A stretch of DNA of 63,032 nucleotides, filler included, from Olpidium bornovanus S191 (lineage: Eukaryota > Fungi > Olpidiomycota): the NCBI GenBank assembly GCA_017911155.1. It is 31 parts of 31 records of this genome, joined end to end, with 100 filler letters (N's around TTAATTAATTAA, not from the genome) between each part and the next. Parts side by side here need not be neighbours in the genome. Positions count along the whole stretch, not along the records: positions 40,878 to 44,355 come from JAEFCI010013206.1; positions 44,456 to 47,502 come from JAEFCI010009164.1; 29 more parts are not named here. One strand, 5' to 3'. The notes beneath the pieces were generated by a model. That model saw only the letters and a program-made list of their open reading frames with translations. It ran no database searches and had not been told where the DNA came from. The position numbers were made by a program, and so were the translations under genes. Within the stretch, counting starts at the first letter, position 1; the number at the start of each line of letters is the position of its first letter. Of this stretch, positions 1 to 63,032 are shown piece after piece.

Positions 1-128
1 CCATGAGCGCTACAGGATTCAGTGGACGCGTCTACATACGTAAGCGCAGTCCACCGCAACGGCGTAGGCTGAATTAGAGTGATCCCAGCTTCCCGCAAAC
101 GTCTAACGGCCAGCAGAAGCGTACTCAC

Positions 129-1288
129 GGTACCCGCAACTGCGGGGTTCAAAGACACGTTCCCAAACTGTTGAGCCATCGCGTTCGGATCGTATAACCC
201 TTGCTGCTGTCCGGACGCCGGCGCCGGCGCCACATCCGCCCCCAGCCCCGGAGTGAAGAAATATCCTGCCCCGGCGGTGACGGGAGGTTGGGGTTGCGAT
301 GTTGCTCGAGAATCGGACGGCCCGCCATAGCCGAAGGGGTCGACGTCTCCGCCTCCTGTGTACGCTGTTGCCATGCCCGTCGGGTATGCCGGACGGCGCC
401 GGTGAAAGGGTTCCAGGCCTTCGCTCGGCGACGTAGGCGACAGCTGCTGCGTTTGCATGTCTGCGGCTGTTACGGGACCTACGCGGCCCCCGATACCTTG
501 CTGAGGTGGCATGCCTTGCGGAGGCATACCAGGGACGGGCGGCGCGCCGCTGAACGGCGCCTGCGGCGCCGATGCCATTTGCGGGGGGCCCAGCAAATTT
601 CCAGCGGTCTGCATCCCTGCTTGCCTTTGAGCGGTGCCCTGGGAGGGCGGCAAGCCTCCCAAAAATGGTCGCGGCTGCATCTGTTGACCCGGAGGAACGC
701 CCGGTGGTAATCCCGGGTGTTGCCCGAACGCACCTGCGGGCGGCGGAGGCGGCCTTCCCGCATAAGGTGGGCCTGACGACGGCCCGGGGGCGCTGGGGTA
801 ACCGGGACCCGGCACGGGCCGAGGTTGCGGAGGCAAACCTGGCGGGCGCGGCGCGGCGGACGTCTGAAACCCTCCACCTGCGTTCGGACGCAAATACGCA
901 CGCGTGCGTCAAGAGATCAGTCGAGGGTGGATGCCTGCCGAGGCACCTTTGCCGGGTAGGCGTTGTTTTCCACGTCAGATTCTGCCCGTCAGCGCGATCG
1001 CAAAAAAAAAAGGAGAACCGTGGCGAACGAGCCCGACACCCGGAGCAAAAAGCGAGACGGACGGACCCGTCCGTCGGCCGAGTTGCGACATTTACCTTGT
1101 CCGGGAGGCGCGGCCGGTCGAAAAGGCTGAGACGCCGGGGGGCCCGCATGGGGAAACCCCGGTCGCGGTCGAAACTCGCCGGGCCCGGGCGAGCTTAATT
1201 CCGGCGGTGGCCTTGCGCCCGGCTGCTGCTGGTGGTGCGCAGGCGGCGGCGGCGGCGGCCCGCGATGCCCGGGTGGGAGCTGTTGCAT
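129..1288 (-). CDS. 5' part of a spliced gene with a Pro/Gln/Gly-rich N-terminus, probably Sec24 family (COPII coat)
   Basis: Exon 1288-1096 (MQQLPPGHRGPPPPPPAHHQQQ...), phase-1 GTAAAT...CGCAG intron, exon 877-129 (...HRRRPAYPTGMATAY...GLYDPNAMAQQFGNVSLNPAVAGT), then a GTGAGT donor. Splice phases fit. The family call rests only on low-complexity N-terminal motifs. This frame is absent from the ORF track. Confidence 0.5.
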
Positions 1289-2222
1289 TGCGGACGTGCC
1301 CGACCCCGCGAAAAGCACACGGGCTCTCGCCGGTTTTTTGGTTTTGGTTTTTTTTTTTTTTTTTTTTTTTTTTTTGGCCTCGGAGCGGCGCGCCCGGGCC
1401 GTAGGCCGGAACCGGGAAAAAGGCGGGGGAAAGGGGATGGCGGGGGCGGGATCGCGGACACTCGCAGCCGATGGGTTTTCCATCTCCTTTGCGTCGCCTG
1501 GCGGCCAACGCGGAGCAGCAGCCGGGCGCGACGACGGAAGAAGGGATCCCGTTGGATCAGTTTTGATGCCGCTTCACGCTGGCGCTCCCGGGTCACCGTT
1601 GGACGAGCGTTCACCAAACCCCCCCACACGGCCCTCCAACTCGAATCTTCATGCCTTCAAATTGGGGAACCGTAAGGGAAAAAGGGGGCCGGGCTGCGGC
1701 CCTGCCCGCCGCCGCAAAAGGACGAGGGGGGTTAGGCCGCCCGCCTCTTTCAAAAAAAAGGAGACCTCATTCCGAGGAAGCGACCGCCCTTGAAACCTCA
1801 CCTGGTTGCTTCCGGGGCATTACACAAGGCTCGCTCTGGTTCCGTTCCGTGCAATCATGATGCGGCTTGATGGCCAAAAAGGTTGTCGTCCCATTCCTCG
1901 TGGCAGACACTGTTGGAGCTTCCACTTTCCCCGCCGGCCCACGCGTCGACCCGTAAACCGCCTTATTGGGCTTGGCATGGGTCTGGCTTCCTGACCCATC
2001 GGGTTATAAACGAGTCATCTTTTTTGACCATGCCTTAAATGGGTTGGGTACGGGTTGAGGCTGAGCCGACCTGTGTACCTCGGTGAACACCCCGCGGCCA
2101 TCATGTAGTATCAGTGAAATCCTTTGGAATTTCTTTAAACGTTCTAGAACAACCCACTTAGCCGCCCATTAAAAAAAGGGGGGGATTTAGCAATGGATCA
2201 TCACAACACGAGCAAGGAAATC

Positions 2223-2322
2223 NNNNNNNNNNNNNNNNNNNNNNNNNNNNNNNNNNNNNNNNNNNNTTAATTAATTAANNNNNNNNNNNNNNNNNNNNNN
2301 NNNNNNNNNNNNNNNNNNNNNN
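2223..2322. other. Artificial contig spacer (first of 30): N-run + TTAATTAATTAA + N-run, 100 nt
   Basis: Same 100-nt structure begins near 2223, 5082, 6563, 8491, 10612, 11748, 14710, 16682, 18027, 20030, 23144, 24728, 26931, 28951, 31691, 33250, 34490, 36997, 39085, 40778, 44356, 47503, 48624, 49790, 51732, 54037, 55845, 57224, 58840 and 61834; TTAATTAATTAA gives stops in all six frames. Confidence 0.98.
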
Positions 2323-2715
2323 CATGCACACAGCAGGGAGTTGTTTTCGAGGAGCAGGTGTTTGTCGTCCTGCTCGATGCTCTGGCCTTCAATAGCTTCT
2401 GCCTCATCAACTGCTAGTGCCCACCACGGATGCGATCAGCTCCTCATCTGTAAGCCCTTGACGCAATTCTTCGGATTCATCAATTGAAGTCAAGAGGTTT
2501 TCAACTGCCATTGGGGTGACAGTTCAAAAATGATGGAATCGTCACATGAAGAAGGTCTTGGTCAATTTGCACTTTCATCTGCTTGGATTTCCTTTTCCTC
2601 CTGTGCAATAATTCTCGGGAAATGACCGGTGTGCTTGAAACAGTTTGGAAATCTCCTGCTAGGCAGCGTATACTCCAGCGCATGCCAGCAAGCTGGCCGA
2701 TATTGTAAATGTTAG
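2323..2715 (-). mobile_element. Degenerate pogo/Tigger-like (DDE_1) transposase C-terminal remnant
   Basis: Broken frames read ACWHALEYTLPSRRFPNCFKHTGHF (W...NCFxHTG motif) and MAVENLLTSIDESEELRQGLTDEELIASV (LTDEEI-type motif); stops and frameshifts present. Confidence 0.5.
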
Positions 2716-2853
2716 AAAAGCTTTGTTCATCCCGATCCTTTTATCTAATTATTTGCAGGACAGACAGAATTGTACGATGCATTCATTCTCCATTATTCCC
2801 AAGTGCCGTCTGCACTTGGTAGCTGTGGTACCCCGATGCTTATATGCTAAAAT

Positions 2854-2906
<53 letters not shown>

Positions 2907-3244
2907 TTTTTTTTTTTTTTTTTTGGTTTTCTTGCTTGCTGCTTTTCAGCCGCCGTTCGGTGTTCCGCAGAGCTCTTGGCCGACGACGCCGCCCCCGAAG
3001 TGCGTGAGGCCACGTTTTCACAGGGCGACCGTCGCATACGGTCCGCTGTACGTTTTCTAAAGGCGGTGCAATCGTCTACGTCGTTTTGCATTCAAATTCG
3101 TGACATATAGGCTTGGGCGCCGGAACGCGGCGAATTGCTTTTTCGGCCGGGGGTATCCATGTTGTGTATACAGTGACAAACTTGCCGGGGAGGGGGTGCT
3201 GTTGCAAGGAGGGAGAAGTGAGACAGCCAGCGCAAAAAAATCAT

Positions 3245-5000
3245 TCAAGATAGTAGCGTTGAAGGAGCGTCATAAAAATGGTCCGACAAGGCGCGCGGCA
3301 ACCCGGTAGAGGACACTGTCAAAGAAGACGATGCGAACCGTCTGAGGAAACCCGCGCCCACCACGCCGCCGGAGGATACGGACGCGCCGGGCGGGGGCGG
3401 CGGCCCGACGCGGGGCGTTGCCGGGGCAGAGGCGGCGTGGTGTAATGCCGTTTCCTCGTCCTCGTCGCTGTCGGCCTCGGGTTCGAAGCATCCCGCGGCC
3501 TGCGCGCTTTTGACGAACAGGGTCGCTGCGAGCTCTTTGCAGAACTCCTGTATGACAATGTACACGCTCGCCAGCAGGTCGTGCTGGCGGGGCTCTGGCT
3601 GCTGGGGGGCCTGCGGCTCCTGCTCGTGGGCCGGACTTCTCGGTTGCGTCGGCGTTTGCGACGGCCGCCGCGCCGCCCCGGAGCCGCGACCCGGGGAACC
3701 GGTTCGGCGGGCGGAAATCCTCCGGTCCAGATCGTCGGCGTTTCCGCCGCTCGCTTGATGCCGGAGCCCGGTCGCCCGGAGTCGGCTGACTTTCTGAGCG
3801 AAGTTCGGCACCTCTTGTGACCGTAGAGTCAGTTCTTGAGCGACCTTGCAGAGGGAGGGGGCGGGAAGGAGGAGGACGGGGGGTTATAAATGACAAACGT
3901 CAGAAATCCAACCGAAAATCTCGTCAAGGCCACCCGACATATCTTCAAAAAGGAATCCCATCTCCACTCCCACCCTCCTTCATTTACCGCTCTCAGCACA
4001 CCATAAATCGTCCTCGACCCGGCAACGTCGCTGTACACGAAACTGGTGATCTCCCGGTTCGGCAACGCCACAGTCCTTGCCAGGAGCGCCGTGATAAGGA
4101 GGCTGCGCTCAACGGACAACTTGTCCGTGACAGACTCCAGCCCGCCCAGGAGGACGTCTAAAAATAGCCCGGCTTCGGCGTCGAGGTTCGAGCTGCCAAG
4201 GGGCTGAGAATGTACAGGTGGCGAACCTGGTTGATCGTGAGCTTCCTCGTCGCCATCGAGCGCCCTGCCGTTGACCGCCGCCGACACCGCGAGGGTGTAC
4301 ATGCGCCGCTCCTGTGCGTCGATCAAGTAGTCGTCAAATCCTCCGGCTTTCATCACGTCCCCGTAGGTAGAAGTTGACGAGATCGTCAAGACGCCGTCTT
4401 CTTCCGGTAGAAGTAGTAGGATCCTATAAACTGTTAAAATTAGCAAAACCTGGATTCGAAGGCTAGAAAGTTTGGGCCTTACCAATTGATCACATTTCGA
4501 GGATAAACACGATAGGAACTGAGCCTACCTTTTCACGATGGTCCGCAGTTTTTTCCCCGACAAGGGCTCCTTCTGCGCTTTACCCGTCAGGGATGACATA
4601 ACCAGCCGCTCGATGCCTCGTTGATCGCCGGAACCAAGTATGGCGTCGAACAACCGCAGAGTAGCGATTGATAACTGGGTCGGAACATTCGGGCGCCTGG
4701 TCCGGTAAGCGATGTAACCAAAACGTTGAAAGAAGGGGGGAGGAGGGGGGATGTGGGGGCGAGGTCCGAATCAACCAGCTTTTCCTTTCACAGCATACCG
4801 ATTCCCGCGGCGCGGCCATGTTCCCGACGAGCTTCCGTCGCGGCCCGCTCGCGCAGTCGTCCTTATCCGCGGGCGTTCCTCCTTTACTGTCGACGCCGAG
4901 CAGCGACGAAAGTAACGTCCGGAGAAGCGCGGACGAGTTGCATGATCTGATAATCTCCGTCATGTAAATCGTGAACTGTTCGATCTGCTCATCCTTGCTG
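3245..5000 (-). CDS. FHIP/FAM160 (RAI16-like, FTS-Hook-interacting protein) family, 3' part, spliced
   Basis: Exons encode FTIYMTEIIRSCNSSALLRTLLSSLLG, IATLRLFDAIL and GLFLDVLLGGLESVTDKLSVERSLLITALLARTVALPNREITSFVY...RTIYGVLRA, matching FAM160 core and C-terminal blocks; stop at 3245. Confidence 0.65.
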
Positions 5001-5181
5001 CCAGGGTATCTCCGCGAACATCAGCCGAACGACGTGACCTGCCGGTAAGCTCTTAGTTCCGCATTGAAATGCAACGTAGAANNNNNNNNNNNNNNNNNNN
5101 NNNNNNNNNNNNNNNNNNNNNNNNNTTAATTAATTAANNNNNNNNNNNNNNNNNNNNNNNNNNNNNNNNNNNNNNNNNNNN

Positions 5182-6090
5182 CGCATGTCGTAAATTCTGC
5201 CGTGACGGCAGAAGGCCAAGTAAGGCGGAGCGCCAAACCGGTCGTAGTAGTCGGAGGCGTTCGCAACGCAGAGGGGCACATCCTTGCTCGCTGCACTCAA
5301 GATCGAGGCCGGTATGCGGCCGTGTGGATTGGACTTGACGATAAACGTCGTCCTGGTTGTCACGGACAAGACCTCCCCGTTCTTTTTCGGGTTTCCGTTG
5401 ACCGCCTGCTGGACGGACTTGGGTTGTCGTTTCACGGACTGAGATATGTGCCAGCCGGATAATTCAATGTTCGCTCGGACGTGCTGCGGCTGTTCTGGAG
5501 GTACACCATGGTAGTCCCCTGGAGCCGAGACACCGACTACGCGCACCGTGCTTGGGTCTGTGCACACCGTGGCTTTCATCACTGCGGCGTCGCGTGCTCT
5601 ATGGAGGTAGTTCACCTATAAGTAAATGCCGAGCTAGACAACAAAAAGTTAAACGACCAATTTACATACTTCGCCGGCCATATTGGCCTCAGTCTTTCGT
5701 AGACCAAAGTGCAATTTGGCCCAAGGACGTCGAGGATGACCGAATCGTCGTACGCATAGTCCCCTACCCAGGGATTTGCGCGTGAGTGGCGTGGCAGCGA
5801 CTGGGAGCCAAACGACCGTGCCGATGGGATGGTGCAACGTACATATTCGCCTGGCACCGCCGCACTCAACAACCGCCAGAAGATCCCACAGGCCAACATC
5901 CTTGAACACCCCAACTCCCTTTAGCAATCCCACAGGGTGACCCGGTACCGGCTTTTGGAATACGGCAACTCCCTTCCGCATTGTTCCCAGGTTTTTCCAA
6001 GCCTCCTCCGTCGTTCCGGCTTGCGCGGGCGCAGACGTGACCAGATCGTCAAACGCCCGCAGAGCATCGTACAGCTGCGAAGGTAGCGTT
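5182..6090 (-). CDS. Fungal START/Bet v1-like lipid-binding domain protein, internal part, spliced
   Basis: WKNLGTMRKGVAVFQKPVPGHPVGLLKGVGVFKDVGLWDLLAVVECGGARRIW; LDVLGPNCTLVYERLRPIWP; HVRANIELSGWHI; TFIVKSNPHGRIPASILS...DYYDRFGAPPY. Confidence 0.7.
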
Positions 6091-6664
6091 CGACTAAGAG
6101 TTGCAGTCAGCGGCAAACTGGCGCAGGGCGGGACGGATAACGGGGCGCTGTTCGTTATCCGCGTCGTATGGCAAGCCTCCGGCAGAAGTGTGGGGCGCGA
6201 TAGATCGGCTGGCGCGGACGATGACCGGTTCAACGGGAGAGCGGGCGGTTTCAGGCCAGTTCTACTGCGGCCTACAGATGTGCTTAGCGGTGGCCGGCAT
6301 CAGAGAAAAGCACAACGGGCAGTGGGAAGATATCGCGCCACGGGGATGCATTTAATTATACTCACCTTAACGACCCCGCCGAACTCCTGGAAGAGTTTCG
6401 CCGCCCTGCCCGCTTCACACTGGTGTTTTCGGGAAATCCTCCATGTTGGCCCGATGCGCCGTGTGCGCCAAGGTCCCAGTCCTCGCCGGCGCCAAACCGG
6501 GATTCACCACCTTCGCCCTTGCAGCTGTCCCCGGCGTCGACTGCAGCGGGAACTGTTTCGTCNNNNNNNNNNNNNNNNNNNNNNNNNNNNNNNNNNNNNN
6601 NNNNNNTTAATTAATTAANNNNNNNNNNNNNNNNNNNNNNNNNNNNNNNNNNNNNNNNNNNNAC

Positions 6665-8490
6665 ATGATCTACCACGCCGTGGTGCCGAACACCAACACT
6701 CTGCAGTCGATGGAGAAGCAACCGCTGACTGCGCCAGTCAGCTTAACAGAGCTCTACTCGACGGCGGAGGCGCAGAAGGTTGTTGGTGTAGATGTGTTTC
6801 ATCGACTTATCCCGCTCTCCGTACACCAGTCCGCGTCGGTGTACTCGGAGGAGACGGCCAAGCTGCTCCGCGCGGAGCAGGAGAAATCTGACATCGCGGA
6901 CGCAGAAGCGGCGGCCGCGCTGGAGTACATGCGCCTGCCCGGCGCGCTGGATAAGTTTCGAGACGAAGATGCAGGCCGGGTCGGGTCCGGTGGCGTGCAG
7001 GCACTGGCGGAACCGCCCGCCAACGTGCGCGAGGCAGCCCTTGTGGTTGCTCAGGCTGAGGCCCAGGTGCCCATGGCCGATCTCGTTGGCGCGCTGGACA
7101 GGTTGCGGGCCGAGGCGTATCGAATGCTAGACGAAGTCCGCCAGTCTCTCGACCAGGAGCAGCGCGAGTGCGAGTCGCTTCGGGTAAGGGGATGCTTTCA
7201 GTTTTACGCGCCAGTTTGCGGAACAGCGTCATTGCTTTAAGAGGCCCTGCCGTTGTGCACATTAAGCGATGCTCCCTGCGAAGGTAAAATACAACGAACT
7301 GTGGGACCAAGGCCCGTCTGGTCCTCTCACCACTTCCATTCGCCAAGATCTTCGCCGCCACGGTGAGGCGATGGACCGCGCCATGTCCGCCGACAAGTCC
7401 ACCCTCGGCCGCTGGGAGGCCATCCGCGGTGACGTAGATCTAATGAGCCGCGGCCCAGAGGCGTTGGACCGTGCCTATGCAGAGGTGATTGCGGCTGCGA
7501 TTTCAGCGGTCCGGAGCGCTGGTAGCGACGTGAAACCGGCCGTTAGCCTGCTGGACTTCGACGTGTCCATAGAAGACACCATGGCGTCCAAGATCGCCAA
7601 GGTCGAGGAGTGTATGGGCAAGCTCAACAGGCTGAAGAAAGACCGGCTGGATACGTTGAAGGATTTGAGGACTTTAGTACGAATAATTTTCTTCCAGAGT
7701 GATAACTTTCATTGCGGCTGGTGTTCACAGTTTGCCGTTATATCTAAATTCGTAGGTTCATCAAGATGACATCTCGCAGGTCTTGGTTTTGAACAGGAAC
7801 TCGAACGTGGAGTCGCAGATCTTCCAATCGGCATTGGAAAAATTCCGTCCGCACCAAACTCGACTGGCGGCCGCCGCGCACCACCAGCAGGCGCTGATCC
7901 AGGAGCTGACCAAAGCGTACAAAGCCCTTCTCCAGCAGGAAGAAGGACGTCGTCTACAGCTTGAATGGGACACGGCGGAAAGGAGGCGGTCGGAGTTTGC
8001 TGAGCAGCTCAAAGTTTCCGCGGGCACCTACGAGTCCGTTAAGGCCAGTGTTAAGTAAGCGTGACTGTGGATGTCTGGACGAGGGCGCTGGTATTCCGTA
8101 GCCAGGTGTTTCGCTGATTTCTGCCGATGTCAGCCACTAACTTGTTTTATTCCCGCTCCACAACAAGCCAAGCAGTTCTGTTTTACAACAACATCACGGA
8201 CCTTATTCGCGCTGTGTCCCGCACCGCCCGCGAGTTTGTTAACCGGCGCGCGGAGGAGCGCAACGCGCTTGTTAACACGCTGGAGACGCGCCGGTCGGAA
8301 AGGGAGCAACAGATGCTGAATGAAAGGCTCTCCCGCTTGACGTCCCCGCTTGCGCCTTCGGCGCCGCCGCAACCTCCGGCCCAAGCTCCGCCCACCCCTC
8401 CGGGTTTGGCACGCGGGTTCGGCCTGCCTTCCGCCCCGGTAGGCGACGAGTACGGAGTTGGCCGGCTGACCGATAAAACGGGGAACATGC
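6665..8490 (+). CDS. BRO1: ESCRT accessory protein Bro1 (end of BRO1 domain, V domain, Pro-rich tail), partial, spliced
   Basis: DVFHRLIPLSVHQSASVYSEETAKLLRAEQEK...LEYMRLPGAL; DDISQVLVLNRNSNVESQIFQSALEKFRPHQTRL; FYNNITDL...FVNRRAEERNAL; GT-AG introns link the ORF-track pieces. Confidence 0.88.
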
Positions 8491-8620
8491 NNNNNNNNNN
8501 NNNNNNNNNNNNNNNNNNNNNNNNNNNNNNNNNNTTAATTAATTAANNNNNNNNNNNNNNNNNNNNNNNNNNNNNNNNNNNNNNNNNNNNCCCCCCCCCA
8601 TCCCCCCCCCCCGGGGGGCA

Positions 8621-8657
<37 letters not shown>

Positions 8658-8690
8658 TCACGATCCCGTTTCGAACCTCGACCCGCTTAC

Positions 8691-9585
8691 GAAGTTGTGG
8701 ACAAACTCGTAGGAATCCAGGTCGTCGATGCCGATCCGGCATTTCACCGAGACTTCCCCGCCGTCGCCCAAGCCGTCGGCTATGGCGGTGCACAATCTGG
8801 CGACCAATTCCGGGTCTTTCATTAAGACGGCGCCGAAAAACCCTCGCTTGGCGGCGGGGGAGAGACGGTGAAATTTTTTGCGGTGAGACCGTGATATAAA
8901 TGCGATCGCGACGCAAGGGGCAGCGGGGGGGGGGGGGTGGGAAGGGAAAAGCAGAGGTTACCTGCACTTTATCGCTCGGGCACCCGACGTTGAGGTTTAT
9001 CTCCCGCCAACCCATCTCGCGCGCCTTCTCCGCGGCCCGGCGCATCGTGGCTGGGTCGCAGCCGCCGAGCTGCAGCACGCAGTTGTCGCGCGCCGGCTGT
9101 TTCGCGAGGAGCACCTCCGCCGGGCCGTGCACGAACAAGTTCGCGTGGACCATGTCGGTGTAGAGCGTCGCGTTCGGAGAGCACAGCCTGCACAGGTGGC
9201 GGAATTGCTGGTCCGCGGTCAGCACCCCCCGGGATCCCTCGTGGCGGGCGGTGGGAAACGCGGGCGGCGGGGGAACGAACGCGGTGGTAGCAAAAACGCC
9301 ACTTTCTATTAAAAAAAAAAAGGAAAAAAAAAAATCACTCACGATGTCCGACACGTCTATCATTGGAGCCACCGAGAACATCGGGGGCTTGCCCGGTACG
9401 TTTCCTGGCGGCTCTTGGCGTCGGGGTGCCGACGGCGCGAACGTTCTCCGGGCCTCCGGCTTCAAGCCGGCCGGCGCGCACGCCGGTCTGGGCGGCCGGC
9501 GGTAAAGCCGGCCGAGGGGCCGCCGAAGCGGCGCTGCGGCCAGGCGGGCCAGGCACCGCTCCGCCGCGCGTTCGAGCGGCGGCAT
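8691..9585 (-). CDS. dusA: tRNA-dihydrouridine synthase, DusA (bacterial-type U20/20a) subfamily, 5' part
   Basis: Exons 9585-9343, 9207-8962 and 8846-8691, all phase 0: FSVAPMIDVSDI|QFRHLCRL...LYTDM...VLQLGGCDP...EINLNVGCPSDKVQ|RGFFGAVLMKDPELVA...VSVKCRIGIDDLDSYEF. Confidence 0.85.
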
Positions 9586-10745
9586 TGGACGGGCGGGCTT
9601 GGGGTCGCGGACGACGAACGGTATATGTCTTTTTTTTTATTTCCGGCTGAGCTCGGCCTTGCACCCCAGAATTGTGCTTCGCCCGCGGAGGTGTCCCGGG
9701 GAGAGAATGGTGGGAAACGCGGACCGCAGCGTCCTCCCCCCCCCCCCCCCCCCGCCCCTTCCCACGCGGCCCCGCGCGCCAAATTTTGGAAAATGTTATA
9801 ATTATTCATAACGGGCGGCGCAGTCGCAACGCACATATCCCGCCCGTAAATGCGTCCCCTCGCCAGGCGCTGGCCAACTTGCGCAAAACCTTCTGCGTTC
9901 AACCGCCGCCGCGTCGGCGGCACCTGGTTCTTCCTAATGCTCTCTTCTTTTCCGTGGCCTCCGGCTGGTTCCTCGTGTACGGCCCTGTGCCGCTCAAGTT
10001 GCCCCTGCGAACGGGTCCGGCTGGTCTCTCGGGTTCGTCTTCGGCACCTTTGTCCTCTGGTCGCGGAGCGGCGGAGAAACCGCTCCCTTGCTCAGGAAGC
10101 GTCGAAGGACTGAACAGCGGCCTGCTGCGCGTTTCCCTCCTTCCGGCCGGCAGCTGGCAGCGGCGCCGAGTGAATAAGCTGCACGTATCCGCTCGCCGGA
10201 AATAAAAAAAAAGCGGCGTTGTGTGATGAAACTCATCCAGAGAACGTGACCGCGTAGGCTGATGCCGGCACGCGCAGCAGTGTGCACGTTATCATGGATC
10301 CACCAGAACGATGAATGGATGGCAGTCGGCATTTCTTTTTTTTTTCTACTGGTTTTTTTTTCATCTAGCCACAACGTGATTTAAGTTCAATGCGATGATT
10401 TGCGACCGCTGAGAACTTCGACGCGAGATAGTTCCGCCGAGCTGCCGCTTTGCCCACGAGGCTCTCAGGGGTGACTGCACCGCCTAGCGACCCAAAACCT
10501 CGCTTAGGCGTGCGTCGTGCGTATTCAAAAACCGCCACGTCCAGAGTACCCCAGAATCGAGGCGTCCAGCTGGGCCTCGCTTCCGGCGCGCGGCGACCGG
10601 GAAAACTCCCCNNNNNNNNNNNNNNNNNNNNNNNNNNNNNNNNNNNNNNNNNNNNTTAATTAATTAANNNNNNNNNNNNNNNNNNNNNNNNNNNNNNNNN
10701 NNNNNNNNNNNAAAAAAAAACAAAAAAAAACAAAAAAAAAACCAG

Positions 10746-11181
10746 GTTTACGCGATCTTCCGACAAGGCATAGTAGAGTTCCCGCGGAGTCCCATCCTGC
10801 TCCTCTCGTTTCACCTTTATTCCACCTTCATGAGCGCCGCCGGGTGCGGCGAGGAGTACCCTCTCGAGGAAACCAAAGAGCTGAACCGCGGTTTCGACGT
10901 GAGTTCCGGGGAGGGGGAGGGATGGGGTTTGGGGGGGGGGGGATTGCGAGAGAGAAAGTGGCGCGCGCGCGCGCGCGGGGGTGTGTACATCCACCGCGTG
11001 ACAATAAATCAGCCCTCTTCGTAACAAAAAAAAAAAAAAACAAAACAAAAAAAAAAAAAAAAAAAACAACCGCCCAGGTCATGTTTTTCGCGTACGTGAT
11101 CGAACGCATGAACGCCACCCGGGCGCAGATGACCGAACTCGGACAGGACAAGATCTTGAGCGTGACGAAATTTGCCGGTAG
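10746..11181 (+). CDS. Two internal exons of a probable TmcB/TmcC-like (tiny macrocysts, TPR-like) large membrane protein
   Basis: Exon 10746-10898 VYAIFRQGIVEFPRSPILLLSFHLY...NRGFD spliced in phase 0 to exon 11078-~11181 VMFFAYVIERMNATRAQMTELGQDKILSVTKFA; resembles the 'FPxSxxL...FDxxFxxY...R..ELG' pattern of that family (recalled, not searched). Confidence 0.45.
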
Positions 11182-12346
11182 GTAAAGAAAAAAAAGTTGT
11201 CGGCGTCGCTTTTTCGCGCCCCATCTATCCCGTGCCTGGGACTTTGGAGCACCGTAAACTCGCGTCTTATAAGAATCATGCCCGGGGCGCGTTTTTTTTT
11301 TCCTTTTTTTTTCTTTCATTCATTTTTTTCATGATTCCCAGAATACACCCGTCTTGAAACTTCAGCAAGCGCCAATCACAATCGAGCCAGGAAATTTCTT
11401 ATGATGTGTACGTTCCGACAGCAAAGTTCACGAATGGCTTTCAGGCATGACGCCGACTGAAAGGAAAAAAAAACTTCTCAGTTTGGCACACCATCAGCAA
11501 AACCCCAGAGGACAAGGAAACACGTGGGTTCCAGCAGAGTCCTCTGCTGCGAAGACAAGTTGTGGAGCTCGTTCAGTAACCAGACGGTTGCAACCCAGTC
11601 TCATTGGCGCTTTCAGACATACAAGAGGCGGTTAATGAAGCCGAAAGGGTAAGCAGCAAAAAGTTGCAAACATTAACTGCGCGTTCGACTTTTTTTTTGG
11701 AAAAAAAAAGCCTCTGAAACGCCGTGCGTGCCTAGTCCTACCGCATGNNNNNNNNNNNNNNNNNNNNNNNNNNNNNNNNNNNNNNNNNNNNTTAATTAAT
11801 TAANNNNNNNNNNNNNNNNNNNNNNNNNNNNNNNNNNNNNNNNNNNNGGCTTCCCTCCAGTGCTGTGCGAAGCCATCGTCTGCACAAGATGATTGTCACT
11901 GCACTGCCACAGATCCGTCAGGGGAAGCTGGTTCCTTCGAGAAGACGAGCTGATGAGATGTCCCATGGGGCAGAGCTACTCCCGGCACAAGAGTTATAGT
12001 GGGAACGCAATGACCGGCCACAATCGTCAGCTGACTACCCAGCTGGCTTCCCCGACGGTCTCTCTCCGCACAGACGCAGCGTGGTGAGGACCTTGCGCAA
12101 ACATGTGTCGAACGGTGTCACGGGTTAAATAAAGCAGGTACAATGCAGTCTGGTTATCTGGCTGATGTCTTTCCGTATGAGCCTGCTGTACGACATCTGA
12201 GTCTCTGAAACACGTGAGGCCGGTTGACACCGAAGTCAGTCGGCCAGTGTCCACCCACCGGGGACAGCGGGGGAAAAGCCCTCCTGGTCAATTTGCATGC
12301 ACGGATATCAACCACGTCATCTCGATTGGCTTTTTTTCTACAAACG

Positions 12347-34930: not shown

Positions 34931-37144
34931 TAGTAGCGGTCCGCGTAAGTGGGACCATTACCGCCTACGGTCACAATCCCGGCCGCGCACTTTGTTTTGC
35001 GTGTCGCTTTGCTGCACTGCGCGGCCAAAATAATCGTTACAGTGCACGCCAGTCGCACTTGCTGCGCCGGCTCCAGGTCTCCGGCCGGGCCAATCTTCGC
35101 GTTACCCTCGTTCCGGTCTTTGTAAAGTCTTGCTGAGTTTCTCGGGCCCGCGTGCGGGCGGCCCGCCTGCCAGCATGGCTGTGCGCCTCCGGCGGAAATG
35201 CAGAGGTGCGGGCAAGATCAACAAGAGGAGGCTGATGAAGAAGGAGAAGAAGAAAAAAAAGAAGCGGGGCGGGGAAACAATCCGCACGTGGGGGACAAAA
35301 GCAGTCGGGAGCGTCAATCGCTCCGTCGGTCTGGCTAAGCGTGTCCGTCCTTGCCGTCGCAGTCGGCGTAGGGCTGGGGGTCTGGAGGCGAAGGTCGACA
35401 TGAGCCGCACCACCCGAGTTGTCGAGAGGCGCCGCGACATCCAGGCGTCCGGCATTCTCGCCGCCGCGTGTTAGAAGGCCCGCGCGCGCACCTTGTTTGC
35501 GCAAGACGCGGGTCGGGGTTTTTTTTTTCAGAAGGCCAACGCGGCCGCCGGCGCGACACGAGGGGGCCGTTCAGGCTTTAGGCACGTTACACCTCTGGGC
35601 CAAGTTTGGGGGGAAGAAGGGGTGGTTTTCTTTCAATTGTAAAAAAAATGTTGGGGAGACTCCCCGCAGACTGTATGCCCCTGACAAAAAAATTCTGCCT
35701 TCTCTCCCGAGCAAGCTAGAGTTTCGCTGTTTCGTGCTGCCGGCAAAGTCCTTAGCTACCTGCACGCAGTGGTGTCTTTCTGTGGAGCTGGCTGGCTACT
35801 CACGCTCGAATTCATGTATTCACCAGGTTGATCCTGGTCCTAGGTGAGGGTCCAGAGTGTCAGACCGGCAAAGACGTTCTGACCCCCCGCCAAATACGCG
35901 ATTATTCTGTTTTTCTTGCTTTTTCCAGGATTTGCAATATTCTCCCTTCTTTTCTGCGGGTTTCCCGGGGTTTCTCTTTTTTTTTCCTTTCTAGAATTCT
36001 GAGTGATTTCCGGGGACACCTTTTTTTTTCCGGCGAGATTCGCAAATTTTTTTTGCCAGATTCTGAGAATTCTCTTGTTTTTTTTTGCGGATTTTGCTGG
36101 ATTACTTTTTTCCCTTGTTTTTCTCTCCGTGATGCCGTAGCCGTTGCCGTCATGGTGCCATTGCCACCGCAGTCTTGGTGCCGTCTCCTTCGCCATCGTG
36201 TCCCGGTGGTCGTTGACATGCTGACCGGGTCCTGCCGCCTCCTTCCTTCCTTGCCGGCATCTTTTTGTTTTTGCGGCCGCCGGAAGGAAAAGGGGCGGTG
36301 GCCAGGCTGCGTTGTGCCGGTTCTGCCTCCATGTCCCTATGCTCTATTATGGGGGACAGTGGGGATGTGTGCGGGCTGACCGGGTCCGACCGCCCTTCCC
36401 TGACTTTCCTTTCTTGTTCCGTCCAAGGCGTGAAAAATTTAGTAGCTCTGACAAACCGCCACGTAGGCGAATCTCTTCGTTTTTATTCTGCAGGATTCGC
36501 ATTATTCACTGAGCGGGCAATAATTTGCATTGTTTGCTCACTATACTTTCTGTTTACCAATTTGTAGGATCTCAATTATGTTTGTTTGGGAATCGCACGG
36601 GACGATGAAACCACGGCAAAACATCCACTGCTATTCCTTTTTTTGGCGGAGGGAGCCGGCAACGCCTTTTTTTTCAGATTTTTTTGACGCCGCAAAATTC
36701 GGCGGGGCCTGCCATTTTTGCAATTTGCAAGGAAGGGGGGGAAGGGAGGTTTCTTATTTCCAGGATTTAGAGGTACCGGCGATTCGCAATCATGATTGTG
36801 CGGGAAGTGCACCAGGCGATGAGACTATGGCGTAGCCTCCCTGGATGTATCCTATCTTTTTTTGACAGTTTCCGTCATGGTTTTACTTTCTTTTTTTGAC
36901 GGCCGGCCGCAGAAGTCGCCGAAACCCGTGATTCCCATTATTCGCTGAACGGGCAGTAAGCCGTTGTTTACTCACTATAATTTCTGCTTGCAAACGNNNN
37001 NNNNNNNNNNNNNNNNNNNNNNNNNNNNNNNNNNNNNNNNTTAATTAATTAANNNNNNNNNNNNNNNNNNNNNNNNNNNNNNNNNNNNNNNNNNNNAGGG
37101 ACACCCCCCCCCCCCCCCCCCCCACAAAAAAAAAAAAAAAAAGG

Positions 37145-37188
<44 letters not shown>

Positions 37189-37549
37189 AAAACGGGTTTC
37201 CCGGTTTCCGTAGAACGCCGGCCTTCCCTCCCCACGCGCGCGCGCAAAAAAAAAACTCTTCCAGGGTGGTGCGGGAGGGCGCGCGGGGGGGAGGGGGGGG
37301 GGAAAGAAAGAGAAGCGACGTACCATTCGCAAAAAAAAAAAAAAAAAATTCGGGCCGCGATGGGGGGGGGAAGGGCGGGGTGAAAGGGGGCCGAACGAAA
37401 ATTCCAACGACGCCAGGGGCTTCACGCTTTTGACGCAAAAAGTGGTCGGAGGGCGAGGAAGGGTGGGGGGGAGGGGAAGAAGCTCGCGTGAGAGACTTCC
37501 TTTTCCCCCACCACCATCCCCTCCGCAAACGCCGAACCCCACCTATTAT

Positions 37550-39084
37550 TCACGTGTCCAACGCGACCGTCGACCTGATCCCTTTCCACTCGCCCTCCAT
37601 CCAGCCTCTCCACTCGCCGACCCCGACGTAGCACCGGGCGGACACGTCGAGCAGGAGCGAGCCGCCGGTGGCCAGGACCTCCCTGACCAGCTCGTAACCC
37701 GCTCCGGAGAAGGGCACCGAGGTCTTCCAGTGGGGCGAAACGCGGGCGGACCGCGCGGGGACGACGAAGGCGTCGCCGTCGTACCCGCCCCTCCGGCGCC
37801 TCCGGCCGCTGCTGGACCAGTTTCCGCCGAAGGCGTCGTCGTCGTCGAGGCCGACGGGCTCCTCGGCGGCGGCGGCGGCGGTGTCGCGGAGGTCCACGCG
37901 GAACGTGCCCACCCGGTAGCCCCGGAAAGTCGCGTTGCCCCGCAGCGCGATCAACCTGACCGGGAGCGGGAAGGTGTTGTTGACGACAAACGATGACGAC
38001 GCCGAAAAGACGTGGTATCTCACGTCGGTCATCAGGTCCCCCGGCAGGGACGGGACCGCCTGCTCGAGGGACAGCCCGGAAAGCAGCGGCGCCAACGAGG
38101 GTATATCTGACGAGGACTCGCTGCCGCGGACGGTCAGGTTCAGGTGAACTCCTGCAAGCCCGCCCGCGGGCGTGACAAAAAGACGAAACCATAATGTTAA
38201 CGTGCGCGAGACAAGGAGGGAGAAAACGGACCCACATGGTAACACAAAAAAATGAACCGGAAATCCACCGGACGGGGGAGGGGGAAAAAATGGTAAAGAA
38301 GACAAGTAGCCAGACCGACAGAGCGATAAAAAGGAGTAAGAGAGAGAAAGTGAAAACAAAAAAGCAAAAATAAGAAGGCCGGTGTGGGGTGAAGGTGAAT
38401 GACAACGCGTGAGTTTGCTTCTTTGAGAAAAAATAAAAATGAATCACCACCTGACATGTACAGCCCAAGAAACTTCCGCAGCGGGTCGTGTCTCCCCGAA
38501 AACTCTTCGCGGCGCTTCTGCGATCCGATTACGCGCCCGTCGACCTTGACCTTGTTCCAGCCCCTGACCACCCTCATGTCCTCGCTTCTCACAAACCCAA
38601 TTCTGGCGCAGCCGGCGTTTTCCTCCCGCGCGCCGCCGCCGCCTCCGCCCCCCTCCTCTTCCTCCTCGTCTTTGCCGGGACAGTAGAACAGGTCGAGCTC
38701 CACGGCGCCGAGCGACGCGGAGACGCTGGCCGGCGAGTACACGTCGATCTCGGAATGAACCAGGATGGCGCCGAACTCGGAGCCCGTCAGGTCCATGGCG
38801 CGGATGGTGGCGGGAAGGCGCCGGAGCCCCTCCATGCCGTCGATGGTGACGGCCTGCTCGACGCCGACGCCGTCGAGGCGCACCACGCCGATGGAGGTGT
38901 TGACCCGCGCCGCGGCGTCGCCGCGGACCAGGAGCCGTTTGGTCACGCGCTCGAAAGCCGCACCCATGAACCGCGCGAAGGCGCCTTCCCGTCCCGGGAG
39001 CACCTGGAGTCGGGTGCGCGGCAGCCGGACGTCGATGGTCATTCGCGGCCGTCCGAAACGGAGCGGGAGAGACGCGACGGCGCC
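37550..39084 (-). CDS. DUF3712/Tag1-like (LEA_2-like repeat) membrane protein, 3' part
   Basis: VRGDAAARVNTSIGVVRLDGV; SEIDVYSPASVSASLGAVELDLFY; LTVRGSESSSDIPSLAPLLSGLSL; FVVNNTFPLPVRL; stop at 37550. Confidence 0.7.
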
Positions 39085-39184
39085 NNNNNNNNNNNNNNNN
39101 NNNNNNNNNNNNNNNNNNNNNNNNNNNNTTAATTAATTAANNNNNNNNNNNNNNNNNNNNNNNNNNNNNNNNNNNNNNNNNNNN

Positions 39185-40777
39185 CATGATCCCAACCTCA
39201 ATACCGTCCCAAACTTTCCACTCACGCCTTTACAAAAACGCAGTGTATGCCCGGCTCGCCGGCTAGTGCACGTAGCAGGGCCGTCTTGCCGCATCCGGAT
39301 GGGCCGTACAGCAGCACGCCACCCGGCGGGCGGACTCCAAGGCGAGTCCACGTTTCGGGCCGGAGCAGCGGCCATAATGCCGTGCGCACGAGGCGGCGTT
39401 TGACGTCCTCGTAGCCTCCGACGGTGTCCCACAAGCTGCTGGCACCTCCAGAATCCACGTCCATCCTACCGGCGAGACTCGTCAGCGGTAGCGCAACCTC
39501 GAAGTCCGCCCATGACAAAGAGGGAACATCGGAAATGGAAAGAGAAGCCAAGTGGGACGCGAGGTTCGCATCCGCGGCGGACCTGCGAGACCGTCGTAGC
39601 GATGATAACACTGCCTGCCGCGTTAGCTGGCTGAGGTCTGCGGAAGAATACCCGGGCGTAACTTTCGCGAGACGTTCTGCTAGCGAACTGACGTCAACCC
39701 GTTCCCTCCCGGTGGCAGACGATACGGGAACCCCGCTACGTTCGGAAACAGGTTCGACAGCTACCCGCAGCCGCTTTATAAGCGCCTCCAAAATTGCCTT
39801 CCTCTGGTTCCTGCACATAAGAGAGTCGATTACAATCGTCGAGCGCACCGAGGAGACTACGTCACGTTCTGAAAGTGCGCTCCAACCGACCTGTCCGGCA
39901 ACTCGACCTCAATAGTCCTGGTGGGAAGGTCCGGTTTCCGAAGAGAGTCCGGAAGCGAGGCCCTGTCGCTCGTCAGGAAGATGACAAATACCTGGTCAAT
40001 TAATCGTTAATGGTCGTAAAACGGCAAAATAGTGAACGCAGTTGGCAACGCAAGATCGCAACAAATTTTCACAAATGAGTTCGGACACATACCCGATCTT
40101 CATCACGCAATCGCCTCAGTTCCTTCGCCAGAAAGTCGAGGACCAACTTCCAGGCTTGGCCTTTTTGTCGTGGCCCTGCACACAGCAAGTAACGGCCTTC
40201 CGAGGTCACCCGACACGGATTTCTAATCCTCGGCTCCACAACTTCCCAATGCAGGCCACCCTACGTACATGCTTTCATCAAATCGATATCCGGCACGAGC
40301 ACGACGGAGGGAGCGATCAGCTTCGCTTTACGGAAAAATGTCCCAATCGCCGCGCACATGTCATTCTCAGCGGCGTCACCGCACTGTTCATCGTTGTCAA
40401 GACCGCGCACCAGCACGTCGGCGAGGCAGAGCTCTTGCAGGATGACGCGCATGGACAAGCACACCGCCCTGTCCAATAGTTAAACGACGAGGGTCCTGGT
40501 CAACGTAGGTACTTGCACAAATGGAAACTTTTGATGCGTCCTTTTGCAGATTCATGAAGAGAGTCGATGATGCAGGCAGAATGTCTTACCTTACCTGACG
40601 GCTGCTGAGCGTCCTGCACTGGGCTGACCAGACACGAACACCGTGCGCGTCACGGGCATGTTGAGGGTGCGGTGGTGATCGAGGTTGAAAAATGCGTTTC
40701 CTGCACACAAATGAGAACGTCGTGATTATGGGCCTCTTGGAACATCCGCTGTCAATCGTGTCGCGCCAAAAATTCAA
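39185..40777 (-). CDS. Double-ring AAA+ ATPase (AFG2/SPATA5L1/CDC48-like), internal part, spliced
   Basis: LAKVTPGYSSADLSQLTRQA; WDTVGGYEDVKRRLVRTALWPLLRPETWTRLGVRPPGGVLLYGPSGCGKT (Walker A of D2); subfamily uncertain. Confidence 0.85.
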
Positions 40778-42459
40778 NNNNNNNNNNNNNNNNNNNNNNN
40801 NNNNNNNNNNNNNNNNNNNNNTTAATTAATTAANNNNNNNNNNNNNNNNNNNNNNNNNNNNNNNNNNNNNNNNNNNNCCAGATGGACGGTGACACCGGTG
40901 GCGCCTTGATGGTTCGACTCTTCCTTGTATTGGTTGGGGTACAGGGCGAAAGAAAGAGGGTCTCCGGCGGAGCGGCGGAGTGTTTGATTACGCACATGAA
41001 AAAGTCGCGTGACTTGGTTCAACAGCATTTTCCGGAGAAAAGGTACTTTGTACTTTGGACAGTTGAGCCGAAAAGGAGTTTCTCCCCCTGTTTTCCTGAT
41101 TGGCTAGGGCCCCACAGCCCCCTCTCATCCCAAGCCCAACCCCCCGTACTACTCTCTACCTTTGGCGTTCCCCTGGCTTTTCCCCCAACCCCCCCTCTTC
41201 CGGCTTCCGCCACACCCCCCCGCGTCTAACCCGTTCTCTGGCGAGGTTCCAAGGAAGCCCGGCGTCCCGGCAGGATTTCGACGACCGCGGTGCAGTCCCT
41301 TCACGCGGGGGGTCAAAACAAAAAAAAAAAAAAAAAAAAAACCAAAGCGCGCGACGTTCAGAGCGATCGCGACGAAAGTTTGCGGCAGCGGCGGCGGCGT
41401 CGAGCACCTCAATTTGCCCCAGGCGTAAAGAATTAACCCTCCCCCCCCCGCCCCCGATTCGTGTACGGGCATCGTTTTCCGGCCTTCCTGGACTGACAAG
41501 CTGCGGGGTATGGAGGGGGCGGTCTTTAAACTTAACGTTTCAGGAGAAGACTTGCCATCAGACGAGTCGAAGGCACGGAAACAACGAGAGAAAGGGGCTT
41601 TTTATGGAAGTTTTGCGAGGCGTTTTTCTTGCCGGAGACGGGACATCCCACCAGTTTGTATATGACGCTCGCTCTGGTCTAGTCCGTGGACACGTAAATA
41701 GTCCATCTCTCGTTCCTTCCTTCCTGTGGTGCCGTGAGTACAACACGGATCACCTTGAACTTCCGAACCTTCCCAAAGGAGCCGGCGCGGTTCAGGTCAG
41801 CGGTAGCAAGGTTAGCACGTGGGGGGCAGCCATACAATACTGTGCAATGTCCACTTTCTTTATCCTTGATAAAATGTTGCACAAAAGGCGGCAGAGTCTA
41901 GAAAGGCCGATACGCCAAGGAGAGCAACCAGCCGGTGCAAGAGCGTCAAGAAAAACACAATACAGTACATACGCAGGGACTATTGGACGTCACGAAACGG
42001 TGCTCTCAGTGCGTGGGAAATCCCAAAAAGGTTGGCAGAGCGACCGGCAAACTAGTTCAGCGAAAATACGTCGCGTCTCGTAAGGAGTAAATGGAAACAG
42101 TGGGGAATTAAAGGATTTTGGCGGGCCAGGTTATGCGAGAAAAAAGAAGATGGTGCGCTGCGAGGGCGCGAGTCACCCTCCCAGCAAAAGTTGTAATGGG
42201 GTTTATGCAGCAAGAGTATGCAAGAAAATGAGATTTTTTTCTCGGTGGAGTCCTATCCGGCTTTTCGCGACACGCGGCAGTCTACTGTTGCCGCGCTTCC
42301 GTGACGCTTCAGGTCGGTTACGGCCACTCGTCTTGGTCTGGTCTTCGAAGGTCTGTCTAGCCGGTCTAGTGCTGGAGCACACCACAATGTGTGCACAACG
42401 ACGGGGATCTCTTTCGCTGGCCGAAGGGCGTAAGAGAACGTGGCGGGCGGGTCCCCCCA

Positions 42460-43278
42460 TCACGGTGCGTGATGGAATCGGACGGAGCGGACGCGGCCCG
42501 GTTTCAAAAAGTTGCCTCGCGTGTGGCCCGCTCTGCGGCAGTCCGGGCACGGGTCTCGGTGCTCATCCCTGGCCGCACCCGCGTTGTTGTGGTCCGACCC
42601 GGGCGCAGGTCCCGGTCGACGCGCCGGCGGCGCAGGCAGCAGCACCCCGAGTTTTCCCCCCTCCCGGCACTCCTCCGCGGTGAAGACCTCGACGCGGAAG
42701 TCGCGGTGCAGCTCGCTGTAGCTGGCCGCGGGGACGTCGACGGCGTAGCAGCCCGTCGCCCACGGGTCCGGCAGCGTGAGCTGGAAGGCGCGACCCTGCT
42801 GGTCGGGTTTGGTGTGCAGGGAGGCGACGTAGATGCGCCGCCAGGTCCCGAACGAAGCGAGCCGGAAGGCAGCGGCGGCGGCCGGAGAGTCGTCGCCGTC
42901 GAGCCCGGCGGAGTCCTCGGGCCAAATGTCGGCCTGATCCCGGTTGCTTCGGGGTTGGCCGCCGGCGGAATCTCCGGTTCGGCCGTCGGAGACCGCCGCC
43001 GGGCGGCCTTCTTCCTGGAGGCCTTTGTGGGGCGGGAGGCCCGCTTGGGTTCCGAGCCGACCGGCCGCGGGGCCCGTCCGGGCCCGCTCGTTCGACGGGA
43101 CGTCGGCCGGAGACGACGGCGACGGCCGCGGCGGCGGCGGCGCCGCAGACGTTAGCCAGTCCACAAGCGAGGCCAGGAGGGCAGGCCGAACGCCGCCGGC
43201 TGGGGCAACGGGCGAGGCGGGAGGAAGAACTAGCAGCAGCGCGGCCAGCGCGGCGAGAACCGCACGCCGGAAGCTCAT
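42460..43278 (-). CDS. Intronless 272-aa predicted secreted protein
   Basis: N-terminal MSFRRAVLAALAALLLVLPPASP (basic residues, hydrophobic core), disordered linker, then a compact Cys-containing domain (GCYAVDVPAASYSEL...VEVFTAEECREG...CPDC...VRSVRF). Confidence 0.6.
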   Translation of the reverse strand: MSFRRAVLAALAALLLVLPPASPVAPAGGVRPALLASLVDWLTSAAPPPPRPSPSSPADVPSNERARTGPAAGRLGTQAGLPPHKGLQEEGRPAAVSDGRTGDSAGGQPRSNRDQADIWPEDSAGLDGDDSPAAAAAFRLASFGTWRRIYVASLHTKPDQQGRAFQLTLPDPWATGCYAVDVPAASYSELHRDFRVEVFTAEECREGGKLGVLLPAPPARRPGPAPGSDHNNAGAARDEHRDPCPDCRRAGHTRGNFLKPGRVRSVRFHHAP

Positions 43279-44261
43279 GCGTTGTGCCGCCCTGCCGGGG
43301 GGGTTTAAGGGTTAAAAGAGGGGGGGGGGAAGAGGAAGGGCGGGCGGCCCTCGGCGGCAAAAGAAAATGGAAAGGGCGAATGAGAGGGAAGAGAGACGGA
43401 CGGAGGCTGCAGGAAAGAGAGAGAGAGAGAGACGGATGGGCCCGGGCGCGCGTGGTTGCGCGCGCGCGACGCTCGTTGGGAGGGGGAGTGGGCGGGAAGA
43501 GCGGGCCTGCGAAGCGGGGGGCGGGGTGGGCGCATATTTTTTTTTTCTTATTTGTTTTAAAATTTTCGCGGCTTATCTCTCAATCAGTGCTTTTTTTTTT
43601 CTTCCTTTTTTCCGTTTTTCCGTTATCTAAACTCGGGCGCGGGCGCGCGGTTTTTTCCCGCCTCTGTTTCCCCCCGACCGGCCCGTATTCGACGTGCCGG
43701 TGTCCCCCGCACGACACACCACGCCCCGGCAGCAGCGCCTCTTCAACCGTTCGTTCGAATCCCGCGGATCTGGGGGGGAAGGGGGGAGGGGGGGAGCGGG
43801 GATCCCGCGGTTCCCGCGAATCCGACTTTGTCCCTCTTCGTTATCGCGCGCAAAGAACTTTTTTTTTTCAATGGAACTCGACGGAGATCTGTTCTGTGCA
43901 AGGGGACCCCTTTCGAACGGCACCGAGGTCCTCCGGTACGCGCGTAATCCGCGTCAGGAATTCCCGCGCGGCGTCTGCAAGCAGGATTCGCGGTTTGCGG
44001 CGAAAATTGCGGGAGAGGATCTGCGGGCCAAAATCTGGTGTAAGATTGGCCGCAGGACTTCAGCTTCGGGGTTCGAATCACGGGTGGGACGTCGTGGGAG
44101 GGGGTGGTCGCTGAGGGACGCGACGGCCGCCAGGCGGCTCCAACAGCCAGAACGCCACCTGACAGGATCTCGCACAAAGTCCTCTCTCTCTCTCTCTCTC
44201 TGATGTTCTCTCTTTTTCCCCTTGTTTGACTTTTGCCCCGCGCGGGCGTGCGCGCTCCCTC

Positions 44262-44347
<86 letters not shown>

Positions 44348-44499
44348 ACCCCGCCNNNNNNNNNNNNNNNNNNNNNNNNNNNNNNNNNNNNNNNNNNNNT
44401 TAATTAATTAANNNNNNNNNNNNNNNNNNNNNNNNNNNNNNNNNNNNNNNNNNNNGGACGAAGTCACGATTGGGCTCATAACCTGTTGCGCATCAAAAG

Positions 44500-44572
44500 T
44501 GGGCCGACCGAGGGTCGAACTCGGGACCTTCCCTATCCCGGAGGGACGCTCTACCAACTGAGCTATCTGCCC
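44500..44572 (-). tRNA. tRNA-like sequence (anticodon GGG) inside a TRIM LTR; probably an element promoter rather than a decoding tRNA
   Basis: GGGCAGA TA GCTC AGTTGGTA GAGC G TCCCT CCGGGAT AGGGA AGGTC CCGAG TTCGACC CTCGG TCGGCCC A, then CTTTTG; one acceptor mismatch (A5:G68). Confidence 0.75.
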
Positions 44573-44731
44573 TATTAACCAGGTGTCTGGCTCGCCCTGC
44601 AAAGCCATTCCAACACCCCTCCTCGAGCCAGGCACCTCAGGCACTGCTGTCAATGGGGGTCGGCCACCCGCGCAACCACAATCGGAGGGACAAAGTCACA
44701 ATTGGGCTCATAACCTGTTGCGCATCAAAAG

Positions 44732-44805
44732 TGGGCCGACTGAGGGTCAAACTCGGGACCTTCCCCTTCCCAGAGGGATACTCTAACCAACTGAGCTATT
44801 TGCCC
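44732..44805 (-). tRNA. tRNA-like pseudogene copy 2 in a TRIM LTR
   Basis: Same cloverleaf, loop CTGGGAA, T-loop mutated to TTTGACC. Confidence 0.6.
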
Positions 44806-44964
44806 TATTCACCAGGTGTCTGGCTTGCCCTGCAAAGCCATTCCAAACCCCCCCCTTGAGCCAATCGCCTCAGGCATTGCTGTCAATGGGGCTCTGCCAC
44901 CTGCGCGACCACAATCGGAAGGACGAAGTCACGATTGGGCTCATAACCTGTTGCACATCAAAAG

Positions 44965-45038
44965 TGGGCTAACTGAGGGTTGAACTCGGGACCTTCCCCC
45001 TCCCAGAGGGACGCTCCAACTAACTAAGCTATCTGCCG
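44965..45038 (-). tRNA. tRNA-like pseudogene copy 3 in a TRIM LTR
   Basis: Most degraded copy; loop CTGGGAG, T-loop TTCAACC, D-loop altered. Confidence 0.5.
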
Positions 45039-45663
45039 TATTCTCCAGGTGTCTAGCGCGCCCTGCGAAGCCATTCCAACAATATACACCGCCGAGCAAC
45101 TGGCGTTGTACAAGAAGGAAGCAACCCGGTGAGCAATGGTTTCACTGGAAAGCGGACCTGCGTTCTCGACCTCACAGCGACACGCATGCCGCCCGCCGCC
45201 GCAAGCTAATCGTGTCCTACAGCCCTCACCTTGCGAACTTCTTTCGGAGAAATTCGCTGTTGGTGTGCCGGTCCGAAGTCAAACGGCCCACGCGGCGAGA
45301 GGAAAGTCAGAAAGGGGCGTAGTGTCCCAGAACGCTCGCTCCGGCTTTCTCGGTGTCCGACAGCTGCACGGGCGCGAGCACCGCTTCTTTCCCTCTCCGC
45401 TTTTTTTTATTTTTTTTTTTTTCTAAAGGTCCGCGGCGGCGCAGGCTGGCCCGGGAAGGTCGGTCGGTTTCGGGACTCCGGGCGAGGGCGGCGGAACGGG
45501 GGAAGGTAAGGGGGAGGGAAGGGGAACAACGGGGCGGAGCTCTCCCTCCCTGGCCGGGGCGTGACTACTCAGACGCGTTTTTTTTTTTTCGCACTCGTCG
45601 TCAGGGGGAGAACACCTCGCGCGCGCGCGTCCTCCGCCTATTTCGCCGTCGGGAAGACCCCAG

Positions 45664-47502
45664 ATGGGCTCCTACTGTTCCGGCTTCTGCCTGCCAACCG
45701 CGGGAAGTGCGACGCCTGCCGACCTGGAAGCGGCTACCGCCACCGCTGCCGCGGCCGCGATGAGCAACCGGGGAAAGTCCCCGAAGTCGCCGGGGCCGAA
45801 GCCGACGTTCGCCGGAGACGCCGGGGGCTCCGGGGCGTCTCTCGGCAAGCGCCTCCTCGGTCCGAACGGCGTCGGTCTTGTCCACGGGGGCGGCGGCGGC
45901 GGCGGCGGCAGGGAAGGCACGGTCAAGAAGGCGCCGTTCCCCGACGCCCCGGTCATGGAGATCGGCCGCCCGACGAACGTCGAGCACGGAGTTCACGTAG
46001 AGTTCAATACCGAGAGCGGCAGGTTCCGGGTAAGCGGCTCCCGCGTGAACGAAAACGGGGGGAGAAGTTTCTTTTCCGTGTTAAACTGGCAGGCCAACGG
46101 CGCACGGAACGCGTTCGTCCCCTGACCGCTTCCTGTGGTGCATCGCTGCCGCAGGGCCTGCCCGACGTCTGGCACAAGGAGCTACCCCACGACGATCTAC
46201 TTAATACGAAGTACATTAATCCCAACCTTGTCCCGACTCCGTCTACGTCCGCGTACTACGACACGTCTGCAGCGTCCGGGGGCGCTCGGCAGCGGTTCTC
46301 GTTGGCGGGGGCCCCGCCTAAGAGGGGGTCTTCGATTACGTCGTCGATGTTGGCGGCCCGCAACGTGTCGAGCCCCTACGGCTTCAAACACAACCTACAT
46401 CTCGCGCCCGAAAATTTCACTGACCCGGATCAGTTTGCCGAGCTGTCACCGGCATGGAAAGCGGCGCTGAGATCGGTCGGGATCACCGAGTCCGAAGCGA
46501 CGATGAACCCCTCTGCTGTCGCCGGCCTGATGAAACTGCGCATTCAGCCGTCGCGATCCGTGGCGGGAGCGAAAAAGCCCGTCGGCCGCGTCGGCTCAAA
46601 CGTCTCGGCCGAGGCCGCCCCCTCCCGGGCCGGAGGCCGGAATCCGCAGGAGTTGCGGGTTCCGAGCCGGCCGGCGCCGCCCCCTCCTGTCGGCCGATCA
46701 CCCGGAACGCCGCCGTCCGTCACCAGCAGCGGATCTTTCTGCAGCTCGGCAACACGCTCGGAGCAGGGCACAGCCGTCGAGAATTTGCCGGCCAACCACG
46801 CGCTGTCTTCGACCGCGGTGCCGCTGGTGTTCAGCGGCAGCTCGTTGACTCTGCACGCCGAGCTGCCGTCGTTGCCGATAACAGCCGCCTCGGGCTTATC
46901 CCTGGCAGAGCGGCGCTCCGTCAGATTGTCGATTCCCCACGGCCGCGACTTCGTGTCGAAAAGACCTCCGGACGCTCTGCTGAAGAACGCCGCGCCGGTA
47001 GACGACGCCGACTCCCTCTCTGACAGCATGGCCAACACAGATTTGGAGGACGTCTACAACATGTACACGGACTCGTGCGCCGTGTCCCCGGAAGAGTTTG
47101 TCCCGTTCCCGGCCAGCCAGACCCTGCTGGAGCCGTTGGACAGACAGCGGGCGCCAGCTGCTACGCCGCAAGCGACCGGGGCACCGGACAGCGCCGAACC
47201 CGGAGAGGAAGCCGAGATGCTGTGTGCTCTCCAGGCAGCGGGGCTGCCGCAAGGGCACGAAACGGAGAGCGCGGACGGCGAAGGTGAGGAACACGACGAG
47301 GGTTATTCGCAGCCGGAGGACCTCACGCCGCTTCTCAGCAAGGGTGACCCGAAGGACATTTTCTGCAACACGGTCCAGGTCGCGGAGGGCGAATCCGGGC
47401 AACTCTTCGTGGCCCGCATCCAGGACCCCGCGGTCGACTTCCGCTATCGGCGATGGCTGGAAACGTGCAATCCGAAGCAGAAGGACGGAGACGCAGGCAT
47501 GA
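45664..47502 (+). CDS. PAK/STE20-family kinase with two CRIB-like motifs, 5' part
   Basis: Exon 45664-46029 (122 codons) EIGRPTNVEHGVHVEFNTESGRFR| joined at 46155 to GLPDVW; second motif VSSPYGFKHNLHL...AWKAALRSVGITESEA; kinase start GDPKDIF...VAEGESGQLFVA. Confidence 0.8.
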
Positions 47503-47602
47503 NNNNNNNNNNNNNNNNNNNNNNNNNNNNNNNNNNNNNNNNNNNNTTAATTAATTAANNNNNNNNNNNNNNNNNNNNNNNNNNNNNNNNNNNNNNNNNN
47601 NN

Positions 47603-48623
47603 CATGATATGACCGGACTCGTGCAAAAGTATATTCTCCGGCTTCAGGTCACGGTATATGAAACCCATCAGGTGAAGGTATTCGAGGGCGGCGATTACCT
47701 CGCAAGCGTAAAAGCGGGCGTCGAGTTCCGGAAGAGACTTTCCGGGCCTGCTCTGCAGAGCTGCGGGCGCGGCGGCATGGACAGGAAGGCGCGGTTGATG
47801 GCCGGCTGGCTTGCACTGCGCAACGGGACCGGCGAACGAAAAACAGGCGCGCCCCTCTGAAGAACTCGCCCCCGCCGCAGTACTCCATGCAGAGATACAG
47901 GTAGTCCTCCGATTGAAAGGAGTGGTAGAGACTCACTATAAACGGGTGGTTCGAAGTCGCCAATATCTCCTGCTCGGCGAGCGCCCGCTGGATTTTGTTG
48001 CGCTTGATCATCTCCTTCTTTAAAAGAACTGCAAAGGCCGCAAACGTCATCAAGCCGCCGGCCCGGGGCGCAAACGTGTCCGTCCATTGCAATTTCAGAC
48101 GTGCCCTGCCAGCCAAAAGACACACCCTTCATGGCGTAGAGCTTCTCTGACGCCTTCTTCTTCACGAGGTAGACCCTACCGACGTCCCCGCGACCCAGCA
48201 ACTTGATTTTCACGAAATCCGACGGCCCAACCTCGGCAGCGCGTATCTTAATGCTGCTGCTGGAGTACGTCCGCCGTATGGCGGAGGGAGATGCGCGCGG
48301 GCTGGGTTTCGGCGACAGGTCAATCTCCGGCGGCGTCAGCAGCCCAGACTGGTTTCCGCCCGAAGTCAACCCGCCGCGGGCCGGGCTCCGCGTCGGAGAG
48401 GGCGGGCCGCGGCTCTTCCTGCCGGAGGAGCCGGGCGCTTGTCCGGCCACCAACGGCTCCGACTGCGTCCGCCGCAACCCCTTGGCACATTCTTCTTCGG
48501 CGGCCGACGATTTGCACGCAGGAGACAGCGGAGGGGAAGCCGTCGGCGAGTGAGCGGCCGACGAGAGGCTGTCTGGCGGAGACATTCCCGGCGTACCGTT
48601 CGACTTGGCAGGACGGGGGGGGG
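47603..48623 (-). CDS. nrc-2: AGC kinase of the Nrc-2/Kin82/Fpk1 (flippase kinase) group, internal part
   Basis: [37 protein letters not shown]...YAMK|[58 protein letters not shown]|...[22 protein letters not shown]. Confidence 0.9.
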
Positions 48624-48826
48624 NNNNNNNNNNNNNNNNNNNNNNNNNNNNNNNNNNNNNNNNNNNNTTAATTAATTAANNNNNNNNNNNNNNNNNNNNN
48701 NNNNNNNNNNNNNNNNNNNNNNNAGGAGCTCTGCTCTGCCGGGGCTCTGTATTTTCGGCCGTCCGCCTTTTGTTTACTCTATACGTGTACGGGAAAGGGG
48801 AAAGGGGGGGGGGGGGGGGGCCCCGC

Positions 48827-48865
<39 letters not shown>

Positions 48866-50103
48866 GAAAACGAGCGGGACAAAGGACACCGTCGTCACTC
48901 GGCGGCGGCCGCATTCGCAGGACGCGATGATGTGCGCGGCATGGCCCGCATTCCGGTTGCTTTTCGCCACGTGCCCGGTCCGGCGACTGTCAGCACCCGC
49001 GCGCGGGTCCTGGATGTGTAAGGGCGTTTTAGCGCAGAAACCCGCACAGTTTTTCCGCAGACGCTGCGCTTGACCTCAAGATCCTTTTCCACGGAGCTCG
49101 TGCGTGAGCGAAGGTACTTTAGCACAGATTTTGCTTCGTCCGGTCGGTCGCCTTTGATGCAACCTTCGTGGATTTGCCGAACCGCTGGTTCATTGTCTAT
49201 GAAAAATGGCGGCGGGGTTTCCTGCTGCAGAGGGGCTCCCGCGGCCATTGTAGGTGAGCTTCTCTACGTAACGCAATCAAAACTTGCAACGGTGCGCGGA
49301 TCGTGATTTCTCGCGCATCGAAAGTATGCTCGTCGTCAGTCAATCTTCGTCTCTTTATCTCCAAAAGAAAATTACGGTTCGCGCTACGCGCGCGCAGTAC
49401 GTTTCCAGTCTGTGGCATCGATGGAGGCATCGAATGACACTCGGCGAAGTGGGGGTCCTCCACACACGCAAACTTTCACCGTCAACCCCACACTTGCCGA
49501 CCGCTTTTTATCTCCTTCTCCTTCGTTTTTGTGTCACCAACTCTCAACCTCGGGGTCCGGAGGCGGCCGGTCTTCAATTCAGCCACCGGGTTTATTTAAA
49601 GCGACGCCTGTGGAGGTCAAAAACGAGGCACAGAGCTGGCCCCGGCGGCGGCAGCGGACCATCGGCCAATATCTCCTACAAGTCGGAGACCGCGAAGTTA
49701 GAATCTCTTCAAAACGCCTCGCCGTCCTGTCTTCTCGAGTAGCGCATTTGCGCAGGTTGTCACCGTCCGTTCGCCCATTGTAAATCATGNNNNNNNNNNN
49801 NNNNNNNNNNNNNNNNNNNNNNNNNNNNNNNNNTTAATTAATTAANNNNNNNNNNNNNNNNNNNNNNNNNNNNNNNNNNNNNNNNNNNNCATGGAAAAAA
49901 AACTGATGGAAGAAGAGGTAAGAGCGGGATGAAAATGCGTACAGCTTGCTTATGCGGTGTAAAGAACCCGATGCGAGATGCCGATCGCCGTCCTCGAGGC
50001 AAGCGAGAAAAAAAAAGAGATGAAAAAAAAGCGGCCGCCCCAAATTGGACAGTCGCAGAGACGCACAGCAGGAGAAAAAAAATGTCGTGGTGAGGTGGGA
50101 GCG

Positions 50104-51634
50104 TCAGCGCTCCCCGACGATGCCCGAAAAAAACGAACCGCTTGCGGCGCCGTCGCCGTTGTCGCGGTTTTGTATGGCCGTGAGGCGTTGCAGCCGCGGT
50201 GACGGCGCCGCCCCGTTTGGAGGACCGAACGCCGGCGACATTCCCGACACCGGCGACCTGCCGGCAGCGGCGGCGCTGTCCCCCGGCCCGCCGCGAACCA
50301 GGTCCATCACGTTCGCGAGCGCCGCGGCGGCCGCCGACGACGACGAATCGAAGCCGAGGCTGCTGTCGGCGATGGGCACGTTCGGCATGTTGGTCCAGTT
50401 TTCGCGGAGCGCGGACCGCGACAGCGCGCTCGTTATGAAGTCGCGGCCGAGGAACGGAGAAAAATTGGTCGCCGCCGGCGCGCTCGCGGGGCCGGCCGGA
50501 ACGCTCTGGGACGTCCTGCTCGTGGATACGTTCAACGTCGGTTTCTGCGCCCGCACGCCCAGTGGGTTTTTGGAGTATGACAGCCGGATGCCGCCCTTCA
50601 CCGAGGTCGACAACAGGGAGCCTTGCAGCCTTTGCAAGGCTGCCCGGCGCGGCACCGCCCATAACAAAAAGCAACTTCAGTCCAAAAAAAGAAAGAAAGT
50701 AAAAAAATCGTAAAACGTCGGCGGAGAGGAAGCTCCCCGGGGCCGGCGACGTCGCACCTTGCGTAGCAAACCCGACGTCCTCAAACTCGACAAAGCACAG
50801 GGGCCCGTTGGCTTTGACCTTAAACGACATCCGTTTGTAGCCCGGGCAGACCGAGAACATCCGGCGGAGCTCCTCCTCGCTGGTGTTGGACGAAAGGTTC
50901 CCGACGTAAACGGTGTTGCAGGGCGGATTCTGGTCGAGCACGGTCGTCGCCCGCGGCGTAGTCCCGGCGAAGGCGGTCTGCCCGACCAAAGCAGAAGACC
51001 CCGTGAGACCAGGCGACAGCGGGCTGGTGGTCGTGGTCGCGGCGAGCGGACTCCTGGAGCCGTTTGCCGCGCCAGACAGGCTCGGAAAAGCGGCGAATAT
51101 CGACAGAGGCGACAAGGGCAGCTGCGCGGCAGCAGGGCCGACGGAAGAACTTGTTCCGGCGACCGGGGACGTGGACAAGCTGCGCATCTCCGACAGCAGG
51201 ATGTTCCTGTTGTCTGCGGCCGGCGCCGATTTCGGACCGGCGAGGTGGAAGTCGGCCAGCAGGTGATCTATGCCGTTCCCCGGACCGAGCACGTCAACTT
51301 CGGGAGGCCGCCTTGCGGTCTGAAGCTGAGGCGACCGGGACGCCGATTCCGCTCTCGCTGCGCTTTGGTCCGCGGCGACCCTCGCCCGCCGAAGGAGCAG
51401 CGCGTCGAACGAGCCGGTCGCCTGGCCAACAGGATTCTCCGCGGCCGTCGGAGAAGCGGCGGCGTCGAAGCCCGCCACAGGCTGCAGCTGAGTGTGGCAC
51501 CGCTTGACGTGCAGGTTTTTCTTCGCCATTTCCACCTTGAGCACGGAGCTCCGATCGCCGTCCACCTTCTTCCCGTTGAGGTGGTCCTTGGCCCGTTGGG
51601 CTTCTAGCCGCGTGCGGAACCTTGCAAAGCCGAT
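50104..51634 (-). CDS. WHI3: Whi3/Whi4/Scw1-like two-RRM RNA-binding protein, 3' part
   Basis: [21 protein letters not shown]...[14 protein letters not shown]; [14 protein letters not shown]...[16 protein letters not shown]|ALQRLQG...[16 protein letters not shown]; TGA at 50104. Confidence 0.88.
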
Positions 51635-51694
51635 CTGGAAGCGGGAAGGCCCCCACCACCCCCCACCCCCCCCCCCCCCCCCCCCGGGGGGGGG

Positions 51695-51731
<37 letters not shown>

Positions 51732-51979
51732 NNNNNNNNNNNNNNNNNNNNNNNNNNNNNNNNNNNNNNNNNNNNTTAATTAATTAANNNNNNNNNNNNN
51801 NNNNNNNNNNNNNNNNNNNNNNNNNNNNNNNCATGGCGTTTTCGAAACGCGGGCTCGCTCGACCAAATGCACTCCATCCTGTCGTTGCGCCGGTAGTGTT
51901 GCACTTTTCTCATCGTCGCCAGAATAATTTATAGAAGTAACGGTGCTTTTTTTCTTTTCTTTCTTCCTTCTTTCTCAGG

Positions 51980-52582
51980 ACCGTCGCCGTTGCGTATGCC
52001 ACGTCCTTCAAGGCCGACCCCATCTACTCCGGGATCCCGGGCGACCCTGGGGACACAACCTTTCTCTTCTTGCCGTCTGACGCAGATTATTGTGGTCCTC
52101 TTGGGCCCACCGACATCCAGTACGACCCTCGTTTCGGCCTGACCGTTAACGACGAGGTAATTTTGGCCGAGGGCTTCGTTGGTCTCCCTTCCACCGACGA
52201 CACAATCTCCGACGCCCAACTTCCCGACGATGCCGTCCGGCCCCCGACGTACGTCCCTTCCGTCGCCGATTTCGCCGGTCCGGAACGTATCCTCAGCCGT
52301 TACAACCAACTTCGTCGAATGGGTTCTTCACACAAGGTCGATGAAATGATCAAAGCTTCCGAATCCCGCGGCACCCGTATGCGCCGGAATCGTGTCCTGA
52401 AGGGCCCCGAAGCCCAGAAATTCGATGCCGCCCGGGCCTTGGCCAAGGAATCCAGTTCTGCTGGCCCTGCTCCCCGCCGCTGCCAAGTCGCCCGCCGGGG
52501 TTCCTTGTCTTCGCGGCACCGTCCAGGAGCTCGAGCTCCCATCATTCGGGCTTCCGCTCCCGCTCGGAGTTCTGCTTCCTAG
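51980..52582 (+). CDS. Hypothetical ORF, antisense to and downstream of a gypsy integrase remnant (possibly element-borne)
   Basis: Open frame TVAVAYATSFKADPIYSGIPGDPGDTTFLFLPSDADYCGPLGP...ERILSRYNQLRRMG...; CAG acceptor at ~51978; no family recognised. Confidence 0.35.
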   Translation, partial: TVAVAYATSFKADPIYSGIPGDPGDTTFLFLPSDADYCGPLGPTDIQYDPRFGLTVNDEVILAEGFVGLPSTDDTISDAQLPDDAVRPPTYVPSVADFAGPERILSRYNQLRRMGSSHKVDEMIKASESRGTRMRRNRVLKGPEAQKFDAARALAKESSSAGPAPRRCQVARRGSLSSRHRPGARAPIIRASAPARSSAS

Positions 52583-53149
52583 CTCGCTCGGTGCTCCGTT
52601 GCCCCACGTTGTCCTCGCTCCGCTGCGCCTTTCCTCCTTTTCCGGCGCGCTTGTCGTCCCGGGTGGCAGCCTCCCTTCTCTTCACTCCCACTCTCGCACG
52701 AGTCCCTGACCGGGCTTGGTGTCCGCCTTCAGGTCCCGAAGCAGACGTCATACTCCCCCACACTCCTACTCTGTCATTTCTCTTAGGAGAACCCCTTGCA
52801 TTTCCGTCGTCCGGCAGACCCCATTAACAGTAGCTCGCTCGATAATTCGCTTGCTTGTGGAACGCTCAAAAGAAAAAAAATCTTCCCGCACGCGTCGCGC
52901 CTGCAACGGTTGCCTACGTATCCGCAGCTCATCGTGGAATCAGGGCATTGTAGTTCCAGTATGGTAATCTAAGTATCGTCAATCTCAATAATTCCAGGAA
53001 GTTGCAGCCAAATTCGACATTTTGTTTGGATATTTTGCGGTTGGAAACCTGAAAATCATTTTCCCTTCATCCAAAGGCTCGGCGTGATCATCTCGCACGC
53101 CCTCCGATTCTTTCCCTGCGCATGCAATTTCCTCCTCATAGCTCATCGA

Positions 53150-53414
53150 CTCGACTAATCTTCCCTTTTGCCAAAAAATCTTCACGCGTTTCCCCGGGTA
53201 GCATGTTTTAAGGCGCGTCCCGTCCAACTCCTCCAGCACATACGTAGCCGTATCTCGATAAACTTCCGCGACACGATATGGCCCGCTCTACTTCTCCTCA
53301 AACTTCCTTTCCACTCGATGCTGTACCTCGTTCTGCGAGTTACGGACCAGCACCCAGTCCCTGTTGACGGGCCCCTTTTTTGTTTGGTATTGGTCACATG
53401 ACTCTGATTTCGGG
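53150..53414 (-). mobile_element. Ty3/gypsy integrase C-terminal GPY/F remnant (pseudogene)
   Basis: RDWVLVRNSQNEVQHRVERKFEEK*SGPYRVAEVYRDTATYVLEELDGTRLKTCYPGKRVKIF; TAG replaces the conserved Trp. Confidence 0.85.
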
Positions 53415-54036
53415 TGACCCCAGCCAAACAGGGCTTCTCAAGTAGCCCTCCATAGTCGTTCTACTATACACAATAAAATATAAAACAAACCCAAACCGTA
53501 CACCGCTGTCCTCTGAGCCGCTCAGCTCAGAGGTTATGAGCCCAAAGACTCTCTGAGACACCTCGATTACTCCTCTTTTCCTGTCAAGTACGGGGCCGGC
53601 CGGAAGGCGACGGGCTTGAGGAACAGGAACTCGTTGTCCGGAGCGTACCCTGGTTTGTTTACGTTTTTTTTTATTCGCTCTTCTCTCCTCGACAACGATC
53701 TCAACCTTCGATCTCAAATCGACCATGACCGTTGGGAGGAGCCCTTCCCCCCGCGCGCTTGCGGCCAGGGAGGACGCGGCGCGCCTCGGCGGCCGCGGTA
53801 CGAAGAACTCTCAGCTTGGCCTTGGCCACGCCTCTGCCTCTTGTGAGAAAGGAAAAGCAGCAGCGGAGTCGGGCGCGTCGTCCGGTCCTGAGAAGCCCGG
53901 ACCGAAAAGCGCTGTGCAGCCGACCCCGCTTCCGTCCTCAGCTCCACAAGCTGTGGAACGCCTCGAGCCAGGGAACCAGTGTTTCTGGCTCCCCGGCCAT
54001 CGAGAAAAACACTTCTGAGTTCGTTTCGGCCGAAGA
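53415..54036 (+). mobile_element. Probable 5' end of another LTR element (short LTR-like segment, PBS, leader/gag start)
   Basis: GGTTATGAGCCCAA at 53532-53545; upstream AT-rich segment with TATAAAA; LTR ends ambiguous (TGA 53415 ... TCA 53529, then GA before the PBS). Confidence 0.55.
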
Positions 54037-54136
54037 NNNNNNNNNNNNNNNNNNNNNNNNNNNNNNNNNNNNNNNNNNNNTTAATTAATTAANNNNNNNN
54101 NNNNNNNNNNNNNNNNNNNNNNNNNNNNNNNNNNNN

Positions 54137-55143
54137 ACATGAACTCGATCAGGATCAGTCCGGAGGTGTACACGGACGTCTGCGGCTCGACCACGACGAA
54201 ACGGACGATCAGGCCGACGGTGAGGCAAATGATCGAGAGGCACGTCGAGATCGTCTGGATCCAGTAGGCCAGACTGTCCCGGGACAATCGCGTCGTCAGG
54301 CAGTAAGCGGTGGACTTTCCACGCACAAGCGAAACCGCAGCACCGCGAGTCAGCGAGATCGCGACGAGGGGGTTCTCGACGACGGAAACCAAAAACAAAA
54401 AAAAAAAAAAAAATAAAAATAAAAAAGAAAAAAGGAAGACGACGGAACGAGGACACACGCACCATCGGGACCACCACCCCGATGATGTAGAACACGAGGT
54501 CCGACGCCCACCGGTATTCGCCGCAAAACCCGTTGGGATCACAGTCCGCGCACCACCAGCCTTTGGGACACTGGAAGGTTGCCCGCGGGTTACCTTGTCT
54601 GGCCTTTGCTTCGTCAGAGTACTCCAAGTCCCAGAGTTCGCTCATGTGTCTGAACGCCAGGAAGGCGTATAAGTAAAGGGTCGAGCAGACCACGAAGATG
54701 ACACTGAGGGCCCGGCGCCAGGTGGTGAGCGCCCGGTTGAGAAAAAACTTCCGGTACTCGACCTCGTACTCGTTGTTCACAAAAGTGAGGGTGAACGGGT
54801 GCATGACGGTCTTGTCGACGCCCCACTTGGCTTCGGACGAGACGGCGGCCTGCTCCTGGGTGAAGGCAGCGAACGACCAGTGCGGGCCGGAAAAATTGCC
54901 GATGGACATGCCGACAACTTCGCTCGGCTTTGAGTGGATGGTGCTCCGGCTGGCGCGCAAGGTCGAGCCGGCGTTTCCGATCCCCTCGGGAGGCCCGTAG
55001 GAAATTGTCCGGGTCGGCTGCCGCGTCCCTGTGTGCACCTGCCCAGCGACGGGCGCCGCCTTGTCCTCAGAGAGACCCGCCGGGACGGCGACCGTCGATC
55101 CGCGCGTCCGAAGCATGGAGCGGATGCTGAAACCGCCCGCCAT
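54137..55143 (-). CDS. Multi-pass membrane protein, N-terminal part resembling transmembrane adenylyl/guanylyl cyclases
   Basis: MHPFTLTFVNNEYEVEYRKFFLNRALTTWRRALSVIFVV followed by at least four hydrophobic segments and a Cys-rich loop; no catalytic domain within the contig. Confidence 0.45.
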
Positions 55144-56409
55144 CGCCGCAGAGGCCCGCCTCTTTTTGCCCGCCGGCGAGGGGTGGGGGGGCGTTTCGAG
55201 CCTCCGGGATCACGATTCGGCCAGGGGAACAGGGCGGGGCGGGCGCGGGGGGGCGTCAGATTTTCTGCTGTTTCTCCTGGGCACCAACCCTCCTGACGGG
55301 CCGACGGCGCACGGCAGGGGCCCTTTCTGGGCAACCTCTGAGATCGCAGCGAAAGGCTGCCGAGAAGGGGCGAAGCGGGAGGTACAGAAAGAGCGATCAG
55401 CCGGAAAAATTTCGGGATGCGGGAGGGGAGGGGGTGCTAACGAGAAAGCGGGGGAAGCGGGCGGTGGTTCCTGTCGTTCGTTCGAGAGTCGCGCAGCCGG
55501 GCCCGACCGCGCAGGCGGGGAGGGGAAAGAGAGGGCTTTTTCTCCGATCGCGGCCGTTTGGAACGGAGGGGACGGGGAGCAGGACGCCGTCGCTGTTCCC
55601 GGGGAGGGGGAGGGCAGCGGGATCTGACGCACGCAAGCAAGCGAGCGAGCAATGAGAAAGAAAAAATAGGGAGAAAGGAGGGAAAGAAGAGAGAGAAAAA
55701 AAAAAAAAAAAAAACAAAAGTAACGCTTCTCCGCCGCCACGGGACCCCCGCCACCCCCCCACCTAACGCTGCGCCTTTTTGGTGGGGGTGTGGGGGTGGA
55801 GGCGTGGCAAGCGGGGGAGGAGGCGTGTGCACGGGGGCGGGGGGNNNNNNNNNNNNNNNNNNNNNNNNNNNNNNNNNNNNNNNNNNNNTTAATTAATTAA
55901 NNNNNNNNNNNNNNNNNNNNNNNNNNNNNNNNNNNNNNNNNNNNCATGCAGTAGCAGGGCGGACCAAGTGGGTCCCTCGGGGCTGTGTTGGCCCCGGGGC
56001 GGTGGCCTCCGGGGCTGTGTTGGCCTCGGGGGTGGTAAATGACCAATGGTCCGGGTGGGACCCCAGCTCCGCCCGGATTCCACCCCGGTTCCACACACCC
56101 CCACTCACTCTCGCCCCGAACACTAACACTGTGCTGTGGCACGGCCGTCAGCCCCTACCGTCGCCCAACGCCAAGGAGGAAGACACGGAAGGCGGCGGCG
56201 GGGCGGTGGGAAGGAAAGGTCTGAGTGAATAGAAGTCGCGGGTTCGCAGTCTGAAAGCTCACTGCGCAACCGCATGGAAGCTTCGGTTCTTTATGCGATG
56301 GCAGCAGAGGGGCTAGATGCAAGAGAAGCTATGCTCTTTTCTGCAGCCATAGCGGTACGGGACAGACGCGAGTTGCTTGTCAGGATATCTGATGGGGTTT
56401 CTGCAGCAG

Positions 56410-56810
56410 AATATGTCGGGGATGTTGACACAGAATTTGACAGGGATTTTGACGCAGAATGATTCTGATGATCAAGACGGAGAGTCTGAGGAAATGATTC
56501 TGACGAAGATTTATGATGCAAATTTGAGGCGGATTCTGGCGCAGAATCCGACGGGGATTGTGACGCAGAATCTGACGGGGATTGTGACGCAGAATCTGAC
56601 GGGGATGCTGACGCAGAACGCAGAATCTGACGGGGATGCTGACGCAGAATTAGACGGGGTTCTGCACCAGAATCTGACGGAAATTCTGACTCAACAATCT
56701 GACGGATAAGCGCCTCTCTTTTTTTTTAAGGAAAATTCGGACTCAAAACCCGAAGAGATCTTGACCAGAGTCGGAAGGAGATTCTGAAGCAGAATCTGAT
56801 GGGGATTTTT
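56410..56810 (+). repeat. 24-bp tandem repeat array encoding DAESDGDC-like acidic units in a frameshifted ORF
   Basis: GACGCAGAATCTGACGGGGATTGT exact and degenerate copies; acidic frame broken by stops and frameshifts near 56460 and 56620. Confidence 0.8.
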
Positions 56811-57458
56811 ACGCAGGACGGGCAGGACGAGCGGTGACGGGCGGGATGGGCGGCGACCAGCGGGACCACGGGGGGACAGCAGGACGGGCGGGGCGGGCAG
56901 GACGTGCGGAACGGCGGATGCCGAGATCTCTTTTGCCATGGGCGCACTTTCTTTTTTTTGCCCAAGTGGGAGCATTGGGCAAATTCTAAGGGGAGGAGCG
57001 TGGGAGGTGGAGAGCAGGGCGCGGGGAGCGAGGAAAACAATCAAAACGGAGTGGGGGGCTCCCCTTGATCATGCTGACCATGCTGATTGCCTCCTTCAAA
57101 TTTCATGAAAGTTATGTCACTTATATTTTGCCACTTCCCTAACATTATCCAGAAAGATAATCTCTCCGATCTGCTTTCTGTACCCTGAATGTTTGTGTTG
57201 ACAGATGATCTCGTCTATCAGCANNNNNNNNNNNNNNNNNNNNNNNNNNNNNNNNNNNNNNNNNNNNTTAATTAATTAANNNNNNNNNNNNNNNNNNNNN
57301 NNNNNNNNNNNNNNNNNNNNNNNACCATGTCACACAATATCAGGACCCATCTTGCAAACTTCCCTGTACCGAACACTCTATTGCAACCGATATTTATCTG
57401 TTCCGGATGCAGCAGAATAGTCGGTTAGCCAGCAGGCGCCTATCGCTCGGGTAAAAAG

Positions 57459-58224
57459 AAACGCGGTCCGTTTGCATAGCCGCCTACCAAACACAACAGC
57501 GACCATAGTACGCTGATCCCGCTAGCGGCGTAGAGGAAGTACACGACTACGTCGACAGCAACAGAAAAAGGTTCAGAAGCCTTTAAGTCTGGAATGCAGT
57601 CGGTACCGTCCTCACCGACCACACACCTGTTTCCGCCTCGTACGGCGGCGTCGACCGACCAGAAGCGGGGCCGGCCGATGCCAAAAGGGCGAACGACGCG
57701 CTGCTGAAGAAGAACTGCAGAAAGCGCAAGACAAAGCGGCGGCGCCTGCCGGCAGTGCTCTCCCTTGTGTCCTTGCTCGCGGCACCAGCGGACGACGGGG
57801 CGACGGTGGAAGAGGCGGGAGCGGCCCTTTCGCCCACCTTGGGACGGGCGACGTCCGATCCCGCCTTGCGGCCCCACCATCGCCGCCCCTCCTCGGGGTT
57901 CGGCGCGGGCGGCTGGGTCACGGACGAGCTCGCGGGGGAGTAGCCGGCGACCTCGGACGACGAACCCCAAGCGTTGGTGCTCTTCCGGGCGGCCGACGAG
58001 GACAGAACGGTCGACCAAGGATTGCCGCCGGACGTGTCGGCGGGCGGCGGCGGGGCGAGGGCGCCGGCCGAGTAAGGGTTGTCGGCGACGGGTGCGACAG
58101 GGGCGAGCGAGGCGGGCGACACCGCAGGCCCCGTCGACTTCGCAGCGTGGAGAGGAGCGGCCCCGCCCGCGGCCCAGGCGGGAACGCCCCCCTTTGAGGG
58201 CGTGCTATCCCAGGCGCCTGACAT
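57459..58224 (-). CDS. MARVEL/CASP-like membrane-associating domain protein with a disordered N-terminus, 5' part
   Basis: ATG 58224; RRFVLRFLQFFFSSASFALLASAGPASG...PPYEAET then a phase-1 intron to VVYFLYAASGISVLWSLLCL. Confidence 0.55.
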
Positions 58225-58388
58225 CAAGTCCGTGCGGAGGGCGGCCGTGTCGCGTCCCGCGGTTGAATCTGGAGCCCGCCTTTTCCAGGGCCAAGTCGAC
58301 GTCGCGGCGGCGGCGGCGGCGGGCGCGGGGGCGGGAGGGAGGGAGGGAGGGAAGAGACTGCGAGTTTGTAACGACTTCAGATTTTTTC

Positions 58389-58420
<32 letters not shown>

Positions 58421-58939
58421 CCTGGCTTTTCGCTCTTCCTCTCGGCTCGGCCCATCCCGCTCTGCCACCCACGCCGGAAACGGCGGTCTCTTCTCAATTT
58501 GCTTCGCAGCGAAGCCGCGCTCGCTCGGCGTGCCGCAGAAGCTGAGCCCAGCGTCGCCTTCCTTCCGAAGACCAGGCGTGGTTTTATTCAGAGGCGCCGT
58601 GGGCCCAAGCCGCGCTCCGTATGCCCCACGGCCGTTTCGTCGGTCGGTGTCTCAGTGCGGCGGGACTCGGCTGTTTCCGCCGCACCTCCGCAGCCACCCG
58701 TGTTGGCGCGTTTTGCTTTTTTGGGCGGACGCGAGCCCACAGAGGGCCGCTGGTCCGACGCCCGGCAGGATACGTTGAACGGGTCATTCCCTCCGCAAAA
58801 TTGCTTCCTGGCGGGCGCGGCCGCAAGCACAGCTACATGNNNNNNNNNNNNNNNNNNNNNNNNNNNNNNNNNNNNNNNNNNNNTTAATTAATTAANNNNN
58901 NNNNNNNNNNNNNNNNNNNNNNNNNNNNNNNNNNNNNNN

Positions 58940-61049
58940 CATGGAACCTTTTGGGCAGCGGCGGACCTCAAATTCGATTCATCTTCAACCAGGGGGCGTA
59001 TTTGTTGGTCAACAAGCTAGTGTCGAAGAGAAGCGTGGACGCATTTTGGAAAACCAGGAGCCGCAAAAACGCGTGCGAGTAGCTTCCAAGCCTGAAGAGA
59101 AAGAAACTAAATCGGCGCCTAAGCCGATCTTCAAGTTCCCACCGCATTCTGGGGGTGAAACTCGTCAAGTTGCACCGACGGCAACCGCTTCCAAGGACGA
59201 TGTCGCAAATGCCCAACAACCCACCGGGAATTCCAAAACTGGGAACGCAAAGGCCAAGGCCAAAATTGGTGAGAAAGACGTCGGAGTGCCTGGCAACAAG
59301 GGAAAGCTACAGGCTCGAATTCAACAGGCCGACCCGGAAGCTCTTGACGTTGATGCTGTTCTTGGAGCGAAAGTCGTTCTGGACGTTAAAACTTTCATGC
59401 GCCCCTTCAATCATACGAGCGGTTGGACAGCAGTTCCAATTCCGGCGAAGTGGCGTCAATTTTATCGCTGGAGAAGAGAAAGATGTGGATTGTTCGGAGG
59501 TTCAACATGACGAATTACCGTCATCCATTAAAGGAGGGTGTTGGAGCCGTAAGTGTCCCAAAGTTGAGGTTTTCATTCCCAGACTTGGACGTTCGATTAC
59601 TGGCTTGATTGGCAGTGGCTCAGAGATCACGGTCATCGAGAGCTGGGTCGTCCGAGAGGCTGGCCTTGCCTACGACCCGCGACTTGGATGGACAATGGTT
59701 ACATCTGTTGGCGAAATGTGCTTGTCGGTGTGTGTCAAAACATGGAGCTTGTCGTCACGAATATTCCGAGTCGGCACAATGTTTTCATGCAGGACCAGCT
59801 TGGGTACAATATCATTCTGGGCCAGCCATGGCATGTAGCTGTTAAGTGTCGCCAGCATTGCCGTGAGGACGGAACCGAAGTTGTCACTATTACTGATTCA
59901 CGCATGGATAAAGAGATGGAAGTGATGGTTGTTCGGCCCGGGGCTTGTCGATGTCAGGGGTCTCTCCGACACTCGCCCTCTCTGTCGGGTCCACGTCGGG
60001 TCAAGATGAACGATACTCAAGGGAAGCTCGACGGGTCGAACAAAGGAGAGTTAGTTGTCGACGACTTTAGGGACAGGGATTTTTGGCAACGGCAGTCGAC
60101 CTAGAAGAGTCGGCTGCCAAAGACTTTACTTCCTCTGAAGCAGAACTGACAACGGAACGAGCACGCGCGCGAGTCTTTCGATTGGCGTTGCGCCCATCCC
60201 TCTTCGTTGCGGTCTGTTCAACGATTCAAAACCCTCGTGGCGCGTGGTGTCGTTGGATTCGCCGCATTATGACGAAGAATCTGAGAAATGGATTGTTAGA
60301 GGAGTTCGTGCTGCCACAAACGATTTTTACAGAGTTTTCGACTCAGACACCTCTGGAGGGTCTTTCTCGAGCAGTTGCCCGAGCTTCGCTTTTCCATGCT
60401 GATGAGTTCGAATTGGAATCGCTTGGAGCGTTTCTGGAATTGCGACAGGCAGTTTCGGAGTTGAAACGCCAAAGGCAACGAAGGTTGGTTTCTGATTATC
60501 CGGCGAGGGTCAACATGTTATATAAGACGGTGGACAAGAAGGTCCGCCCGGCTGCAGTTGAATTACCCCCGGATGCTTGGGCCCGAATTCAACACGCGCG
60601 ATTAGAGCCGCGACTGCATGATAAGGGGGCGATTGAACATGAGTTCACGGAGGAGTCGCTGCAAGCAATCAAGATCAATCAAGGCGAATTCGGGATGCTG
60701 ACACCAGAAGAAGAGAGTTCCGGGCGATGGTTCGACGACATCGACGAGCTTTCTCCTTCGACAAGTCCTGTGCCAATCTTTTAGTTGTCCCACCAATGGT
60801 TATCTTTACCGTGCCGCACGTTCCATGGAACTTGAAACCGATACCGGTACCACGTGCTCATTTTTCCCAACTCCTCAAGCTTCTTCAAGATTGACTGCAA
60901 GAACGGGTCATCGAGCGCGGAAGTGGCCCGTATGCTAACAGATGGTTCAGTCCCGAAGAAAGACGGCAAACTGCGCTTTAGTCAGGATTTACAACCTGCG
61001 AATAAAGTGATGATTCGCGATGCGGGTGTCGGCCCTTTATTGGAGGAAT
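58940..61049 (+). mobile_element. Degenerate Ty3/gypsy gag-pol: end of gag, aspartic protease, start of RT
   Basis: ITGLIGSGSEITVI (catalytic D replaced by G); YNIILGQPW; YKTVDKKVRPAAVELP; PMVIFTVPHVPWNLKPIPVP; GPYANRWF; PKKDGKLRFSQDLQPANKVMIRDAGVGP; several stops and frameshifts. Confidence 0.9.
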
Positions 61050-61727
61050 GGAAAGGTCCTTGGGAAGGTCCTTGGGCAGGTCCATGGTGTACGGCGGTAA
61101 CGGCGCGATGGGTGCCTGAGGGCGGCGGAGATGGCGCGGCGGGCGGCTGGAAGCGGCGTAGGCGGCACGGCAGGTGGCCGGTGGCGGCGGAGATGGCGCG
61201 GCGGGCGGCAGGAAGCGGCGTAGACGGCGCGGCGAGCGGATGCAGGCGGCGCAGTGGTGGCCGGAGGCGGCGGAGTAGCGTAGAGGTGGCCGGAGGCGGC
61301 GGAGATGGCGCGGAGGCGGCCGGAGGCGGCGGACGCGGCGCGGCGAGCGGATGCAGGCGGCGCAGAGGGCGCGGCGGGCGGCCGAAGGCGGCGAAATCGG
61401 CGCGGCAGGCGGATGCAGGCGGCGCAGACGGCGCGGCGGGTGGATGCAGGCGGCGCGGACGGCGCGGCAAGCGGCCCAAGGCGGTGGAAGCGGCGCGGTG
61501 AGCGGATGCGGGCAGCGCAGACGGCGCGGCGGGTGAAAGGCGTTTGTTTGTTGTGGTGTTTGTTCGGGTGAGGGCGAAGCGTGGATTCGCCTGTGGGCAC
61601 GGTCCCCGGAGGGGTTTCTATACCCCCCGGGAAGCCGTCCAGCCCACCGAGGCGGGCGCTTCGATGTGCCCCGTCCAGCCCACCGGGGCGGGCGGTTCGT
61701 TGGGCACGTCGAAGCGAAGTTGTTACA
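61050..61727 (-). mobile_element. Probable LTR-like 5' end with a GC-rich tandem-repeat leader, joined in opposite orientation to the truncated RT
   Basis: TGTAACAA at 61727, TATAGAAA, repeated CGCCGCCTGCATCCGCTCGCCGCGCC-type units 61100-61520, then ACCATGGAC (MDLPKDLPKDL, 12-bp repeat); no PBS recognised. Confidence 0.45.
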
Positions 61728-61933
61728 AGCGCTACCGAAAGCGCATTGGTATAGGGTCGATACGGGGGATATGTGCGCTACGGGAAGCGCGTCAGTTATC
61801 ACCAGCCAATCCGTCGAAGAGCACTTCAACGGGNNNNNNNNNNNNNNNNNNNNNNNNNNNNNNNNNNNNNNNNNNNNTTAATTAATTAANNNNNNNNNNN
61901 NNNNNNNNNNNNNNNNNNNNNNNNNNNNNNNNN

Positions 61934-63032
61934 CCATGTTCGGCGGGACCCACACCCCGATCTTGGAGAGGAAGTTGCGGGTAAAGACGTCGCAGCCGGT
62001 TATCAGGAACGTGCGGCAGTAGAAGGTGACCTCGCGGCCCACGTTGAAGTTGGTCACGGTGTAGTGCTGCCGAGTCTTGGAGTCGGGCAGCGGGATGCGG
62101 TGCCGGCAAATGAGCACGCCTGTATCCCCCCCCCCGGCCCCACCCCGGATGAGCGTGCTGAAATTATTCTTTTTTTTTTTTTTTTTTTTTTTTTTTGGTC
62201 AATGCGTGTTTCGCGGAGGGGCGAGGCGGTGGGCCCCGCAGGCGGGAAACCCCCCACCCTCCGCCTCCTCCCAATCGACCTGCGCCCGGAACCCTCCTCG
62301 TACCCTGCGGAATCCCGCTGTTCGGCGTCCGGGGTTCGGACACGTGGACCGAATCATCTTCCAAGTAGAAGTAGATGTTGACCCTGCGGGGGGGGGGGGG
62401 AATAGGCGGAAAAACAATTTTAAGCCCTCGAGCAAAAATCAATGAAAAAAAAAGAAAAAAAAGTCAGGACCGCGAAACGCTCGGAGCGTCATCTTCCCCC
62501 GCGCGTTTCGTTCCTTTTCTTTTCTTTTTTTCTGCTTCTTTTTTTTTGTTTGTTTGCTGAATTCTCACTGCCTGACTCGGTACTGCTCCTCCCTGCGCTC
62601 CGTGACTGCTTCCTGGAAGTAGGCGTAAAAGCGCAGGACCTGAAAATTTCTCGATCGAGAGAGCGCAAAAAAAAAAAATAAAAGAACAAAATTGGTTGTC
62701 GGCGTGTGTGCGTCACGGAGGCAATCGCGCCTCCCATTTGAAACGTCGCCCATCTCCGGGCATTTCTTTTTTTGTTTTTTGGCCGCTTCGCTTCAGCCCT
62801 CCTCCTTCCCCTCTGCCCTTTCCCTTCCCTTCCCCCCCTCCTCCTGCCCCTTCCCCCCCCCCCCCCCCCCCCCCCCCCCCCGCCCCCCCCCCCCCCCCCC
62901 CCCCCACATCCCCGCCCTGCGTCTCTGTACCTGGCGGTTGAAGGCGATCCAAGCCGGCACAGCTTCGCCCAGGGAGGTGTCTTTCGGGTAGACTTCGGCG
63001 CTGGTTTTGATCTTCTGTTCGAGCTGCCCCGG
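61934..63032 (-). CDS. EFHC2: EFHC2/RIB72-like DM10-domain axonemal microtubule inner protein, internal part
   Basis: VPAWIAFNRQ|VLRFYAYFQEAVTERREEQYRVR|VNIYFYLEDDSVHVSEPRTPNSGIPQG|LICRHRIPLP...HYTVTNFNVGREVTFYCRTFLITGCDVFTRNFLSKIGV. Confidence 0.88.

Follow-up and report, generated by a model that had tools for sequence, protein, structure and literature searches.

A probable Helenus-type TRIM with tRNA-like modules in its LTRs in Olpidium bornovanus

Helenus elements are TRIMs that carry a tRNA-derived sequence in their LTRs (Kojima 2024, Biology 13:119, PMC10886601). Published Helenus elements have a full length of 311–1263 bp and, in fungi and plants, a target-site duplication (TSD) of 5 bp; the published fungal hosts all belong to Basidiomycota, i.e., Pucciniales and three Agaricomycetes, and Pol III transcription was proposed by the author, not demonstrated (PMC10886601). 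The dominant PBS type of fungal Helenus has been assigned to initiator tRNA-Met, namely its anticodon arm, together with Copia-type helpers (Kojima 2024, PMC10886601). Here we describe a repeat at positions 44456-45081 of the window, meaning the whole stretch of 63,032 nucleotides of DNA from the root-parasitic fungus Olpidium bornovanus that was analysed. In our assessment, the repeat units are very probably copies of a TRIM of the Helenus (or "TRIMp3") kind that is non-autonomous and non-coding. We establish its anatomy, its spread to other loci, its 5-bp TSDs and the identity of its PBS with that of published fungal Helenus. A sequence-only reading of the window had given the name Helenus to the tRNA-bearing TRIM group, correctly (Kojima 2024, PMC10886601), and had supposed that both the family and its host might be undescribed; both are indeed missing from the lists in Kojima 2024, and our literature search returned no paper tying Olpidium to retrotransposon biology. 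With this repeat, a known kind of element gains a new family and a further host phylum.

Anatomy of the array and dispersed copies of the element

The contig with the repeat belongs to Olpidium bornovanus (assembly GCA_017911155.1), as a neighbouring host gene on the plus strand (45664..47502), which lies outside the element and encodes the N-terminal part of a PAK/Ste20-like kinase with a CRIB/PBD domain (Pfam PBD, E 3e-17), is 100% identical to NCBI BJ554DRAFT_1887 of this species. For the intron of this gene (46029-46153), a spliced contig is found in sequencing run X1.

Tandem Repeats Finder reports 44456-45079 as 2.7 copies of a 233-bp period with 88% matches and 0 indels. Read as an element on the minus strand, the repeat follows the unit order LTR, GGTTATGAGCCCAATCG, spacer, purine run and next LTR, and the minus-strand LTR-PBS-spacer-PPT units with a 232–233-bp period proposed in the sequence-only reading were thereby found again. 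The layout given there stands, with its figures of 133 bp for the LTR and ~85 bp for the spacer corrected to 132–133 bp and, between PBS core and purine tract, ~79 nt. The LTRs in the array have the ends TGTTGG...GCAACA, except that the middle copy begins GTTTGG, and each is composed of ~44 nt upstream, a 73–74-nt tRNA-like module, TTTT and 11 nt ending in CA. The complete internal regions of the array are 100 bp each. One element is thus 365 bp in length, comprising an LTR of 132–133 bp, an internal region of 100 bp and a second LTR.

All parts of the array lie on the minus strand. LTR 1 (44949..45081, 133 bp, TGTTGG...GCAACA), the outermost, 5'-most and most decayed copy, starts exactly at 45081 and adjoins unique DNA from 45082 onwards without a preceding purine tract, in line with the earlier description of an outermost LTR that lacks a PPT and borders unique DNA; runs X1 and X10 also have contigs with this junction. 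The adjoining TATAT (45082..45086) is a candidate TSD half whose partner would lie beyond the contig end. Internal region 1 (44849..44948, 100 bp) begins with the PBS GGTTATGAGCCC (44937-44948) and closes with the purine tract AAGGGGGGG (44849-44857), followed by the middle LTR 2 (44716..44848, 133 bp), whose 5' end is mutated to GTTTGG. Internal region 2 (44616..44715, 100 bp) contains the PBS core at 44704-44715 and the purine tract GAGGAGGGG at 44616-44624, and leads into LTR 3 (44484..44615, 132 bp), the best-preserved copy. Of internal region 3, only the start is present (44456..44483), consisting of the PBS and 16 nt before the contig end cuts it; as the piece stops 28 nt into this third internal region, the array may extend further.

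Single LTR-internal-LTR copies of 359–365 bp are found on two other contigs of GCA_017911155.1, placing the family on three contigs of the assembly. The first copy (L001, positions 317-681) is flanked on both sides by the perfect 5-bp TSD CGACC and the second (L002, 1662-2020) by the perfect 5-bp TSD CTGAC; two such perfect 5/5 matches would occur by chance at ~1e-6. Both copies are organized as LTR (128–133 bp), internal region (100 bp) and LTR (131–133 bp), and are 89–91% identical to the window element over 363–364 nt. Contigs of independent runs, compared with the repeat at 82% or better, agree with this picture. In run X1, up to 13 different contigs cross a single repeat position, and the matches of four contigs stop at 44484/44485, the 3' end of LTR 3, and those of two at 44615, its 5' end; a contig of run X10 departs from the repeat at 44846, ~2 nt short of the mutated 5' end of LTR 2 (44848). 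The X1 and X10 contigs that leave the repeat at LTR ends run into different, unrelated flanks. Dispersed LTR-internal-LTR copies with 4–5-bp TSDs had been predicted from the window, and the two duplications bear this out; the opposite case, a lone satellite with no TSD-flanked copies, is contradicted by L001, L002 and the flank junctions in X1 and X10.

None of the ORFs over the element matches Pfam, and the element has no coding capacity. A minus-strand reading frame over the element found no match in a protein-database search, and a plus-strand frame did give matches. The public record lists copies of the family as "hypothetical proteins", an annotation error worth masking. Scans of JGI metagenome contigs, a collection that need not include the organism, found no copy with the exact LTR 3'-end pattern, nor with a CpG-tolerant pattern that fits all seven LTRs, and a pattern scan of viral contigs, which need not include it either, was equally blank; because of this composition, the blanks are no argument against dispersal. 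The fifth match in the representative search, a 71-bp satellite on an unrelated metagenome contig matched through a spurious repetitive ORF, was rejected.

The copies seen are old and decaying. Since the two LTRs of one element are only 89–91% identical, these copies are probably inactive. CpG transitions are in excess among the copies, a pattern which suggests that repeats of Olpidium bornovanus are cytosine-methylated.

The tRNA-like module, priming and transcription

ARAGORN predicts one tRNA-like gene in each of the three minus-strand LTRs, at 44499-44572 in LTR 3, 44731-44805 in LTR 2 and 44964-45038 in LTR 1, and Rfam RF00005 (tRNA, gathering score 29) scores them at 58.1, 46.6 and 36.8 bits, respectively. 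All seven LTRs examined exceed this gathering score (32.7–58.1 bits). The LTR 3 module retains an intact A-box TAGCTCAGTTGG and B-box GTTCGACC, the LTR 2 module carries a C56-to-T change in its B-box, and in LTR 1 the A-box has decayed to TAGCTTAGTTAG and the B-box to GTTCAACC; a canonical B-box is kept in only two of seven LTRs, with C56>T in four and G57>A in one. In the LTR 3 module, the anticodon loop reads CCGGGAU (C33, GGG) and the acceptor stem has one mismatch, A5·G68. TTTT follows directly at its tRNA-like 3' end (44495-44498) and is invariant behind the module in 7/7 LTRs. ARAGORN and Rfam hence agree with the earlier description of a tRNA-like gene in each LTR, with both boxes intact in the best copy and TTTT behind it. 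When the three tRNA-like blocks were folded singly by MFE, 0 cloverleaves resulted and the structures were not more stable than shuffles (z -1.15 to +0.38), so that it is the covariance model and the box motifs that carry the tRNA likeness. The module is probably a promoter relic and no working tRNA. Scanned against Rfam at E<=1, the piece matched tRNA only; 5S_rRNA, the mark of Cassandra, was absent.

In every copy, GGTTATGAGCCC abuts ...GCAACA without a gap, and this PBS core is identical to the opening 12 nt of 48 internal portions listed in the Helenus consensus file of Kojima 2024. Going by the published assignment and the usual make-up of initiator tRNAs, GGTTATGAGCCC probably pairs with initiator tRNA-Met at its anticodon arm, and would support "half-tRNA" priming, as typical for Ty5/copia-type elements. 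In the four complete internal regions, the purine tracts AAGGGGGGG, GAGGAGGGG, GAGGGGGGG and AAAGGGGGG adjoin the next LTR; the tract that closes the internal region would prime plus-strand synthesis.

We infer that the element is driven by RNA polymerase III and served by a Copia-type helper. The putative helper would be a Copia-superfamily element with the same primer, providing reverse transcriptase and integrase in trans; no such element was seen. The genomic RNA would start at the tRNA-like module of the 5' LTR, a putative internal RNA polymerase III promoter, and the putative transcript would read through the weak T4 of the 5' LTR and end at the T4 of the 3' LTR; in this read-through model, the tRNA-like block would correspond to the R region, leaving a U5 of only ~11 nt. 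T4 is a weak terminator in yeasts. Without read-through, the T4 behind the module would halt Pol III transcription within the 5' LTR.

Raw reads of a size-fractionated RNA run (X16) gave 0 reads on the piece, this being a run without reads of this organism. The summed contig depth in run X1 amounts to 137–699 over the repeat parts, 41.5 for the neighbour mRNA and 2–11 for the intergenic flank, a depth that mixes RNA and DNA carry-over inseparably, and Logan contigs carry neither strand nor transcript starts. As the RNA and DNA contributions are inseparable, the X1 depth was dropped as an estimate of copy number or expression.

A competing explanation, to which we give a minority share, is that the element is an ordinary Pol II-driven TRIM whose tRNA-like block is a passenger, an old tRNA or SINE insertion with no role in transcription. 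The T4 directly behind the module would end a Pol III transcript after ~78 nt, as expected under this explanation, and the X1 depth reaches 186 over the tRNA-like part but peaks where the LTR begins and over purine tract and internal region (bin 44558-44659, 699). Moreover, some X1 contigs seem to retain the ends of the LTR but to skip or replace the tRNA-like block, with joints 44498>44580 and 44498>44583. However, the position of the module matches that in published Helenus consensuses of rusts, Selaginella, oysters and wasps, in both cases near the LTR 3' end, with a T run and then a short CA-ending tail behind it, and such a shared position across hosts argues for a selected layout. Both boxes are also intact in the least-decayed copies, and the 5S-bearing analogue Cassandra is reportedly transcribed from its own Pol III promoter. 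We keep putative Pol III drive from the module as the preferred reading.

Origin of the tandem form and rejected identities

The tandem form is inferred from a single MEGAHIT contig of short reads, which breaks off within the repeat. If real, the LTR-int-LTR-int-LTR array may have arisen via unequal LTR-LTR recombination, or via cDNA recombining into a resident copy. It is also possible, though we hold it to be unlikely, that the arrangement is an assembly artefact of a real family, i.e., a chimeric de Bruijn path through dispersed copies. MEGAHIT built the assembly from 2x100 reads, and the assembly description includes no use of pair information for scaffolding; the supposed joining point would be the identical stretches at the LTR/PBS junction that the copies share. 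In accord with such a path, the contig stops 28 nt past LTR 3, in sequence that exactly matches the beginning of internal region 1, and a stop inside a repeat is typical of a graph break. The distances to other copies are 0.14–0.21 for LTR 1, 0.10–0.15 for LTR 2 and 0.05–0.10 for LTR 3, an unequal decay that is easier to explain if the LTRs stem from copies of different age, yet cDNA recombination into a resident copy also sets younger units beside older ones. Recurrent CpG changes can yield identical stretches of at least 40 nt, as LTR 2 and the 5' LTR of L002 share their last 40 nt, and among the contigs of other runs none is shown to span two internal regions. Arguing against a chimera, the units differ at 9–15% of positions, which makes shared k-mers at the larger k values of MEGAHIT unlikely, and tandem arrays of this form are documented for Helenus LTR-11_DR and Cassandra. 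A genuine array is the more probable reading of the contig.

Two further identities, both highly improbable, are rejected on structure. A tRNA-derived SINE, or a plain satellite with a tRNA-derived head, would account for tandem copies at the contig end and for a head that resembles tRNA and bears both boxes, but the tRNA-like +1 lies 44 nt inside the repeat, the single copies consist of two direct terminal repeats around PBS and purine tract, exact 5-bp duplications lie at TG...CA ends, and a tail that is A-rich or made of simple repeats is absent. A tandem cluster of functional tRNA-Pro(GGG) genes, as called three times by ARAGORN and seemingly backed by above-threshold Rfam scores, is incompatible with the C33 (instead of the near-universal U33) and the A5·G68 acceptor mismatch of the best copy, with the further mismatches and scores down to 33–37 bits in other copies, with the lack of an MFE cloverleaf at z -1.15 to +0.38 and with the location of the modules within LTRs of a transposed element; CpG decay of C33-G34 accounts for those copies that have U33. 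To our knowledge, eukaryotes do not normally use a tRNA-Pro with a GGG anticodon. The copies inflate tRNA predictions for this genome (tRNA-Pro-GGG by ARAGORN), another annotation error worth masking.

Comparison with known systems

Olpidiomycota is the zoosporic lineage nearest to terrestrial fungi. The Olpidium family extends a recently described class of TRIMs with small-RNA promoters from Basidiomycota to Olpidiomycota, and an initiator-tRNA anticodon-arm primer in both phyla bears on whether such elements had repeated origins or an old one. The common anticodon-arm PBS for initiator tRNA-Met, the 5-bp duplication and the LTR layout may be noted beside the idea of shared ancestry with basidiomycete Helenus. 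That the Olpidium family shares this ancestry and did not originate independently, or that the seemingly tRNA-less X1 contigs represent a surviving sister family, is a doubtful proposition that we mention for its consequences. If the ancestry were shared, tRNA-promoter TRIMs and half-tRNA-primed Copia helpers would form an ancient partnership that predates the split of zoosporic and terrestrial fungi; if the tRNA-less sister were real, this genome would document how a tRNA or SINE entered an LTR and thereby gave rise to a Pol III-driven TRIM.

Among more distant systems, Ty5 of Saccharomyces and copia of Drosophila resemble the Olpidium element in a PBS directed against the anticodon stem-loop region of initiator tRNA-Met rather than the 3' end, in a 5-bp TSD and in LTR ends of the TGTTG...CAACA type, whereas they are autonomous, several kb in length and transcribed by RNA polymerase II. 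Cassandra (Kalendar et al. 2008) shares the principle of a TRIM whose LTRs each house a module from a small-RNA gene together with its promoter and terminator, and its long tandem LTR-int-LTR-int-LTR arrays (Kalendar et al. 2020) resemble the array in the window. Cassandra differs in that its module is derived from 5S and that of the Olpidium family from tRNA, in its restriction to plants and in its length of 565–860 bp; moreover, transcription from the Cassandra Pol III promoter was demonstrated experimentally, whereas that of the Olpidium family is putative.

Helenus-1_SMo of Selaginella moellendorffii has a very similar miniature layout (LTR 120, internal 85, full length 325, TSD 5), and its LTR runs from TGTTAG... 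over ~33 nt to GGGCAGGTAGCTCAGTGGTAGAGC..., a T4 run and ...CCAACA. It differs in its plant host and in a PBS of the classical 3'-end type (TGGTATCGGAGC), in contrast to the anticodon-arm type of Olpidium. The closest known elements are the Helenus of Pucciniales (LTR-1_PGr, Helenus-2_PGr), with a PBS GGTTATGAGCCC identical to that of the Olpidium family. Among the few published consensuses compared, LTR likeness to Helenus was confined to generic tRNA motifs and the TGTTG end. The dimensions of the Olpidium element (LTR 132–133, internal 100, full length 365, TSD 5) fall inside the published Helenus range. Fungal Helenus and the Olpidium family have in common short TG...CA LTRs with an A/B-box tRNA-like block near the LTR 3' end, a T run and a short tail behind this block, a G-rich purine tract that ends the internal portion, a 5-bp TSD, no coding capacity and a tRNA-like part that is probably non-functional as a tRNA; they differ in host, which is a zoosporic, early-diverging fungus of Olpidiomycota here and Basidiomycota in the published cases.

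Anatomy of the repeat array

The piece analyzed here (window 44456-47502, on JAEFCI010009164.1 of GCA_017911155.1) comprises 3047 bp with 63% G+C and opens with a tandem repeat at 44456-45079, for which Tandem Repeats Finder reports a period of 233 bp, 2.7 copies, 88% matches and 0 indels. On the minus strand, the repeat unit consists of four parts, i.e., an LTR block, GGTTATGAGCCCAATCG, a spacer and a purine run. The LTR block (132-133 bp) starts with TGTTGG, or GTTTGG in the middle copy, and ends with GCAACA, to which GGTTATGAGCCCAATCG is joined with zero gap; a spacer of about 70 nt separates this PBS from the purine run, AAGGGGGGG or GAGGAGGGG, and the next TGTTGG follows directly. The outer border of the repeat, between 45081 and 45082, is the exact start of the first LTR block, with no purine tract before it. 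Each 233-bp unit holds one tRNA-like gene called by ARAGORN, three in all, located on the minus strand at 44499-44572, 44731-44805 and 44964-45038 with Rfam tRNA scores of 58.1, 46.6 and 36.8 bits, respectively (gathering score, 29). The tRNA-like part begins at LTR position 45 and is directly followed by TTTT and 11 more bases. The sequence-only reading, which had proposed an LTR/PBS/spacer/PPT/LTR order on the minus strand, a period of 232-233 bp, an outermost LTR abutting non-repeat DNA without a PPT, and a tRNA-like gene plus TTTT in each LTR, is thus accurate in its description. Since the piece stops 28 nt inside the third internal region, the array may extend past its end.

A role of the tRNA-like block as a working tRNA is ruled out by C33 and an acceptor-stem mismatch in the best copy, and a C-to-T change at the C33-G34 CpG accounts for the copies with U33. 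Single-sequence folding of the tRNA-like blocks yielded no cloverleaf. tRNA finders would count these LTRs as tRNA-Pro(GGG) genes.

Dispersed copies, decay and the tandem form

A phmmer search that took as query a spurious ORF on the plus strand of the repeat led to two more contigs of the same assembly, L001 and L002. BLASTN against the window element reveals one complete LTR-internal-LTR unit in each (L001 317-681 and L002 1662-2020), with 89-91% identity over 363-364 nt. The L001 element is flanked by TTTCGACC on the left and CGACCTTC on the right, and the L002 element by GCCTGAC on the left and CTGACCTA on the right, generating perfect 5-bp target-site duplications, CGACC and CTGAC, respectively, that sit exactly at the TGTTGG and GCAACA ends; two perfect 5/5 matches would arise by chance with a probability of ~1e-6. 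A metagenome match to an unrelated ENA contig (L004 9000-18500) was rejected as a spurious protein match to 343-aa ORFs over a satellite (71-bp unit, about 134 copies, 95% matches).

As independent support, contigs from public sequencing runs, placed on the piece at ≥82% identity, also break off at the LTR ends. In run X1, up to 13 different contigs cover a single repeat position; four leave the repeat at 44484/44485, where the LTR 3' end is predicted, each passing into a different, unrelated sequence, and two leave it at 44615, the predicted 5' end, again into unrelated, differing sequence. One contig of run X10 leaves the repeat for an unrelated flank at 44846, ~2 nt short of the middle LTR 5' end (44848), which is mutated in the window copy. 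Contigs of X1 and X10 (records 5 and 10) also reproduce the boundary between the outer LTR and its unique flank. The duplication-flanked copies and these break-offs therefore show that the family is dispersed, with the predicted ends, and has transposed with 5-bp duplications. The earlier interpretation as a mobile LTR element rather than a local satellite, which dispersed duplication-flanked copies were to decide, is supported as far as structure and transposition are concerned.

These copies have diverged considerably. The two LTRs within L001 and within L002 are 89.4% and 91.3% identical, respectively, and the three window LTRs share 85-91% identity, yet LTRs can be closer across loci (95.5% between window LTR 3, the best-preserved at 44484-44615, and the L001 5' LTR). 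Such a star-like pattern agrees with an old burst after which the copies decayed independently. The canonical B-box is kept in only 2 of 7 LTRs, with C56>T in four and G57>A in one. Among seven LTRs and four internal regions (window 44456-45081, L001 317-681 and L002 1662-2020), 28 CpG positions (12% of 233) hold 28 of the 86 differences from the majority letter (33%), an excess of about 3.5-fold per site; 25 of these 28 are C>T or G>A, a polarity judged from seven copies only. The excess would fit methylation of cytosines in the repeats of O. bornovanus. Given the LTR divergence, B-box loss and CpG-concentrated differences, the window, L001 and L002 copies are probably dead.

The LTR-int-LTR-int-LTR(-int...) order is found only in the JAEFCI010009164.1 contig. 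It might represent a chimeric assembly path through different dispersed copies, as permitted by the MEGAHIT assembly of 2x100 Illumina reads from zoospores washed from cucumber roots (Chang et al. 2021); the contig terminates inside the repeat, and its three LTRs have decayed unequally. However, 9-15% of positions differ between units, arguing against a collapse or expansion artefact, and we consider a chimeric path unlikely, if far from negligible. A real array would have arisen either by unequal recombination between LTRs or by cDNA recombining with a copy already in place. The latter route would set younger units next to older ones, which is the pattern in the contig.

Neighbouring gene and expression signals

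About 400 bp separate the array, on the upstream side, from the first mapped mRNA base of a divergently oriented PAK/Ste20-like kinase gene (45477-47502, plus strand; start codon 45664). Its protein, 100% identical to BJ554DRAFT_1887 (a partial 'hypothetical protein' of Olpidium bornovanus), contains a CRIB/PBD domain (Pfam PF00786, E 3e-17), and the kinase domain begins at the piece's end. The gene has one intron in the 5'-UTR (45504-45602) and one in the coding part (46029-46153), and a spliced 2772-nt contig from run X1 confirms the two. Three gene models lie antisense to TRIM copies, BJ554DRAFT_1885 (44653-44983, plus strand), an unnamed NCBI call (L001 118-627) and BJ554DRAFT_404 (L002 1657-2078); none has a Pfam match, and they look like annotation artefacts. 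In the intergenic flank, contigs of the independent runs X1 and X10 skip a 130-bp stretch of the assembly (45096-45225). The stretch lacks GT..AG ends on both strands and shows 3-bp microhomology, and so looks like an insertion or deletion by which isolates differ. Two 151-nt contigs from the soil-metagenome run X12 match the kinase gene with 0 differences (46627-46777 and 46947-47097), which points to this Olpidium or a very close relative in that soil.

Run X1 contains RNA, because its neighbour-gene contig is spliced at 46028>46154 and 45503>45603 with GT..AG ends. Family contigs in this run have depths of 20-78 each versus 41.5 for the neighbour mRNA, and carry neither strand nor transcript ends. 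Since the intergenic flank is covered at depth 2-11, DNA carry-over is possible, and the depth of the family contigs may reflect such carry-over from a multi-copy family. The raw small-RNA run X16 contains no O. bornovanus reads. Two X1 contigs, with joints at 44498>44580 and 44498>44583, skip or replace the tRNA-like block (44499-44582) while keeping both sides; on one side the anchor is just 24 nt long, and other letters may intervene. These joints may mark a sister LTR that lacks the tRNA module or carries another one, and hint at a tRNA-less sister family.

Proposed working and comparison with Helenus

By analogy with LTR replication and Kojima (2024), an initiator tRNA-Met fragment ending in the anticodon stem would prime minus-strand synthesis at GGTTATGAGCCC, the purine tract would serve as plus-strand primer, and a Copia-type element with the same primer would supply reverse transcriptase and integrase. 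The tRNA-like block is a candidate internal Pol III promoter (A-box TAGCTCAGTTGG, B-box GTTCGACC). If used, it would yield a genomic RNA of ~310 nt, from 5' LTR position 45 to the 3' LTR T run, with the tRNA-like block as R region and a U5 of only ~11 nt. This would need read-through of the first TTTT, a plausible event given that a run of four Ts stops Pol III only weakly in yeasts. Pol III drive of the Olpidium element is hypothetical, as it is for all Helenus.

Helenus elements are defined as TRIMs with tRNA-derived sequence in their LTRs, have a PBS and PPT, span 311-1263 bp, and generate duplications of 5 bp in fungi and plants and 4 bp in animals (Kojima 2024, PMC10886601); the name Helenus used in the sequence-only reading is thus correct. 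Their dominant fungal PBS type is assigned to the initiator tRNA-Met anticodon arm, a trait also found in Ty5, copia and some Copia-superfamily elements, from which Kojima proposes Copia elements as Helenus mobilisers (PMC10886601). Among fungi, the published hosts belong to Pucciniales or are one of three Agaricomycetes, with no occurrence of 'Olpidi' or 'Chytrid' in that paper (PMC10886601), and no paper in the literature collection searched links Olpidium with retrotransposon biology. The host is new, and the family is absent from the paper's lists. The tandem form has precedent, since arrays were already noted for Helenus LTR-11_DR and Cassandra (PMC10886601). The finding would be of greater interest if common ancestry with basidiomycete Helenus were shown.

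The Olpidium element (LTR 132-133, internal 100, full 365, TSD 5) has all defining structural features of Helenus. Its internal region shares its first 12 bases, ggttatgagccc, with 48 Helenus internal portions in Kojima's consensus file, whose ends are likewise G-rich purine runs. A handful of published LTR consensus sequences, from Puccinia, Selaginella, oyster and a wasp, were compared and share the layout of the Olpidium LTR: a short upstream part leads to a tRNA-like block close to the 3' end, after which come a T run and a short tail to CA (PMC10886601). In size, the element ranks among the smallest in the published table, close to the Helenus of Hemileia (LTR 116, internal 79, full 311) and Selaginella (LTR 120, internal 85, full 325). 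The Olpidium element thus adds a new family to an established kind, Helenus/TRIMp3, and extends that kind to another fungal phylum.
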